64,000 bases of DNA from a virus (IMGVR_UViG_3300012662_000001:42558-106557); one strand, 5' to 3'; positions 1 to 64,000 are shown, counted from the stretch's first letter. Program-made: numbers and translations. Notes: generated from the letters alone by a model not told the origin.

Positions 1-10
1 ATGGCCACTC

Positions 11-490
11 GTGATGGGAGTGGTTGCATTTGTAGGCATTGTATTCACTGTAACACGATGCACTCACAGAACTGACGAGGTGGTGGAGGAATGTGAAGAA
101 CACCACTTTGACGACACTGTGCAGAATGCAGAGATTATGGAATCCGTCTATGATAGAATCTTCCAGCTCCGTCTGGATCACCCTGACATCGTGATGGCGC
201 AGTGTATTCTGGAAAGCGGTGAGTTCACTTCCGACCTGTTCAAGGAGGGTAACAACTGTCTCGGTATGAAAGTTCCTGGACATCGTCCAACGTTTGCCGT
301 GGGTGTATATAGAAATCACGCCAAGTTCAGGTCGTGGCACGACTGCATCGCCGACTATGCTCTGTGGCAGAGCGCCTATGGGAGGGGTCTTTCGGATGAC
401 GCCTATCTGGCTCTGCTGGATAGAATATATGCCGAGGACGGCTCGTATGCAGGCAAGTTGAAATCAATCATTCGCAAATATAATCTATAG
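11..490 (+). CDS. peptidoglycan hydrolase with glucosaminidase domain (FlgJ/LytD-like) and N-terminal hydrophobic anchor; frame is open to the window edge, so the 5' end may be truncated
   Basis: The N-terminus VVAFVGIVFTVT is hydrophobic. AQCILESGEFTSDLFKEGNNCLGMK matches the glucosaminidase core (AQaiLESGwG...NN.FGiK). Confidence 0.7.
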   Translation: MMGVVAFVGIVFTVTRCTHRTDEVVEECEEHHFDDTVQNAEIMESVYDRIFQLRLDHPDIVMAQCILESGEFTSDLFKEGNNCLGMKVPGHRPTFAVGVYRNHAKFRSWHDCIADYALWQSAYGRGLSDDAYLALLDRIYAEDGSYAGKLKSIIRKYNL

Positions 491-493
491 TCT

Positions 494-649
494 ATGTGGA
501 AAATAGTCAAGTCCCGTGTGGACAGAAACGCTGACTTCTTCAAGCAGATGGAGGATCAGGGGTGGGAACTGAAGTCAGCCCTCTACTCGTGTATGGATGG
601 AATGTATCACTATATCTTTAGAAAGGAGAGTGACGATGCACAGCGGTAG
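494..649 (+). CDS. small hypothetical ORF (51 aa), below the ORF-track cutoff
   Basis: An ATG 4 nt after the upstream stop opens a frame MWKIVKSRVDRNADFFKQMEDQGWELKS...; no motif recognised. Confidence 0.25.
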   Translation: MWKIVKSRVDRNADFFKQMEDQGWELKSALYSCMDGMYHYIFRKESDDAQR

Positions 650-1022
650 AGCGGAGCGATTCCATCCCCATTGTTGCATCGTTCCGGGCAATGTCACACT
701 TCTGCTATACTACATCACACGTGTCATCGGGAAGCCCGTGTTCGCCAGAACACAGCTTTCCCTTTTCCGAACTCCAGTGTGGTGGCAATGGATTCAGGAG
801 AACAATCTACCTCCTTCAATAGTCAATCTTATGGACGGCACACTGGAGGAGAACTATGGTCTTAAGATAGAGGGCGGTGACGTGGAGACGACGAACATCA
901 ATCTCGCTGATGACAGCGCTCTAATCTGTGAGCGGTGGCTGGAAGGGTGGCGCAAGCAGTGCGCTCATCGCTCATACAGGCAGCACAACACCACGGAGTT
1001 CCGACCTCTGCTTGCGAATTAG
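597..1022 (+). CDS. hypothetical protein (start uncertain; ATG at 636 is also possible)
   Basis: This is the only long ORF in the gap. The C-terminal half looks protein-like; no motif recognised. Confidence 0.3.
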   Translation: MECITISLERRVTMHSGRAERFHPHCCIVPGNVTLLLYYITRVIGKPVFARTQLSLFRTPVWWQWIQENNLPPSIVNLMDGTLEENYGLKIEGGDVETTNINLADDSALICERWLEGWRKQCAHRSYRQHNTTEFRPLLAN

Positions 1023-1086
1023 GTGGATGAATCCAGGGAATATTCAATGGAATGCACGTTATGTCTTTTTAAATTTATAAAGAAGT

Positions 1087-1416
1087 ATGAGACAGTCAGA
1101 ATTATGCAAGGAGATAGCCGCCAGAACGGCTGTCAGACCGTTAGGCGTCAGGGCGTGTCTTGAAGCGTTCACGGACATTCTCAGGGAGAAGACCCTTGGG
1201 GAGGGCGTGGAGATCATCACTCCGTTCGGCAAGTTTGGCCGCAAGACGTTTGCGGCCAGAAAGTGTCGAAACCCGAAGACAGGAAAGATCACCGTGACGC
1301 AGGAGACACGAGCACTGGCGTTCAGCACCAGAAAGAAGCTAAAGCTTCACCTGATGGAGGACGGCTCCTATAAAGCCATTCCACCACGCAAGCGCAAGTC
1401 AACAGTAAAGAAGTAG
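1087..1416 (+). CDS. HU/IHF-family histone-like DNA-binding protein
   Basis: FGKFGRKTFAARKCRNPKTGKITVTQETRALAFSTRKKLK matches the HU beta-arm signature (GFG.F..r.r.aR.GRNP.TGe.i.i....v..Fk..k.lk). Confidence 0.8.
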   Translation: MRQSELCKEIAARTAVRPLGVRACLEAFTDILREKTLGEGVEIITPFGKFGRKTFAARKCRNPKTGKITVTQETRALAFSTRKKLKLHLMEDGSYKAIPPRKRKSTVKK

Positions 1417-1420
1417 CGTT

Positions 1421-1912
1421 ATGGCAGCACCGAGAAAAAAATCAGCAGCGTCGGACGTAATCGTTCCGAAATGGAACGCTCGATTCGAGATTCAACCTGT
1501 GAAATTTGATCTTCACGACCACATCGACTTTCACAATAGATGGTGGCCAAAAGTCATCTGGATGGATGGGGTATGGCCAAAGCGTAACAGCAACATCATT
1601 GTGGACGTCACAGGTCAGACGTACACGTTCCGTCAGGTGTCAGTTCGCTCAACGAATATGGAGACACCCTTCCCGACTGAAGCCCTCTACCTGATAGAGA
1701 CGCCAAGCACCGTCACCGTCTGCTCCAGCTCCTCCTTCTGGAGCTATGGCAAGAAAGTTCTCGCCGAGGGACGCAAGGGTGCTCGTATGTGGCCGTCCTA
1801 CCTCAACTATCTTATGGAGTTTGCCCTTGTGACGTACAGCCGTGAGGACTGGGGCAGGCTTCAGGCCGAGGGACACATCACCATTGTCGAGAGTCAAATC
1901 AAACAGCAGTAA
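1421..1912 (+). CDS. hypothetical protein
   Basis: Long ORF tightly packed against its neighbours. Confidence 0.5.
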   Translation: MAAPRKKSAASDVIVPKWNARFEIQPVKFDLHDHIDFHNRWWPKVIWMDGVWPKRNSNIIVDVTGQTYTFRQVSVRSTNMETPFPTEALYLIETPSTVTVCSSSSFWSYGKKVLAEGRKGARMWPSYLNYLMEFALVTYSREDWGRLQAEGHITIVESQIKQQ

Positions 1913-1918
1913 CGCATT

Positions 1919-2341
1919 ATGAAAAAGTGGATTAAGAAGAAGTTCAAGGGGTTTTTCGAGTGGGCTTTCAGTGAAGAACTCGACAATATGAGAACCACCT
2001 GTGACAGACAGCAGCACACAACATCCCAGATGCAGAAGGAGATAGAAGACTTGCGCATCCTTCAGAACCAACTCAACATCTATGAGAGAAAGTTGAAGGC
2101 ACTTCTGGGCAGCATCTCTGTGTCGGCCAATCTCCCTAAAAAGGCGGAAAACTGGGCGGTGATATCCATTCAGGGTGAGCAGATAGACTATGTGAAGTTC
2201 ATCGCTCTACCGAAGAACGATATGATCGCCATCAGTCAGTTCCTTGCACAGTTCCAGTCTCACGCACTGGAGACAAGTCCAGCGAACTATAATCTTGTGA
2301 ACGGCAAGATAATCGAAATTAAGAACAACAAACAGCAGTAG
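1919..2341 (+). CDS. hypothetical protein, coiled-coil-like
   Basis: ORF packed in the operon; heptad-like QMQKEIEDLRILQNQLNIYERKLKALL. Confidence 0.5.
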   Translation: MKKWIKKKFKGFFEWAFSEELDNMRTTCDRQQHTTSQMQKEIEDLRILQNQLNIYERKLKALLGSISVSANLPKKAENWAVISIQGEQIDYVKFIALPKNDMIAISQFLAQFQSHALETSPANYNLVNGKIIEIKNNKQQ

Positions 2342-2343
2342 AA

Positions 2344-3120
2344 ATGAAACTTTCAGAAAAAAGAATCGTGTTCGTCGATATGGACGACACCCTAATTAAG
2401 ACAGCGTCAGGCAAGACCTTTCCTCTGGGCGTGTACGATATGACGCTTCGCCTGGACGTGTTTGCAAAGATAAAGATGATAGCCCCGAATGCGGTGTTCA
2501 TCGTGTCCAATCAGGGTGGTCTGGAGACAGGTAACGTCAACCCAACGCTCTTTCAGCACAAGTTTATGTATGTGATAGCGGCTCTGCAGGAGTTTCTCGG
2601 ACTGCACACATTCGTCGCAGGAAAGTTCTGCCCGACCCAGAACCCAAAATTTGAGGGTCGCAAGCCGAACACAGCAATGCTCACTTCTATGCTGGACGAG
2701 TTTGAGCAGATAGTGAAGGACTACAAGTTTACCAAGGAGGAGTGTGTGTACATCGGTGACACGCTCATTGACACGGAATGGAAGACGGCTGAGAACTTCG
2801 GATGTGACTTCGTGCCTGTGGAGGACTTCCTCGGTATGCACGTTGATCCTCCCACCTATCGCATCGTGAACAAAAAGGACTGTTCCGACTATGACGGCAG
2901 GATTCTTACCAAGGCTGAGGCCGTGCAGATAGTGCGTGAACACACTAATGAGAACGGTGAAACGGAATGGGACATCGTTCCAAGCAAGTTCCTCCCTCCA
3001 AAGCCTGATGCAGCTCCGGAACCTGAGGACAAAAACAAGCCGAGATCAAAGAAGGAAGTCAAGGTCGTCGTTCCTCCGTTCGTGAAAAAGGCGGCTGAGA
3101 AAGGAAAACTGAAGAACTAA
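2344..3120 (+). CDS. HAD-superfamily phosphatase, polynucleotide-kinase-3'-phosphatase (PNK3P)-like, with lysine-rich C-terminal tail
   Basis: FVDMDDTLIKTASGKTFP (DxDxT plus the PNKP-type TLI.T.SGK.FP), VSNQGG, GRKPNTAML and IGDT match HAD motifs I-IV. Confidence 0.65.
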   Translation: MKLSEKRIVFVDMDDTLIKTASGKTFPLGVYDMTLRLDVFAKIKMIAPNAVFIVSNQGGLETGNVNPTLFQHKFMYVIAALQEFLGLHTFVAGKFCPTQNPKFEGRKPNTAMLTSMLDEFEQIVKDYKFTKEECVYIGDTLIDTEWKTAENFGCDFVPVEDFLGMHVDPPTYRIVNKKDCSDYDGRILTKAEAVQIVREHTNENGETEWDIVPSKFLPPKPDAAPEPEDKNKPRSKKEVKVVVPPFVKKAAEKGKLKN

Positions 3121-3124
3121 GATT

Positions 3125-3151
3125 TTCGGGGAGCAATCCCCGAATTTCTTT
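3125..3151 (+). terminator. intrinsic terminator hairpin
   Basis: 8-bp stem TTCGGGGA/TCCCCGAA with a GCAA loop, followed by TTTCTTT. Confidence 0.6.
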
Positions 3152-3191
3152 ATGACATCAGTTATATCTACAACAAATAAAATTACAGATT

Positions 3192-3875
3192 ATGAATTCA
3201 GAGAACTACTATTTCGTGTTTAAGGATATGAACAGTTCCTGTGGACGTGTCAAGGTTATGACATACCCCATTGAGAATCCAAGCAAGAACGCCCTTAAGA
3301 AAAAGGCCAAGAACATCATTGACAACGCTCAGAAAGCAGGAATGCGGCTGGCTCTGCTGGAAGCCTATCCAGTAACTGAAAATGTATCTCAGAATCTACC
3401 GAAGCTGTCACGTCACACCAGAAATGAGCACCTTTACAAATATGAAATTAATATGGGTGACATCCGTAGTGACAGAACCATTCGTGTTGACATCTATGAG
3501 TGCAGCACCGCTCCATATCTTCTCAATGAGAAACGTATCAAGGTTGTGTCTGAGGAATATGTGCAGAACGAGATTCGCAACGGCTATGAGATACTTGGAA
3601 TCGCCTTTATGGGCGAAGAACAGTTTGTCACCGAGCCTATTAGTGACAGTGTGGTGGAAAACTCTCGCAAATCGTCTAAAAAGGACGAATATGTGTGGGT
3701 TAAGGTCAAGGACGGTGATGACGGTAACGGCATTAATTGGATTCCGGCTCGCAGAACCTCCAACGGTGAGATTGTGTCCTTCGTGGGTCTTATGTTCACG
3801 GACACTCCGAAGGAGGACACTCGCTCGTTCACGGACTGTCCAGTTCCTGGATACGTTATTACTACAACGATGTAA
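3192..3875 (+). CDS. hypothetical protein
   Basis: Long ORF bounded by terminator hairpins. Confidence 0.5.
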   Translation: MNSENYYFVFKDMNSSCGRVKVMTYPIENPSKNALKKKAKNIIDNAQKAGMRLALLEAYPVTENVSQNLPKLSRHTRNEHLYKYEINMGDIRSDRTIRVDIYECSTAPYLLNEKRIKVVSEEYVQNEIRNGYEILGIAFMGEEQFVTEPISDSVVENSRKSSKKDEYVWVKVKDGDDGNGINWIPARRTSNGEIVSFVGLMFTDTPKEDTRSFTDCPVPGYVITTTM

Positions 3876-3920
3876 TGAGCATCGCATATTGTTTGTAAAT
3901 TCCATTTGAATAGGTTGTTG

Positions 3921-3953
3921 CCCGATCGCCTGTGACAGGTTATCGGGTTTTTC
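3921..3953 (+). terminator. intrinsic terminator hairpin
   Basis: CCCGAT...ATCGGG stem followed by TTTTTC. Confidence 0.55.
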
Positions 3954-3989
3954 TTTATATTAATCCTTGGATAATTCCAGACATTCCAC

Positions 3990-3997
3990 TATATTTG
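3990..3997 (+). promoter_or_regulatory. Bacteroidota-type -7 promoter box (TAnnTTTG)
   Basis: TATATTTG lies 29 nt upstream of the ATG at 4026. The extended TATATTTGCCGT recurs at 13774. Confidence 0.5.
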
Positions 3998-4025
3998 CCG
4001 TATAATCATTAAATCACGTTACACT

Positions 4026-4304
4026 ATGAACAGCAGCATCACATTAAAATCATTCAAATTTCAGAACAGCTCAGGATACATCAAGACGGACTATGTTCAG
4101 ATATGGTTCAAGGACAGAGAAGTGGGGGTCATCGCTCCGGAGGGCATCTTTCTTCGTATGTATGATCCTCACTGCAAGGAGGGCATCCTGAGGCCAATTG
4201 AAGCACCCAAAACAAACGATGTTTCAGTGCTTACAAGGTTCTTCAGGGGTCACTTTGACGCCATCAATGACCGCTACACGACTGTGTTCAGAAATGAGCA
4301 GTAG
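4026..4304 (+). CDS. hypothetical protein
   Basis: ORF directly downstream of a promoter box. Confidence 0.5.
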   Translation: MNSSITLKSFKFQNSSGYIKTDYVQIWFKDREVGVIAPEGIFLRMYDPHCKEGILRPIEAPKTNDVSVLTRFFRGHFDAINDRYTTVFRNEQ

Positions 4305-4487
4305 GTTGCACATAAAACAAACTAAACGTATATTTGCCCCAAAGAAAAACGTTTCATAAGGGTGAATTGGTTTAGTCTTTTTGTTAGTGTTTAGGTTAAA
4401 CTGGGGATTGACATTGCGGCTTACGAACTTCTTTCTTGTTGTTTGATTGGTTGTTATGTATTTGCTTAGATTTCTTTTCAATGAGCA

Positions 4488-4536
4488 GCCGAGGAGTACG
4501 GGCGTGACGCTTCTACTTCCTCGGCAATCCTTTTGT
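4488..4536. terminator. hairpin between convergent transcription units
   Basis: GCCGAGGAG...CTTCCTCGGC stem (about 9 bp) followed by AATCCTTTTGT on the + strand. Confidence 0.45.
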
Positions 4537-4561
4537 ATATATATGTTCGCAGAAATGTTTC

Positions 4562-5017
4562 CTACACAATCGTGAAGTCAAGATGGACGTCGTCCACATC
4601 AATGAAGCCCTGTTCCACAAGCAGAGTTGCTATTGTACAGCCGTCCGTGAACCGCACGTCAATGACTGGATACAAATTAGTGACAACGGTGAACGAGCCA
4701 ACCTTTTCTCTGTGCAGATTGTCCCATACAGGCACGACAGGCGGCCTTCGCTCTCGTGTGCGCACGCCGAACGTGCCGCCATCCTTGAGAATCGTTCTTG
4801 GCTGAACCAGAACTGTCTCCAGAGACCTGATGTACTTGCGCTTCAGCAGACAGAATGCCGTTCTACAGACGTCTCTGTTCAGTGTGATGTAGTCAGCGGA
4901 CACGTGAAACTCCTCACGCACTCTATTACGAAAGTAGTTCGTGTCCTCCTTCAGCATATCGTCAAAGTCCATACGAAGCAGGTTCAAAAGCCGCTCCTCT
5001 ACTTTAGCATTACCCAC
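4562..5017 (-). CDS. hypothetical protein
   Basis: Long ORF, last gene of the leftward cluster, overlapping the upstream gene by 19 nt. Confidence 0.5.
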   Translation of the reverse strand: MGNAKVEERLLNLLRMDFDDMLKEDTNYFRNRVREEFHVSADYITLNRDVCRTAFCLLKRKYIRSLETVLVQPRTILKDGGTFGVRTRERRPPVVPVWDNLHREKVGSFTVVTNLYPVIDVRFTDGCTIATLLVEQGFIDVDDVHLDFTIV

Positions 5018-5595
5018 GATTCAATGATTTTATCAAAGTCACTTATAGGAAGACAGCCGTATCCATACGACCCCCAATCCAGACCCCACGTGTTCTTAAA
5101 GGTAAGTTCATCCTCACTGAACGCAGTCACCGTGACAGCGTGATAACCCACAGGGCGACCCTCTCCAAGCCAGAACTGATTCGTTGCATTGTAGACAGGC
5201 AGAGCGATGAGAATCGGACCGCACGACACAAGAGCCGACTTCATAGCCATAACGGACGGAATTCGAGCGTATAGAGAGACAATGCCGTTCTTCCGAAGTA
5301 TTTCCATACCCTCCCGAGGTGTCATTCCCTCAACGGCCTTATTCTGTCTTCTGTCGTACACCCATCGTCTGTCTATGGGACACGTGTCACGGCTCCACTT
5401 CTCTCTGTCATACCTGACCATCTCATATAGGCACTGAGACACGCAGCTTCCATCAGCACCCTGATTGATGACGTCATTCCTAACATCAGCTCCAAAGAGT
5501 TTTGGAGTGGCTGTTGACAGAATCTGAACATATTCCACGTCCTTTGAACTTGCTCCTGACGGCTCGCAGCCGCATCTAATGTTCTTCAGTATCAT
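4999..5595 (-). CDS. papain-like cysteine peptidase (family C1); no signal peptide seen
   Basis: NQGADGSCVSQC (Gln oxyanion plus GSC catalytic Cys), GYHAVTVTAF (His) and FKNTWGLDWGSYGYG (N-[ST]-W-G..WG..GY) are present in the canonical order. Confidence 0.85.
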   Translation of the reverse strand: MILKNIRCGCEPSGASSKDVEYVQILSTATPKLFGADVRNDVINQGADGSCVSQCLYEMVRYDREKWSRDTCPIDRRWVYDRRQNKAVEGMTPREGMEILRKNGIVSLYARIPSVMAMKSALVSCGPILIALPVYNATNQFWLGEGRPVGYHAVTVTAFSEDELTFKNTWGLDWGSYGYGCLPISDFDKIIESWVMLK

Positions 5596-5750
5596 AGTAG
5601 ATTGAAATTATCAGCCATATCAGTGAATCCGTGCAGACGCAGAACGTGCTGAAGCTCGTGCACAAACTCGACTTTTATGTTTCCAGACCAAAAACAATTC
5701 TTGTTTGAATCATAGTCCAGAATGAAGTCTGGATCCTCTTTATCACCCAT
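5592..5750 (-). CDS. 52-aa ORF carrying an HExxH zinc-metallopeptidase-type motif, translationally coupled (ATGA overlap) to the C1 peptidase gene
   Basis: Hand translation gives MGDKEDPDFILDYDSNKNCFWSGNIKVEFVHELQHVLRLHGFTDMADNFNLL. Its stop overlaps the ATG at 5595. It is below the ORF-track cutoff. Confidence 0.4.
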   Translation of the reverse strand: MGDKEDPDFILDYDSNKNCFWSGNIKVEFVHELQHVLRLHGFTDMADNFNLL

Positions 5751-5911
5751 AGAATAGGCCGCCCATCCTTGCTTCCAGCCGTCTCGCAGAAGCCGACTTC
5801 AATCTCTTCGTGTCAATCTTCAAAAGTTTCATCACAAAACGACATTCTTCTTGGTTTATTGCTAAAGATAACCTCCTCTCTGTGCTTCCAGTTTACCGCT
5901 ACCCACGCCAT
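5751..5911 (-). pseudogene. broken reading frames upstream of the HExxH ORF; possible decayed N-terminal part of a larger gene
   Basis: A 32-aa ORF (MAWVAVNWKHREEVIFSNKPRRMSFCDETFED*) starts 1 nt after the lipoprotein gene stop and ends at 5813. The HExxH frame is open only from 5798, so the open stretches do not overlap. Confidence 0.3.
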
Positions 5912-5912
5912 A

Positions 5913-6212
5913 CTACTTCCTTCTAAATCTAACGATTGATTTTTCATTCATTAGTTCCAAAACAGAAATGGTGTATGTTTTACGTCTAAATCTTACTTCA
6001 TTGTTCACCATTGTCATAGTTGTGGAATCACTTGCTGTGAGCACGGCTCTATCCGTCCACATATCATAGGGAAGCAGAATGAAACCGTTGGACGTTGTTA
6101 GACTGTCAATTGTCCTCTGTGGGGTGTAGGTGCGTACCTCCAGATACTGAACTCCGGAGCCACAGCCTACAAGCAACATTGCAGTCATAGTAATTATCAT
6201 TAATCGTTTCAT
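5913..6212 (-). CDS. small lipoprotein
   Basis: MKRLMIITMTAMLLVGCGSG shows a signal peptide with an L-V-G-C lipobox. Confidence 0.65.
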   Translation of the reverse strand: MKRLMIITMTAMLLVGCGSGVQYLEVRTYTPQRTIDSLTTSNGFILLPYDMWTDRAVLTASDSTTMTMVNNEVRFRRKTYTISVLELMNEKSIVRFRRK

Positions 6213-6724
6213 AAGTCGTATTCCTTTGCTATTTTAACGGATTCCTCCTTGGTCATCGGGCGAACGTGATCCCAGCCCAAGTCATCAAGCAAACCCTGTG
6301 TTATGGGATAGTTCACGTGAACGTTGCCGTCCAAAGTGCAGTAGCATCTATGCTCATCATCACGGAACAGCACCACGTCCGGATAATTCTGTCTCCAGAA
6401 TATAGGGTCGGAGAACGCCACCATAACGTCACTCCACTCCGTTTCCAGACCGTGCGGCCTGTCAACATTAGGTTGAACGGACATTATTGACCGAAATTCA
6501 CTCTCTGTGAGACGTCTTGCAGGTGCTTGCAGTGAACTGGACTGTTGCTGTTCCAGAAGTCGCTGTAACTCGGTGTTCTTGATCGTAAGCTCCTCAATCA
6601 GAGCGTTGGCGTTGTCAAGCTCCTTCTGTAGATCCTTGACCTCACGTTCCTTGAAATACATCTTTCTTTCAAGGCGGTCTATCTCCGCCTTGAAAGTTTG
6701 CATATTTTGTTCTATCACTGACAT
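6209..6724 (-). CDS. hypothetical protein with N-terminal coiled coil
   Basis: The N-terminus EIDRLERKMYFKEREVKDLQKELDNANALIEELTIKNTELQRLLEQ is coiled-coil-like; 4-nt overlap with the downstream gene. Confidence 0.55.
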   Translation of the reverse strand: MSVIEQNMQTFKAEIDRLERKMYFKEREVKDLQKELDNANALIEELTIKNTELQRLLEQQQSSSLQAPARRLTESEFRSIMSVQPNVDRPHGLETEWSDVMVAFSDPIFWRQNYPDVVLFRDDEHRCYCTLDGNVHVNYPITQGLLDDLGWDHVRPMTKEESVKIAKEYDL

Positions 6725-6726
6725 TG

Positions 6727-7299
6727 TTAGTCCTTTAATGCAGTGTCCTGATTTATCTCCCCGATACCGAACTCCTTATAGTCTCGACCAATGAAGACGA
6801 TGTAGATTCTTGAAGCATAAGGCTTGTCCCAGAACTGATAATTGTATCTAAATGTATGCTGATGTTCTGTAAGATACATAATCTCTTCTCGAGGATTGCC
6901 ATCACTATGATAGTTATAGACTTCACATTCCTTTTCCAGTATCTTACAGTATTCCTCTATTGCCTGTTGTCTGTTGGAACTTACACCGTCTTCCTTGAAT
7001 AAAGGGAGTGTCTTTATCATTCGAGTGTCACTCCAGATAATATTCTTGCTGTTGGCCGCAAGCATAACTTCCCCAATGGATCTCAATCCAGCATCACTGC
7101 ATCTACCAAAGTTGATATAGACCTGATTATAGCCGACTACTTCATAGGAAACATTTCCCTTGCGAAGCTCTGAAAGCAGAACTGTGAGATTACCACCGAC
7201 GTGCATTTCCTCGATGGAGAAGAAATCAGCGGCATAGACTGAAATCGAAAGACAAAATGCTGCAATGACAGCAGCGATAATTGTAATAAATCTTTTCAT
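6727..7299 (-). CDS. secreted hypothetical protein (cleavable signal peptide)
   Basis: MKRFITIIAAVIAAFCLSISVYA/ADFF. Confidence 0.55.
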   Translation of the reverse strand: MKRFITIIAAVIAAFCLSISVYAADFFSIEEMHVGGNLTVLLSELRKGNVSYEVVGYNQVYINFGRCSDAGLRSIGEVMLAANSKNIIWSDTRMIKTLPLFKEDGVSSNRQQAIEEYCKILEKECEVYNYHSDGNPREEIMYLTEHQHTFRYNYQFWDKPYASRIYIVFIGRDYKEFGIGEINQDTALKD

Positions 7300-7312
7300 A
7301 ATACGAAATTGT

Positions 7313-8266
7313 CTATAGTTGTGAAAATATGTGTTTCAGTAGAATGCCAACGAAGTTCACGTCCCAGCCGTTGCCAGCTCTGTTCCAGAGTTGATTGGGT
7401 GTCAGTCCGGCATAGTCAAGTTCACCGTCTCTAAACCCCATAAATCTGAATCGTTCATCAGCGGACATACGTCTGACAATTTCTCTTCCGTCACGTGGCG
7501 GCTCAACCACATAGAAAACGTTGTGTTCCTCCAGTATGGTTCCAGAGAGACCGTCCGTGCGAACCTTGCGATTGTAGAGGTCGAGATTGGCGGCTTCAGT
7601 GACCTGAAGCTGATTGCCGAGCCTGTACTTCTCTTTGATGTACTGTATACGCTTATCACTAAGATACAGTGATGGGTCTGGGTGCTCGTCAAGAAGATCC
7701 TTGAAGCGCAGACTAGAAGGACACTTCGATGGAACAATACTGAACCCCTCCGGAAGACCTCCAAGCCGTGCGAATATCCAGACACGTTCCCTGTTCTGCG
7801 GTATGCCGTAGTCCTTGCTGTTCATAAGGCCGTAGGCGATATCACCATAGCCAAGCTCCTTGAATGCGTCTTTGATAAGGTTAAATGTCTCTTCAAACTT
7901 CCTGGATAGGAAGCCCTTGACATTCTCCAGAAGAACATACTTCGGCTTCTTAACGGAGCACACATAGATGATGTCAGCGAAAAGTGTGCCACGACCATAG
8001 CGGTCTCTTTCTCCTTCCTGATCACCTATGAGGCTGAACGGCTGACACGGAAAGCCGCCTGTGAACAGGTCAAAGTCAGGCAGCTCCTCTGGATTCAACT
8101 TGGTGATGTCACCGTAGTTCCTGATGTCAGGGAAGTTAGCGGCCAAAAGTTTGTTGGCATCCTTGTTGATGTCGGACTGACCCACTACCTTAAACGGTAT
8201 TCCGGAGCGTCTTAGACCGAATGACGCTCCACCGTATCCTGCGAATGTTTCAAATACTCGTAGCAT
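7313..8266 (-). CDS. dcm: DNA (cytosine-5)-methyltransferase
   Basis: Motif I FETFAGYGG, motif IV GGFPCQPFS, motif VI LLENVKG, motif VIII QNRERVWI, motif X GNGWDV. Confidence 0.9.
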   Translation of the reverse strand: MLRVFETFAGYGGASFGLRRSGIPFKVVGQSDINKDANKLLAANFPDIRNYGDITKLNPEELPDFDLFTGGFPCQPFSLIGDQEGERDRYGRGTLFADIIYVCSVKKPKYVLLENVKGFLSRKFEETFNLIKDAFKELGYGDIAYGLMNSKDYGIPQNRERVWIFARLGGLPEGFSIVPSKCPSSLRFKDLLDEHPDPSLYLSDKRIQYIKEKYRLGNQLQVTEAANLDLYNRKVRTDGLSGTILEEHNVFYVVEPPRDGREIVRRMSADERFRFMGFRDGELDYAGLTPNQLWNRAGNGWDVNFVGILLKHIFSQL

Positions 8267-8268
8267 AA

Positions 8269-8541
8269 TTATCTGTAGTTTTGGATTTTCTCGAAAAAGA
8301 CATTAATGGCTTCCAGAATGGCCTGAAGATCCAGACCGCTGAACTCTGACGGCTCATATTCATTACCCCAGATGTCGGCCACGTTGATCCAACCGTTCCC
8401 CTTGCGAATCACTGACTTAATCTGTGCGAAGTCACCGTTAACAGTTGCACAGTCAAGTGGGTGTGAAAAGAAAAGTTCCGTGTTAAGAGGAAGAGTGGAC
8501 TTGATGAATGACTTAAAGTCAGAAACTGAAAAACGTGCCAT
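8269..8541 (-). CDS. hypothetical protein (ATG at 8541 preferred over the alternative start at 8568)
   Basis: ORF downstream of a minus-strand TACCTTTG box; begins MARFSVSDFKSF... Confidence 0.5.
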   Translation of the reverse strand: MARFSVSDFKSFIKSTLPLNTELFFSHPLDCATVNGDFAQIKSVIRKGNGWINVADIWGNEYEPSEFSGLDLQAILEAINVFFEKIQNYR

Positions 8542-8596
8542 AATGCAAAGCAAAATAAAAACCAACAAACAAAGGCAACCAACCTGATTGCAAGTG

Positions 8597-8604
8597 CAAA
8601 GGTA
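8597..8604 (-). promoter_or_regulatory. Bacteroidota-type -7 box on the minus strand (TACCTTTG)
   Basis: The reverse complement of CAAAGGTA lies upstream of the 8541 start and heads the leftward operon. Confidence 0.4.
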
Positions 8605-8654
8605 GTCATCTTTCTTGGAAATCCAAGGATTTTATCAAGAATTTTCTAAAAAAT

Positions 8655-9446
8655 CTATTCGTCCAAAGATGGGTTTTTATTACTCATACAGCCGTTATCT
8701 GTAACCTTAAATCTTATGCCAATAACACGAGCCCTTTTCTTGGCAATCACCTTTTTAAGAATATATTCATACTCGAATGTAAGCCTACATCCTCTATCAT
8801 CAATCTCCTTTTTACATTCCTTAATATAGTCCGTAACAAAGCGATTAGTGTCTATCTGTTCTGGACAGTCCAGCCGCTTGCGAAGTTCCTGCAAGTCCGC
8901 ATCCCAAACTCCAGCACCATATTTAGGATGCTTGCGGTTAAGGTTTTCTGACAAATAAAGGTACAAATTCATAGATGTAGGCCGTTGAAGAGCCATAAAA
9001 GATTGAACACAAAAAGAAGCATAACCTGTTTTCTTGGAAAAGTCCAACAACCATCTAAGAGAACGTGGTGGAATTCCCACCCAATATCTTCCATCCTTAT
9101 TTAGAAGAGTGTAGAATAGAGGAAATGTAGCCTTTCTACCTTGTTCATCCACTTCATCTATGACGTTAATCTGCGTCATCTTTTCAAGTAGAGATCTTAC
9201 ACTGCCATTATGAGACATTACATATTTAGGTTCGATCTCTACTTCAAATTCAGAAAGGCTGTTTAGTGGAAAAATTTGTTTTAACCTTTCTGTGTCAAGA
9301 GTTTTCCAGTCCACTTCTTCATTTCCTGGAATAAATTCCTGCAAGGCTTCCACTACAACAGCCCAACAGCGTTTCTGTCGAGCAGAACTGTATTTTGTCA
9401 CATCTCTTGTTGCACGTTTCGTTGTGCGTAAAATTCTTTTGCTCAT
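8655..9446 (-). CDS. replication initiator, winged-helix Rep (plasmid Rep_3/RepB-like); ATG at 9446 preferred
   Basis: The pattern ...YWVGIPPRSLRWLLDFSKKTGYASFCVQSFMALQRPTSMNLYLYLSEN...LQELRKRL...FVTDYIKECKKEIDD...IGIRFKV resembles iteron-binding initiators. Iterons lie directly upstream. Confidence 0.6.
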   Translation of the reverse strand: MSKRILRTTKRATRDVTKYSSARQKRCWAVVVEALQEFIPGNEEVDWKTLDTERLKQIFPLNSLSEFEVEIEPKYVMSHNGSVRSLLEKMTQINVIDEVDEQGRKATFPLFYTLLNKDGRYWVGIPPRSLRWLLDFSKKTGYASFCVQSFMALQRPTSMNLYLYLSENLNRKHPKYGAGVWDADLQELRKRLDCPEQIDTNRFVTDYIKECKKEIDDRGCRLTFEYEYILKKVIAKKRARVIGIRFKVTDNGCMSNKNPSLDE

Positions 9447-9466
9447 TTCGTTTGTAATTTGATGCA

Positions 9467-9474
9467 CAAATATA
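9467..9474 (-). promoter_or_regulatory. -7 promoter box (TATATTTG on the minus strand) for the rep gene
   Basis: CAAATATA on the + strand, 20 nt upstream of the ATG at 9446. Confidence 0.5.
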
Positions 9475-9510
9475 CAAATTATTTTCATAAACTATAATCC
9501 GTTCGTCTGT

Positions 9511-9590
9511 GGGGGGTTTTACACCTCTATTTGGGGGGTTTTACACCTCTATTTGGGGGGTTTTACACCTCTATTTGGGGGGTTTTACAT
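9511..9590. repeat. iterons: 3 perfect plus 1 partial tandem copies of the 22-bp unit GGGGGGTTTTACACCTCTATTT; putative origin of replication
   Basis: Copies at 9511-9532, 9533-9554 and 9555-9576, with a partial copy at 9577-9590. These are followed by TTCTGTAAA x2 and an AT-rich stretch. Confidence 0.8.
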
Positions 9591-9664
9591 TTCTGTAAAA
9601 TTCTGTAAATGAAATAGTTATCGGGAAAAGAGGCCTCCTGTAATAGTAGGGGTAATAGATATTG

Positions 9665-9736
9665 GGTAATAGTATGATTGTTTATTGATAGTATTACTCC
9701 TAAAGTCGTAATACATATCACAATCATACTATTACC
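9665..9736. repeat. perfect 17-bp inverted repeat (GGTAATAGTATGATTGT / ACAATCATACTATTACC) with a 38-bp spacer, plus three GTAATAG half-sites
   Basis: Arms at 9665-9681 and 9720-9736 are exact reverse complements. GTAATAG also occurs at 9640, 9652 and 9666. Confidence 0.75.
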
Positions 9737-9785
9737 TGAAATAGAAGGGAAATTAAGAAAAGGGAACCGAAACGTCACATCTGAA

Positions 9786-10083
9786 AATGGAGGGGCTTCG
9801 AAAGGGGACTCCTCCCTTACGGTCGGAGGTCTTGTCTTCCCCTTTCTACGCCCAGGAGAGGGTCGACAGAGCGACCCTGTTTCCTTATAGGAGAATCCTG
9901 TATGAAATGCCGTTATACAAACAGTCGTGTCAAGGCCGCAAAGAATTCAACATTCTTCCCTTCACACGCTTGAGAACGGATAGCATAGATGGGCAGTGCA
10001 GTTCCCTATGAAAGTCGTTTATGGAGCAGACATAAAAAGACACATAGCGAAAAGACGGTTGGTTCGATTCCACCTCCGTGGCC
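9786..10083 (+). ncRNA. candidate structured non-coding RNA or DNA element ending in a tRNA T-arm-like motif; identity unknown
   Basis: The segment is GC-richer than its flanks. Local hairpins occur at 9789-9815 (GGAGG...CCTCC) and 9859-9878 (AGGGTCG/CGACCCT). GTTGG-TTCGATT-CCACC-TCCGTGG lies at 10058-10081. Only short ORFs are present. Confidence 0.25.
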
Positions 10084-10327
10084 TAATTATTTCGGCCTTG
10101 TGCTGTAACGTGTTTTGTATTTGATTTGTGATTAGGTGAATTTGTCAGTTTTTAGACGATTTAGGCGATGTTTGATGTTGGTTCAGTGTAGTTGTCAGGT
10201 TTGTGATTAGTTTGTTCCTATATTGCGTAGAATTTTAGTTTGGATATCATATTTACGAAAAATTGAGTTTTATCAGTAGTTTTAGAGTTTACAGAATTTT
10301 TCTTTTTCGTGTCATTATGCAGGTCGT

Positions 10328-10369
10328 CCACCGTCTGGGAAGTAAGGTTCTCCACGGTGGGCATTTTTA
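10328..10369 (+). terminator. intrinsic terminator-like hairpin
   Basis: CCACCGT...ACGGTGG stem followed by GCATTTTTA. Confidence 0.45.
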
Positions 10370-10412
10370 TGAAAAATCGTGAAAAGTTCATTGGAAATTT
10401 CAGAAAGGCCAC

Positions 10413-10420
10413 TATATTTG
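10413..10420 (+). promoter_or_regulatory. -7 promoter box TATATTTG
   Basis: Upstream of the ATG at 10503; heads the rightward morphogenesis block. Confidence 0.5.
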
Positions 10421-10502
10421 TAGTGTGATAAGACAGAGTGATAGTTCTTTTAATAGGCTTGTTCTGCCTATATTTGTATCACGAAATTTTAATTCTTTAG
10501 AT

Positions 10503-12065
10503 ATGGCAGAAAAGAAATTGGTTCCAGTCGAGAGGTTCAGGGAGGTTGCCCTGAACAACGGCTATGAAGTGTTTGATGAGACACAGGTGGCGGACTATGC
10601 CAAGGACGCTATGATGAAGTCTCAGGCAGGTGTTCTTTCAAAGGAGGACAAGGATGAGTTCGCCGTGGAGATGGCGGGACTTATGAAGGCTATCTGTGCG
10701 AATGGGGACGGCAGTCAGTGCACTCTCTACTATCGCAAGCCGCTTGTTGACTGGAAAGTTGACGGCAACGGTGTCGTGATGAAGGGGATCGCAGGAACGT
10801 ACACTGACACCCCTGAGAACAGAAAGTTGAATCGTGTGGGTCAGGCTTATGTTCCAAGTTCTGATGTTATTAAGTCTATCTATGGTGCTGGAAAGGAGGA
10901 CATCGAGGAGAATAAGGTTGATGCTGAGATGGCAGAACAGGCCTCTTTCATTAGAAAGTCCTGTGCCGTTGTGGCCGCTGATGCGGAGAGAAGACTTGCC
11001 CTTGGTGAGATTGATGAAAAGCTCTGCAAGTCAGTGAAGACCGAGGTTGGTATGTATCTGACTTCGTGGGGTGACACGCTTGATGAGTGCTGCGACGTTG
11101 TGAAGTCTGAGGACTTGGCTGACGTGCGTGAGGACTTGGCTGACGCCAAGGCGGCATTTGTTGACATTGTCAAGGCCGCTCACGGTCGCTATGCTGACAC
11201 CGCCAAGAATAGAAGACTGCATCGTGTTGGTCAGGAGTACGGCAAGGCGGCTCAGGAGAAGGACAAAGATGAGAAGAAGCAGGGTGCGACTGATGGTGTA
11301 TCAGGTGGGAAGCCGTCTCGCAATGGTGATTCCGTGAAACGTGATCTTTCCATTCTTGAGGAGAACAAGGATAGGATTGTTGAGAAGTACGGCCAGGAAG
11401 CCTATGATAGGAAAGTTGAAACCCTAAAGAAGGAGGGTGATGACTACGAGCAGAAGGAGACCGTGAAGCAACTCAAGGAGCGTGCTGACAAGCAGGACGC
11501 TGAGGAGGAGGAACGCAAAAAGGCTGATAAGAGAGCCAAGCGTCAGGAGAAGCGCAGAGCACGTCACGCAGCCAAGCGTGAGGCCGCTAAAAAGGCCAAG
11601 GAGGAAGTCGAAGTCAAGGCAAAGGCTGAAGTGGAGAAACAGCATCCTGAGGAGAAAGAACAACCTGAAAAGAATGCGAATAGCATTGAGTTGACTTCTA
11701 AGGGCATTAAGGACTATGTTGACAAGAATAGCAGTACCCCTGATGCTCGTATGCAAGCGATGGCCGCAGCCTATAAGGCACTCAAGGATAGTGGCAAGAG
11801 TAAGAAAGTTGACACGTTTGTTAAGGAGGTGTCAACTGGAAGTCCAAAAGTTGATATGGTTACACGGAAGTATGTGGAAGCTACTATGGCTGGAGCCACA
11901 CACGAGGAAGCCAAGGCGTTTGCTGAAAAGGAGTTCAACTTACTTGAGCACGGTATTCAGATGGCTCAGACTGCCATAGAGGACAATCTTCCTCAAGGTA
12001 TGGCACAGCATTTGATGAAGACAGCCTATGCCGTCTTTGATAAGGCGAAGTTTACAAAGAAGTAG
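10503..12065 (+). CDS. highly charged protein with two copies of a Y-x-D-x-x-x-N-R-[KR]-L-x-R-V-G-Q-x-Y motif and a K/E/R-rich low-complexity core; candidate packaged/internal protein
   Basis: YTDTPENRKLNRVGQAY and YADTAKNRRLHRVGQEYG. The C-terminal module is paralogous to the next gene. ATG at 10503 is chosen because the GTG at 10425 abuts the promoter box. Confidence 0.6.
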   Translation: MAEKKLVPVERFREVALNNGYEVFDETQVADYAKDAMMKSQAGVLSKEDKDEFAVEMAGLMKAICANGDGSQCTLYYRKPLVDWKVDGNGVVMKGIAGTYTDTPENRKLNRVGQAYVPSSDVIKSIYGAGKEDIEENKVDAEMAEQASFIRKSCAVVAADAERRLALGEIDEKLCKSVKTEVGMYLTSWGDTLDECCDVVKSEDLADVREDLADAKAAFVDIVKAAHGRYADTAKNRRLHRVGQEYGKAAQEKDKDEKKQGATDGVSGGKPSRNGDSVKRDLSILEENKDRIVEKYGQEAYDRKVETLKKEGDDYEQKETVKQLKERADKQDAEEEERKKADKRAKRQEKRRARHAAKREAAKKAKEEVEVKAKAEVEKQHPEEKEQPEKNANSIELTSKGIKDYVDKNSSTPDARMQAMAAAYKALKDSGKSKKVDTFVKEVSTGSPKVDMVTRKYVEATMAGATHEEAKAFAEKEFNLLEHGIQMAQTAIEDNLPQGMAQHLMKTAYAVFDKAKFTKK

Positions 12066-12077
12066 AAAAATTCACAG

Positions 12078-12107
12078 AGCACTCCTTGGAATCTCCTGAG
12101 GAGTGCT
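12078..12107 (+). terminator. hairpin AGCACTCC...GGAGTGCT abutting the next promoter
   Basis: 8-bp perfect stem followed by TATATTT. Confidence 0.5.
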
Positions 12108-12115
12108 TATATTTG
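12108..12115 (+). promoter_or_regulatory. -7 promoter box within a 19-nt element TTATATTTGCATTGTGAAA that recurs at 59496
   Basis: Identical 19-mer at 12107-12125 and 59496-59514. Confidence 0.55.
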
Positions 12116-12137
12116 CATTGTGAAAAAATTGAGAGTT

Positions 12138-13319
12138 ATGTTAATAGAGAAATCAAGAAGTGGTGTCTATCAGGACAATCCGGAAAATAGGCGGCTGCAT
12201 CGTGTCGGTCAACGCTATGGTGAACAGAAACAATCGGAGGAAAAGAAAGGTGGTGATGATGGTGTAAGGGATGTGGAGATTGTTACTTCCAAGCAGGGGG
12301 TTAAGACATTTCTTTCCGGGAAAGTTGGTGGCGACTACTATAAGGCTGTTGCTGAAGCCCATAAGGCATTAAAGAGAAGTGGTAAGAATAAGTCTGTTTC
12401 TCTTATGCTTGCTGAATCCGGAAGCGGTGAGCCGTCCAAGGATGTTCCTGCAAGGAAATATGTGGAAGCTGTTAATGGTGGTGCTTCTCACGATGAGGCC
12501 GTCGTCTTTGCCAATGGCTGTTACGATGAACTTCTGGCAAAGATAAAGAACGTTCAGGAAAAGGTTCATAGCGAGGGTGTTAGCTCTTCCGCTTCTACGA
12601 AGATGTTTGCGGCTGTGAACAAGTGGTTTAATGATCAGAAGTTTGAGAAGAAAGTTATTTCAGAATCTAAATCCATTGCTGATAGAATGAAGGAAGCAGG
12701 GTTTAAGCAGACTAATGAGGGGTGGGAGAAGTCCAATGGGGATATAACTGTGTCAGTTAAGAAACTAGCTTCGGGATATTACATTGGTGCAAATGATGGT
12801 AAACCCAAAACTTTAGTGCCTACACAGGCACATTTTTCTGGAGATCCATTTGAAAAGATGCTTGCGGCTGTTGACAAGCGTCTTGTTTCTGCGGAAGCAG
12901 CCAGAAAACAGGCTGAGGAGATTGATAGAGGGGTTCGTGCGGCAGAGGAGAAGCACAATCTGGAGGAGATTAAGCGAATTAATGAGAAGATGAATGCTTT
13001 TATGAAGAAGCAGCCCGACGCTGATAAGAAATCGACTGAAACGTCGGAAAAACCGACTTCACGTGTCACGTTTGTTGATGTTCCACACGCCAAGGATGTA
13101 AATTTGAAGAAATATCTTACTGATTCAAGGCGTAAGCAAGTTGATTATTTGATGAAGGCTGCAGAAGTTATGCCGAAAAGCACTTTGAAACAGATGCACG
13201 ACGAAGCCGTTAAGAAGTTCAATGACAACTTTGACAGTATGAAGAAGTCAGAGCGTGCTTCCGCTCTTTATGTCATTATGAAATATAAGGACTTGATGAA
13301 TAAAAAAATCCTTAAATAA
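12138..13319 (+). CDS. paralogue of the preceding gene (one NRRLHRVGQ motif); candidate packaged/internal protein
   Basis: YQDNPENRRLHRVGQRYG. KAVAEAHKALKRSGKNKSV...ARKYVEAVNGGASHDEAVVFA parallels AAAYKALKDSGKSKKV...TRKYVEATMAGATHEEAKAFA in 10503..12065. Confidence 0.6.
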   Translation: MLIEKSRSGVYQDNPENRRLHRVGQRYGEQKQSEEKKGGDDGVRDVEIVTSKQGVKTFLSGKVGGDYYKAVAEAHKALKRSGKNKSVSLMLAESGSGEPSKDVPARKYVEAVNGGASHDEAVVFANGCYDELLAKIKNVQEKVHSEGVSSSASTKMFAAVNKWFNDQKFEKKVISESKSIADRMKEAGFKQTNEGWEKSNGDITVSVKKLASGYYIGANDGKPKTLVPTQAHFSGDPFEKMLAAVDKRLVSAEAARKQAEEIDRGVRAAEEKHNLEEIKRINEKMNAFMKKQPDADKKSTETSEKPTSRVTFVDVPHAKDVNLKKYLTDSRRKQVDYLMKAAEVMPKSTLKQMHDEAVKKFNDNFDSMKKSERASALYVIMKYKDLMNKKILK

Positions 13320-13329
13320 GGAGAAGAAT

Positions 13330-13728
13330 ATGAAAATGCACGACGATATAGTCAAGAGAATGTCTGATGCCAAGGTGTCATTCGGTTCCATAGAGGATGT
13401 TCTTAGGGAGGGGGCAAGAAGTAAGAGCGGTGACTCCGGAGCCTATGTTGGTGACATTGAAGTTGACCTCAGTGGTTCTTATAATGAGCACGCCTGGAAT
13501 TCTTCTGGCAGGAACAAGCCAAAGAAGACATATCAACTTATAATTCACACGAAGAAGATAGACGGTGTGGATAACTTTGGTATCGTGCGAGCCTTTAATG
13601 ACGGCACTCTTACAAGAGATCAGATCGAGAGTGTCACTCTTGCGGAAAGTAATCCGTGGGAGGGTTACTGGACAAAGATTAGAGAAGTGGATTTGGATGA
13701 TATGCCTGTAAAGGCCGATAGAAAATAG
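13330..13728 (+). CDS. hypothetical protein
   Basis: ORF packed after the paralogue pair. Confidence 0.5.
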   Translation: MKMHDDIVKRMSDAKVSFGSIEDVLREGARSKSGDSGAYVGDIEVDLSGSYNEHAWNSSGRNKPKKTYQLIIHTKKIDGVDNFGIVRAFNDGTLTRDQIESVTLAESNPWEGYWTKIREVDLDDMPVKADRK

Positions 13729-13773
13729 TTGTGGTCAGTTGATATCAATTGATTATTTCAACTTTGAAATGAT

Positions 13774-13781
13774 TATATTTG
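13774..13781 (+). promoter_or_regulatory. -7 promoter box TATATTTG
   Basis: TATATTTGCCGT lies 38 nt upstream of the ATG at 13819. Confidence 0.5.
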
Positions 13782-13818
13782 CCGTGTAGTCAGTGAGTGA
13801 TTAAAAATTACATAAGAG

Positions 13819-14493
13819 ATGAAAAAGTACATTTACACCAAGGAGAGTGAATTCGTTATCGTGGAGACTGACGGTCTTGGCAGAATCGATAATTTTATGG
13901 TGACAGGTGTCATCGGAAAGAATTACAGCAATCTTGTGCAGTCCGGATTCTGCTTCAAGATGGGTGATGAGGTCAGCATTGCTTCTATGCTTAATATGGC
14001 GAAGCTCTGCAAGGCCAAGGTTGAGTGTTTCGAGGGCAACGCTCTTGTTTCGGATGAGTCAGTTGACTACACTGAGGAGCCTGTTGTTGAGCCAGTGGTT
14101 TCAGTGTATGGCGTTTCAATTGAGCGTCCGGAGAATGTCGTTGCAGGTGAGACATACGATGTCAAGACAACACTTAAGACCCTTACCAAGGGTGACAAGG
14201 GCTATGACAAGGTGATTGTCAGGTTTGCCACCGTGGCTCCGGAGGGTGGTGAGTGCACGATGACGCTCGTTGATTCTCAAGGCAGTCAGTTCAAGTTTGT
14301 GAATAACGGTACTTGGGGTCCGAGTGAGGGCTTTCCTCTTCCAGCGGAGTATGAAGCCACGACTCCTATGCAGGTGTCCTACAATCAGGCCGGAACCTAT
14401 GTTCACACGACAGAGCTTGTGAACCTTGAGGATAACAGCGTTATTATATCAGACACAGCCGAGGTTACTGTGGTTGAAAAGTCTGGGGACTAA
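13819..14493 (+). CDS. hypothetical protein with Ig-like C-terminal half
   Basis: Beta-rich C-terminal segment (VVAGETYDVKTTLKTL...TYVHTTELVN...AEVTVVE). Confidence 0.45.
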   Translation: MKKYIYTKESEFVIVETDGLGRIDNFMVTGVIGKNYSNLVQSGFCFKMGDEVSIASMLNMAKLCKAKVECFEGNALVSDESVDYTEEPVVEPVVSVYGVSIERPENVVAGETYDVKTTLKTLTKGDKGYDKVIVRFATVAPEGGECTMTLVDSQGSQFKFVNNGTWGPSEGFPLPAEYEATTPMQVSYNQAGTYVHTTELVNLEDNSVIISDTAEVTVVEKSGD

Positions 14494-14514
14494 TTATGTA
14501 GAAACATTTTCTAT

Positions 14515-16233
14515 ATGTCAAGAAGACAGCGAAATAGAAGTCATCGTATGGGAGCTGAATCAACGGCTCCCATAGATGCTTTAGAGGGGATGTCCATTCA
14601 GGAGTTGAGCCTGATGTCACAGGCCGCTCCGCTTGCTCTTCAGAATCGGCTGGAAAAGGCTCTTCGTTCAGAGAACGTTGAGGACGTGCTAAAGGCACAG
14701 GCGTTCATCGCACAGCAGGAGAAGAGCGGCAGAGCTGTCAAGCCTGACATCAAGTCCATCCTATGGAATCCATCTGACATAGGGTTCAATGGTCGTGGCT
14801 ATCGTGATCCGAACAATGGCATACCGTTCACCACACTTCAGCGGATGGGTGATATCTATATTATTAAGGCCATCATTAACACTCGTATTGAACAGATACA
14901 GAATTTCTTGCGATATAGTGATGATGATCAGAAGCCTGGATTCCAGCTGCGATACAAGCAGATGCTCGGCGGTGACATTAAAGAGATATCCAAGAAGGAT
15001 ATGAAAGTTGTTGAGGGGCTTGTGCGCTTTTTGGAGGATGGTGGTGAGAATGATAAGTGGTCTTCGGAGGACAATTTTCAGGATTTTACACGTAAGACCA
15101 TCAAGGATTCACTCTGTCTGGATCAACTCTGCTTTGAGGTTGTTCGCAGTCGGAGTATGAAAGTGAATAAGTTCAGAGCGGTGGATGCCTCTTTGATACG
15201 GCAACTTGACACGGATGATCCTCGCTATGCAAGTATGTTTGAATCATATAGGTGGCACGGTTATCTTCCTCGCTATGCGATGGTCTATGACAGTCAGATA
15301 ATACGTAATCCAGCAACTGATGAGCTTGTTGTCTACTATCCGTGGGAACTTGGTTACGGCATACGTAATAAGACGACCAATGTGTTTAGGAATGGCTATG
15401 GCTGTTCTGAACTGGAGACCCTTATAGAGGTCGTGACGTGGATTCTGTGGGGTATGCAGTATAACGGTAATTTCTTTAAGCAGGGTTCACAGCCAAAGGG
15501 ATTCATTAATGTCAAGAATTCCAATATTGACCAAGGCACGCTGAATGAGTTTCGTCAGGACTGGAAACAGACGATGTCCACTGTTTATAATGCTCACAAG
15601 ATTCCTGTAATACAGGGTATTGATCTTGAGTGGGTAGACTTGCAGCAGTCCAACAAGGATATGGAGTTCACGGAGTGGATTAAGTTCCTTTTCGTGGTGA
15701 CGTGCGCTGTGTATCGTATTGACCCATCAGAGTTGGGTTTTCAGTTTCAGGATGCAGCAAGGGTGTTCGGACAGGACGGTCAGAAGGAGCGTCTTGACCA
15801 TTCACAGAAGAAAGGTCTCTTTCCTCTACTCATTTTCTTTCAGAACATTGTGAATCGCTATATCATATCTGAGATAGATGACCGTTTTGAATTCGTGTTT
15901 ACAGGCGTGGACATCAAGGACGAATCTGCTCAGATAGAGATTGACAAGAAGAAGTTGGACGCAGGTGTTGTTTCTCTGGAGGATATGTTCCGCAAGTATT
16001 CGGGGCGTGACCTTGACCCTGAGAAGGATACCATTCTCAATTCCATCTATCAGACGGCACAGAGCAACAAGATGATGGGTGGTGAGGATATGAACGGAGC
16101 CGTTGATCAGATGAACGGTGAGGGTGGCGGTGACGACTTTGACATTGCTGATATGCTTATGCAGAAGTCACAGGGCAACCCTATTCTTGGCAAGGCACTG
16201 GAGTTTATTGATAATCAGTTATCGGCAAAATAA
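14515..16233 (+). CDS. portal protein (positional and size-based call)
   Basis: 572 aa, immediately upstream of the MuF-like head protein; acidic C-terminus. Confidence 0.65.
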   Translation: MSRRQRNRSHRMGAESTAPIDALEGMSIQELSLMSQAAPLALQNRLEKALRSENVEDVLKAQAFIAQQEKSGRAVKPDIKSILWNPSDIGFNGRGYRDPNNGIPFTTLQRMGDIYIIKAIINTRIEQIQNFLRYSDDDQKPGFQLRYKQMLGGDIKEISKKDMKVVEGLVRFLEDGGENDKWSSEDNFQDFTRKTIKDSLCLDQLCFEVVRSRSMKVNKFRAVDASLIRQLDTDDPRYASMFESYRWHGYLPRYAMVYDSQIIRNPATDELVVYYPWELGYGIRNKTTNVFRNGYGCSELETLIEVVTWILWGMQYNGNFFKQGSQPKGFINVKNSNIDQGTLNEFRQDWKQTMSTVYNAHKIPVIQGIDLEWVDLQQSNKDMEFTEWIKFLFVVTCAVYRIDPSELGFQFQDAARVFGQDGQKERLDHSQKKGLFPLLIFFQNIVNRYIISEIDDRFEFVFTGVDIKDESAQIEIDKKKLDAGVVSLEDMFRKYSGRDLDPEKDTILNSIYQTAQSNKMMGGEDMNGAVDQMNGEGGGDDFDIADMLMQKSQGNPILGKALEFIDNQLSAK

Positions 16234-16403
16234 TGGCTTATAGAGAACGAGTTCCAAGAGTGCAGAGACACGTTGACCCTATGCGCTATCCAGCTGTGCA
16301 GGGGCGATATGAACGTGAAGCGATGAAGAGTTTTGCACCTGTGGAGCTGTTTGGCAATATTGTTGAGACGATGACGAAGATAGTCAAGGAGAAGCGAGGT
16401 TGA
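16233..16403 (+). CDS. small ORF (56 aa) filling the portal-MuF gap
   Basis: TAATG overlap with the portal stop; MAYRERVPRVQRHVDPMRYPAVQGRYEREAMKSF...; below the ORF-track cutoff. Confidence 0.35.
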   Translation: MAYRERVPRVQRHVDPMRYPAVQGRYEREAMKSFAPVELFGNIVETMTKIVKEKRG

Positions 16404-16404
16404 T

Positions 16405-17352
16405 ATGCTTTTTACGGACAAGGACATACAGCGTATTCTAAAGGAAGTGGACTTGTCCACGGCCAAGTTGGTGGCTCGTGTTCTTGGCAGAAATTACCTG
16501 ACGAAGTATGACCTCGATTTGTTGAAGAAGCGTGGTGTTGACCTATTAAAGTTGATACCGAAGTTTCCAGTGCATTATCAGTCGTTCCTGTTTGGTCGTG
16601 TTTCGGCCGCACTGGGCGATTCCATCACTAGAACGATGGGTTATTCTGATCTGTTACAGTTTCTTCCTAAAATGGGTGATTTTGTCCCGACTGCGATGGA
16701 ATTGTCCTTCTATGACGTGGCGGCTAATAAGACCTACACACATATAAAGGGCTTTGGTGATAGACTGAAGAATGACGTGCGAAACGCTATTTCCGCCGAG
16801 GAGATGTCCTATATACAGACTGAACAGGCCGCAAGGGCGAACAAGGTCATTCACGATGAGATATTGAATGGTACTGTTCAGAAGCGGACGGTGCAGAAGA
16901 TTGCTTCCAATATAGCACATCAGATGGATGACTGGAATAGGGATTGGGGGCGTATTGTGGAGACGGAGTGTCAGGATGTGTTCAATCTTGGTAGGGCACA
17001 GACGTTTATGCAGGATGACGCTGATCCCAAGGTGTTCTTTCAAGTGTATCCTGGAGCCTGTAAGCACTGCATCCGTCTATATTTGACACACGGTGTGGGT
17101 TCACAGCCGAGGATATTCAGGCTTTCAGAGTTGTTGGCCAACGGCACGAACTATGGTGTTAAGTCGAAGGAATGGAAGCCTACCGTTCACCCAGTACATC
17201 CCTTTTGCCGCTGCCAAATAACCAGACTTCCAGAGGGTTATGTATGGAGTGAGGAGAATCACAGGTTTGAACCTCCTAAGAACTATGTTCGTAAGGTACA
17301 GCGCAGGAGCAAGGTTCACATTGATATCGGTGACAAACATTATGACGTATAA
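16405..17352 (+). CDS. minor head protein, Mu gpF / SPP1 gp7 family
   Basis: WNRDWGRIVETECQDVFNLGRAQ...YPGACKHCIRLY...VHPVHPFCRCQI matches the terminal HP.CRC signature of Phage_Mu_F. Confidence 0.85.
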   Translation: MLFTDKDIQRILKEVDLSTAKLVARVLGRNYLTKYDLDLLKKRGVDLLKLIPKFPVHYQSFLFGRVSAALGDSITRTMGYSDLLQFLPKMGDFVPTAMELSFYDVAANKTYTHIKGFGDRLKNDVRNAISAEEMSYIQTEQAARANKVIHDEILNGTVQKRTVQKIASNIAHQMDDWNRDWGRIVETECQDVFNLGRAQTFMQDDADPKVFFQVYPGACKHCIRLYLTHGVGSQPRIFRLSELLANGTNYGVKSKEWKPTVHPVHPFCRCQITRLPEGYVWSEENHRFEPPKNYVRKVQRRSKVHIDIGDKHYDV

Positions 17353-18688
17353 AAATTATATGATTATGAGATTCAAGAAATGGCTTGGGATAATGACTCC
17401 GCAGGAAAAGCTGGAGGAGTATCACGATCTTAGAAAGCGGCTTGCTCAGATAGAGGATGAGGGTAAAGAACTTGCTCATCAGTTCTCTATTCAGAAGTCC
17501 ATTGTTGACAGCATTGGTGAGGGTGTGCCTGATTCCAGAAGAGCGGAGGTGCTTGCGAAGCACACCGACTTTATGAAAGGTCACACGAAGCGTGTCACTG
17601 CCTGTGTCAATGAGCGTGAAAAGATTCTGAAGGGAATTGCCGTGCTTGTTGAGGAATGTCAGGAGGTGCGTGATGAGATTGCCAAGAGCCGCAAGTTGAA
17701 CGGTCTGATGGAACTTCGCAAGGTTGGCAAACTGAACGAGAGTGAATATTTTAATCTTGTCAAGTCAGTGGACGGCAAGCCTGTTCGGTATGCTGATATG
17801 GTTGCTATGCGTGAATCAGACGGCAAGATTCTCATTCTGCATCGTGTGGATGATGAGATGTGTTCGACAGGTGAGGTGTGCATTCCTGGAGGTCACGTTG
17901 AGCCTGACGAGGACTTTAAGACAGCGGCCTTGCGTGAGTTTAAGGAAGAGACGAATCTTGATCCTATTGTGGCCAGAGGTATTCGTTATCTCGGTGAGTA
18001 TAAGAGCGTTGATGCTCACATTCAGTATTTTCAGGTCTATGTGGATCCAGGACAGCCGATTACGGTTGATGCCACAGAGGAGTGCTTCTATGAGTGGATA
18101 GACATAAGTGAGATTCCGTTCAAAAACTTTATCTTTGACCAAGGGAAGAATGTGCTGAATATGATGAACAGGGTATGGCGTATGGATTCCGTTGAGCCGC
18201 TTGACACGGTTGTTAAGGCTGTTCAGGATGGTCGTATGTCCGTTCAGTGTTTTAAGGAAATCTGTTCTGACATTGTGAAAAAGGCACTGGCCACGGAGAA
18301 CGCAGCACCTGTCATTCCGGAGAGTATGGAGGGTGACGTGAAGAAACTCACTATGCCTGTTCGTGACCCGATGTGTGGTGTTGAAACGCTTTTGAAGGGA
18401 ATCAACGGTGTTGACGAGGTGGTTGTGAACGGCACGGAGACTATTAAGTTTGTTAAGCCGTTGTTCATTCATAGTGTTTCCTATGAGGAAAATCCGGAGA
18501 CAAATAGACTTGTTCAATGTGAGGTTGCCTATGTTGGTGAGGATTCAGATATGAGCAAGCTGATTGACGTCTTGCGGAATGGTTTGAGGAATGGTTCGGT
18601 GAATTTCAGAGTTAAGGAAGAGGAATTTACTTCCGTTAATGAGAACGGCACGGACTATGTCGGTGACCCCATCTTTGCGGTTATGTAA
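17342..18688 (+). CDS. Nudix-hydrolase-domain protein with coiled-coil N-terminus and unknown C-terminal domain (start uncertain: 17342, 17360 or 17366)
   Basis: Nudix box GGHVEPDEDFKTAALREFKEETNLD (Gx5Ex7REUxEExGU). Confidence 0.75.
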   Translation: MTYKNYMIMRFKKWLGIMTPQEKLEEYHDLRKRLAQIEDEGKELAHQFSIQKSIVDSIGEGVPDSRRAEVLAKHTDFMKGHTKRVTACVNEREKILKGIAVLVEECQEVRDEIAKSRKLNGLMELRKVGKLNESEYFNLVKSVDGKPVRYADMVAMRESDGKILILHRVDDEMCSTGEVCIPGGHVEPDEDFKTAALREFKEETNLDPIVARGIRYLGEYKSVDAHIQYFQVYVDPGQPITVDATEECFYEWIDISEIPFKNFIFDQGKNVLNMMNRVWRMDSVEPLDTVVKAVQDGRMSVQCFKEICSDIVKKALATENAAPVIPESMEGDVKKLTMPVRDPMCGVETLLKGINGVDEVVVNGTETIKFVKPLFIHSVSYEENPETNRLVQCEVAYVGEDSDMSKLIDVLRNGLRNGSVNFRVKEEEFTSVNENGTDYVGDPIFAVM

Positions 18689-18697
18689 GTTTCTGAT

Positions 18698-18705
18698 TAT
18701 TTTTG
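18698..18705 (+). promoter_or_regulatory. -7 promoter box TATTTTTG
   Basis: 20 nt upstream of the ATG at 18725. Confidence 0.35.
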
Positions 18706-18724
18706 TCCATAATTATTGACGTGA

Positions 18725-19387
18725 ATGAGCGGAACGAATGACTTTAACTTCTTTCTTCCAGCTGATCTTGTAAAGGCGGAGGATTCAACTCGGTATCCTC
18801 GTGGTGACGAAAGACGCTACGAGAATATGGTGTTTGAAGGAATCGCGAGTGACAATAGCAAGGACTATGAGGGAGAGAGTATGGAGCCGAAAGGCTTTGA
18901 CTTGAGTCACTTCCTGAAGCACGGTCTGTTGAATCTTGATCACCTTACTATAAGAGCGAAGGAACTAAAGTCCAGATTCTGGATTGGTGAGCCGCTGGAG
19001 GCCAAGATTGTTGACAACAAACTCTGGGTGAAAGGTAAGCTCTGGAAGGATAGTCCTGAAGCAAGGGCGTTCTGGGATAAGTGCATTGAGATGGCTGAGA
19101 GTGGCTCGACACGCAAGCCAGGAATGTCCATCGAGGGGCGTGCTCTGGAACGTGACCCGAAGAACCCAAAGCATATACTCAAGGCTATTATCAATAATAT
19201 AGCGATGACGTTCACTCCAGTGAACTTCAATTCCTATATTGAGATTGCAAAGGGAATTCAGTCGCAGGATTTCTATCCTACTGACGGTTCAATAGCAGTT
19301 AGTGATGATGTGATGCTGGAGGTTGTGCGTGGTGGCAGGAAGTTTATTATTAAATCAGATTTTACAACGGTGGAAGAAAGCATCTAA
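18725..19387 (+). CDS. prohead maturation protease (HK97/S78-like)
   Basis: Its position is between portal/MuF and the scaffold. FEGIASDNSKDYEGESMEPKGFDLSHFLKHGLLNLDH resembles the N-terminal S78 block. Confidence 0.5.
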   Translation: MSGTNDFNFFLPADLVKAEDSTRYPRGDERRYENMVFEGIASDNSKDYEGESMEPKGFDLSHFLKHGLLNLDHLTIRAKELKSRFWIGEPLEAKIVDNKLWVKGKLWKDSPEARAFWDKCIEMAESGSTRKPGMSIEGRALERDPKNPKHILKAIINNIAMTFTPVNFNSYIEIAKGIQSQDFYPTDGSIAVSDDVMLEVVRGGRKFIIKSDFTTVEESI

Positions 19388-19432
19388 TGGCTACGATTCC
19401 AGTAGAATGTAAACAATAAATTTTTTAGTGTT

Positions 19433-20197
19433 ATGTTAGAATTGACAGAAAACCAGAAGAATGATGAACTCGTAAAGTCTCTGTTGGATAGCGGCTTTTC
19501 TGAGGAGACCATTGCAGGTTGGATCAACTCTGGCGACATTACCCTGAAGTCTGAGGAAACCAAGGGCGACGGTGGTGAGGAAGAGGAGCCAAAGAATGAT
19601 CCTGACAACGGTTCTGAGGGTGAGGGCGGTGAGCACGAGCCTGAGGAAGAGGATGACAAGGACAAGAAGGAAAAGTCCGAAGGCTGTGACGGTGACGGCA
19701 AGGAGGGTGAGAATGATGACCCCGAACCGCCTATTGCCAAGAGCCTTGACAAGGATGATCTGATGAAGAGCCTTGCTTCCGTGCTTGATGAGCGTGATGA
19801 CGTTCTGAAATCTATGGTTGCTGATTCCTTTAAGGATGTGCTTGCAAAGGTTGACGGTCTTGTTAAGTCCATTGACGGTCTTGTTACAAAGATTGATGCA
19901 ATCGGTGATCAGGCTCCAGCGTTTAAGTCAGTTGGACTGAATCGTGCTGTACTTGAGAAGTCCATTGGTGGCGGCGCAAAGGATGACAATGACAAGACTA
20001 TTCTCAGTGTCAGCCGTGATCGTATGGTTGTTAGAGCGCTGATTGAAAAGGCCATTGACGAGGAGAAGGATGAGGTTATTCAGAAGTCACTTCGTGACGA
20101 GACCCTGAACTACCTTATAGATCCTATTGGTGGTGCAATCGGTGAGACAGCCGCACGCTATATGTACAATAACAAGAACGTGCGTCTTGTGAAATAA
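19433..20197 (+). CDS. scaffolding protein (acidic)
   Basis: Long D/E-rich tract, helical C-terminal half, located directly upstream of the capsid gene. Confidence 0.55.
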   Translation: MLELTENQKNDELVKSLLDSGFSEETIAGWINSGDITLKSEETKGDGGEEEEPKNDPDNGSEGEGGEHEPEEEDDKDKKEKSEGCDGDGKEGENDDPEPPIAKSLDKDDLMKSLASVLDERDDVLKSMVADSFKDVLAKVDGLVKSIDGLVTKIDAIGDQAPAFKSVGLNRAVLEKSIGGGAKDDNDKTILSVSRDRMVVRALIEKAIDEEKDEVIQKSLRDETLNYLIDPIGGAIGETAARYMYNNKNVRLVK

Positions 20198-20234
20198 TTT
20201 CGCAGTTATAAACTACTTAATTTTATAGTTCATT

Positions 20235-21752
20235 ATGGATTTGTTTAACTACACAGGCAACGAAAATGCCAATTCGCTTGAGTCAATGTCCTCAGAGGAG
20301 ATTCTCAAGGCGATGGAAGCTGGTCTGCTGACTGGAATGCAGTATGACAATCAGCTCAACAACGGTGGCGGTCTGAAACCGGAATCTCTGGACGGAGTTC
20401 TCAAGAACCTCGAGAACAGGCTTGATCAGCTTGTTTTCTGGAATGAACTCGGAAGACAGAGAATCGAGAACACCGTACATCAGTACAATCAACTCTACAA
20501 GTACGGTCAGGAAGTCGGCATCTTCAATGTTGAAGGAGAAACCCCTACCGAGACCGATTCTATCTACAGACGTAAGTCAGTAGTTGTGAAGTTCACAGGC
20601 GTTACTGGACAGGTAACTCATCCGGGAATGATTGTGAAGACCGTTGTGGGCTCGCTCTACACCAAGGAGGTTGAGAATAAGACAATTTTGCTTCAGACCA
20701 TTCTTGACAAGAAAGTCATTGATGCTGATTCTAACAAGGTTCCGGAGGAGTTTGACGGTGTGTTCGCACAGCACGTTGCAGGTATCAATGACATCACAGG
20801 TGGTCTTCTCGGTAAGACTTCTGAGCAGGTGCTTGACGCCTACTTCGGAGACGTGGCCGTTATTAACGCAAATGGTTCAGTTCTTACTGACGCACTTGTT
20901 GAGGATGCCGCACAGGCTGTTGTCAATGACAGAAACGGTATCATCGATCGCATTGTTTCCTCTCCAGTCGTATTCAACAACTATGTTAAACTCTTTCACG
21001 AATCGAAGCGTGTCATTGTTGGAATGCAGGGTGGCGTCGTAGGTGCTACTATGGGTCAGTCCGTCAACGATATCACAACTCAGTTCGGTAAGGTTGCTAT
21101 CAAGGCCGACAAATACTTTGACTGGAACGCTCCAGTGAAACTTGGTCGCGCCAAGACATCTGACAAGGCTCCAAACGCTCCAGTGAAGGACACTTCCGCA
21201 GCCGTATCAGTGGCCGTTGATGCAAAGGGTCAGTTTGGTACAATGCACGCTGGAAACTACTTCTATGCAGTGGTGGCTGTTAATAGATATGGTGAATCAG
21301 AACTCGTACTTCTTAACGATGATGCACAGGCGGTAGGTGCAACACAGTCTGTGACATTGAAGTTCACAGGTGCTATATCGTCTGCATATCCTGAGACCTG
21401 TTATGTTATCTATCGTACCGAAGCCAATCCAGCAGACAAGAACGTTGCTGACTTTTATCCTATTTTCAAGGTATCCAAGACCGAGCTTGTAGCAGGTTGG
21501 GACGGTGCGGAGGCAGGATCAGTTCACGACCGCAACAGGTGGATCGCTGGAACGAAGTCCGCTCTCGTTTACTTCAACGGTTCTGAGATGCTCGAGTATC
21601 TTGAGTTGGGTGGCACAATGAAACTTGACTATGCTATTGTCGGTCCGAGGAGGTCATTTTCCGTGCTGAATTATGGTACTCCAGTGCTCTATCAACCAGG
21701 AAAGATCGCTCGTATCATCAATATCGGTAAGATTGGTCTTCCTACCCTTTAG
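20235..21752 (+). CDS. major capsid protein (positional call)
   Basis: 505 aa, follows the scaffold and is followed by a strong terminator. Confidence 0.6.
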   Translation: MDLFNYTGNENANSLESMSSEEILKAMEAGLLTGMQYDNQLNNGGGLKPESLDGVLKNLENRLDQLVFWNELGRQRIENTVHQYNQLYKYGQEVGIFNVEGETPTETDSIYRRKSVVVKFTGVTGQVTHPGMIVKTVVGSLYTKEVENKTILLQTILDKKVIDADSNKVPEEFDGVFAQHVAGINDITGGLLGKTSEQVLDAYFGDVAVINANGSVLTDALVEDAAQAVVNDRNGIIDRIVSSPVVFNNYVKLFHESKRVIVGMQGGVVGATMGQSVNDITTQFGKVAIKADKYFDWNAPVKLGRAKTSDKAPNAPVKDTSAAVSVAVDAKGQFGTMHAGNYFYAVVAVNRYGESELVLLNDDAQAVGATQSVTLKFTGAISSAYPETCYVIYRTEANPADKNVADFYPIFKVSKTELVAGWDGAEAGSVHDRNRWIAGTKSALVYFNGSEMLEYLELGGTMKLDYAIVGPRRSFSVLNYGTPVLYQPGKIARIINIGKIGLPTL

Positions 21753-21776
21753 TCGGGTAATGACCGTAGAATCATC

Positions 21777-21808
21777 GGGGAGGGGTGAACAACTCCCTCC
21801 CCATTTTT
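21777..21808 (+). terminator. strong intrinsic terminator
   Basis: GGGGAGGG...CCCTCCCC stem followed by ATTTTT. Confidence 0.75.
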
Positions 21809-21815
21809 AATTAAA

Positions 21816-22448
21816 ATGGATTTAGTTATGAAACTTTTTGATAAGAAAATAGGCAATCAGATAGTAAACTTCAATGGAAGAAAGGTTACGTTTGTTAATT
21901 CAGTGGCTGAGGTGGATGACACCTTTGGTGCTGAGATACTGAAGATGGGTTTTGCCGACCTCTATGAACTTGGCAAGCAGCCTGTCTATGAGACACCGAA
22001 GGAGATTCAGATGAAGACTGACTTCTCTGAGAAGGAGGAGTGGTATAAGGGTGAGTGTGCTCGACTTCGCAATATAGCGGATTCTCGCAAGAAACAGGTT
22101 GAGGATCTGGAAGCGGAGGTGAAACTCTGGAAGGAGGAATACGAGAAGGAGAAAATGGCACGCTTGGTTCTTGTTGAGAATTTTTCAAGGGATGCCGAGC
22201 CAACACCTGAGATACCTGAGGAACACGAGCCAGAGCAGCCTAAAAACGACGAGCAGGGTGGTGACAAGGAAGCCGCAGGTGAAGCCGCTCCAGAGGAGAC
22301 TTCTGATGAGGCCTTGCGTGAGGAACTTGCTTCTTTGAAGAAGGATGAGCTTCTTGCCTTTGCGAAGGACAACGGTCTGGAAGTAGACGGTCTTGAGAAA
22401 AGAACAAAGGCCGACATCATAGAGTTTATTGTGGAATCTACAAAATAG
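21816..22448 (+). CDS. hypothetical head-associated protein with C-terminal HeH/Rho-N-like motif
   Basis: LASLKKDELLAFAKDNGLEVDGLEKRTKADIIEFI. Confidence 0.45.
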   Translation: MDLVMKLFDKKIGNQIVNFNGRKVTFVNSVAEVDDTFGAEILKMGFADLYELGKQPVYETPKEIQMKTDFSEKEEWYKGECARLRNIADSRKKQVEDLEAEVKLWKEEYEKEKMARLVLVENFSRDAEPTPEIPEEHEPEQPKNDEQGGDKEAAGEAAPEETSDEALREELASLKKDELLAFAKDNGLEVDGLEKRTKADIIEFIVESTK

Positions 22449-22454
22449 TTGGAG

Positions 22455-23255
22455 ATGGGACAGCTTGTCTTGACTTTGAAAACCAGAAAGAATGACGGTA
22501 TGATGTTCAATCCGTCAGAGATATTTGCACTGTATCTGTACGGCATAACTATTCAGGGCGGTGACGGCACGTCATTCAGCAATGAGAGTATGCGCTTCTA
22601 CATACAGTCAGCGCAGCAGGAGGTGGAGAGTTTCTTCAATCTCAAACTTCTGAAGCAGTTTATCAGTCAGGAGAAGCTCACGTTCTATCGTGCTGATTAT
22701 TGGCAGCAGTTTCCTATCTTGTTCACGAATTACCCTGTCAACAAGCCTATATCGTTGACAGGGCGATTCAATAACATAGAGCAGATTTCCTATCCTACGG
22801 AGTGGCTTACCACACATCAGAATAGTTACGGTCTTTATAAGAGGAGGGTGTCTCTTGTTCCTACTGGAAGTGCCACTTGTCAGGCCAATGCGGAAGTGAT
22901 TCTTTCAGGTATCACTACACAGCTTGGAAGTCAGCGATTCAAAATGATTCCAGATTATTTTGACTTGCAGTATGTGACAGGCTTTGACTTGGATAAAATG
23001 CCTTTAGACTTAATTAATTTAGTAGGGAAGTTGGCTTGTTTTGGTCCTCTTAATATAGCTGGAGATTTAATTCTTGGTGCTGGAATTGCAAGTCAGAGTT
23101 TAGGTGTGGACGGATTAAGTCAGGGTATATCGTCAACTTCCTCGGCCACAAATAGTGGGTACGGAGCTCGTATTACGGCATACCAGAAAGAAATTAAGGA
23201 CACTATTGCTCGTATAAAATTGATATATGACGAAATAAAAATAGGAGTTGTGTGA
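22455..23255 (+). CDS. hypothetical structural protein (head completion/connector candidate)
   Basis: ORF position in the late operon. Confidence 0.45.
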   Translation: MGQLVLTLKTRKNDGMMFNPSEIFALYLYGITIQGGDGTSFSNESMRFYIQSAQQEVESFFNLKLLKQFISQEKLTFYRADYWQQFPILFTNYPVNKPISLTGRFNNIEQISYPTEWLTTHQNSYGLYKRRVSLVPTGSATCQANAEVILSGITTQLGSQRFKMIPDYFDLQYVTGFDLDKMPLDLINLVGKLACFGPLNIAGDLILGAGIASQSLGVDGLSQGISSTSSATNSGYGARITAYQKEIKDTIARIKLIYDEIKIGVV

Positions 23256-24049
23256 TGTTGGTTGGTTACATATATTGCGTAACCTGTCTGGTTAATGGAA
23301 AATGGTATTTTGGTCAGACACAGAGACGATTTATTCAAAGCAGGGTGAATGGACATATTTATTCTGCCAATATGGGTTCTGATCATAAGTTTCATCGAGC
23401 CATACGCAAGTATGGCGAGGAGAACTTCTCCATTGAGGAGGTTATGCACGTGGAAGCCCCTACGAAGGAGGAACTGAAAGCGAAGCTTGATTTTCTTGAG
23501 AAGTATTTTATTCAGAAGTTTGACACCAGACGAAACGGTTATAATTCCACTGATGGTGGTGAGGGGTGTCTTGGTCGGTCAATGTCAATAGAAACTCGTA
23601 AACGGTTGCGTGAAGTTAATCTTGGTGAACACAATCCTATGTTTGGTAAAAGGCAATCTGTTGAAGCGAGAATAAAATTATCTAAAGCCTTAAAGGGTAA
23701 GACTGGTTTTTTCAAAGGTAAGCATTTGACTGAAGAACATAAGAAGAGGATTGGGTTGGCTCATTTAGGCAAGACACATTCAGATAAGACTAAACTAAGA
23801 ATTTCTTTGGTAAAAAGAGAACAGAATATTAGGTTATCTGATGATGAAAAACGTAAACGTTCTATGGCGTTGGGTGGGCGACCTATTCTACAATTTGATT
23901 CAAATGGTATGCTTGTGAAAGAGTGGGCTAGTTTACGTTCAGTATTTAATGAATTACCAATAGATAGAACACGGTTAAGGAAACACATTGCTTCTGGAAC
24001 TTTATATCACGATTCCTATTGGCGATATAAGGAGGTTTTTGTATGCTAA
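23252..24049 (+). CDS. free-standing GIY-YIG homing endonuclease with NUMOD3-type repeats
   Basis: GYIYCVTCLVNGKWYFGQT...RVNGH...E..F..NGYNST is the GIY-YIG core. SxExRxKxSxAxKGK-like repeats (SIETRKRLREVNLG, SVEARIKLSKALKG, TEEHKKRIGLAHLG, SDKTKLRISL) follow. Confidence 0.85.
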   Translation: MMLVGYIYCVTCLVNGKWYFGQTQRRFIQSRVNGHIYSANMGSDHKFHRAIRKYGEENFSIEEVMHVEAPTKEELKAKLDFLEKYFIQKFDTRRNGYNSTDGGEGCLGRSMSIETRKRLREVNLGEHNPMFGKRQSVEARIKLSKALKGKTGFFKGKHLTEEHKKRIGLAHLGKTHSDKTKLRISLVKREQNIRLSDDEKRKRSMALGGRPILQFDSNGMLVKEWASLRSVFNELPIDRTRLRKHIASGTLYHDSYWRYKEVFVC

Positions 24050-24891
24050 CACTGACCGAAATATACTTGATGAAGTCTTATAAGTACATTCGTCGTGAGT
24101 GGCGTAATGGACGGTGGAGATATTGGTATGATACCGTGTCTCCGAAGGAGCAGTGGCGTAAGGGTGGATTTGGAAAGATTCATCAGGGGTATTGGCATAA
24201 TATTCACGGTGCGTTTGATAAGTTGATGAAGGATCAGAAAGGTCAGGTTGAGGATGTCTTTAGTATTAAATTGCCGTTTGTATATCTTGATGAAAACACT
24301 GGGAACTGGACTATTGCGAAGGATAAGAGCGGCAAGGTAATAAATCAGAAAGTTGGGGTTGATTTAGTGTGGGGAAATAGACAAGCTGAAGTTGGATTGG
24401 ATCATATTTTGGATAAACATTTTCAGCGATATGATCATTATCATAGCATAGATGACATCGTTGATGCTTTGGATGATTCTGTAAAGGAAATAAATTCATC
24501 ATCTAATGTGAATGTGGAGACCTGTTTTGTTGATGAGAATGGTGTTAATTTAAGGAATCCAAATTTTGTGGTGACAACACCTAATGGCAATAGAATGGTG
24601 ATTGCTGTTAAGAAGTATGATGATGGTAATGGTCACATTGCTGTGAAGCATTTTATATTGACATCATTTGTGGTTGATGAAAATTGGAGGAGTAGGCGTA
24701 ATGATATGTCTGAAAGAAATAATAGGATATTACAACAAAAGCAACGGAAACAAATCCGTTGCCCTGTCGATTTAGAAAGTCTTGCTGACCCCGATGGCCA
24801 CCTGATTAAGGGTGTTAAACCATCTAAACCCCTTTCAGCAAGTTTAATGAAAGAAGAATGGGTTACTTTCAACTTTCTTCTGCAAATATAA
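24043..24891 (+). CDS. hypothetical protein; the N-terminal YKYIRREWRNGRWRYWY motif and GLDHILDKH are reminiscent of nuclease modules of phage polyvalent proteins (weak)
   Basis: ORF overlaps the GIY-YIG stop; the motif resemblance is from recall only. Confidence 0.4.
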   Translation: MLTLTEIYLMKSYKYIRREWRNGRWRYWYDTVSPKEQWRKGGFGKIHQGYWHNIHGAFDKLMKDQKGQVEDVFSIKLPFVYLDENTGNWTIAKDKSGKVINQKVGVDLVWGNRQAEVGLDHILDKHFQRYDHYHSIDDIVDALDDSVKEINSSSNVNVETCFVDENGVNLRNPNFVVTTPNGNRMVIAVKKYDDGNGHIAVKHFILTSFVVDENWRSRRNDMSERNNRILQQKQRKQIRCPVDLESLADPDGHLIKGVKPSKPLSASLMKEEWVTFNFLLQI

Positions 24892-24959
24892 CGTGATTTC
24901 TTGGAATCACAATGAACAAAATAGAAAATTCGTGAGAAATATCATAAAATATCCAGAAT

Positions 24960-25754
24960 ATGCTAAAGGATAGAAACATAATTGACTCTCCGGAGGCTTC
25001 TCTATACGGACAGCCTCAAGTTCAGTTCAGACCCAATGACTTTGATGCGGCCATTTGGTCACACGGTTATGACGTGGTCTGTGAACAGGCTGTCAGATGT
25101 CCTTGTTGTGGAAGTTCTGATGCGGCACTTCCGGACTGTGAAAACTGTCACGGATTTGGGTATTTTTTCATCAATCCAGTGCGTACCAAGGCTCTTATAA
25201 CAGGGTTGAATCGTTCCACGAACTATGTTCAGTGGAATCCGGAGTTGATGGGAACAGCGGCCATCACGGTTCGTGATGAGGACAGACGGCTTGTGTCCTT
25301 TTTGAATAGAGTGACCATTGAGGATGAAATTGCGACCTTTACGGAATCACGGCTTGTTACTGAGACCGTTGATGGGAACGTGATGTGTTTCCTTTCCTAT
25401 GCGCCTGTAACGATTGAAAGGGTGTATAAATTTTATGGCTCTGATCAGAAGCTGTATCGGCTTGATGACACGTGCTATGAGATTATGGAGAACAATCCCT
25501 ATTGTCTTAGATTTACAAAGGGAAATGTTGAGCCTGAGACGGCCATTTCCATAGTCTATACACATAGGGTTGAATATCATATAATAGATATGCCGCACGA
25601 GATAAGGGCTTCACTCGGCAGGGATAAGGTGTCTGGGCAGTTTCAGATATTGAAGATGCCTGTTCAGAGCATCGGCAGGAGAACCCATCTACTTGTCGGG
25701 AAGCCTAACTATGGTGGTGGCGGTTTGTTGAACAATGACGATATAGAGAGATGA
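24960..25754 (+). CDS. hypothetical structural protein with CxxC...CxxCxGxG zinc-ribbon
   Basis: CPCCGSSDAALPDCENCHGFGYF. Confidence 0.45.
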   Translation: MLKDRNIIDSPEASLYGQPQVQFRPNDFDAAIWSHGYDVVCEQAVRCPCCGSSDAALPDCENCHGFGYFFINPVRTKALITGLNRSTNYVQWNPELMGTAAITVRDEDRRLVSFLNRVTIEDEIATFTESRLVTETVDGNVMCFLSYAPVTIERVYKFYGSDQKLYRLDDTCYEIMENNPYCLRFTKGNVEPETAISIVYTHRVEYHIIDMPHEIRASLGRDKVSGQFQILKMPVQSIGRRTHLLVGKPNYGGGGLLNNDDIER

Positions 25755-26524
25755 TGCCTTTGAATATAGACCTCAGTGAAGTGGTTGAAGAGTTTGCTCT
25801 TACGGCTACACAGTCAATGGAATTGAGTGATGTCATCATTGATAGGATAGTCGCGGAGTATACCTCCAAATGGGAGAATCTTGTTGACAATGGTCTGAAA
25901 GGGCTTCGCAGCACCTATAAGAATGCGATGTATGTTGACAAGAAGAGTTCCTCTGAGGTTATATTTGGTCTGCGTGAGGGTGAAAACGGTCTTGCTATGG
26001 CCTTGGAGGAGGGTAAGGCGGCTTGGGATGAAAAGCCGTTCTTTGAGGCCTCCCCACGGAAGCATCGTAAGGCTATGGGTGACGGCTGGTATCTGACGGT
26101 TCCATTCAGACACGCCACTCCGGAAGCGGTTGCTGAATCAGGCATATTTCAGAGTGTTCTACCGAAGGAGATTTATGATATAGCGAAGAACAACGGTGGT
26201 CGTAGGGTGTCTATGGCGCAGCTTCCGGAACAGTATAGACAGCTTGGTAGTAGAAAGGAGATTGTTACAGCGAGTGGTGTTATTCCAGAGTACACTCACA
26301 AGGCTCCGAAGTATCTCGGTCTGGTGCGTGTGAATGTTTCATCCACCAACAAGGAGGACCGAGGTGGCTATATGACATTTAGACGTGTGAGTGATAGGAG
26401 TGACCCTAACTCGTGGATTCATCCTGGATTTGACGCCCACAGGTTTATGGACAAGGCGTTGGATCAGGCTGATATCTACACCGTGGCTGATATGGCTATT
26501 GATAATTTTTTGGCGCAATTATGA
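25751..26524 (+). CDS. hypothetical structural protein
   Basis: 4-nt overlap coupling within the late operon. Confidence 0.45.
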   Translation: MMPLNIDLSEVVEEFALTATQSMELSDVIIDRIVAEYTSKWENLVDNGLKGLRSTYKNAMYVDKKSSSEVIFGLREGENGLAMALEEGKAAWDEKPFFEASPRKHRKAMGDGWYLTVPFRHATPEAVAESGIFQSVLPKEIYDIAKNNGGRRVSMAQLPEQYRQLGSRKEIVTASGVIPEYTHKAPKYLGLVRVNVSSTNKEDRGGYMTFRRVSDRSDPNSWIHPGFDAHRFMDKALDQADIYTVADMAIDNFLAQL

Positions 26525-27399
26525 TACTTGTAGCGAGAATTAAGAGACTTGTCACAGGGCTGATTGACTACATTCAGCGAGACTACAACAGTGGAATTCC
26601 TGAGACACAGACATTCCTATATCAGATGTTCTGGGGCGCTCGGGACGGGAGTTTTGATTTCTATGAACAGGCCAGAAAGATGTTTCTGCGAACTAATGAG
26701 AGCCCTCGCAAGGTGGCTGTCACGCTGGAGTACCCGAAGGACAAGGTGGCTCTTCCGTGCATTGTGATTCGGGAACCATCACGTCAACAGACACAGCCTA
26801 ATCCACTTGGAGGAATCGGTGATCCAGAGAGTTTGTTTGGCGCTCCTGGATATCAGAGGGAGGCATTCAATGTGACAAGCGGTTCAAAGGTGAATCTGAT
26901 GTGCTTCAGTGATAATCCTATGGAGTCACTGTTGATGGGTGAGGTACTTTATGCCTTATTGCAGGGGGCGAGGAACACATTTGAGGAGGAGTTTTTGAAC
27001 TTTTCATTCTCCACGTCTGAACTTGTGGCTGAAAATAGCCTGTTTCCTCTACCTATCATTATAAAGACAGTGTCCATAGACGTTACTGAGAACGAGGACT
27101 ATGCTTCACTTATACGTCAGGACTTGATGTCGTGTGTGAAGTTTGAGCCGCCTATTCCAGTCAGTGACTTTGAAAGGCCGGAGCCGGAGCCAATTGGAAA
27201 GTACTTTTTCTTTACCAATCCATATCTGTGGCTGGATGCCTTGGTGGCTGAGGGTGATATGGGTATTCTGTCGAACACGGACTGGATTTTGGAATATGGT
27301 GGAGAACTGTTCAACTTTGGGGTGGATGTTCTCTATCTGAATAATGAGGACTATGGCGAGCAGACAATCATCGCTCAGACAACGTGGACGCTTGAATAG
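26521..27399 (+). CDS. hypothetical structural protein
   Basis: 4-nt overlap coupling within the late operon. Confidence 0.45.
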   Translation: MILVARIKRLVTGLIDYIQRDYNSGIPETQTFLYQMFWGARDGSFDFYEQARKMFLRTNESPRKVAVTLEYPKDKVALPCIVIREPSRQQTQPNPLGGIGDPESLFGAPGYQREAFNVTSGSKVNLMCFSDNPMESLLMGEVLYALLQGARNTFEEEFLNFSFSTSELVAENSLFPLPIIIKTVSIDVTENEDYASLIRQDLMSCVKFEPPIPVSDFERPEPEPIGKYFFFTNPYLWLDALVAEGDMGILSNTDWILEYGGELFNFGVDVLYLNNEDYGEQTIIAQTTWTLE

Positions 27400-27420
27400 T
27401 GTGGAAATATGTTTTATAAC

Positions 27421-27447
27421 TATATTTGTGTCGTAATTTGTGTCGTA
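27421..27447 (+). promoter_or_regulatory. -7 box TATATTTG overlapping a perfect 12-bp tandem repeat (ATTTGTGTCGTA x2)
   Basis: Box at 27421-27428; repeats at 27424-27435 and 27436-27447, upstream of the BACON gene set. Confidence 0.45.
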
Positions 27448-27502
27448 TAAGGAAAGGAACTTTATAGTTTCATTATAGTGTTTAATTAAATCTTTTTGTT
27501 CT

Positions 27503-28135
27503 ATGGCAAAAGCAGCTTGGTTGACTCTCAACCCGATGTCGGGACAGGGTAACGCAACCGTACAAAACACCGCCACCGTTCATACCGGACGTGTGCAGAG
27601 GGAGACCACAGTAACAGGTGTGGCCACTGGAGTTTCTCCGAATAAGACCTACACCGTTATTCAGAAGCCGAAGACTGAGTTCGTATCCTTCGACAACGGT
27701 ACTGAGATCACCGTCGGCAAGGAGGGTGGTTCTCTCACCATCAAGGGTAAGTCCAACTCTGCCAAACTTGCGTTTAGTCTTGTTGACAACGCAGAGGGCA
27801 CGGCCAATGACCTTTCTCTTACTCTTCCTGCAAATTACACCGCAGCAGGAGCAGAGACCGCCAACAGTGCGGCTATCACAGGCGACCCTGGAGCTTCAGC
27901 GGAGTATGCGTTCAGCATTACTTTCACAGGTATCGCTGAGAACCTCACCATCAATGAGCTTCAGTGCGCTCTCGCTGTTGCGGCAGGTGATAATGCGGCC
28001 ACCGCTCAGATCACCATCAAGCAGACCGCTGGAGACCCTACATTCAACTTCGACAACGATAACATCACCATCGAGGCAAGCGGTGAAGCAGTATCTCAGG
28101 GCGTTAAGTCCAACACTTCTTGGACACTCTCGTAG
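27503..28135 (+). CDS. BACON/Ig-like domain surface protein (paralogue A)
   Basis: AAWLTLNPMSGQGNATVQNTATVHTGRVQRETTVTGV...YTVIQ fits the BACON pattern W..vsP.sG.G...v.....N.g..R...v.v......v.Q. Confidence 0.65.
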   Translation: MAKAAWLTLNPMSGQGNATVQNTATVHTGRVQRETTVTGVATGVSPNKTYTVIQKPKTEFVSFDNGTEITVGKEGGSLTIKGKSNSAKLAFSLVDNAEGTANDLSLTLPANYTAAGAETANSAAITGDPGASAEYAFSITFTGIAENLTINELQCALAVAAGDNAATAQITIKQTAGDPTFNFDNDNITIEASGEAVSQGVKSNTSWTLS

Positions 28136-28170
28136 TGTTTCTGGGAGTAGGTGTTTTATCTGGCAGAAAT

Positions 28171-28204
28171 GAGGGGTGGGGCTGTTACCCCACCTCTCTT
28201 TTTA
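28171..28204 (+). terminator. strong intrinsic terminator
   Basis: 11-bp stem GAGGGGTGGGG/CCCCACCTCTC followed by TTTTTT. Confidence 0.75.
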
Positions 28205-28220
28205 ATTAAGAGGAGGAACT

Positions 28221-28406
28221 ATGATAAATGAGGAATTTGACAGAGAGGTGAGAATCACAGGCAGATTGACTGAAGGAACGCTTCCAGCGGAGGATTCCTT
28301 TGTTGTCGTTCATCTTGGTCTGCGAGAGCCGTTTATACCTATGGGGGATGAGGATTCAATGCTTGTGGCTGATGATGCCACCTATGGGGTGCTGAAGGAA
28401 CAGTGA
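28221..28406 (+). CDS. small hypothetical protein
   Basis: 61-aa ORF following the terminator. Confidence 0.35.
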   Translation: MINEEFDREVRITGRLTEGTLPAEDSFVVVHLGLREPFIPMGDEDSMLVADDATYGVLKEQ

Positions 28407-28446
28407 CACTATAATTTTTAATGAAAATTGTTTAATACTTTAGATT

Positions 28447-28662
28447 ATGGCATACAAATCAAAATTTACTGGAGCCGAGGTGGATGCTGCGATTGAGCAG
28501 GTTCGCAACTGGAAGAATAACCCTTCCACTATTATGACTTCTGAACAGATTCTGGCCAATCTTACAGGTCAGCAGATTATTGATAAGATCAACTCTGTGT
28601 CCGGGAACATTGTGTTCACCAAGTTTGTTGATGCACAGGGTGGGGCTGGAAACACGAAGTAG
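28447..28662 (+). CDS. small hypothetical protein
   Basis: 71-aa ORF. Confidence 0.4.
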   Translation: MAYKSKFTGAEVDAAIEQVRNWKNNPSTIMTSEQILANLTGQQIIDKINSVSGNIVFTKFVDAQGGAGNTK

Positions 28663-28665
28663 CGT

Positions 28666-29553
28666 ATGGCGGAACTTAGACCTTTCGCGACGGCCAAACA
28701 GGCGGCTGACATCGGGAGCATTACCCCGACTGATATCGGCGTGTCTGCGACGGCCTTTGTTCGCAAGAGCGAGCTTGTCAAGACAGGCAAGTTCGATGAG
28801 ACGAATCTTGCTTCCTATCAGGATGCTTGGTTCGTGAATCTGGATGCCGTTAAAAAGGCTTCCGGAGGATCTATACTTCATATTGAGTGGCTTCCATTTT
28901 CAAGTGTTCTGGCGAATGCCACTGAAGTATCAACATTTGTGTCCTGTCAGGGCGACTATGTTGGTGATCCTGTTGTTGCTATTACAGGTGCGTTGAAGAA
29001 CGCTTCCGTTCGTATTGAAAAATATACTGAGAATTCTTCCGGATGGACGCATCGTATCTATGTGACGTTCGATAAAAACTGGACTTTGAATGATTTAGTC
29101 TCCTCCGTTACGGTTACTATTACAGATGCGGATGGTAAGAGTGAATCAAGTTCAGCAAATGTCACTCAGAATGGTGCAAAGTTTGAGTACCACCCCACAA
29201 CACTATCATTTGATGCAGATGACACCATCACACAGCAGGTTGTGACTATTGTCTCCCCAAGCTCCTTTTCTGTTTCCACGGATTCATCGTCTTGGATTGG
29301 TTTTAGTAAACAGGTGGACGCGACTGTAAAGGTCTATATGCTCGCCAAGAATACTTCTGGTTCAGATCGTAGTGGAAAACTTATCTTGACCTATGATTAT
29401 ACAGGGGATAAGTTTGAGGTGGCGGTAGTTCAAAAGGGTGAAGGCGCTTCTCATAATCTGGTAGTTTCGCCTACTTCTATGAATTTTGGTGCGAATCCTA
29501 CTTCTGGTAAGGATCTTACCATTACAGCCACTGGCGACTGGACAATAGAATAG
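28666..29553 (+). CDS. BACON/Ig-like domain surface protein (paralogue B)
   Basis: SSWIGFSKQVDATVKVYMLAKNTSGSDRSGKLILTY...VAVVQ. The C-terminal LVVSPTSMNFGA...LTITATGDWTIE matches the C-termini of the neighbouring genes. Confidence 0.6.
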   Translation: MAELRPFATAKQAADIGSITPTDIGVSATAFVRKSELVKTGKFDETNLASYQDAWFVNLDAVKKASGGSILHIEWLPFSSVLANATEVSTFVSCQGDYVGDPVVAITGALKNASVRIEKYTENSSGWTHRIYVTFDKNWTLNDLVSSVTVTITDADGKSESSSANVTQNGAKFEYHPTTLSFDADDTITQQVVTIVSPSSFSVSTDSSSWIGFSKQVDATVKVYMLAKNTSGSDRSGKLILTYDYTGDKFEVAVVQKGEGASHNLVVSPTSMNFGANPTSGKDLTITATGDWTIE

Positions 29554-29563
29554 GAGGTATATT

Positions 29564-31804
29564 ATGGCAAAATCATCTTGGCTTACTGTATCTCCTATGT
29601 CCGGCTCAGGGAACGCCACCTTGACGAACACTGGAACTAATCACACTGGACGAAATTCTCGTTCCACGAGTGTGACTGCCACCGTCAAGGGGCTTTCCGT
29701 AAGCCGTTCCTACACGGTTGTTCAAAAGGCTCTGGCGGAGTTTGTGTCCATCACAGGCAGTGCGTCCGTTACCGTGGATAAGGAGGGTCAATCACTTACA
29801 TTGAGTGGAATTTCTAATTCCTCCAAATTGACATTTGCTTCGGATTCCACGAGTGTGACTGTTCCGACTTCCTATACAGTTAATGAGGAAGCAGCCACCA
29901 ATGGAACGGCAATCTCAGGTGATCCTGGAACGTCCGCTCAATATGCGTTCAGCATATCAGTGACTGTTCCTGTGAACACTACGACATCGGTTCGTAGTTT
30001 TACGATTACGGTTACGACTGCAAGCGGTGCAAAGGCGACGTGGACATTGAATCAGGAGGCTTCGTCCATCACCTATACACTTACACTTTCACCATCTGTG
30101 GTAATCATTGCCGCAAAGGGTGGTTCTTCCACTATTTCCGGCACGTTGCGGACGTACAGAAATGGCACACTTATTTCAACGGATAGCGTTACTCCGACCT
30201 GTACCGTGTCAGGCAGTGTGTTTAGCGTGTCGTCTGGAAATGTCGTATCAGTTGACTCTCGTGGAACTACTGTCGGTGACGCACGTTCAACGACCGTGAC
30301 AGGTTCATACAACGGAACCACGGCCACTGTGACAGTTTCACAGGAGGCAAATAAGGTTGAAAGTTCTGTTAATTCAGGTGGAGCCATCACCTATGGCAAT
30401 GTGACTATTGGAACTATTACGAATGCCACCATTGCGGCAAGAGGTGGCACTGGAACGGCCACAGCCGGAAAGGGTTCCCAGAGTAAGACTGTTGCGGCCA
30501 CGTATCGTACTGACACCTATACGTCAGAAGTTACCAATAGAGTGCAGACGGCAGAGACTGTAACGACCATTGAATCCATTGATCCTTCAGTTTCTTCCGT
30601 TTCAGGTACGGCATCATCCAAGGGAACGATTATTTCCAGCATTACTACGGTGAAGTCTCAGGTCGTCATCTGGACTGGAAACGACTCGAAGTCTGTTTCA
30701 GGAACAATGTATGTCTATCAGGAAGCGAACAGTCGTACCTTGGAAAGGTATTCTACCCCTGTTTCATATTCAGATATAGGTGCTGATGGGAGTGCAGCTA
30801 TTCCTACAATTATCGATTATCCTTGTTATTGGAGTTACACTTCTGGAGGTAGCATTGATATTGCAAGGAGTTCATTGACTATTTCTTATTCCAAGAATTG
30901 GGGCGGCGGAAGTTCTTACAATAATGCTTCCATTAATACATCTAATGGCTATGTAACAGCGGATAGCCTTGGCACGACTGCGAAAAGTCGAAAGAACGTT
31001 CTTGATTCCAGGATAACGTTTGCAATAAATAGTTTATCTGTGTCGGAGGTTGTCTATGTCTATCAGGCGGCCAATGCCAAGACTTCAGTTGAATATGGTA
31101 CACCATCAGTTTCGTTAACTGTTGAGGATATTCCAGCAAGCGGTGGAACGGTGTCCAGTGGTATTGTTTCATATTCTCAGAGCCAGAATCAGTATTACAC
31201 TTCTGGTGCGTATGAGGCATTGTCAACGGTTACTTCTGGAGGAACAGTGTCTTATGGATCATCAGTAAGTGCGGATAGTCTTGGTACAACGGTGAAATCA
31301 AGATCAAGTGTTGGAACGTTGACAGTAACAGTGACCCTTAATGGTAAGTCTGGTTCTGATTCGGCCACTGTGTACCAACAAGCAAATTCCGCCATCTATG
31401 GGGCTGTTTCTGTTACGGCTGACACTCCAGTTTCAATGTTGGCCTCTGGTGGAACAAGCACGATATCACCTACTGCAAGCCAGACGGTGAGTTATACTTC
31501 CGGAAGCACTCGTGCTGGAAGTGTGTCACTATCCTATGCAGTTAAGACAAGCAAGACTGGATTTAGTTTGAGTGGGGCGACTGTAACTGCAACACAGAAC
31601 ACTTCTACTTCAGATAGAAATGGTTTTGTGGTGACGGTTACGGCCACTGGAGAGGGTTCAAAATCAGCTACGACTGATGTCACGTTTAATCAGGCTGGAG
31701 CAAGTGCCACCTTGTCTGTTTCTCCTGCATCACTGTCCTTTGTGGCGGATGGAGAGGGCAAGACAATTACCATTACTTCCAATGGAGATTGGACGATTTC
31801 CTAA
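29564..31804 (+). CDS. large S/T-rich multi-repeat BACON/Ig-like surface protein (paralogue C)
   Basis: The N-terminus MAKSSWLTVSPMSGSGNATLTNTGTNHTGRNSRSTSVTA is about 60 percent identical by eye to 27503..28135. Modules ending in V[SY]Q[EAQ]AN recur. Confidence 0.65.
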   Translation: MAKSSWLTVSPMSGSGNATLTNTGTNHTGRNSRSTSVTATVKGLSVSRSYTVVQKALAEFVSITGSASVTVDKEGQSLTLSGISNSSKLTFASDSTSVTVPTSYTVNEEAATNGTAISGDPGTSAQYAFSISVTVPVNTTTSVRSFTITVTTASGAKATWTLNQEASSITYTLTLSPSVVIIAAKGGSSTISGTLRTYRNGTLISTDSVTPTCTVSGSVFSVSSGNVVSVDSRGTTVGDARSTTVTGSYNGTTATVTVSQEANKVESSVNSGGAITYGNVTIGTITNATIAARGGTGTATAGKGSQSKTVAATYRTDTYTSEVTNRVQTAETVTTIESIDPSVSSVSGTASSKGTIISSITTVKSQVVIWTGNDSKSVSGTMYVYQEANSRTLERYSTPVSYSDIGADGSAAIPTIIDYPCYWSYTSGGSIDIARSSLTISYSKNWGGGSSYNNASINTSNGYVTADSLGTTAKSRKNVLDSRITFAINSLSVSEVVYVYQAANAKTSVEYGTPSVSLTVEDIPASGGTVSSGIVSYSQSQNQYYTSGAYEALSTVTSGGTVSYGSSVSADSLGTTVKSRSSVGTLTVTVTLNGKSGSDSATVYQQANSAIYGAVSVTADTPVSMLASGGTSTISPTASQTVSYTSGSTRAGSVSLSYAVKTSKTGFSLSGATVTATQNTSTSDRNGFVVTVTATGEGSKSATTDVTFNQAGASATLSVSPASLSFVADGEGKTITITSNGDWTIS

Positions 31805-31826
31805 TTTTGCTGTGAATTTATGTTGG

Positions 31827-31860
31827 ACTGGAGTGGGTCATTCTCACTCCAGTTTGATTT
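31827..31860 (+). terminator. intrinsic terminator hairpin
   Basis: ACTGGAGTG...CACTCCAGT stem followed by TTGATTT. Confidence 0.55.
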
Positions 31861-31942
31861 ATAGTGAACTGATTTCGCAGGAAAGCACTACCTTTACATC
31901 GTAATAGTATGAACGTAGAATTTTCATAATTATAATTGCAGT

Positions 31943-33577
31943 ATGGCGACAAGTGTTTATTTCAACGGTAAGATGAGAACACTCCCTGGAGTGTACTCCA
32001 CCATCACTTCCGGAGATAACACCCAGACCAGAACTCTTGACTATGGTACGGTGCTCCTCATAGACACTGGAGTTTTTGGTAGCGGTTGGGGCGGTGGCTC
32101 CGGCGTGAATGGTGTTGACAAGCAGGGGAAGGATGCCGTCTACGAGTTTGATGACTTGCAGACATTTAGAGACTTTGTCAAGGGTGGTATGTACTGGAAA
32201 GCGGCTGAGGCTCTTTTTACTCCAGACCCTTATAATCAGGATGCGGCTGGTATCAGCAGACTTTTGTTTGCTCGTGCCTGTACGACAATTCCTGCGAAGA
32301 TGGAACTTGCTTCTGGAAGCAGTAAGTTCGTTGTCAGGACAATTGATGAGGGCTTGAATGCCAACGGTGTTCTTGACGGTGAATATCTGAAGTTCGGTTA
32401 TGCCTATACGATAGAGCAGGGGGTTGATGATGAATCAACCTTTGTGGTGAAGTTTTGGAGAGGAACCTATACAGGTGACTATATTGACCCTGTGACAGGT
32501 GTGACACTTTCCTATGATGAGCTTACTATTGCACAGGCCGAGCCGTTGCTTATCTGTCAGTCTCCTGAAGTTAAAACGATTCAGGATTTGATTGCGTGGG
32601 CGAATGTTGATGAGAATTTTGGTGCAAGATTTGTTTTGGACGCTGATTCTCGTTATACGGATGGTGATTCCATTACTAATCCAACGTTGAACACCTATGT
32701 TCTGGCTGATGGTGGCACGGAGGACTATAAGACAACTGATCTTGATGATCTTCTTAATGCTATTCCTGACGTTGACTACAATATTGTGTTCACGGATCAG
32801 GTTGAGACCAATGCCAATTCCGCCAAGCAGAAGAAAGTGATTGCTCATCGTAATACACAGGCGAAGTTTGACAAGTTCGTCTACGTTGGTGCATACAGCA
32901 CAAAGGCAAGATTTAATGATTCCTTGAATGTCGCCAAGTCACTGAATAGTCAGTGGATTGTTGCCGTTCACGGTGGTGTTGCCACGGCTTCTGACGCCAC
33001 GGCATCAGGATTTAGGTGGTGGACAGTGTTCTACAATCTGTGTCAGATTGTCGGTAGAGTGTCTGGAAAACCACCTTATATTCCAGTGACGAACAAGACT
33101 ATTGGCGGTGACAAACTTCAGCACATTCCTACCGAGAAGGAAATGGAGAAGGCTCTTAAGTTTGGTCTTGTGGTTGTTTACCCTAATCCATATCTTCAGA
33201 GGTTTGTGGTTCTTCAGGGTGTCACCACTCTTCAGGACAATACGTTGCTTTTTAATAAAAAGGGTGCGTCATTTAGCATTCAGTTTATGCGTATCATTGC
33301 ACAGCTGAACAAGGAGTGTGTTGTGAACGCTTCCATTGACCTCCTCGGGGATGAAAACGGTGTGAACATCAATACCCTGTCAAAGGGTGCTCTTGAGACC
33401 TGGACAGCCAACTTCCTTCAGACAAGGGTGGCCACGGATCAGCAGGACAATCTGATTCAGAGGTTTCAGAACGTTGTTGCCAAGAGGGTGGATGACTGTT
33501 ACTATGTTTCCTATGAGGTGGTTCTCAATAATGAGGTGACGAAGATATTCTTTACGGGATTCCTTCTCAGAAATTAA
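31943..33577 (+). CDS. contractile tail sheath protein
   Basis: 544 aa, N-terminal LPGVYSTI motif, followed by the tube, chaperones and tape measure. Confidence 0.65.
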   Translation: MATSVYFNGKMRTLPGVYSTITSGDNTQTRTLDYGTVLLIDTGVFGSGWGGGSGVNGVDKQGKDAVYEFDDLQTFRDFVKGGMYWKAAEALFTPDPYNQDAAGISRLLFARACTTIPAKMELASGSSKFVVRTIDEGLNANGVLDGEYLKFGYAYTIEQGVDDESTFVVKFWRGTYTGDYIDPVTGVTLSYDELTIAQAEPLLICQSPEVKTIQDLIAWANVDENFGARFVLDADSRYTDGDSITNPTLNTYVLADGGTEDYKTTDLDDLLNAIPDVDYNIVFTDQVETNANSAKQKKVIAHRNTQAKFDKFVYVGAYSTKARFNDSLNVAKSLNSQWIVAVHGGVATASDATASGFRWWTVFYNLCQIVGRVSGKPPYIPVTNKTIGGDKLQHIPTEKEMEKALKFGLVVVYPNPYLQRFVVLQGVTTLQDNTLLFNKKGASFSIQFMRIIAQLNKECVVNASIDLLGDENGVNINTLSKGALETWTANFLQTRVATDQQDNLIQRFQNVVAKRVDDCYYVSYEVVLNNEVTKIFFTGFLLRN

Positions 33578-33594
33578 TTAAATGAGAGAATATT

Positions 33595-34083
33595 ATGACT
33601 AAAGGAAAAGTTTTTACGGCTCCAAAGGCGTTTATCAAGATAGATAATCAGGTTGCGGGATATGTCCGCAACCTGACATTCTCAGAGAACGTTCAGAGAG
33701 CCAATGTTCAGGGTCTTGGCAGTTTAACCTATCAGGAGGCTCCGCCTGTTGTCTATACCTGTAATTGGCAGGTTGATCAGTATTTCATCTCCTTTGACAC
33801 TCCTGTGATGAAGAAGATGTTGAAGAAGTTTGGTACTATCGCTGAAATCAAGAATAGTCTGGTTCTTGGTGATATCGCCTTTGACATTACTGTCTATTCC
33901 AAGACTGTTCAGTCAGAGGATCAGCAGACCAAACTCGTGACAGAGGTTGACAACACAGGTCAGACGATAGCTCGTCTTCAGGGGTGCTTGCTGAATTCAC
34001 AGTCCTTTCAGCTTTCTGAGGCAGGGCTTGCAGGTGTGAATATTCAGGGTATCTATCTGGAGCCGATTTCTATGGCGAAATAA
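33595..34083 (+). CDS. tail tube protein
   Basis: 162 aa, located directly after the sheath. Confidence 0.6.
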   Translation: MTKGKVFTAPKAFIKIDNQVAGYVRNLTFSENVQRANVQGLGSLTYQEAPPVVYTCNWQVDQYFISFDTPVMKKMLKKFGTIAEIKNSLVLGDIAFDITVYSKTVQSEDQQTKLVTEVDNTGQTIARLQGCLLNSQSFQLSEAGLAGVNIQGIYLEPISMAK

Positions 34084-34101
34084 CGTTGTAAAAAGAAAAA
34101 A

Positions 34102-34467
34102 TTGATTATGTTGCAGGAGGAAGTAAAATTTGTCGTTAAAGGGCACGAATACACGGTTAAGTTTCCTACCGTGGGTCAGTATTATAGCATTGAAGCATTG
34201 AAGCAGTCTCTTGGTCGGGGGAACTATAATATGATGGTTCAGAGTCCGCTTCGCAGTGTGCAGGATGCGTTGGATATGATTGATATTGAAGCGACCCTTA
34301 CGATAATGTGTCCAGACCTTATTAAGGATTTGAAAGTGCCGATTACGGAGCTTGATATTCGGGATTATCTTGATGTCAAGTCTGCCTATTTGAAGCAGGT
34401 TGCACCGTTCTTTAAGTCGGTGAATGATGCTTTGCACGGTATAACGGATTCTGAAAATGTAGGGTAA
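34102..34467 (+). CDS. tail assembly chaperone candidate
   Basis: Positioned between the tube and the tape measure. Confidence 0.45.
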   Translation: MIMLQEEVKFVVKGHEYTVKFPTVGQYYSIEALKQSLGRGNYNMMVQSPLRSVQDALDMIDIEATLTIMCPDLIKDLKVPITELDIRDYLDVKSAYLKQVAPFFKSVNDALHGITDSENVG

Positions 34468-34468
34468 T

Positions 34469-34786
34469 ATGGAGCGTTCCGAACTGGAACAGGCAGTTGT
34501 CAGTTGGAATAATCGATTCCCTCTGGACAGGTGGTGGCGTAACAAGCACGAAGTCGCATTTATGTCCCCTGTTCATAGGGAATCTTCCTTCTTATATCAG
34601 TTGTTTGAGTTTGAGGAGGATAAATTGTTTTCCAAGGCGGTTGTTGATGCAGTTACTACAACGAACAAGGAAATGTATGTTCCTGGGAGTGGTGACATAT
34701 TTAAGACTCCAGCCACTATGGAGGACTTCACGAAGGAAGCACAGAGGGAGATTGATGAAATGTTAAAGATGGAAGAAAATGGCTGA
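34469..34786 (+). CDS. tail assembly chaperone candidate 2
   Basis: Positioned directly before the tape measure, with its own ATG in TAATATG. Confidence 0.45.
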   Translation: MERSELEQAVVSWNNRFPLDRWWRNKHEVAFMSPVHRESSFLYQLFEFEEDKLFSKAVVDAVTTTNKEMYVPGSGDIFKTPATMEDFTKEAQREIDEMLKMEENG

Positions 34787-36953
34787 TAAACAGATTAGAG
34801 TGACTACTGATACTTCTGGTATTGAGCGATTTAGGTCAGAAGTGAATAGTCTGTATAGGGATCTTGAAAAGATTCATCAAAGTCAGGAGCGAATCACAGG
34901 TCAGGATGCTGATAGGATATATCGGCAGTTTAATGATTTGACGCATTCCTATAATGAAGTTGGTGCAGGTAATGATCAACAGGCTAATGGTGATTATTTT
35001 AATCTAACTCGGTTGTATTATCAGAATAATTATCATCGAGTGATTGAAGGACAGCGAAATCAGTATCTTGCACAGCAAAGGGATCAACAACTTAATAATC
35101 AACGTAGAATTGATAATCCTGAAGTTTCTGAGAATGATTCTAATTCACGAAAGTCTATTCTTGAACAGATTCGTGATACATTGAACAAGATGTTCAATAA
35201 GAATCAGACTGTTGGTGGAAAACCCTTACAGTCAAGAGACGGTCAACGAGGTGAAGAAAGCAATGATGGTGATGAAGAAAGTGGTTCAATTCTAAGACCT
35301 GATGTTCAAGGTGGTTTACAGTCGATTGCTTCTGGAGATTTTGTTGGCGGTCTTGGAAAACTGATGGGACTGGCCGGACTTGGTATTGCTGGAGCTGGAT
35401 TAGTCAAGGCTTTTCAGGATGTGTATCGTTCACAGACGAATGTTTATAGAGCAGGGTCTTCCATCGAACGAGAACTTGAGCGTTTGGATGTCTGGAGTTG
35501 GCTTCCATTCAGTAGTAGAGGCCGAAATGTAGAGACTACTCGTGAAAATCTTACTGCCTACTGGAACAATCGTGGTGCTCAATATCAGACAGCCTTGATG
35601 AATGGCACTGGTATTGATGAAGCCTTTAATTATCAGATAAGAGGTTCCAAGGTTCTTGGTAAGGATGACGGTAATCCAGAATATTCTCGTGCTATGTCAA
35701 AGGCTATTCAATTGGCTGGATCTATTGGTGCTGGAGGAGCCGCTGTGGGTACAGCAATAGCCCCTGGAATAGGTACAGCGATAGGTGGTGGAATTGGTGC
35801 TTTTGCTGGATTTTTAGGGGGTGCTGGATTAGGAGCCTGGAATGAATATATGAGTCATAATGTTCCTGAAATGGAAGTTCATAATAGAGGTTCCATTGTT
35901 CTTGGAAAGAATATTTCTGAGATGGCTTCTGATCTCTATGATTATAGAAGAGCCGCTGTGTCATCAAGAAATGCTGATAATGAATCCATTTGGCAGACAA
36001 TGCTTGCTGAAAAGACTTATGGACTGGATAAAGGTACTTTATCAGGTGTATATGCAGCCAATAGATATCAGAATGGTTCGTTAAGTGCTGATAAGGTTGC
36101 TGGAGGATTGCTTGCGTCATTACAGAGGCAGACAAGCGATCCTTTTGAAAGGTCAGTTCGGCTTCAGGAGGATCTTGGCACATACACACAAGTGGCGAAT
36201 TCCATTATTGGACAGACAGGTGCATTTGATTCAGAGGAATTGCGTAATATCATTCAGGGGTTGACTGCCAGAGGTGTTCAAGGGCAGAATCTCTCCTCTA
36301 TGGCGCAATCTTTTGCAGGTAATACAATGTCGGGTTCTCAGATGTCTCGTGCCTTGATTATGCAGGCCGCCACTATGTCTGGAAAGGGTGGTTCGTTGCT
36401 TGACTTACAGGCTGAATTGGAGCATCCAGAGGGAGCGACAATGAAGACCTTGATAAATAATCTCTGGAATATGTCTGGTGGTAATAAGGACTTCTTTGAG
36501 ACAACACTTTCATCCACACTTGGTATAAGCGCTTCCAGATTAAGAAATGCCAAACGTGATGCAGCCAAGAATGGAATGAATTTCCTATATGATAAGAATG
36601 GAAATCTGGATATAGATTCTATCTATAGCAGTGGTATTTTAGGAAAGGAATTTTCTGAGGATGAAGCGGCTGCAATGGTGACAGATCAGGAGAGAAGCGA
36701 AGCAGGAACAGCCAATAGAAATATTATTGCAGGTAAGATGCAGCAAGATGCCTATCAGCGTGGTGATGAAGATTGGTTTAAGTCTTTTAAGCAGATAGAG
36801 AAGAATCTGGATACATTGCTTCAGATGGTGAATAGTGGTGTTGATGTTAATATAAAGAGTGTGTCTGCCAGAGCAGCAGGTCAAGGAGGAACAACAAGTT
36901 ATGTTAGTGGTAGAGGGTCTTCAGGTTATTCTGCAGGAGGTGGTGGTAGATAA
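34779..36953 (+). CDS. tail tape measure protein
   Basis: 724 aa with a Q/N-rich helical N-terminus, a glycine-rich hydrophobic segment (GLAGLGIAGAGL, GAGGAAVGTAIAPGIGTAIGGGIGAFAGFLGGAGLGA) and the expected position. Confidence 0.7.
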   Translation: MADKQIRVTTDTSGIERFRSEVNSLYRDLEKIHQSQERITGQDADRIYRQFNDLTHSYNEVGAGNDQQANGDYFNLTRLYYQNNYHRVIEGQRNQYLAQQRDQQLNNQRRIDNPEVSENDSNSRKSILEQIRDTLNKMFNKNQTVGGKPLQSRDGQRGEESNDGDEESGSILRPDVQGGLQSIASGDFVGGLGKLMGLAGLGIAGAGLVKAFQDVYRSQTNVYRAGSSIERELERLDVWSWLPFSSRGRNVETTRENLTAYWNNRGAQYQTALMNGTGIDEAFNYQIRGSKVLGKDDGNPEYSRAMSKAIQLAGSIGAGGAAVGTAIAPGIGTAIGGGIGAFAGFLGGAGLGAWNEYMSHNVPEMEVHNRGSIVLGKNISEMASDLYDYRRAAVSSRNADNESIWQTMLAEKTYGLDKGTLSGVYAANRYQNGSLSADKVAGGLLASLQRQTSDPFERSVRLQEDLGTYTQVANSIIGQTGAFDSEELRNIIQGLTARGVQGQNLSSMAQSFAGNTMSGSQMSRALIMQAATMSGKGGSLLDLQAELEHPEGATMKTLINNLWNMSGGNKDFFETTLSSTLGISASRLRNAKRDAAKNGMNFLYDKNGNLDIDSIYSSGILGKEFSEDEAAAMVTDQERSEAGTANRNIIAGKMQQDAYQRGDEDWFKSFKQIEKNLDTLLQMVNSGVDVNIKSVSARAAGQGGTTSYVSGRGSSGYSAGGGGR

Positions 36954-36966
36954 TTGTAAGTAAGTT

Positions 36967-39684
36967 ATGGGTGATATAAGTAAGAATTATTCCTATGCCG
37001 AGTTTTCACGGTCTGGGACAGCGGCGAAAAAGGGGTGGGACAATTCCATTCCGGAACAGTATAGGACAAACATTCAAAGGCTTTGTACGACCACTTTACA
37101 ACCTATAAATGATGCAACAGGGTGGATTAATATAATTACCTCGGGATATAGGTCAAAGCAGTTGAATAAGGAAGTTGGTGGAGTGGATTCGTCTCATCAT
37201 CTAACAGGTTGTGCAGCTGACTGTAATTTCTATAAGGTTACTAATGGTAAGAGGGAACGAGTTGACTGTAAGACAGTGATGGACAAGGTTAAGAAACTTG
37301 GTGTTCCCTACACTCAGATGATTCCGTATAATGAGAAAGGCTTCGTTCATATTTCCTATACTGGAACCCCGACGAAGAAAGTGAAGATGGAGGATTCATC
37401 TGACGGTGCTGATATTCAGGTGGAGTATCCTGTGAATGAAGTTATAGGGCAATATTGTCTTTATACAACACAAAAGACAGATGATGTTGATGAACAGGGA
37501 AATATTATACTTGAGAAACTTAACGAAGCATTAAAGAAACTTGGATTTACCTTTGGTGATGATGGCAAACCGAATGAGGATTGGTTAAAGTTTACCGACG
37601 GTAATCAGACGAATCTGGAACGTATTGTGGAGATGTTTTCTCCTACAGAAAAGGTTAAGTACAAGGACAATATTGAGAATGGTAGAGTGCCTTATGTTAA
37701 GGTCGGGACACGATTGTTGGTTAAGTCATCGGAATTGGAAGCTCAGAGGGTGAAGTTTGAGAACTCCAATGTATTTGAGGTTCCTGACAAGACGGCTGTG
37801 ATGTACTGGACTGATAACATAAAGAAGATAACAAGTGATTCTTTATATCAGTCTGTGTGGAAGAATCCACTTGGCAATGTTGTGGTTCAACAGAAGAATC
37901 TTAATGCTAAGATTTGGGTCTGGAGCAGGGCATTTGGGCGGCTTGTGGACATATCCCCTTATGTGCTGTCCGTTTCTACAAATAAGAGTAATTTTAACGG
38001 TTCATTTTCTATTCAGGTTAATCCTGTTAAAGTAGCCAGAAATGTCCGTGGGTTTAACTATAATGAGGTGAATCAGTTTAATGCTGACACTGAACTTGGT
38101 GGAAATGATAGTGATGTTGATACTGATAAGGCTAAAGGATATTCCAAGACGCTTGATTGGTTCAGTGTGTTTATGCAGCAGAATGATATGGTCTGGCTTC
38201 GTTTTGAGGAACTTCAGATGGAGGAGAAATATCAGGTTGATGAAAATGATTCACTTGTTAAGGCAAGCACTGATTTGACGAGTTCTCTTATTTGGGATAT
38301 GATAGGCTTTGTGGATAATGTTACAAGTAGTGTAAACTATGATGGCAATGCCTATTCTATATCTATAGAGGGGAGGGATTTTTCGAAATTATTTGAGGAT
38401 GACGGTATAAGTTTTATTCCGTTTAATTCCATATTTGGCTCCGCTCATAATATGATGCTAATGACAAGTGATGAAAGCCCTTGGCTTCGCAGGAACGGCG
38501 ATGGAATGATTGCCTTTGGAATGTATTTTCAGTCCATTAAGTCCAGTCTTGGGTTTATTTTTGAGAAGTGTTCTCAAATAGAGATGGTTCCGGATGGTCT
38601 CTTTCAGACTTGTGATAGATATTTGGATGCGGCTGACGAGGAAGCCTTTGATCCAAAGGGTGTCTGGAGACTGTTTAAGATATGGTGTGATGGACAACTT
38701 GATAATAGAATTTTTTATAATAATGCTCTTGTGAATCCTGATGGCAGTATAGCGGATTTTATTCGATCAACGTGCAAGGAGCCGTTTGTGGAGATACTTG
38801 GTGACACTTGGGGTGCAGGGTATGACCTGATAATTCGCAAGCCACCGTTTGATAAGTCGTCTATTCAGACGATGTATTACGCCAAGAACAGTCAGGGTGC
38901 TTCTGCTGATTCCTATATTGACATTGCTGATGAGGACTTGTTTAGTTTTAATCTGTCATTTGATAATAGGGTTTATTCGTGGTATAAGATAGTTCCGGCT
39001 GATGGGCTTATTCCTGGACTGGATGCTAATACAGTGTCCATTATTATTCCAGTGTTCTATCTGGATGCCTATGTTAAGGTCTTTGGAAATAAGCGGTGCA
39101 TTGTGCAGGATCCGTATGTACTTTCTGCCTATCTTGGTGGTAATAAGTCTGAAAAGAAAACGAATTCATTGTTTACCACCTTGGCGGCTGATTACATTTA
39201 TGCGATAGAGAGTACAGCGTATCTTCCATTTACTCGTAAAGGAACGATAACCATTAACGGTGATAGGCGTATTAAAGTTGGAACATTTGTTCATCTTGAG
39301 GCCACTAATGAGATATTTTACGTTACAGGAGTGCAACAGAGTGTTTCATTTAGTGAATCCAGTTTGGAGAGGCAGACAGTGCTTACTGTTGAACGAGGAA
39401 TGGTGGTTGACTATATTACGAATGAGAAGTATAACTACTTTAATATTGTGAATATAGATGGTCTTAAGGATGCACTTGAAAAAGCCTTGACCTCTGGTGT
39501 GGCTAATACGGAGTTTAATACTACGCTTACTCGTGAGGGTGATGTGTTCAACTTTTTCTTAGGTCGTAGGCAATTTGTGAAGAATGTTAGGGAGACTTGG
39601 ACACTTACTGGAGGAGTGTTTGAAGGAGAGGGAAATCTTGCTGCATTTGAGACGAATAAGATTTTGAGTGAAAAACAGAATTAA
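36967..39684 (+). CDS. baseplate hub / tail-associated lysin with N-terminal peptidase M15 (LAS, D-Ala-D-Ala carboxypeptidase-like) domain
   Basis: SGYRSKQLNKEVGGVDSSHHLTGCAADCNF...GFVHISY matches the SxHxxGxAxD plus H zinc-ligand pattern; 905 aa, following the tape measure. Confidence 0.7.
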   Translation: MGDISKNYSYAEFSRSGTAAKKGWDNSIPEQYRTNIQRLCTTTLQPINDATGWINIITSGYRSKQLNKEVGGVDSSHHLTGCAADCNFYKVTNGKRERVDCKTVMDKVKKLGVPYTQMIPYNEKGFVHISYTGTPTKKVKMEDSSDGADIQVEYPVNEVIGQYCLYTTQKTDDVDEQGNIILEKLNEALKKLGFTFGDDGKPNEDWLKFTDGNQTNLERIVEMFSPTEKVKYKDNIENGRVPYVKVGTRLLVKSSELEAQRVKFENSNVFEVPDKTAVMYWTDNIKKITSDSLYQSVWKNPLGNVVVQQKNLNAKIWVWSRAFGRLVDISPYVLSVSTNKSNFNGSFSIQVNPVKVARNVRGFNYNEVNQFNADTELGGNDSDVDTDKAKGYSKTLDWFSVFMQQNDMVWLRFEELQMEEKYQVDENDSLVKASTDLTSSLIWDMIGFVDNVTSSVNYDGNAYSISIEGRDFSKLFEDDGISFIPFNSIFGSAHNMMLMTSDESPWLRRNGDGMIAFGMYFQSIKSSLGFIFEKCSQIEMVPDGLFQTCDRYLDAADEEAFDPKGVWRLFKIWCDGQLDNRIFYNNALVNPDGSIADFIRSTCKEPFVEILGDTWGAGYDLIIRKPPFDKSSIQTMYYAKNSQGASADSYIDIADEDLFSFNLSFDNRVYSWYKIVPADGLIPGLDANTVSIIIPVFYLDAYVKVFGNKRCIVQDPYVLSAYLGGNKSEKKTNSLFTTLAADYIYAIESTAYLPFTRKGTITINGDRRIKVGTFVHLEATNEIFYVTGVQQSVSFSESSLERQTVLTVERGMVVDYITNEKYNYFNIVNIDGLKDALEKALTSGVANTEFNTTLTREGDVFNFFLGRRQFVKNVRETWTLTGGVFEGEGNLAAFETNKILSEKQN

Positions 39685-39685
39685 T

Positions 39686-40837
39686 ATGGGAATGTTCGAT
39701 CAGGAGATATATGTTGACATTTCTGGTTATAAGGAGGGGATCACACCTGTTACGGTTGACTTGGGAGGTCAGAGTGTGGGGCTTGCTCGTGTGATTGTTC
39801 CATCAGGGGTTGATAGAGACCAGTATGTTGCGGACTGTTATCGTACAGGCAGAATCGACCTCTATGATGAAAGTCAGGGGACATATCTGAAGCAGTGTTA
39901 TGTCACTAATGAGGTTCTTGCCAATCTAAAGTTTCCAAGAGGTGTTGGTGATATTGGAGACCCTGTTGTGTGGGTGGCACAGCCTACTATATTCAACAGG
40001 CCTATGGTTGTGGGGACGTTTCCAAGCGGTGATAGGATGCGCCTTGGTACTGATCAGACAATTGAGGTTCACAAGGAATGGGACAAGGGGTATGTTGATG
40101 TTACGGCTGACGCCAAGGACGGTTCCCTGAATGTGGTGGTTCACGGTCAGGAGAAGAACGGTGGAACAGTGCGTGTTTCAGTGCTTGGTGATGAGAAGTC
40201 TATTCTTGAAGTGAAGTCTGACGGCCTTGTGTCAGTTGAATCCGGAAAGGAACTTTGTGTGCGTTCCTATGAAAGGATAGATTTACAGTTGGAGAATCCA
40301 AAGAATCTGGATCAGACAGGTGTTGTGGTTACGAAGGATGGTGTTGATATTGCGGCCAACTATTCCGTGGATGAGGAGGATTCTGAAAAGGTGAACTACA
40401 CCAAGGTTCACGTTGACAAGGATGGTATGTCCTGTGAGGAGTACTTTTGTGAGGATGATGATGCAACGAAGTATAATGTTGACATTAATAAGGAGAGTTT
40501 TACGGCAAAATCAGCGATTAAGGGTGATGAAGTGCAGTTTACTCACACAATCACTGATGAGGAATACAGAATCGAATTTAAGGACGTTATTTTCTCACTA
40601 AAGGAGAAACTTGCAGTTCTCCAGCAGGGTGAGAACACCAAGATAGAATTGAAGGACGGCAAGGTTGCCATAATTAATTCCGGAACTGGAATGAATGACA
40701 TTCTTTCCTTGCTTGTTGACACGATAGAGAAATTGACAGTGGCAACCTCTATGGGGCCGAGTGGCACACCGCTTCCCCCTACAATTCAGGCGACGACACA
40801 GTTAAAACAGAAGTTGAATCAATTTTTTAACGAATAG
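39686..40837 (+). CDS. baseplate central spike candidate
   Basis: Position after the hub; beta-rich repetitive sequence. Confidence 0.4.
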   Translation: MGMFDQEIYVDISGYKEGITPVTVDLGGQSVGLARVIVPSGVDRDQYVADCYRTGRIDLYDESQGTYLKQCYVTNEVLANLKFPRGVGDIGDPVVWVAQPTIFNRPMVVGTFPSGDRMRLGTDQTIEVHKEWDKGYVDVTADAKDGSLNVVVHGQEKNGGTVRVSVLGDEKSILEVKSDGLVSVESGKELCVRSYERIDLQLENPKNLDQTGVVVTKDGVDIAANYSVDEEDSEKVNYTKVHVDKDGMSCEEYFCEDDDATKYNVDINKESFTAKSAIKGDEVQFTHTITDEEYRIEFKDVIFSLKEKLAVLQQGENTKIELKDGKVAIINSGTGMNDILSLLVDTIEKLTVATSMGPSGTPLPPTIQATTQLKQKLNQFFNE

Positions 40838-40841
40838 AATT

Positions 40842-41063
40842 ATGGCACTTGTATCACAGAATCTGGCCACGCAGTTATATGGATTTTTTCAGAAGATGCG
40901 TAATGTCACTGAGGTTGATGATATGGCGATGGCGCAGGAATTTGCTAACATTATAGATGGATATATTAAGACAGCGCAGGTTGCTCCTGGAATCCCAGTG
41001 GCGACGGCAGGAACGGCAGCGGCTCAAACTGGAGCGACCACTGGGCCTGGAACTTTGATATAA
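40842..41063 (+). CDS. small hypothetical baseplate-region protein
   Basis: 73-aa ORF. Confidence 0.4.
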   Translation: MALVSQNLATQLYGFFQKMRNVTEVDDMAMAQEFANIIDGYIKTAQVAPGIPVATAGTAAAQTGATTGPGTLI

Positions 41064-41068
41064 TTTTG

Positions 41069-41076
41069 TATCTTTG
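41069..41076 (+). promoter_or_regulatory. -7 box TATCTTTG
   Basis: 22 nt upstream of the ATG at 41098. Confidence 0.35.
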
Positions 41077-41097
41077 CGTAAAAGAATGAGGTGAATT

Positions 41098-41940
41098 ATG
41101 TCAGATGTGACGGAATATTTGCAGAATCGTGGAAACACTGTGATAAATGAGGCGATTAGACTTACCAAGTCTATTGGCCTTCAAGCTGTTGCGACTGCAA
41201 TGCCATATGAGTTTGAGTGGTATATGGTTGCCCTGGAACTTGCCACCGCTGACAATAAGACGATAGATTACCTCACCTTTCCTATAATGCCTAATTCACT
41301 TTCCAAGGTGGAGCAGAATCGTACTTCCATTAAGAAGTCCTTGAGTGGCGTGACTGTTTTGCAGAATTCAGCGCTTCCGCTTGGAGAGATTGTTCTTCAG
41401 GGGAATTTTGGACGTGGGTTTAAGAATCTTGTGGGTGTTAGCAATGATATTTTTGGTGGTGCTCAAGCCTATAGTATGAAAGCAGGGAAGTATGATCTTT
41501 ATTCTCTTCAGGAGGGTAGCGGTAATAAGATTCCAAAGGTTAAGACTTTCAATACCGCTGTTAAGACAGGGTATGGAGTTGTGAAAATGCTTCAGGCCAT
41601 ATTGAGTAAGAGTGTGGGGCACGATAATCAGGGTAGACCATTTCGTCTCTTCTTTTATAATATGGCATTTGGAGAGAGTTATCAAGTGGTTGTTCCCTCC
41701 AATGGTATGCGATTCTATCAGGATCTTTCTAACAATATGATATGGAACTACGATTTGCGGCTTACTGTTGTGGCTCCTCTTGATGCCGTTGTTAAGGATT
41801 CGAGAAAGTGGAAACAACTTGCGGCTTCAGCTATTAAGGGGAGTGTGGATATCGTTAGTTCTGAGGTTAAGAATGTTGTTGGCGATCTTGGAGAAAAAGC
41901 AAGTATGAAGATTGATGACTGGACTAATATAGGAAGTTAA
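41098..41940 (+). CDS. hypothetical baseplate protein
   Basis: Position in the baseplate block. Confidence 0.45.
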   Translation: MSDVTEYLQNRGNTVINEAIRLTKSIGLQAVATAMPYEFEWYMVALELATADNKTIDYLTFPIMPNSLSKVEQNRTSIKKSLSGVTVLQNSALPLGEIVLQGNFGRGFKNLVGVSNDIFGGAQAYSMKAGKYDLYSLQEGSGNKIPKVKTFNTAVKTGYGVVKMLQAILSKSVGHDNQGRPFRLFFYNMAFGESYQVVVPSNGMRFYQDLSNNMIWNYDLRLTVVAPLDAVVKDSRKWKQLAASAIKGSVDIVSSEVKNVVGDLGEKASMKIDDWTNIGS

Positions 41941-42854
41941 TGAATACAAAGGTTTTTGAAAGATTTCAGACTATCACAGGGTATGACATTAAATTATATC
42001 TTGAGAACTTTGTATTGTTCTGCCGAAATTCCTTTCCTACGATTGTTCAATATTACAATGGACAGATAGTTGACACTAAAAAAGTGTTCAGCGAATTGGA
42101 CTACCTCTTGACTCAGACGGAAACGATAGAATCTCTCTTTGTCTTGAAGGCTAATCAGATGGATACTATAGACTACTGGGAATTGCTGGATGTGTTTACA
42201 AATAGTCAGACAAAATTATGGACGATAGACAATTCTTCCAAATGGTTTAGAAGTGCCATTATAGGTCGGTATGGGAACAACACTGTTGTTCAACGTACAT
42301 TGAAGTCCAGGGAGACATTCGAGAATGTCATCAACTCACTTGGAATGACTGAATCTGATGATTCGTGGGTCGATATAGCGAGACCGAATCAGATTGAGGA
42401 GGAGGACTACACTCCCGATGAGGGCTCCTCTATGTTCAAGATTAATATAAAGACAAGTGGTGTGTCATTAATTGACAACATTGTTGATTCATTGAGTGAA
42501 AAGAGCATTCTTGGAAAGGATATTGATAAGAAGTTTACATTTTCGGGAAATGATTTGGCGACTGTTGAGTATGATGATGCTGTTCGACAGGCACTTGACA
42601 CCATTCTTAATAGTATACAGGGTTCCATTCCGGAATTTCCGGAATACGGCTTTGCTGACACGGCAATAGGTGTTTCAATGAAGGCTCTCTCCTATCCTAC
42701 CATTATAAAGAATATGATGGATATGTTCAGCAGAGACGGTCGATGGGATGAGGTGAATATTCTTGATTTATACGTTAAGGATGACAATGTGTTCTGTAAG
42801 ATTAATGCACGGACTGTGACAAATAATTACATCATAACGAATGTTCAGATATGA
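41940..42854 (+). CDS. baseplate wedge protein with gp25/GPW-like C-terminal domain (tentative)
   Basis: IPEFPEYGFADTAIG...IIKNMMDMFSRDGRWDEVNILDL; position directly upstream of baseplate J. Confidence 0.45.
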   Translation: MNTKVFERFQTITGYDIKLYLENFVLFCRNSFPTIVQYYNGQIVDTKKVFSELDYLLTQTETIESLFVLKANQMDTIDYWELLDVFTNSQTKLWTIDNSSKWFRSAIIGRYGNNTVVQRTLKSRETFENVINSLGMTESDDSWVDIARPNQIEEEDYTPDEGSSMFKINIKTSGVSLIDNIVDSLSEKSILGKDIDKKFTFSGNDLATVEYDDAVRQALDTILNSIQGSIPEFPEYGFADTAIGVSMKALSYPTIIKNMMDMFSRDGRWDEVNILDLYVKDDNVFCKINARTVTNNYIITNVQI

Positions 42855-44053
42855 TAACAAAGACAGATAATACCATTAACACTCTGAAGAACCTGTTCTT
42901 GGAGGTGCTTCTGAATAAGACAGATAAGGTGTCTGATATCACGGATAATTCCGTCTTGAACGGTGTTGCCTATGGTGCGGCCAAGATTGCTCAGAAGGCC
43001 ATTAAGGACGTGGCTATTGTGGAGACGCAGATATTTCCGGAAACGGCATCAGGTGAGTGGTTGGATCGTTCAGCGTTGCTGTTTGGTGTTACACCAAGGA
43101 AGTCCGCTCACGGTTCTTCCACTTATGTCTGTGTGTTTGCCAATCCTGGAACAGTGTATGATAAGGACACTCAGATATTTACGAACACCAATGGAGTTCG
43201 CTTTCAACCTGAGGAAACCGTTGTTGTCGGTGATTATGGCTATGCCTATATAAAGGTTAGGAGTGTTGGTGAGGGGACTTATACCAATGTGGCCGCAAAT
43301 AGTATTCTCCGTGTTGCGCCTGTTCCTACTGGACATATCGCCTGTACGAATGAATACTATGCACAGGGCGGTCGTGATGAGGAGGATGATGATACCTTTA
43401 GGCGTAGGATTCTTAACCACCAGAATCTATTTGCGACAACCACTCTGGAAAAGATTACACAGGTGTTTCAGAATTTTGATGATAGAGTTCTTAAGATTCT
43501 GTGGGTTGGTGTTATGGAGGACGGTTTTCTTCACATTGAGATTGCCACTCAGAACGGTCAGGATTTATCAGAAGATGAACGTAGTTCATTACTGGAACAG
43601 GCACGTCCCTATTTTGGTCTTAGTGACTTGATTGTTAGTGGTCGATTAATGGGCATTAAATTGGATAATGTTCAGTGGTACGAGGTTGGTGGTGAAGTAG
43701 GTCTTGACTTCAGGTGTGAACTGGAAGCAGGGTATGAAATCGCTGACGTGCGCAGAAGGATTCAGATTGGTGTCACCAAGTATCTTGACTGGAGGTATTG
43801 GGCAGCAGGTTCAAAGGTGGAATGGGATAACATTCTTGAGATAGTGAAAAACACGGAAGGGGTGAAGTATGTGGCCTCGGAATGGTTCTATCCAAATGAG
43901 GACGAGTATGTGTCTGAATTTATGCTTCCTCGTGTGAAGAGGTTTATTATGAGGAACCTGGACGGTACTGTGATGGTGGATTCATCCACTTCCACGGAGA
44001 TTGAACAGCGATACAACGAGTTGTTCCCTTCCTATTATGCAGCGAATATTTAA
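42851..44053 (+). CDS. baseplate J-like protein (T4 gp6 / P2 gpJ family)
   Basis: LNGVAYGAAKIAQKAIKDVAIVETQIFPETASGEWLDRSALLFGVTPRKSAHGSSTYV fits the Baseplate_J N-terminal pattern. Confidence 0.65.
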   Translation: MITKTDNTINTLKNLFLEVLLNKTDKVSDITDNSVLNGVAYGAAKIAQKAIKDVAIVETQIFPETASGEWLDRSALLFGVTPRKSAHGSSTYVCVFANPGTVYDKDTQIFTNTNGVRFQPEETVVVGDYGYAYIKVRSVGEGTYTNVAANSILRVAPVPTGHIACTNEYYAQGGRDEEDDDTFRRRILNHQNLFATTTLEKITQVFQNFDDRVLKILWVGVMEDGFLHIEIATQNGQDLSEDERSSLLEQARPYFGLSDLIVSGRLMGIKLDNVQWYEVGGEVGLDFRCELEAGYEIADVRRRIQIGVTKYLDWRYWAAGSKVEWDNILEIVKNTEGVKYVASEWFYPNEDEYVSEFMLPRVKRFIMRNLDGTVMVDSSTSTEIEQRYNELFPSYYAANI

Positions 44054-44076
44054 TTTTGTGGTATAGATATACGATT

Positions 44077-44376
44077 ATGGGACAGAGTTACAATATGGGG
44101 AATTACGCTCAGACAACAGGTGTTAAGATGAAGTCTGAGGACGGCTTGCGTGATCTTACAGTGCAGATAGGCGAGCTTTGGAACATTTCAGGTGACTTTA
44201 TGTCAACGGAGCCGTTCGCTATCAAAAATATTTCTGAGGATAATGTTCTCTTGAATGTGCGTCTCTATGGTATGACGGAGTTCATTGAGACAGTGTTCTA
44301 TCCGGGCTGGAATATTGAACTTGTGTGTGAGGTTAAGGCAGTTCCGGCTGGAATCATACAGGGGGGTCGTCTGTAA
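44077..44376 (+). CDS. hypothetical protein
   Basis: ORF; ATG at 44077 preferred over the TTG at 44056. Confidence 0.4.
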   Translation: MGQSYNMGNYAQTTGVKMKSEDGLRDLTVQIGELWNISGDFMSTEPFAIKNISEDNVLLNVRLYGMTEFIETVFYPGWNIELVCEVKAVPAGIIQGGRL

Positions 44377-44585
44377 TGAACATTATCGGAAACATACATA
44401 TCATTGGTAAGAAGGCCTTAAAAATTATTTTGAGGTTCTTCTTTAAGAAGGATGTTGTATGGATTGATGATAATACACTGGAGGGGGGTCAGGAGGTGGT
44501 CTCCAATACGGACTGGAAACTTTATAAGGAAGGAGAACTTGCGGATGAAGACACTGGAACTTATTCTGTTGAGGACAGAATTTAA
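44376..44585 (+). CDS. small hypothetical protein
   Basis: 69-aa ORF, ATGA-coupled to the upstream gene. Confidence 0.35.
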   Translation: MNIIGNIHIIGKKALKIILRFFFKKDVVWIDDNTLEGGQEVVSNTDWKLYKEGELADEDTGTYSVEDRI

Positions 44586-45012
44586 TGAGAAGAGAACCAT
44601 TGGGGAACTCTTTGCTGACGGCATAAAACTGGCTGACACACTTGAGGATACGTTGCGTGACTTGCCTGAAAAGTGTCTGAGCACCCCTAAATTTAAGCCT
44701 TGTGCCTGTTCTGAGAAAGTATATGGTAAGACGTGTATTCCAGCAGGACGATATAGAGTGAGGTATCTCTATTCTAATCGGTTTAAACGGAAGTATCCGT
44801 GTCTTCAGAATGTCCCTCATTTTCTTGGCATTTTGATTCACGCAGGTTCCAATGAGGGACACACTGAGGGGTGTATTCTTGTGGGTACTCTGGCTCAGGA
44901 TGGGCAGCATCTTGTGGACACCTTTAAGGCTCGTGATAGGGTCTGCAACATTGTTGAGGATGCCGAGAAAAGTGGGTTGGAAGTGTGGGTAACCATTAAA
45001 AATGAAAAGTGA
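44545..45012 (+). CDS. DUF5675-like protein; possible cell-wall-active enzyme (H...GC catalytic-type motif)
   Basis: TIGELFADG...IPAGRYRVRY...VPHFLGILIHAGSNEGHTEGCILVG; the family assignment is from recall. Confidence 0.45.
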   Translation: MKTLELILLRTEFNEKRTIGELFADGIKLADTLEDTLRDLPEKCLSTPKFKPCACSEKVYGKTCIPAGRYRVRYLYSNRFKRKYPCLQNVPHFLGILIHAGSNEGHTEGCILVGTLAQDGQHLVDTFKARDRVCNIVEDAEKSGLEVWVTIKNEK

Positions 45013-45653
45013 TTATGTGGAACGCTGTCTGGAAGTTTGTTTGTAGAAACTGGAAATGGGTCGTGATGGGTGTGCTTGTCGTGGCGTTGCTTGCTTCTAT
45101 GACCTATTCCAGAAGTATGCGGTTGCGGTGGCTTCGTGAGAAAGGCAATGTGGACGCCCTCACTATGGACTATAAGCTGTCCGAGACAAGGAGGGGTGAA
45201 GCTGTGGCCACCATTCAGGAGCTTCAATATACGGTTGATGAGTTTAAGAGACGTCAGATTGGTGATGCGGCCACAATAAAAGAACTGAGAATTCGTGCGA
45301 GTGAGGTACGTGAGGTGGTGAAGACGGTTGTTGAGACAAGGATTGTATATCGGGACACTATGATTTTGATGCGACCTGATTCTGTCTTGCATTGGAACTA
45401 TGGCACAAAGTGGTGGTCAGTTGACCAGACTATAGATTTGGCGAAAAATCCGCCCATTACGGAATTTAATCTGCATACTCGAGATAGTTTGACACACTAT
45501 CTGTATCGTGTTCCCAAATGTCGGTTTTTGGGTCTGCATTTTGGTGTTAAGGGGTATGAGATAAAGGTTGTGAATCACAATCCTAATTCCACGATAAGTT
45601 ATGCAAGGTGGATCTCAGTGTCAAGGGATAAACAGAAAAGAAACAGAGAATAA
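45009..45653 (+). CDS. type II membrane protein with coiled coil (spanin/holin-accessory-like)
   Basis: Transmembrane segment WKWVVMGVLVVALLASMTY followed by a helical region; ATGA-coupled to the DUF5675-like gene. Confidence 0.45.
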   Translation: MIMWNAVWKFVCRNWKWVVMGVLVVALLASMTYSRSMRLRWLREKGNVDALTMDYKLSETRRGEAVATIQELQYTVDEFKRRQIGDAATIKELRIRASEVREVVKTVVETRIVYRDTMILMRPDSVLHWNYGTKWWSVDQTIDLAKNPPITEFNLHTRDSLTHYLYRVPKCRFLGLHFGVKGYEIKVVNHNPNSTISYARWISVSRDKQKRNRE

Positions 45654-48197
45654 ATGGCTTCATTTGTATTGGCGGAGTTCCCGCAGGTCGGGACAGGTTT
45701 CACGATAAGGACACAGTCAATTCCATTGGCTGGTCTTGTCTGTGTTATGCGTATGGCGAGAGCTGACTCCGGAAGCCTGTTCAGGTATTCACTTGATGGT
45801 GGTCTGACATACACAGGATGGTACACTGTTAATGATGATTCCTTGAAGATGTGTCTTTTTATGAAGGACACCTTTGAAGTTGTACTTGACTATGTGACCA
45901 AGGTTAAGGGGGTGGTTCCGTCCGGAAGAATAATATTCAGTAAGGATATTCTGGATATGCCGTCCAGTGGTTTTCCAGTACAGAACGGCATATCTTCAAG
46001 TGATGCGTGGGAGATAACCATTGGTGCTGAGAGTGAATCCACCGAGCCTGTTGAAGACGGAATGCAGCCTGTTGATTCTGTGGTGTTTGATAGAACAGGC
46101 TTTAAGAATTTCTTTGACGTAAACGATCTGGAAGTTGTTGGGTGGGCTTGGAACGTCCTTGAAAAAATGTATATTCACGGTGTTGTTCCTATCTATATAT
46201 CCAGAGTCAATGCCGATGATTTCAATTCCTTTTTCCTTGCGATCACTCATCTATTTGCGATAATAGTTGTTTATGGTCGCAAATATCGCAGGATAGAAAA
46301 TAGCGAAGTCTTGATGAAGACATTCCTTGAACAGTGGGGTATTGTATATGAGACAATATCCACTCAGGAGGAACGAACAAATATTTTCAATGACTGGATA
46401 GGTGAGTTCAGCAGGAGGGGTACTTCACAGATATCAGATGAGGGTGTTCCTAATAGTGAACTTCGTAGGTTGCTTGGGTATAGCAAGCCGAGTGAGTTTC
46501 TGTTTTCTGTTTTGGAACCTTGCAATGTTGGATGGTGTGTTGGGTACTCTTCTCCTATGTGGTATGGCACTGAATCCGTGAACGCTGTCTCCAAGGGGTG
46601 GGACTATGGACTGGACTGGCTTCGTGGTGATGGGGTGCGAGGGGTTGGTTCATCTGAAATCTATCCTATTGTAGGTAATCTTACAAGAGTGAACACCGTT
46701 GATGGGTATGTGTTTCAGACAGGTTCTGGAAGATGCGGTCTATTTTCCACCAATAAGTCCAAGGCTGTGGAAGTTTACGCTGGAATGGACTATGAAGTGA
46801 CTGTGTGGGTTAAGGTGCTGTCTTCAGACGGTGTTCAGAATATTGACTTTGGCGTAAACTGTTTTGATGCCAATGGTGGTGCTCTGAAGCAGGTCAGTCT
46901 GACTGATCTTCGAATGTCAGATAGTTTCTTTGAGCGAGACGCTGATTACAGTCCGTGTCTTGTGCCTAATGTGTGGTATAGACTTCGTGGTGTGATTTAT
47001 AACGTGCTTGCGGATAGAGATCAGAGTATGTATCTGAATTTTAAGGGTGGAAGACCTTTGAAGTTTGTCAACGGTACGGCATATCTTGCCCCATACATCA
47101 TTCAGGGGGATCAATCCAGTGTTACGATGCAGATTGGCGGTGTGATAGTGAAGCCGTTGAATCTCTTCCCGAAGCATCAGACATACAATGTGTCCATTGG
47201 TGATTTCGTTCCTATGTTGATGGAGGGTTATCCTGTTCAGGAACATTCGTGGAAGAACGGTGCTGGAGATGATATGGTTACGACAATATCTCCAGTGGGG
47301 CAGGGTTTTCTTGGTTCAAAGGATGTTGTAGCCATTTATTCACAGATAAATTCAGCCAGAACCAAGAAGGATATTGAATCCTTTATTAGAAATTATCTCC
47401 TTTCCTACAAGGAGGTGTTCTGGGGTGCGTGGCTTGATTATATTCGTCGCTCTTCCTTTTATCTTACATTTGCTGTGACAAAGGCCATTAATGGAGTTCC
47501 TCTCGTGGATGCTGTTGTTACGCTTGATAATGGTCTTTCGGGTGTTACGGATGAGGAGGGGTATATTCGATTTGAGATTGAGACAGGCGTTACTGTGAAC
47601 TGGGAAGTCACGAAGAAAGGTGTTCGTGAGATTGGCACGGTGCAGATGACTGATGATAGATTGGTGGAAGTTGCATTGAATCTGCCTGTTGATGTGAATG
47701 TTTCTATCTATCAGGATGGATGGGGTACTGTTGATGTTGGTGGTTCGCTTGTTCCAGGATCAACTATGACCTTGACGGCTGTTGCCACAAATGGGTTCAC
47801 GTTTAAATCCTGGGAAGTGAATTATGAGGAGTTTACGGCCAATCCGTTAAGTTATTCTGTTACAGGGTATGTGGATCCAATTGATGTGCTCGCCATATTT
47901 GAAAGGAGCGGTGAATTCACGTTCGTTCCACATAGAGTTGAGATTCCTTATGATGGTGGAACGGCTACCGTTAAGGCCATATCATCCAAGAAGTGGGCTT
48001 TGGACACCATTGATGCGGATTGGGTGTCTGTAAGTCCGAAGTCTGGGGAAGCAGGTACAACTGAGGTAAGAATTGAGGTTGGTGATGTCACCTATGATAA
48101 GTTCACTGTGAAGTCTGAGGACTCTAATGATTATGAGGACTTTACCTGTGAGACTGGAGGAAGTGTTGCTGATGAATTGTTTGTAAAAAGTAAATAG
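45654..48197 (+). CDS. tail fibre / receptor-binding protein with carboxypeptidase-regulatory-like and C-terminal BACON-like domains
   Basis: 847 aa. VDAVVTLDNGLSGVTDEEGYIRFEI is CarboxypepD_reg-like. DADWVSVSPKSGEAGTTEVRIEV is BACON-like. Confidence 0.55.
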   Translation: MASFVLAEFPQVGTGFTIRTQSIPLAGLVCVMRMARADSGSLFRYSLDGGLTYTGWYTVNDDSLKMCLFMKDTFEVVLDYVTKVKGVVPSGRIIFSKDILDMPSSGFPVQNGISSSDAWEITIGAESESTEPVEDGMQPVDSVVFDRTGFKNFFDVNDLEVVGWAWNVLEKMYIHGVVPIYISRVNADDFNSFFLAITHLFAIIVVYGRKYRRIENSEVLMKTFLEQWGIVYETISTQEERTNIFNDWIGEFSRRGTSQISDEGVPNSELRRLLGYSKPSEFLFSVLEPCNVGWCVGYSSPMWYGTESVNAVSKGWDYGLDWLRGDGVRGVGSSEIYPIVGNLTRVNTVDGYVFQTGSGRCGLFSTNKSKAVEVYAGMDYEVTVWVKVLSSDGVQNIDFGVNCFDANGGALKQVSLTDLRMSDSFFERDADYSPCLVPNVWYRLRGVIYNVLADRDQSMYLNFKGGRPLKFVNGTAYLAPYIIQGDQSSVTMQIGGVIVKPLNLFPKHQTYNVSIGDFVPMLMEGYPVQEHSWKNGAGDDMVTTISPVGQGFLGSKDVVAIYSQINSARTKKDIESFIRNYLLSYKEVFWGAWLDYIRRSSFYLTFAVTKAINGVPLVDAVVTLDNGLSGVTDEEGYIRFEIETGVTVNWEVTKKGVREIGTVQMTDDRLVEVALNLPVDVNVSIYQDGWGTVDVGGSLVPGSTMTLTAVATNGFTFKSWEVNYEEFTANPLSYSVTGYVDPIDVLAIFERSGEFTFVPHRVEIPYDGGTATVKAISSKKWALDTIDADWVSVSPKSGEAGTTEVRIEVGDVTYDKFTVKSEDSNDYEDFTCETGGSVADELFVKSK

Positions 48198-48205
48198 GTT
48201 GTGAT

Positions 48206-49105
48206 ATGAGTAGAATTAATATTCACAGAGGAACATTTCTGGAGAAGGAGGAACTTGTGCGAATGCTGTCATTTCTGGAGAATAGAGATGATATATCAGC
48301 GGTTCTTTCATCTTCATTGACATACGGCATTGTCTCTCCAGGAGCAAAGGCAGGAACGGCATTTTCTGTCTCTGTTTCAGCAAAGGGTAATGCGGTGGAC
48401 ATTGCAGGAGGTTATATCATAACTCCGTCCAATAAGGCGTTTAGACTGCCTGATACGACAGAGTTTGCCATTCCAGTGGATAATCAATTTTATTGGTTGA
48501 AGATTAGTCCAAGAGAACGCAATTATGAGGACGGAACCGTTCAGGTGGACGTGTCCGGGAATGTTTCCGGAAGTGTGTTCTTTAACGGTGTTGTTCGCAG
48601 TCAGTCCTCAGGCGTGCCTACCTGTATTAAGTTCGTGAAGAGCGACGGTTCCACACCGAAGAATAGTCAGGTTTATCAGGTGGTGGACATTGTGGATGAT
48701 AATAATATCATTCTGTCAGGCGGTCAGGTGTTTGTGAAGGAATCTGATCTTAAGGTTGTGGTGCTTGGTTCCATTCCTATGGGTAGGAGGTTCACCGATG
48801 AACAATTGGAGGGTCTATACACCTTTACTGACGTGGAAGTTAGTCTTGTCGAGGAGGTTTCCACTGGAGAGGCTCCACAGAAGGACACTGATGAATATTA
48901 CATCGCCAGAATAAAAAACAATGGTGGGAACATTGTCTGGGGTGATGAACGTTCAGAGTTTTGGAGTCTTGGAACAGGCAGTGGTGGTGATACACCGACA
49001 CCTCCTACTCCATCAGGGTATGAGAATTATCAGGTTCTTACTGAAACTGGTTTGTATGAGGACTTTGAGGTTACTGATGGTGTTATGCAGGTGGTTGAAC
49101 AATAA
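48206..49105 (+). CDS. hypothetical tail fibre-associated protein
   Basis: Position. Confidence 0.4.
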   Translation: MSRINIHRGTFLEKEELVRMLSFLENRDDISAVLSSSLTYGIVSPGAKAGTAFSVSVSAKGNAVDIAGGYIITPSNKAFRLPDTTEFAIPVDNQFYWLKISPRERNYEDGTVQVDVSGNVSGSVFFNGVVRSQSSGVPTCIKFVKSDGSTPKNSQVYQVVDIVDDNNIILSGGQVFVKESDLKVVVLGSIPMGRRFTDEQLEGLYTFTDVEVSLVEEVSTGEAPQKDTDEYYIARIKNNGGNIVWGDERSEFWSLGTGSGGDTPTPPTPSGYENYQVLTETGLYEDFEVTDGVMQVVEQ

Positions 49106-49117
49106 GGGAGGTGAATT

Positions 49118-49693
49118 ATGCAACTCTATTATACAACAACAACAGGCTACAATGCCATTCAGACCAATCCAAGCAGGTCTCTTGGAGGATTTAAGTCATC
49201 AACACTTGTCATTAATGATGACTTTTCCAATCTCTTTGATGACATATCTATTATGACGGTGCGTAATGCACGTCCGGAATATCGAGCCATTATCCTTAAG
49301 AATGAATTCGCCAATCAGGTTCGCAAGGTGAAAGTGTCAGTTCAAAGTACGAATGATTCCATCTGCCGATATAAGATGGCCGTGGAATATCTCGTTACGG
49401 CGGATAAGTACGGCACAAAGAAGATGAGCAACGTGCAGTCGGCTCAAAGCAGACCATTTGCCGCACAGTTTGTGGATATGACGGAGGGTGTGACACTTGA
49501 TCTCGCTGAGACGCTTAATTCAGGTCAGGAGGTCGGCATCTGGATATGCCGTGAAATTGATAAGGTCAGGGCTAAAGAACAATATGACAATGTCTGCAAG
49601 CCTGACCCTACAGACCCTACTGGAAGATGCTATGTGGCGGTGGAACGACTAACTGAGGAGACCGTTGATATAGTGGTTGACTGGAAAGGTTAA
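49118..49693 (+). CDS. hypothetical protein
   Basis: Position. Confidence 0.4.
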   Translation: MQLYYTTTTGYNAIQTNPSRSLGGFKSSTLVINDDFSNLFDDISIMTVRNARPEYRAIILKNEFANQVRKVKVSVQSTNDSICRYKMAVEYLVTADKYGTKKMSNVQSAQSRPFAAQFVDMTEGVTLDLAETLNSGQEVGIWICREIDKVRAKEQYDNVCKPDPTDPTGRCYVAVERLTEETVDIVVDWKG

Positions 49694-49724
49694 TCAACCG
49701 AATTAAGTTAGAAATGATTTCGTT

Positions 49725-50252
49725 ATGCTGTATGACACAGACACCTATCAGAACATTGTTCTGACACTATATGACTATCTTCAACGGAGTGTGAAGAAGT
49801 CTCCACGTTCCATAAAGTGGGAAAAGCCGTCTCATCAGAAGACGGTTCTTTCCTTTATAGAAAGTCTGCCTGATACGGCTGGGGTGCAGTTCATCTGGGA
49901 CTTTCTTGTCTTTCAGTTCTATGTGTATAATTTTCAGGATCAGCAGTTAAGACCTCTTCCAGCTTGGTTTATGGGTAAGGAGGCCTGGAATAGGTGGAAC
50001 TCCTATGATGACGGTGCAAGGCATCACACCCTTGAATGGGCGAAGGATCATCATATAGAGAATCCATTGAGGAATGTGAACTATAAGAGTGTTTCTCAGG
50101 CGGCACTGGAGGGGGAACGGCTACGAATGTCTCGTATTTCTGGGCCGAACTATTGCGGCCTGAAGTATGAGAACCCCTATGATGATTCCAGCAGAATATG
50201 TATGTCGTGCCCTTTTGTGCTGGACTGTGACATTCTTTATGGAGGAAAGTGA
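49725..50252 (+). CDS. hypothetical protein (first gene preceded by the conserved leader motif)
   Basis: AGAAATGATTTCGTTATG leader at 49710-49727. Confidence 0.45.
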   Translation: MLYDTDTYQNIVLTLYDYLQRSVKKSPRSIKWEKPSHQKTVLSFIESLPDTAGVQFIWDFLVFQFYVYNFQDQQLRPLPAWFMGKEAWNRWNSYDDGARHHTLEWAKDHHIENPLRNVNYKSVSQAALEGERLRMSRISGPNYCGLKYENPYDDSSRICMSCPFVLDCDILYGGK

Positions 50253-50253
50253 T

Positions 50254-50649
50254 ATGGGTGTGAAAGGTGTGTGTCGCAAGTGTGGACGTGAGACAATAAT
50301 AGTCAATAGGACGCACTGTCTATGTGATTCGTGCAATTATAGACGTCTGCATAATGGTCTATCACGATTTGAGTACAAGTTTACGACAAAGAAGTTTCCA
50401 GAAAGAGCACGAAGGAAGCGCACTGGAGAAGCGGAGCTTTTTAAGGAGATATGGGAAGAGCGTCCGCACGTCTGTTCACATTGTGGTAGGCAACTCCCTT
50501 CTCCTATGCGAGCAGGTTATTTTAGTCATATTCACTCCAAGGGGGCGAGACCTGACTTACGATTTTGCAAGGATAATATAGAGTTATTATGTTTGGAGTG
50601 CCATTCACAGCACGAATTTGGATTTAATTATGAAAGAGATTCTTGTTAA
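50254..50649 (+). CDS. HNH-type zinc-finger endonuclease, NinG/Rap-like
   Basis: CRKCGRE...CDSCNYRR plus FSHIHSKGARPDLRFCKDNIELLCLECHSQHE. Confidence 0.55.
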   Translation: MGVKGVCRKCGRETIIVNRTHCLCDSCNYRRLHNGLSRFEYKFTTKKFPERARRKRTGEAELFKEIWEERPHVCSHCGRQLPSPMRAGYFSHIHSKGARPDLRFCKDNIELLCLECHSQHEFGFNYERDSC

Positions 50650-51019
50650 GTTAAAACTACTGGCTGACATTCTTGGAATAGGTGCTGTGTCAGCGGAGGT
50701 TGAAAAGATTATGCTTCAGGAGCAGCAGGTTTCAACAGAGACAGTTCTTCGTCTTCTTGGTGAGTTGCTTTCAGTGCTGTCCACTATGAGTAGAAGGATG
50801 ATGCGCTTTAGGGATAGAACAGGGCAGATTCTTTCTAAGGGCTTTATCATTATGTTTCGCAAGAGTGAGACAGTTGAGGGTGAGCCCACCATTGTCATAA
50901 ATGACTTTGGTGCAGGGTTAAAGGCTGAGAATAATCCTGTTATAGAACTGGAGCTTGTTTATGACGATGTTGATGTGCGTGATGAGGACTTTGACACGTT
51001 GTTATTAATGAAAAACTAA
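50630..51019 (+). CDS. hypothetical protein
   Basis: ORF with ATG at 50630. Confidence 0.4.
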   Translation: MKEILVKLKLLADILGIGAVSAEVEKIMLQEQQVSTETVLRLLGELLSVLSTMSRRMMRFRDRTGQILSKGFIIMFRKSETVEGEPTIVINDFGAGLKAENNPVIELELVYDDVDVRDEDFDTLLLMKN

Positions 51020-51032
51020 AAATGATTTTGTT

Positions 51033-51692
51033 ATGAATTCCACGATTAGATACATAATTGTTGGCGATAGTGAGACTGGAGGTCTTCCTAATAAGGACAA
51101 ACAGGCTTTCTATGACATTGCATTATGTGAATTTGCCTTTGTCGTCATAGATATTCAGGAAATGAAAGTGGTGGAGGAATGGAGCACTCTTTTCAGACCC
51201 TATAAGGACAATCTTGAATACAACCCCAAGGCACTTGAGGTCAACGGTCTTACGGTTGAGCAGTTGCAGGAGAGTGGTGATGACTTGAAGAACATTTACA
51301 AGGAGATGGTTACACTGTTTAAGAAGTATAAGAATCCTCGTATAGGGGCAGTGCTTGCAGGGCATAATTTTCAGCCGTTTGATATGCCTTTCTTGATTAA
51401 TATGTTTGAGTTCTGTGGCGACAATATCTGGAACTATGTCACATTTGTGGAGGATACGATGAAATTGGCTTGGTATCGTGCCACGGAGCAGGAGAATTAC
51501 AAGCTCGGAACGTGCTGTCGTATGGAGGGTGTTGACTTGGTTGATGCTCATCGTGCCCTTGCTGACACCAAGGCAAATGCTCTGTTGCTTCTAAAATATA
51601 TTTCCTATCTGCGTGGCTCTGGGGAGGGTTTAGATGTTGCGGCTCCAAGGATGAAGCCGTCTTCCTTTAGAGAGACGTTTCAACTTGTGTAG
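51033..51692 (+). CDS. DnaQ-like 3'-5' exonuclease (DEDDh)
   Basis: Exo I IVGDSETGGL, Exo II LAGHNFQPFDMPFL, Exo III HRALADTKA. Confidence 0.8.
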   Translation: MNSTIRYIIVGDSETGGLPNKDKQAFYDIALCEFAFVVIDIQEMKVVEEWSTLFRPYKDNLEYNPKALEVNGLTVEQLQESGDDLKNIYKEMVTLFKKYKNPRIGAVLAGHNFQPFDMPFLINMFEFCGDNIWNYVTFVEDTMKLAWYRATEQENYKLGTCCRMEGVDLVDAHRALADTKANALLLLKYISYLRGSGEGLDVAAPRMKPSSFRETFQLV

Positions 51693-51694
51693 TG

Positions 51695-54600
51695 ATGATT
51701 GAGTTTAATGAGAATAATAGTCTTTCTTTTCGGCAGTTGGATAGCATTATAGACACTGTGACGAGAATAGTACAGAACCTCCCTGTAAAGGCCGTAAATC
51801 AGCTTATGGAAGCATATAAGGGAGATCAGGACGCTATGCTGTCAGAGATATTTCGTCAGACGGAGAATGTTCTGAAGTTGAACACCACACTGGAGACGGA
51901 GCGTTTGTCCTATGTGGATCAACTGACTGAGAGTATGGATGATTCTCTGAAAATAATGTCATATAACTACTTTAAGACCACAATGCTTCCTAACTTTAGA
52001 CAGGGGTGGAGGAATCTTGAATGGGGTAATATGATTCAACTGTATCCGAATAGTGGCTATCTTGCGGCTCGTTCTCACGGAAAGTGTTTTCTGGCTGGAA
52101 CTCATATATTGATGGCTGACTGGACAGTGAAGAGCGTGGAGGATATCTATCCTGGAATGGAAGTGATGGGTATGGACTTCACTCCGAGAAAGGTTCTTAC
52201 ACGGCATATCGGTCGGTCACAGATGTTTACCGTGCATCAGGAGAACGGTATTTCCTATACCGTGAATAGATTTCACATTCTCTGTCTATGGGATACGAAG
52301 AGGAAGCACTATGTTGAGGTTCCGATGGGAAACTTCTTGAAGTATCCTCAGGAGAAGCAGAATAGGTTTAGGGGGTATAGAGTGTTTTCGAGTGACAATC
52401 CAATACTGGAATATTCACCTATAACCGTTGAATCGTATGGTGATGGCTCATATTATGGCTTTGCCTGTGATGGTGACCATAAGTTTCTTCTGGAGGATAA
52501 TACAGTTGTTCACAACTCCTATGAATTCTGTATGGCGTTTCCTTTGTGGAGAATGTATTCCTATCGTAGACCGAACTTTATGAAGCCTGATATTCCGGAT
52601 AATAAGAATAGAAAGGAAACGTGTATTATAACCAATACGGAAACACTCGGTAAGGAACATCTGGATAAGGTTAAGGAGGAGATTCATACCAATGAAGCAC
52701 TTTCAGCGGTGCTTAATCCGAACGGCAAGGCTTCTCTTGGTGCTACTGGCTTTGAATGTGAGAATGGATCCAAGTTGCATCTTAGAGGAAAGGACGGCTT
52801 TATCCGAGGTCTTCACGTGGGGGCGGCTGTGTCTGATGACCTCCCTGATGATAGTTCCATTTATAGTCTTGAACAAAGAGAAAAATTGAGAGATTTATTC
52901 AAGGGTGCTATCACGCCTATTGTGGAGCCGTATGGTTACAATATCGTGGACGGCTGTGTTACGCCTGATACACTTGTGCTAACGGCTGATGGCATTAAGG
53001 AAATTGGGCAGCTTGCGCCTGTTGGTCTTGACTCTGAACGTGGTTACTATGACTGGAAAGGTCAGGCGTATAATGGTCAGAATCTGGAGAATGTGTTGTC
53101 TTATTATGTGAATGGCAATACTGAGACAATTCGTGTGATACTTGACAGAGGGTTTGAATTAGAGACAAGTCACGTTCATCCAGTGCTTGTGTGTGACACG
53201 GATGGTAGGTTTGTGTGGCGTAAGTGTGAGGATCTTTCTGTTGGTGACTATGTGGCCGTGAAAATTGGTTCTAATGTATGGGGCAAGCCTTTGAATATTG
53301 ATAGAGAGGAATTGTATCAGATGGGAATGTGTGTGGCTGATGGGTGCTTGAGTGAAGATAGAATAACAATAGCCAAAAAGGTTGATGGAATACGAAAGTA
53401 CTTTATTGATGAACAGGGCTGGCATCCTGTGAAAGGTGCTACACACGATGATATTTACTTTAGGTGGTATAGACAGGAGAAACGTGAACTTTGGCATTCT
53501 CTTGGTTATGAATATGGTCTGTATAGTCACACTAAATCCATTCCAGAGAAAGTGCTTTCAGCTTCCAAGGCTGACTTGTGTGCATTTCTTTCAGGGTATT
53601 TTGACGGTGATGGATGTTTAACAAGAAATGATAGAGATCATTATCATATCAGTTGTTTTTCTGTAAGTAAACGACTAATTCAGCAGATTCAGTTCGTGCT
53701 TTTGAATATGGGCATAGTTTCACACGTTGCCTATAAGAAATGTCAATCCACTGAAAAGGTTAAGACAGATAGAATGGGATATCTATTGCGTATAAATTCT
53801 CAGAATATGATTCAGAAATTTATGCGTGAAATTGGTTTTCCTCATTCGGGCAAGGCGGATAAATATGTTGACTCAGAAGTTAAGGTGAATAATGTCTGTC
53901 AATACGGTGTGCCTTATCAACGTGACTTGTTTAAGCGAATAAGAAAACAGATTCACTTGACTGATGAAGATAAGAAGCAGTTTGGGTTGGAATCATTTAA
54001 GACACAGAATAGAACAGAGATTCCTATCTATACTGTGAGTGAAATGCAGAGATTGTCCAAGTGGGTTGAAAATTCAGAGTTGCGAAATGAAGATGCTTCT
54101 ATCTTTTTGAGTAATGCAAGATTAGGGTATGTTTTCTTACCTGTGAAGTGCTTGGAACAGGGGCAGAGTGTTACAGTTGATTTTTCAATGCAGGAGACAC
54201 ATTCCTTTGTTTCCAATGGAATTATTTCTCATAACACGCCGTATCAGGCCCAAGATCTCTATTATGAACTGAAGCAGGATCCAAAATTTATGGTATTTGA
54301 ATATCCAGCGATATTTCCTGATGGTAGACTTCTGGCTCCTGACCGTTTCACGTTTGACAAGTTAATGGAGGAGAAGAAGTCCGTTGGTACGCTTGTGTTC
54401 AGTCGTGAATATCTTGTTGTTCCCATTTCGGATGATTCCACCATATTTCCTATGGAGATATTAATGCGAAGCACGATAGGAATGGAGAATGTGCGGCTTG
54501 TGGATAACATTGAATCGTTTCCATTCAAGTTGTCCAGAGTGGTTGTGGGGTGTGACTTTGCCGTGTCAGGAAACGTGGGTGCTGACTACACCTGTTACAC

Positions 54601-55075
54601 GGTGTGGGGGAAGGACTTGAACGGTTCCTATTATCTTCTGTATATCTATCGGGAAAAGGGTCTTTCCCATAATGAGCAGATAAACAAGATAGAGTATTTG
54701 AATACGGTGTTCAAGCCGAATGAGATTGTGGTGGAGAACAATGGCTTTCAGTCCATTCTTGCTGATATGTGCGTGCAGAGAGGAATAAGGAATATATTTC
54801 CGTTTACCACCACTTCGGGGAACAAGAAGGACTTGCGAACAGGGTGGGCGTCACTTGCGGCCTTATTTGAGCGAGGTGACATACGATGTCCATATCACCC
54901 TGACACACGACAGAGAATAGACACTATGTTCGGGGAGTTTACATCCATTGCATTCCGTTCTGATAGAGGTACGTTGGAATCCATCAGTGGTCACGATGAC
55001 ACGGTGTCTTCCTCGTTTATGGCAATAAACAGATTACGTGAATCGGCTCTTCAGATCAAGGTCGATGCAGTATAA
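51695..55075 (+). CDS. terL: terminase large subunit precursor containing two inteins
   Basis: The spliced Walker A is LAARSHGK/SYEF. The nuclease-domain C-terminus reads VVGCDFAVSG...VVENNGFQS...GHDDTVSS. Confidence 0.8.
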   Translation: MIEFNENNSLSFRQLDSIIDTVTRIVQNLPVKAVNQLMEAYKGDQDAMLSEIFRQTENVLKLNTTLETERLSYVDQLTESMDDSLKIMSYNYFKTTMLPNFRQGWRNLEWGNMIQLYPNSGYLAARSHGKCFLAGTHILMADWTVKSVEDIYPGMEVMGMDFTPRKVLTRHIGRSQMFTVHQENGISYTVNRFHILCLWDTKRKHYVEVPMGNFLKYPQEKQNRFRGYRVFSSDNPILEYSPITVESYGDGSYYGFACDGDHKFLLEDNTVVHNSYEFCMAFPLWRMYSYRRPNFMKPDIPDNKNRKETCIITNTETLGKEHLDKVKEEIHTNEALSAVLNPNGKASLGATGFECENGSKLHLRGKDGFIRGLHVGAAVSDDLPDDSSIYSLEQREKLRDLFKGAITPIVEPYGYNIVDGCVTPDTLVLTADGIKEIGQLAPVGLDSERGYYDWKGQAYNGQNLENVLSYYVNGNTETIRVILDRGFELETSHVHPVLVCDTDGRFVWRKCEDLSVGDYVAVKIGSNVWGKPLNIDREELYQMGMCVADGCLSEDRITIAKKVDGIRKYFIDEQGWHPVKGATHDDIYFRWYRQEKRELWHSLGYEYGLYSHTKSIPEKVLSASKADLCAFLSGYFDGDGCLTRNDRDHYHISCFSVSKRLIQQIQFVLLNMGIVSHVAYKKCQSTEKVKTDRMGYLLRINSQNMIQKFMREIGFPHSGKADKYVDSEVKVNNVCQYGVPYQRDLFKRIRKQIHLTDEDKKQFGLESFKTQNRTEIPIYTVSEMQRLSKWVENSELRNEDASIFLSNARLGYVFLPVKCLEQGQSVTVDFSMQETHSFVSNGIISHNTPYQAQDLYYELKQDPKFMVFEYPAIFPDGRLLAPDRFTFDKLMEEKKSVGTLVFSREYLVVPISDDSTIFPMEILMRSTIGMENVRLVDNIESFPFKLSRVVVGCDFAVSGNVGADYTCYTVWGKDLNGSYYLLYIYREKGLSHNEQINKIEYLNTVFKPNEIVVENNGFQSILADMCVQRGIRNIFPFTTTSGNKKDLRTGWASLAALFERGDIRCPYHPDTRQRIDTMFGEFTSIAFRSDRGTLESISGHDDTVSSSFMAINRLRESALQIKVDAV
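52085..52516 (+). mobile_element. mini-intein 1 (144 aa) inserted in the terminase Walker A P-loop
   Basis: Starts CFLAGTHILMADW, ends YYGFACDGDHKFLLEDNTVVHN, followed by Ser+1. Excision restores GKS. Confidence 0.8.
52955..54235 (+). mobile_element. intein 2 (427 aa) with LAGLIDADG homing endonuclease domain
   Basis: Starts CVTPDTLVLTADG. DOD motifs LYQMGMCVADGC and AFLSGYFDGDGC are present. Ends THSFVSNGIISHN, followed by Thr+1. Confidence 0.85.
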
Positions 55076-55095
55076 TAAAGAAGAAATGATTTTGT

Positions 55096-56634
55096 ATGCA
55101 GACAAAGAAATTTGATGCGGTGTTGAGTCCGACATTTGTTGAGGAAATGCTTCGGCTCGCATATTCCAACAAGACATTCGCAAGGCTTGTGGTTGAGAAT
55201 GTTAATGTAAGCAATTTCCCTCGTGAGCTTGGTGCGTGCAAGGCGATGCTCAAGGTTCTGGCTGACAACTATCGTAATGGGGTGTTCGCTACCTTGGGAA
55301 TGGTTGAGATGGCTTTCCCGAAGAGTGAGGAAGTGGCCAAGAAGATTGCTGAGATAAAGAATATGCCTGTTCCCTCCTATGACGGTATGGTTAGGCAGTT
55401 GGAGACATTCATTCGTCGGCAGACGTTTGTGGCGGTTCAGCACGAGGTCAGTGATATGTATAACGAGGGCAAGCCTGATGAAGCGATGGACTTGTTGGGG
55501 CGCAGAATGTCTGAGATACTATCCTTTTCTCTGGAGCAGGATGCAAAGGGAAAGTTTTCCAGAATATATAGAGACTTCGTGCGTAATATAGCGATTGCGC
55601 AGCAGAAGCAGGATGACGAGGTCAAGCGACCAAAGATTCCGCTTGGCATCACGTCTCTGGATGATCTGACTGATGGCGGTGTTCCTCGTCAGGACATTGT
55701 ACTTTGGATTATGCGCTCCGGAGTGGGAAAGTCCACAGCCTTGAAGTATCACGCTTGGTACAATACGTCAATATCACATAACCACTGTCTTCACATTCAG
55801 TTGGAGGGTGGTGAGCAGGAAGCAGTTGTAAAGTTTGACCAGATGCTTGCACAGACCACCTATGCAAAGGTATTGCGAGGTGAGATTACGGCTGACACTC
55901 AGAAGCGTGTGCAGTCTCTCATCAGGAGGGCTGTTACGGTGAATTCTGATATAGACGTGTATGCCTCTGAGGAGATGATGGAAATGACAATAGCGGATAT
56001 TGTTAAGGTGGTGGAGGACTATTATCTGGAGTACGGCTATTATCCTGACTTGATAACACTGGATTCCATTGACCTCTTGCTTACAGGTCAGAACAACAAG
56101 ATAGACTATGATCCTAATTTTATCAAATATAGACTTCAGAAGTGTGCACAGCGGCTCAAGGATATAGCCACGAAGTATGACTGTGTCGTGATTACGGCCA
56201 CTCAGACGTGTGATGTTCCTATGGAACTATGGAATGACCCATCTCGTGTCATAACACGTCAGCACACAGAGGGGGATAGAACACTGGTTAAGCCGTTTTC
56301 CTTTGTGTTTACAGGTAATGTGACCAACGAGGAGGGTGCTCAGAATGTTATGCGTATCTTTTGTGATAAACTTCGAAATTACCGAAATAACGGAATAATT
56401 GTGAAGATACCGACCAACTATGAGAACGGCTTCTTTTACGACCTGAAACGCTCTGTAAAGGAGGAACAAGTGCTTGATATGAATGCTATGCTGAAGATGG
56501 ACAGCGCTCCTACACGCAGAAGACGCACGAGTGATGGCAGACAGACGGAGACAAAAACGGTTGAGGTGTCAAGCGGTGTGTTCGTGATTCAGAATGTTGA
56601 GAAGAAGAAAGTGCCACAGAGGAGGAATGCCTGA
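55096..56634 (+). CDS. DnaB-like replicative DNA helicase (RecA-fold C-terminal domain)
   Basis: IPLGITSLDDLTDGGVPRQDIVLWIMRSGVGKST (Walker A) and DLITLDSIDLL (Walker B). Confidence 0.7.
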   Translation: MQTKKFDAVLSPTFVEEMLRLAYSNKTFARLVVENVNVSNFPRELGACKAMLKVLADNYRNGVFATLGMVEMAFPKSEEVAKKIAEIKNMPVPSYDGMVRQLETFIRRQTFVAVQHEVSDMYNEGKPDEAMDLLGRRMSEILSFSLEQDAKGKFSRIYRDFVRNIAIAQQKQDDEVKRPKIPLGITSLDDLTDGGVPRQDIVLWIMRSGVGKSTALKYHAWYNTSISHNHCLHIQLEGGEQEAVVKFDQMLAQTTYAKVLRGEITADTQKRVQSLIRRAVTVNSDIDVYASEEMMEMTIADIVKVVEDYYLEYGYYPDLITLDSIDLLLTGQNNKIDYDPNFIKYRLQKCAQRLKDIATKYDCVVITATQTCDVPMELWNDPSRVITRQHTEGDRTLVKPFSFVFTGNVTNEEGAQNVMRIFCDKLRNYRNNGIIVKIPTNYENGFFYDLKRSVKEEQVLDMNAMLKMDSAPTRRRRTSDGRQTETKTVEVSSGVFVIQNVEKKKVPQRRNA

Positions 56635-57668
56635 TGAAGTACGATAAGGAAAATATCATTGACGAGCTTGGGCTTGTCCCATTCGGTTCTCAGGGGTGGC
56701 TGTCGAACAAGGAGATGGTCTGTCCATTCTGTGGTAAGTCGGGGAAGTGGGGTGTTATATTTAATGACACTGGAGGGGCGACATTTCATTGCTGGAAATG
56801 TCCACGCAAAACCTCTCTATATGAATTTCTTAAGAAAATAGATAGGGCGGATCTTGCAAAGGTTACATATACTGTCAAGCCTGATGAGGTGTGTCCTAAA
56901 ATAGGTGAGGAGCAGACAGAGGAATCACAGTGGATGATTTCTACGGAGTTGCAACCGTTGGAACTGAAACCTGTTGCACTTCCATTACGACTGAAACCAC
57001 TTGTAGGTGATGAGTACCTTGAAAATAGGGGATTCAATGACTATCATTATAGACTGTTTGAACCCTCCTATACCAATACGCCACTGGAACCGAAGTTGAG
57101 AAATTATATTGTGTTTAAGATGAAGATGGACGGTGTGTGTGTAGCGTGGTGGGCGAGAAGTCGCTATTCAAAGGAATGGCATAAGGAGAATCTGGAACTT
57201 TATAAGCAGCACAAGGCTGAACTTGTGCTTCGGTATAGAAATTCTGAGAGCAACTTTCAGGACTTGCTTGGTGGCTATGATCAACTTGTTGCGGATGTTA
57301 CACAGACGGTGATTCTTGTTGAAGGGATCTTTGATATGATAAATATCACAAATATTCTGGGACTTGCTGATGTAAGTGATGTCAAGTGTTGTTTTACATT
57401 CGGCAATAGCATTGGTAGAGGACAGATAGAATCACTCTTAAGGAAGAAAGTTAGGAATATAGTACTTTTGTACGATGACGGGACAATAGATGAGAGCCGT
57501 GAGGCCGCCTTACGAATGAGAGAACTGTTTGATACAGTGATGGTGGCGGCTATAAGGCGTAGAGGTGTTGATCCTGGAAATATAGATATAGACTATTTGA
57601 CGGAGGTGCTGGGATCAGCCTGTGATCCATTGACGTTTTCCTATAATAGGCTTGAAATGAAGATTTAG
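56634..57668 (+). CDS. DNA primase (zinc finger plus TOPRIM)
   Basis: CPFCGKSGKW...HCWKCPRK, VILVEGIFDMINI and IVLLYDDG. Confidence 0.75.
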   Translation: MKYDKENIIDELGLVPFGSQGWLSNKEMVCPFCGKSGKWGVIFNDTGGATFHCWKCPRKTSLYEFLKKIDRADLAKVTYTVKPDEVCPKIGEEQTEESQWMISTELQPLELKPVALPLRLKPLVGDEYLENRGFNDYHYRLFEPSYTNTPLEPKLRNYIVFKMKMDGVCVAWWARSRYSKEWHKENLELYKQHKAELVLRYRNSESNFQDLLGGYDQLVADVTQTVILVEGIFDMINITNILGLADVSDVKCCFTFGNSIGRGQIESLLRKKVRNIVLLYDDGTIDESREAALRMRELFDTVMVAAIRRRGVDPGNIDIDYLTEVLGSACDPLTFSYNRLEMKI

Positions 57669-57671
57669 ATT

Positions 57672-58130
57672 ATGAACAAGGAAGTTATTAGGTCTCAGGA
57701 GGAGTTTATTCATAAGTTGGAGATGGAGTATCTTACGCACAAGTTGAGGTCACTTGTGTATCGTAAGATGAAGTACATAAAACTTTCCAGAGATATGGCA
57801 GCGAAGAAGAAGGAGAAGATTCAGGCGCTTGGTGCGAAATTTGGTATATCTACGATGTTTGACACAGGTGTGGCGGAGTTTGTGAATGAACACTTTTGGA
57901 ACAAGTGTGGACTTCCGAATCTTTCCTATAAGGATAGCGAACAGAAACGTGTGCAGGGTAATTATGACGCTTGGTATCTTCTGTATCGTGGGACTGTTAT
58001 AATGTATAACGGTGAGCCTTGCATGGTTGTAAGTAATAATCCTTCCACAAGAACAGTTCAGGTGTTTGATGGTTGTTTTGCAATGAGTTATGATGAAATA
58101 TCTCTTGTGAACGACTATGACTGGGAATGA
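57672..58130 (+). CDS. hypothetical protein
   Basis: ORF. Confidence 0.45.
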   Translation: MNKEVIRSQEEFIHKLEMEYLTHKLRSLVYRKMKYIKLSRDMAAKKKEKIQALGAKFGISTMFDTGVAEFVNEHFWNKCGLPNLSYKDSEQKRVQGNYDAWYLLYRGTVIMYNGEPCMVVSNNPSTRTVQVFDGCFAMSYDEISLVNDYDWE

Positions 58131-58157
58131 CGTTTTACTAAAAAGACAAAAATAAAA

Positions 58158-58418
58158 ATGATTAAGGTAAAGATTTTTAATGAGAGTAAGTTCTTGGAAC
58201 CGAAGTATCTTCCGGAATACAAGAGCTTGGGTGCGTCAGGCGTGGATCTTAGAGCTGACATTGATGAGGACATTGTACTGCATCCTATGCAGCGAATGCT
58301 GATTTCGACAGGGTTGAGGATGGCTATTCCGCAGAACTATGAAGCGCAGGTTCGTTCTCGTTCAGGGCTTACGGTGAAGAACGGTGTTATTGTTCTTTCT
58401 CCAGGTACTATTGACGCT
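58158..58418 (+). CDS. dut: dUTPase exon 1
   Basis: GASGVDLRA (motif 1), VRSRSG (motif 2) and SPGTIDA (first half of motif 3). The frame then runs into a stop after 4 more codons. Confidence 0.8.
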
Positions 58419-58464
58419 GGACTTTTATCATAATATGTCAATGTCAATAGTTCCATAAAATATT

Positions 58465-58472
58465 TATATTTG
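58465..58472 (+). promoter_or_regulatory. -7 box TATATTTG inside the intron, upstream of the HNH ORF
   Basis: 21 nt upstream of the ATG at 58493. Confidence 0.4.
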
Positions 58473-58492
58473 CACATAAATTGAGTGTAAAT

Positions 58493-59143
58493 ATGAAACA
58501 AGGTAAAGAGTATAATTGTATTTGTCCAATTTGTGGTGTAGCTTTTTACACAAAGCCTTCCAGATTAAAAAGAACTAAGAATGGTGTATGCTGTTCTATG
58601 TTATGTGGTCGTAAATTGAGAGCGAAATTTATGCTTGGTATGGGGAATCATCAATATGGTTTAACTGGAAAATTAAATTCGAGCTATAAGCATGATGAAA
58701 AAATAAATAATGCAGGGTATCGAATGATAAATGTTCCAGGACATCCAAAAGGAGCTAAAGATCGCAGGTATGATGAAATGACTTATATCTTGGAACACAG
58801 GCTTGTAATTGAACAAAATTATAATTTCTTTCCTAAAGAGTTTTTCGAAATGAAAAATGGTTGGTTTGTTTTGAAGGATTGTTATGATGTTCATCATATA
58901 AATCATGATAAATTGGATAATCGGTTAGAAAATTTAGTGATTATTACCAGAGGGGAGCATACAACACTTCATAATTTTGAAAAACAAATAATAAGGGACT
59001 GTAAGACAGGGCGTATAATTGGCGTCATTAAACAGGGTGAATTGCTGGAAAATCCAGAAGTGGACAATCAGCAGCCAAGTCAAGATGGCAACATTTTGAA
59101 AGGTTCAACGACTAACAACCGAACCCATGAATGTGGGCAGTAA
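58493..59143 (+). CDS. intron-encoded HNH homing endonuclease
   Basis: VHHINHDKLDNRLENLVIITRGEHTTLH plus an N-terminal CxxC...CC...C zinc finger. Confidence 0.8.
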   Translation: MKQGKEYNCICPICGVAFYTKPSRLKRTKNGVCCSMLCGRKLRAKFMLGMGNHQYGLTGKLNSSYKHDEKINNAGYRMINVPGHPKGAKDRRYDEMTYILEHRLVIEQNYNFFPKEFFEMKNGWFVLKDCYDVHHINHDKLDNRLENLVIITRGEHTTLHNFEKQIIRDCKTGRIIGVIKQGELLENPEVDNQQPSQDGNILKGSTTNNRTHECGQ

Positions 59144-59260
59144 TGTTGACACGAGTGCCCTGTGCAGGTAAAACTGTAAAGATATAGTCTGAACTCTATG
59201 TATAACTTAATATTGAAGATAGAGAATATTTGGATAAAGAGCCAAATAGATAACAAAATG

Positions 59261-59455
59261 GATTATAGAGGTGTTATTGGTATTCCTTTGGCCAATTTGG
59301 GTGATGAGGACTTTGTGATTCACAGAGGGGATCGCATTGCACAGCTTGTCTTTCAGAAAGTGGAAAAGGCTTGGTTTGAGGGTGTCGGTTCTGTTGAAGC
59401 ACTTGGTTTCACTGATCGTGGTGACGGTGGTTTTGGGCATACAGGGGTGAAGTAG
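59261..59455 (+). CDS. dut: dUTPase exon 2
   Basis: [14 protein letters not shown] (motif 3), GDRIAQLVF (motif 4) and [10 protein letters not shown] (motif 5). The spliced product is 151 aa. Confidence 0.8.
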
Positions 59456-59496
59456 AAAAATTCAGGAATATTCCTTGGATATCTAAGATAAGTGAT

Positions 59497-59504
59497 TATA
59501 TTTG
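59497..59504 (+). promoter_or_regulatory. -7 box within the second copy of TTATATTTGCATTGTGAAA
   Basis: Identical 19-mer to 12107-12125. Confidence 0.55.
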
Positions 59505-59540
59505 CATTGTGAAATTTTAACAACTAAATCAAAAACGATT

Positions 59541-60140
59541 ATGGAACAGAAAGAATTGTCCGTAAGGATGAAGATCCGCAAGTTCAAGAATGACGCTGAC
59601 AAGTTGTCAGAAATCATCGAATCAGAAACGTCCACTGAACTGGAGAAGAAAGTGGCCTCAGAGTACCTTGCCAAGTTGCAGGAAGCCGAGCAACCTGAAC
59701 AATCAGAAGCACAGATAGCCGCTCCGGAGGAGACGACACTCTTCCCAGAGGCAGAAGAGGAGAAACCAACTCCTAAGAAGGAGGAACCTATTAGTTCTGA
59801 ACTTACTCCTGAGGAAGTTGAACGTCTTGATGCGGCTGAGAAGAAATTTGATGAGCGTCAGGCCAATCGCAAGACACCGTCCAAGGCGGACAAGAATATG
59901 CGTGAGGAACGCAAGAAGATACGTTCAACCGCCAATCTGCACGAGGGTAAGAGAGAGAACCTTGAGGAATCCACAGAGGTTCCTGGTCTGAAAGTCGGTT
60001 CCACTGTAAAGGTGGGTGACGAGGAGTGTTCCGTTATTCGTGTCTATCGTAGCACTGACGGCAAGGAGAAGTGTATGATCAAGATTGGAGACGGCAAGAC
60101 TGTCAAGAAGCGTGTCACTTCAGTGACACTCGTAAAATAG
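59541..60140 (+). CDS. hypothetical protein: charged disordered region plus small C-terminal beta domain
   Basis: ORF; ATG at 59541 chosen because the ATG at 59502 lies inside the promoter box. Confidence 0.5.
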   Translation: MEQKELSVRMKIRKFKNDADKLSEIIESETSTELEKKVASEYLAKLQEAEQPEQSEAQIAAPEETTLFPEAEEEKPTPKKEEPISSELTPEEVERLDAAEKKFDERQANRKTPSKADKNMREERKKIRSTANLHEGKRENLEESTEVPGLKVGSTVKVGDEECSVIRVYRSTDGKEKCMIKIGDGKTVKKRVTSVTLVK

Positions 60141-60149
60141 TTAGGTTTT

Positions 60150-60884
60150 ATGGTTACGGATTCAGGAACCATAATCCTTATCAAGGGGGTCAGTGGAAGC
60201 GGTAAATCCACAAGGGTTTATTGCTTCCTTGATTTCTTGGAAAGCATTGGTATGGAACTGAAACCGTACCAATTTGTGAACATACTTGGACAGACGCAGG
60301 AGATAGGTCTATACTCTGAGGAGTTGAATATGCTCTTTTTGGGGAAATTTTATAACGACAATGGTGTTCGTAGATGGCAGGGTCTGGACGCTGTCACAGG
60401 GCGACTGCATACGGCTGAGGGTCTTTCCTATTTTCTGAAATGGGCAGGTCAACATAAACTGAATGTGGTGCTGGAGGGTGCTGGAACTTCCGTGACGTGG
60501 CGATTGCGTCCGATGGAGATATGTGCCGAGTATGAATATCTAAACATCCTTTATCTGGTCTATACGTTTAAGTTGGAGCAGTATGATGACTATATCAGGA
60601 GAATAGAGTATCGTTCCGGTAAGGCTCCGAAAAGCGACGCTATGTGGCGGAAACGTAAGGGGTTTGAATCCGACTATACCCAGACTGTCGCTGAAGCGAA
60701 GGACTTGAATGCGGCAGGAGCGGACATTGTTATCAAGTATAATTTATTTGATGCCGTGCCGTGGGATCTTGGTGTAAGCATTATGCAGTATTTCGGTCTT
60801 GATGAATTGTGCAATGAGTTTAGGCAGTTTGTGGGGAATGGCGGTTACATTGAACAGAATTCTTTTGAAAACATTGGGAAATGA
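60150..60884 (+). CDS. P-loop kinase (candidate 5-hmdU DNA kinase or nucleotide kinase)
   Basis: Walker A IKGVSGSGKST; ATGA-coupled to the next gene. Confidence 0.55.
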   Translation: MVTDSGTIILIKGVSGSGKSTRVYCFLDFLESIGMELKPYQFVNILGQTQEIGLYSEELNMLFLGKFYNDNGVRRWQGLDAVTGRLHTAEGLSYFLKWAGQHKLNVVLEGAGTSVTWRLRPMEICAEYEYLNILYLVYTFKLEQYDDYIRRIEYRSGKAPKSDAMWRKRKGFESDYTQTVAEAKDLNAAGADIVIKYNLFDAVPWDLGVSIMQYFGLDELCNEFRQFVGNGGYIEQNSFENIGK

Positions 60885-61891
60885 GCAGGATAGTTCCAAA
60901 TGACAATCTGACATATTTCTTCTATTGGTGTTGTGAACGAATGAATATATTCTGGAAACGCTACAATGGTGAGAAGCAACCGTGGACTGATGATGAAATA
61001 TTGCGACAGTATAAGTTCACGAATGTGTATCGTGTGCTGGATAGATCAAGTCAGTATATGCTTCGGAACGTTATTTATAACGGTAAGCAGTATTCTTCTG
61101 AGGATATGTTCTTTCGCATTCTACTTTACAAGTATTTTAATCTTCCTGATACGTGGGATGCTTTGATTAAAGAGTTCAGTGATGTTACATACGACACTGG
61201 ATGGGAGAATATTGCACGTTTTCTTGATGATAGAATCAGGCAGGACATCACTATTTATTCCAATGCCTTTATGCTGACAGGGTGGTTTTATACGTTGCCG
61301 AGATATGCGTGCATTCGTGGGAAGTCAAAGCATAGAGGATACTTTGAAGTCTTTAGACAGAGAATATTCGATAACGGCAGGATTGACGTTTTCCTTCGTG
61401 CCACGAGGTTTGAGGAACTGTTTAATCTGTTCAAGGAGTTGGAGCCGTTTAGTGATTTTATGGCACAGCAGTACTGTCTTGACTTAAACTATTCCCCTCT
61501 ATACAATTTTACGGAGAATGAGTTTGTGGCGGTCGGTCCAGGAAGCAGGAGGGGGATTCAGTTTGCCTTTAAGGGGGATCACAAGGATGACGGTGAAGTT
61601 GTTATACGGTGGACACAGGAGCACTTTGAGGAACTGATGACACGATTTTGTCACGATTCAGGTATGGTCTGGAATCCATTGCCGTGGGAGCCAGTGCCGA
61701 CGTTGACAAATATTCAGAACTGTTTCTGTGAACTATCGAAATACGCCAAGGCTATGGGTGTGACATTTAATGGGAAGTCCAGAGGGCGTGTGAAGAATGT
61801 GTATAGTGCATTAAAATCTGAAATTCCTTATATGTTTCCAAGGAAATGGAACGTGGAGATGCCGTTAAAAGGGCAGATAGAAACTTATTAA
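60881..61891 (+). CDS. candidate DNA base-hypermodification protein (resembles the aGPT-pyrophosphorylase / 5-hmdU-kinase-helical families; assignment from recall)
   Basis: N-terminal block IFWKRYNGEKQPWTDDEILRQYKFTNVYRVLDRSSQY; located between the kinase and TS-like genes. Confidence 0.4.
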   Translation: MSRIVPNDNLTYFFYWCCERMNIFWKRYNGEKQPWTDDEILRQYKFTNVYRVLDRSSQYMLRNVIYNGKQYSSEDMFFRILLYKYFNLPDTWDALIKEFSDVTYDTGWENIARFLDDRIRQDITIYSNAFMLTGWFYTLPRYACIRGKSKHRGYFEVFRQRIFDNGRIDVFLRATRFEELFNLFKELEPFSDFMAQQYCLDLNYSPLYNFTENEFVAVGPGSRRGIQFAFKGDHKDDGEVVIRWTQEHFEELMTRFCHDSGMVWNPLPWEPVPTLTNIQNCFCELSKYAKAMGVTFNGKSRGRVKNVYSALKSEIPYMFPRKWNVEMPLKGQIETY

Positions 61892-61906
61892 AAATAAGAA
61901 ACGATT

Positions 61907-63034
61907 ATGTATTTTGAATTTGATAATCTCAGTCAGGCACTTGTTGGTCTGTCGTTGAGTCTTAACGCCAATGGTGTGTGGACAAAGAGGGGAACCAATC
62001 CAGCAGGAAACGGGTGTCTGGAATTTCCGGAAGCGGTTCTTATAAAGATAGAAAATCCATTGAATAGGTATGTCTTTGTTCCGGAACGCAAGTGGAACAG
62101 GACACTTGGGTGGATTGAGTCACTTTGGATTGCCAGAGGGGATAACTCTTTGGAAATGCCGTCATCCTATGTTAAGAATCTGTTGACATTCTCCGATGAC
62201 GGTGAGACAATGCGTGCAGGATACGGTCCGAGGATTCGTGGGTTTGGTGGCCATCTTTGGAATAAGGCTATTCGGGATGTGGATGGTTCAGTGCTATATT
62301 GGATGGAAAAACAGTATGATTCCAGGAATAGTTGTCATAATCTTGGTACGGTGGATCAGCTGAAGTTTGTAGTGGATAAGTTTAAGCAGGATCCAACAAC
62401 AAGAGAGGCCGTCATCACCATTCACGATCCTATGGCCGATGACTTTAATGGTAATGAAATCCTCAGGACGAAGGACACCCCTTGCACTCGTTCCATTCAC
62501 TTTATGATTGTGAACGGCAAGATGAACTGTTATGTGGATATGAGATCCAATGACCTGTTCTGGGGTTTCAGTGCTGTTAACGTTTTCAACTTCACCTTGA
62601 TGCAGGAATATGTCGCTGCGATGGTTGGTGTGCCTGTTGGTGTGTATTTCCATAAGGTGGACAATCTGCATATCTACGAGGGTTCTCTTCCTATGCTTCA
62701 GAGCATAATTGCAGTCAATGAGACGCCACGAGGTGTTGAGGTGTGGTCAGATTGGTATAGATTCTCGGAATGCAGTGATTGGCACGGCTATAAGCATACC
62801 TACAGAACTTTGGAAGGCTTTGATGCACGAATTGGTCTACTGTCCAATTTTGAACGTGGAATGCGTGGTGTTGATGACTTGCCGTATAGTAATGATGAGG
62901 CTCTGGACGAGATAGAAGCCAAGTTCTGGGACGAACCGATGTTTAGGGACTGGGCAAAGGTTATCTATCGCAAGTGGTCAAAGGACACGACCGTGACATT
63001 TGACAATCCGTATCTGACAAAGTTATTTGTCTGA
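61907..63034 (+). CDS. thymidylate synthase / pyrimidine hydroxymethylase superfamily enzyme (candidate dUMP hydroxymethylase)
   Basis: DQLKFVVDKFKQDPTTREAVITIHDP, the catalytic Cys context TKDTPCTRSIHFMIV, MRSNDLFWGFSAVNVFNFTLMQ and DNLHIYE are collinear with ThyA motifs. At 375 aa it is longer than ThyA. Confidence 0.7.
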   Translation: MYFEFDNLSQALVGLSLSLNANGVWTKRGTNPAGNGCLEFPEAVLIKIENPLNRYVFVPERKWNRTLGWIESLWIARGDNSLEMPSSYVKNLLTFSDDGETMRAGYGPRIRGFGGHLWNKAIRDVDGSVLYWMEKQYDSRNSCHNLGTVDQLKFVVDKFKQDPTTREAVITIHDPMADDFNGNEILRTKDTPCTRSIHFMIVNGKMNCYVDMRSNDLFWGFSAVNVFNFTLMQEYVAAMVGVPVGVYFHKVDNLHIYEGSLPMLQSIIAVNETPRGVEVWSDWYRFSECSDWHGYKHTYRTLEGFDARIGLLSNFERGMRGVDDLPYSNDEALDEIEAKFWDEPMFRDWAKVIYRKWSKDTTVTFDNPYLTKLFV

Positions 63035-63101
63035 AGTTACTTTGTAGAAACCATAAGAACAGCCGTGCAACCTCTGGTCGGGAAGCCTATTTAATCGTAC
63101 C

Positions 63102-63131
63102 TTGATGGAATTGAAATTGATGGAATTGAAA
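63102..63131. repeat. perfect 15-bp tandem duplication TTGATGGAATTGAAA x2 (TGATGG occurs three times)
   Basis: Copies at 63102-63116 and 63117-63131, with a third TGATGG at 63134. Confidence 0.8.
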
Positions 63132-63202
63132 CGTGATGGGTAAGGAGGAAGTTCGAGACTTCTCACGGTTGCAAGTTTAACCAAGTTAAAAATGATTTCG
63201 TT

Positions 63203-63742
63203 ATGAACTACAAAAAGATTGACTATCTACTTCAGATGAAGCAGATACAGAGACTTCCAAATGTTCCTCACCACAGAAGTTACAATATTCTTGAGCACGG
63301 CTTTGTGGTCGGTATGCTCTTCAGGTGGTTTGCTTCCGCCTGTGATGTATCCTATGATATCAACGTGTGGGACAAGGTGCTTATGCACGACTATTTGGAA
63401 GCGTTCACAGGAGACCTGAACTTTGTTGTTAAGAATCTCACTGAAAAAACTTCAAGTGCGTGGGCTACGATAGAGAAGGAAGTCTGTGACCGTGACACCG
63501 CCCTGAACCACTATTCAGATGAAGCCATTAAGTCCGCTATGACAGAGGAGCAGCACACCCTCTTTAAGGCGTGTGACTATCTTGATTTGTGGATATTCTG
63601 CAAGCAGGAGGAAGCACTTGGCAACACCACGACTGGAAACAAGGCTGTTATAGACAACTGCAAGAGACTCATCTGTAATCTTTGTGGGCAGGACAGAAAA
63701 TGGCTTCCAATCTTTGATTTTATGGCTAAATACACAGCGTAA
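63203..63742 (+). CDS. HD-domain phosphohydrolase (YfbR-like 5'-deoxynucleotidase family)
   Basis: HHRSYNILEHGFVVG ... LMHDYLEAFTGD (the H...HD...D pattern). Confidence 0.7.
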   Translation: MNYKKIDYLLQMKQIQRLPNVPHHRSYNILEHGFVVGMLFRWFASACDVSYDINVWDKVLMHDYLEAFTGDLNFVVKNLTEKTSSAWATIEKEVCDRDTALNHYSDEAIKSAMTEEQHTLFKACDYLDLWIFCKQEEALGNTTTGNKAVIDNCKRLICNLCGQDRKWLPIFDFMAKYTA

Positions 63743-63744
63743 TT

Positions 63745-64000
63745 ATGGATGAGAGAATTCCAGTTGAAATATATGCTTTTGTCGGAGTGATAGGCTCTGG
63801 AAAGAGTTATCGGCTTGAACAGATGAAGAAGGAATATAGCGGTGACGGTCAGGTTGTTATCACCGCTGATTTCTCGGATGGCATACGTGAACTGGCACGG
63901 CAGTTGTTTGGATATGATGCTCACTTTGGTGATGTGAATTCTCAGGAATATCGTGACTGGAAAGAAAATATGGCTTGTGTGACCATTCATAATGGAGCGG
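63745..64000 (+). CDS. P-loop kinase, dNMP-kinase-like (3' end beyond the window)
   Basis: Hand translation gives MDERIPVEIYAFVGVIGSGKSYRLEQMKK.... There is no stop before the window end, so it is absent from the ORF track. Confidence 0.5.
   Translation, partial: MDERIPVEIYAFVGVIGSGKSYRLEQMKKEYSGDGQVVITADFSDGIRELARQLFGYDAHFGDVNSQEYRDWKENMACVTIHNGA

Follow-up and report, generated by a model that had tools for sequence, protein, structure and literature searches.

The 64 kb stretch of viral DNA analyzed here (64,000 nt, referred to throughout as the window) contains, at 58158..59455, a dUTPase gene (dut) whose conserved motif 3 is split by an 842-nt group I intron carrying an HNH gene; all of the features described below are on the + strand. 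Exon 1 (58158..58418) consists of 87 codons that cover motifs 1 and 2 and the GTIDA of motif 3, and its 3' end reads ...GGT ACT ATT GAC GCT, the last base being 58418. Exon 2 starts with GAT TAT AGA GGT at 59261 and extends to 59455, providing the DYRG of motif 3, motifs 4 and 5, and the stop codon. Motif 3 is interrupted as GTIDA/DYRG (slashes mark the junction), and the insertion point lies between the codon that follows the motif 3 catalytic Asp and DYRG. The intron itself (58419..59260) follows exon base U58418 and ends with G59260 (omega-G), in agreement with the coordinates and terminal bases given in the initial annotation of this DNA. Other splice sites (GTID-M-DYRG, IDNKMDYRG) were also considered and rejected, as they either broke the motif spacing or left an intron that does not end in G.

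When 58158-58418 and 59261-59455 are joined in silico, the result is 151 codons in frame, and the product is recognizable as a full-length dUTPase. It matches profile positions 5-129 of the 129 in Pfam dUTPase in a single stretch (E 1e-27), matches the PHROG 135 dUTPase family (E 6e-51), and can be aligned with the solved dUTPase 8y1q without a break through PGTIDADYRG (E 1e-36), which bears out the proposal that the dUTPase motifs end at 58418 and resume in frame at 59261. Both exons are open and retain their conserved motifs, and the protein is at most ~50% identical to annotated crAss-like dUTPases. Without splicing, the exon-1 frame continues past 58418 as GGA CTT TTA TCA TAA and reaches a UAA stop at 58431..58433, five codons into the intron; an in-frame stop was found no further than 3-9 codons past the splice site in every related dUTPase intron examined.

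Viral contigs were scanned with the spliced dUTPase protein, and two close relatives, L001 and L002, have an uninterrupted dUTPase gene (93% and 89% identity, respectively). Both share synteny with the window (83-89% identity across ~8 kb), and because the alignments break at 58415 (L001) and 58414 (L002) and restart at 59261, these relatives are without exactly the intron. In the comparison with intron-less dut alleles suggested by the initial annotation, the missing segment is precisely the 842 nt. At the junction, L001 and L002 have GAC AGT GAT TAT where the window has GAC GCT / GAT TAT; the junction sequence of L001 is ACCATTGACAGTGATTATAGAGG. Two additional contigs, L005 and L006, match exon 1 only and carry an intron that is 94% identical to that of the window. 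We also note that this presence/absence polymorphism among close relatives is a sign, if an indirect one, that points to homing.

The ribozyme core and its distant guide sequence

Rfam RF00028 matches the intron at 58960-59207, over the full model (1-253), with a score of 64.7 bits (E 4e-14). This exceeds the RF00028 gathering score of 50 bits, and it was the sole Rfam match within the 64 kb window, so that the Rfam check proposed at the outset came out in favor of a group I intron. The intron also has a lower GC content than the window (33% vs 44%).

An alignment of ten distinct dUTPase-intron cores (A3) defines a ribozyme core at 59033..59248. RNAalifold gave P3-P6a, a two-part arm between P7 and P3', P8, P9, and P9.1, and the P7 pseudoknot and P10 were added by hand. 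In the window, the helices are P3 (59033-38/59157-62), P4 (59043-48/59068-73), P5 (59053-56/59061-64), P6 (59074-76/59102-04), P6a (59080-87/59092-99), P7 (59108-14/59185-90, with a bulged C59109), P7.1 (59116-19/59145-48), P7.1a (59124-27/59134-37), P8 (59163-67/59174-78), P9 (59195-99/59219-23), and P9.1 (59227-33/59242-48). Across the ten introns 95.4% of cells are paired, compared with 34-43% when the partners are slid, and changes on both sides are seen in 36 of the 63 core pairs, a level matched by none of 500 shuffles. The closing pair of P7 (columns 95/218), across the bulge, is A-U in some introns and G-C in others, and seven of the eight pairs in the two-part arm (59116-59148, P7.1/P7.1a) change on both sides. 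The sequence AAGATATAGTC, which had been singled out as the J8/7-P7 core motif, is indeed located at 59179-59189, inside the RF00028 match; the segment comprising J8/7 and the 3' strand of P7, AAGAUAUAGUCU (59179..59190), occupies columns that are invariant in A3. With these helices, the core P3-P9.1 would be expected to fold around the P7 guanosine site.

The 5' splice site would be recognized at a distance. An internal guide sequence is located at 59015..59027, in which AUAAUU (59015-59020) is the P10 strand and GGCGUCA (59021-59027) is the P1 strand; the latter is directly 5' of P3 and 600 nt downstream of the splice site. All seven nucleotides of the exon strand of P1, UGACGCU (58412..58418), can be paired with 59021-59027, with U58418 forming the splice-site G.U pair with G59021. 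P10 consists of AUAAUU paired with GAUUAU at the start of exon 2 (59261-59266), a full 6 bp, and 95% of its cells are paired in A3. Across eight distinct introns there are compensatory changes in P1 at positions -2, -3, and -7: exon -7 to -1 and the guide are UGACGCU and GGCGUCA in the window, AGACGCU and GGCGUCU in L183, CGACGCU and GGUGUCG in L102, AGACUCU and GGAGUCU in L122, L152, and L192, AGACUAU and GUAGUCU in crAssphage, and AGACUGU and GCAGUCU in cr50_1. The exon would thus be held by the guide at 59021-59027 up to the splice-site G.U pair, and AUAAUU would hold exon 2 through P10.

A local P1 formed between the intron GTCAAT and the exon ATTGAC was also tried and rejected, as it leaves GCU unpaired and has no splice-site U.G, whereas the downstream guide pairs at seven of seven positions and covaries with the exon. 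The initial annotation, which could not build a P1 from GTCAAT, was right that this pairing is not P1, but a P1 does exist and its guide is at 59021-59027.

Subgroup IA is defined by additional helices between P7 and P3', either P7.1/P7.2 or P7.1/P7.1a. The intron fits an IA-like assignment, as judged from its additional P7.1/P7.1a arm and the lack of P2. The 'P2/P2.1' aligned by Rfam at 58964-59014 was rejected, as it corresponds to ORF sequence; relatives that have no ORF begin only ~11 nt before the guide, leading us to conclude that there is no P2 in this intron family.

The HNH gene in loop L1

The ORF carried by the intron (58493..59143, 216 aa) belongs to the HNH homing endonucleases. 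It matches HNH_3 (PF13392) with 34.7 bits (E 1.4e-8), above the cut-off of 24.8 bits, as expected from the earlier proposal that the insert encodes an HNH enzyme, and it matches eleven PHROG families, ten of which are annotated as HNH endonucleases. The catalytic His/Asn/His residues are present, and the columns HH...N...N...EH..H are invariant in an alignment of the HNH family (A4). A search of solved structures with the protein gave no meaningful match. RF00028 at a score above gathering, the P1 G.U pair, the omega-G together with P10, and a P3-P9 core with a P3/P7 pseudoknot identify 58419-59260 as a group I intron, and the RF00028 and HNH_3 matches and the helix covariation verify that it is one carrying an HNH endonuclease gene, as the initial annotation had it.

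The ORF lies in loop L1. Members of the family inserted at the same site and devoid of an ORF are found in L169 (251 nt) and L192 (273 nt), where L1 is ~10 nt and the splice site is ~11 nt from the guide, indicating that the HNH gene was inserted into L1; it is because of this insertion that the two strands of P1 are 600 nt apart. The dut introns in viral contigs come in several forms: some have an ORF and some lack one, and a second site, located 7 nt upstream, is also used. When metagenomes were scanned with GACGCTGGACTTTTA, there was one true intron locus (L276) among the at least 120 matches listed.

From L1 the ORF reads on into the ribozyme, passing through P10', the guide sequence, P3-P6a, the 5' strand of P7, and P7.1. 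In the segment ...GRIIGVIKQGELLENPEVDNQQPS... the ORF translates P10', the guide sequence, and P3-P6, and its stop codon lies inside P7.1, such that 129 nt are coding and structural at once. The arrangement recurs: the conserved P4-P6 pattern matches at least 119 viral contigs, and 58 of the 121 matches listed have, upstream, an ORF of 100 codons or more that enters the core in the same frame. The end points vary widely, as the ORFs in A4 end after the 5' strand of P6, in P7.1, after P8, after P7', or in P9.1, and we therefore regard the ORF tail as read-through of sequence constrained at the RNA level, not as a protein domain. Since the ORF spans the guide and half of the core, translation of the HNH protein on the pre-mRNA would unfold the ribozyme.

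The best explanation overall, to which we assign a probability of about 0.88 on the strength of these sequence comparisons, is a mobile, self-splicing group I intron with an HNH homing gene in dut. Two transesterifications would join the exons to yield an intact 151-aa dUTPase. The HNH enzyme would presumably nick or cut intron-less dut alleles (such as those of L001 and L002), and repair of the cut allele would copy the intron in, resulting in homing. Phage group I introns that carry homing endonucleases typically work in this way. The locus could instead hold an intron in decay, or nothing more than an inserted HNH gene, with splicing lost, two dUTPase fragments or none being produced, and dut reduced to a pseudogene. 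Nothing speaks directly for this. The ORF of the window does end earlier in the core than most of its homologues, yet the core helices, the guide sequence, P10, the splice-site U.G, and the omega-G are all intact and covary across relatives, both exons have remained open with their motifs conserved, and the 94%-identical copy in another contig keeps in-frame exons and an open ORF, so that decay appears very improbable. With a spliced gene as the preferred reading, what would be annotated as two dUTPase fragments and an HNH ORF would become one spliced gene plus an intron-encoded endonuclease.

Putative promoter box, AUG hairpin, and exon-complementary element

The initial annotation proposed that the endonuclease gene has a promoter of its own. 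TAnnTTTG is the Bacteroidota -7 promoter consensus, and a putative box of this type, TATATTTG, is located at 58465..58472, 20 nt upstream of the ORF ATG. There are 15 copies of TATATTTG in the window against 2.3 expected (6.5x), and 10 of the 15, including the box that precedes the gene after dut, are followed within 100 nt by the ATG of an ORF of at least 60 aa, compared with 30% for random positions. Only the exact TATATTTG is enriched; the looser TAnnTTTG, with 51 matches in the window vs 42 expected, is not. A TAnnTTTG box is again located 18-22 nt before the ORF ATG in the independently diverged L183, L152, and crAssphage, homologues that are only 44-70% identical.

The over-representation of the exact box, its association with gene starts, and its recurrence in such distant homologues argue against a scheme with no intron promoter, in which the HNH protein would be translated only from the dut pre-mRNA or the excised intron and TATATTTG would be an AT-rich accident. 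That scheme draws on the lack of enrichment of TAnnTTTG in general, on the lack of a clear -33 element upstream of the intron box, on a scan for sigma-70 promoters and terminators that found nothing above chance, and on the introns of L102, L200, and L122, which have no such box. However, the AUG is predicted to be fully paired on read-through RNA and therefore another way of exposing it would be needed in the absence of a promoter; taken together, we consider the scheme unlikely. Judged from its sequence context, TATATTTG is credible as an intron promoter element. The proposed promoter is a candidate supported by its box, which is enriched, marks ORF starts, and keeps its position in homologues.

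The predicted pairing of the AUG arises from a 13-bp hairpin (58463..58497), whose 5' arm (58463-58475) holds the box and whose 3' arm (58485-58497) holds the AUG. The hairpin has a dG of -11.7 kcal/mol (z -4.6), and none of 200 shuffles was equally stable. The predicted unpaired probability of the AUG region is 0.0 in a long read-through RNA and rises to 0.87 in an RNA that starts 14 nt upstream of the AUG, past the box. A hairpin with the same layout and a different sequence is present in crAssphage (z -3.3), and related versions are found in L164 and L200. We also considered AUG sequestration as a rule for the whole family and rejected it, since the unpaired probability averages 0.45 over 21 intron-borne relatives.

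In T4, intron genes have intron-internal promoters, and a hairpin blocks their translation on read-through RNA (PMC2988022). By analogy with T4 I-TevI, we infer from the folding model a similar control here: the ORF AUG would be buried on read-through pre-mRNA in the 13-bp hairpin, with the TATATTTG box as its 5' arm, while RNAs made from the intron-internal promoter would not have the 5' arm, leaving the AUG exposed and translatable.

Just upstream of the promoter-like box is an exon-complementary element, GTCAAT-GTCAATAGTTCC, at 58437..58454. The complementarity between GTCAAT, present twice at 58437-58448, and the exon ATTGAC at 58410-58415 had been pointed out previously; it can be confirmed, and it is part of a 12-nt inverted copy, as 58443-58454 (GUCAAUAGUUCC) is an inverted copy of exon 58404-58415. 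The exon-intron helix predicted from it has a dG of -16.3 kcal/mol (z -4.4), with none of 200 shuffles equally stable. The corresponding helix is a perfect 12 bp in L120, and L183, L102, and L164 have equivalent elements in which both arms are changed to match, with some G.U pairs; that of L200 is weaker. No significant helix was found in L122, L152, or crAssphage. As the element overlaps the exon strand of P1 when paired, it competes with P1. The exon-intron helix, at -16 kcal/mol, exceeds the stability of P1 alone and could be an obstacle to splicing.

One reading of the element is that it acts as RNA: it would pair with exon -15 to -4, compete with P1, and hold the 5' splice site until displaced by a ribosome or by the distant guide, serving as a splicing timer or as a link to translation. 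The stability of the helix, its perfect form in L120, and arms that change in step in L183, L102/L200, and L164 are consistent with this, as is the fact that the copy is inverted in every case. The G.U pairs in the L102 and L183 helices preserve RNA pairing while breaking DNA identity, and the ORF-less introns, whose P1 is local, are without the element. On the other hand, the helix is not significant in L122, L152, and crAssphage, there are few independent lineages, and the position suits a promoter-proximal DNA site equally well. We hold this RNA role to be possible, at somewhat less than even odds.

The element might also act as DNA, as an operator: a partial copy of the homing site, placed across the promoter's -33 region, through which the endonuclease would repress its own gene. 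Operators that resemble the homing site overlap intron promoters in T4 (PMC2988022), and in the window, L183, L102, and L200 the promoter-like box follows the element at a distance of 10-25 nt; the L164 element, despite lying 62 nt away from the splice site, overlaps the box. Coevolution of enzyme, homing site, and operator would mimic the covariation seen between the arms. G.U-type differences between the copies are a poor fit to simple sequence identity, however, and we consider the operator role possible but less likely than not.

A further, speculative combination would make dUTPase splicing dependent on ribosome passage or else on timing, through the anti-P1 helix, the stop codon in the loop of that helix, and the AUG hairpin together; we think it improbable. 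The anti-P1 helix would, in this case, have arisen because insertion of the ORF moved the guide 600 nt away. If true, the splicing switch would be confined to those members of a large phage intron family that bear an ORF, introns whose guide sequence and half of whose catalytic core also encode protein.

Relationship to other phage introns

Used as the query in a sensitive DNA search of annotated phages, the core matched crAssphage (Carjivirus communis, BK010471.1). Its gp34 is annotated as 'putative Dut dUTPase, contains intron insertion' and its gp35 as 'putative intron-encoded HNH endonuclease', the latter being 44% identical to the window ORF (E 2e-42). A homologous dUTPase intron with an HNH gene was therefore already known; the split dut gene of crAssphage has been mentioned (PMC7551546), and crAss-like phages have dense group I introns (PMC7886860). 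The insertion point in dut is the same (GTLDY/GYRG in crAssphage vs GTIDA/DYRG in the window), and crAssphage, cr50_1, and cr1_1 are the closest dut-intron systems, with cores that are 72-75% identical over ~240 nt. As in the window, crAssphage has its ORF in L1 reading into the core, the guide just 5' of P3, and a TATATTTG box with an AUG hairpin. The differences are that P10, a full 6 bp in the window, is weak in crAssphage, and that the two ORFs end at different points within the core. The shared site, the homologous core, and the homologous HNH ORF in L1 make the window intron one of the crAssphage dUTPase type. To what was known, the present analysis adds the long-range P1, the placement of the ORF in L1, the series of ORF-less and ORF-bearing introns, and the two candidate regulatory structures.

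The window itself had no match among annotated phages at the DNA level. A crAss-like identity was ruled out by the tail sheath gene that it encodes, and we therefore describe the phage as myovirus-like, not crAss-like.

The T4 introns td/I-TevI, nrdD/I-TevII, and nrdB/I-TevIII resemble the window intron in being inserted in the conserved catalytic region of a gene of nucleotide metabolism. I-TevI is a GIY-YIG enzyme, whereas that of the window is HNH. The I-TevI ORF is in the P6a loop; unlike T4 td, the window has its ORF in L1, a guide sequence that is coding, and P1 strands that are 600 nt apart. The promoter types also differ, being T4 late on the one hand and putatively Bacteroidota-like in the window on the other. 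T4 has, as the window may, a promoter-proximal site that resembles the homing site (PMC2988022), and there the end of the ORF overlaps structured intron RNA and removal of the hairpin reduces splicing (PMC2988022).

A more distant similarity is to the psbA group I intron of cyanophage S-PM2, whose P1'-P7 core is 78% identical over 90 nt, which places it in the same broad phage intron family. S-PM2 psbA is annotated as a two-piece join; the intron has no ORF and interrupts a different host gene, and the homing enzyme F-CphI is free-standing and adjoins psbA. Among the HNH enzymes encoded in phage group I introns, as in the window, are the nicking endonucleases I-HmuI (SPO1), I-BasI, I-TwoI, and I-PfoP3I. 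SPO1 DNA contains hydroxymethyl-uracil, a parallel to the 5-hmdU kinase genes that adjoin dut in the window. I-PfoP3I is an HNH enzyme that a phage group I intron encodes (PMC3428280). Papers on Bacillus phages that have a dUTPase and introns were set aside, as the genes interrupted there are those for terminase and polymerase, and not dut.

The genes that follow dut encode an HMUD2 kinase, an HMUDK_hel protein, a ThyA-like protein, and a YfbR-like HD enzyme, and from their sequences they look like a thymidine-hypermodification module. It had been suggested that splicing gates this base-modification cluster. We find no support for this idea: the downstream genes follow their own TATATTTG box, located at 59497 before the gene after dut, and splicing controls only the production of dUTPase.

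The practical warning that emerges is that a guide sequence of this intron family may be embedded in coding sequence, at a distance of 600 nt from the splice site. The current understanding of group I introns is unchanged by the dut intron. The crAssphage dut intron extends beyond the crAss-like phages: an unrelated tailed phage that has a sheath carries the same intron at the same site, and so do many other viral contigs. These introns provide a natural series for studying the invasion of a ribozyme loop by a homing gene.

Predicted thymidine-modification genes and a repeated promoter-like cassette

The dUTPase gene, dut, is followed on the plus strand by a cluster of predicted thymidine-modification genes (59541-63742), which encode a 199-aa protein with no known function, an HMUD2 5-hmdU DNA kinase, an HMUDK_hel protein, a thymidylate-synthase-like protein and a YfbR-like HD 5'-deoxynucleotidase, a predicted gene content that suggests a thymidine hypermodification pathway. 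The candidate Bacteroidota-type promoter element TATATTTG occurs 15 times in the window (2.3 expected). Positions 12060-12135 and 59455-59525 have in common a repeat of ~70 nt with the layout gaagtagaaaaattca...tccttgga...TATATTTGcattgtgaaa, and each copy contains one TATATTTG box (at 12108 and 59497); the repeat looks like a reused promoter cassette.

An intein in the large terminase

Besides the dut intron, the window has another selfish element: an intein, with a homing-endonuclease domain, within the large terminase ORF (51692-55075, plus strand; 1127 aa). Matches along the ORF are to Hom_end_hint (residues 132-200), Intein_splicing (476-848), LAGLIDADG_3 (630-715) and Terminase_6C (953-1114).

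A shared intron core with variable reading frames

The P4-P6 core sequence of the dut intron is common to at least 119 viral contigs (L089-L207), and a single identical ORF-less intron version is repeated across ~30 small contigs. At 58 of the 121 core matches an upstream ORF enters the core in the same frame, which gives these ORFs a common ...ELLE.PE.DNQQPS tail; they are of varied types and include several endonuclease families. Related introns in L097, L148, L105 (= L085) and L159 occupy a second dUTPase site 7 nt upstream (GTI|DxDYRG), and their guide sequences, GUCGUG/GUCGUU, fit the exon of that site instead.

In A4, the alignment of the intron HNH proteins, the N-terminal region holds between one and three C..C...C...C modules that resemble zinc fingers, and their number differs among lineages (one in the window protein, three in that of L164). 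Between L169 (2314-2567) and L200 (3452-3705), dut exons and intron cores are near-identical; intron lengths in the pair are 251 nt without an ORF and 929 nt with the HNH ORF in loop L1. These two loci form a natural pair for HNH ORF gain or loss.
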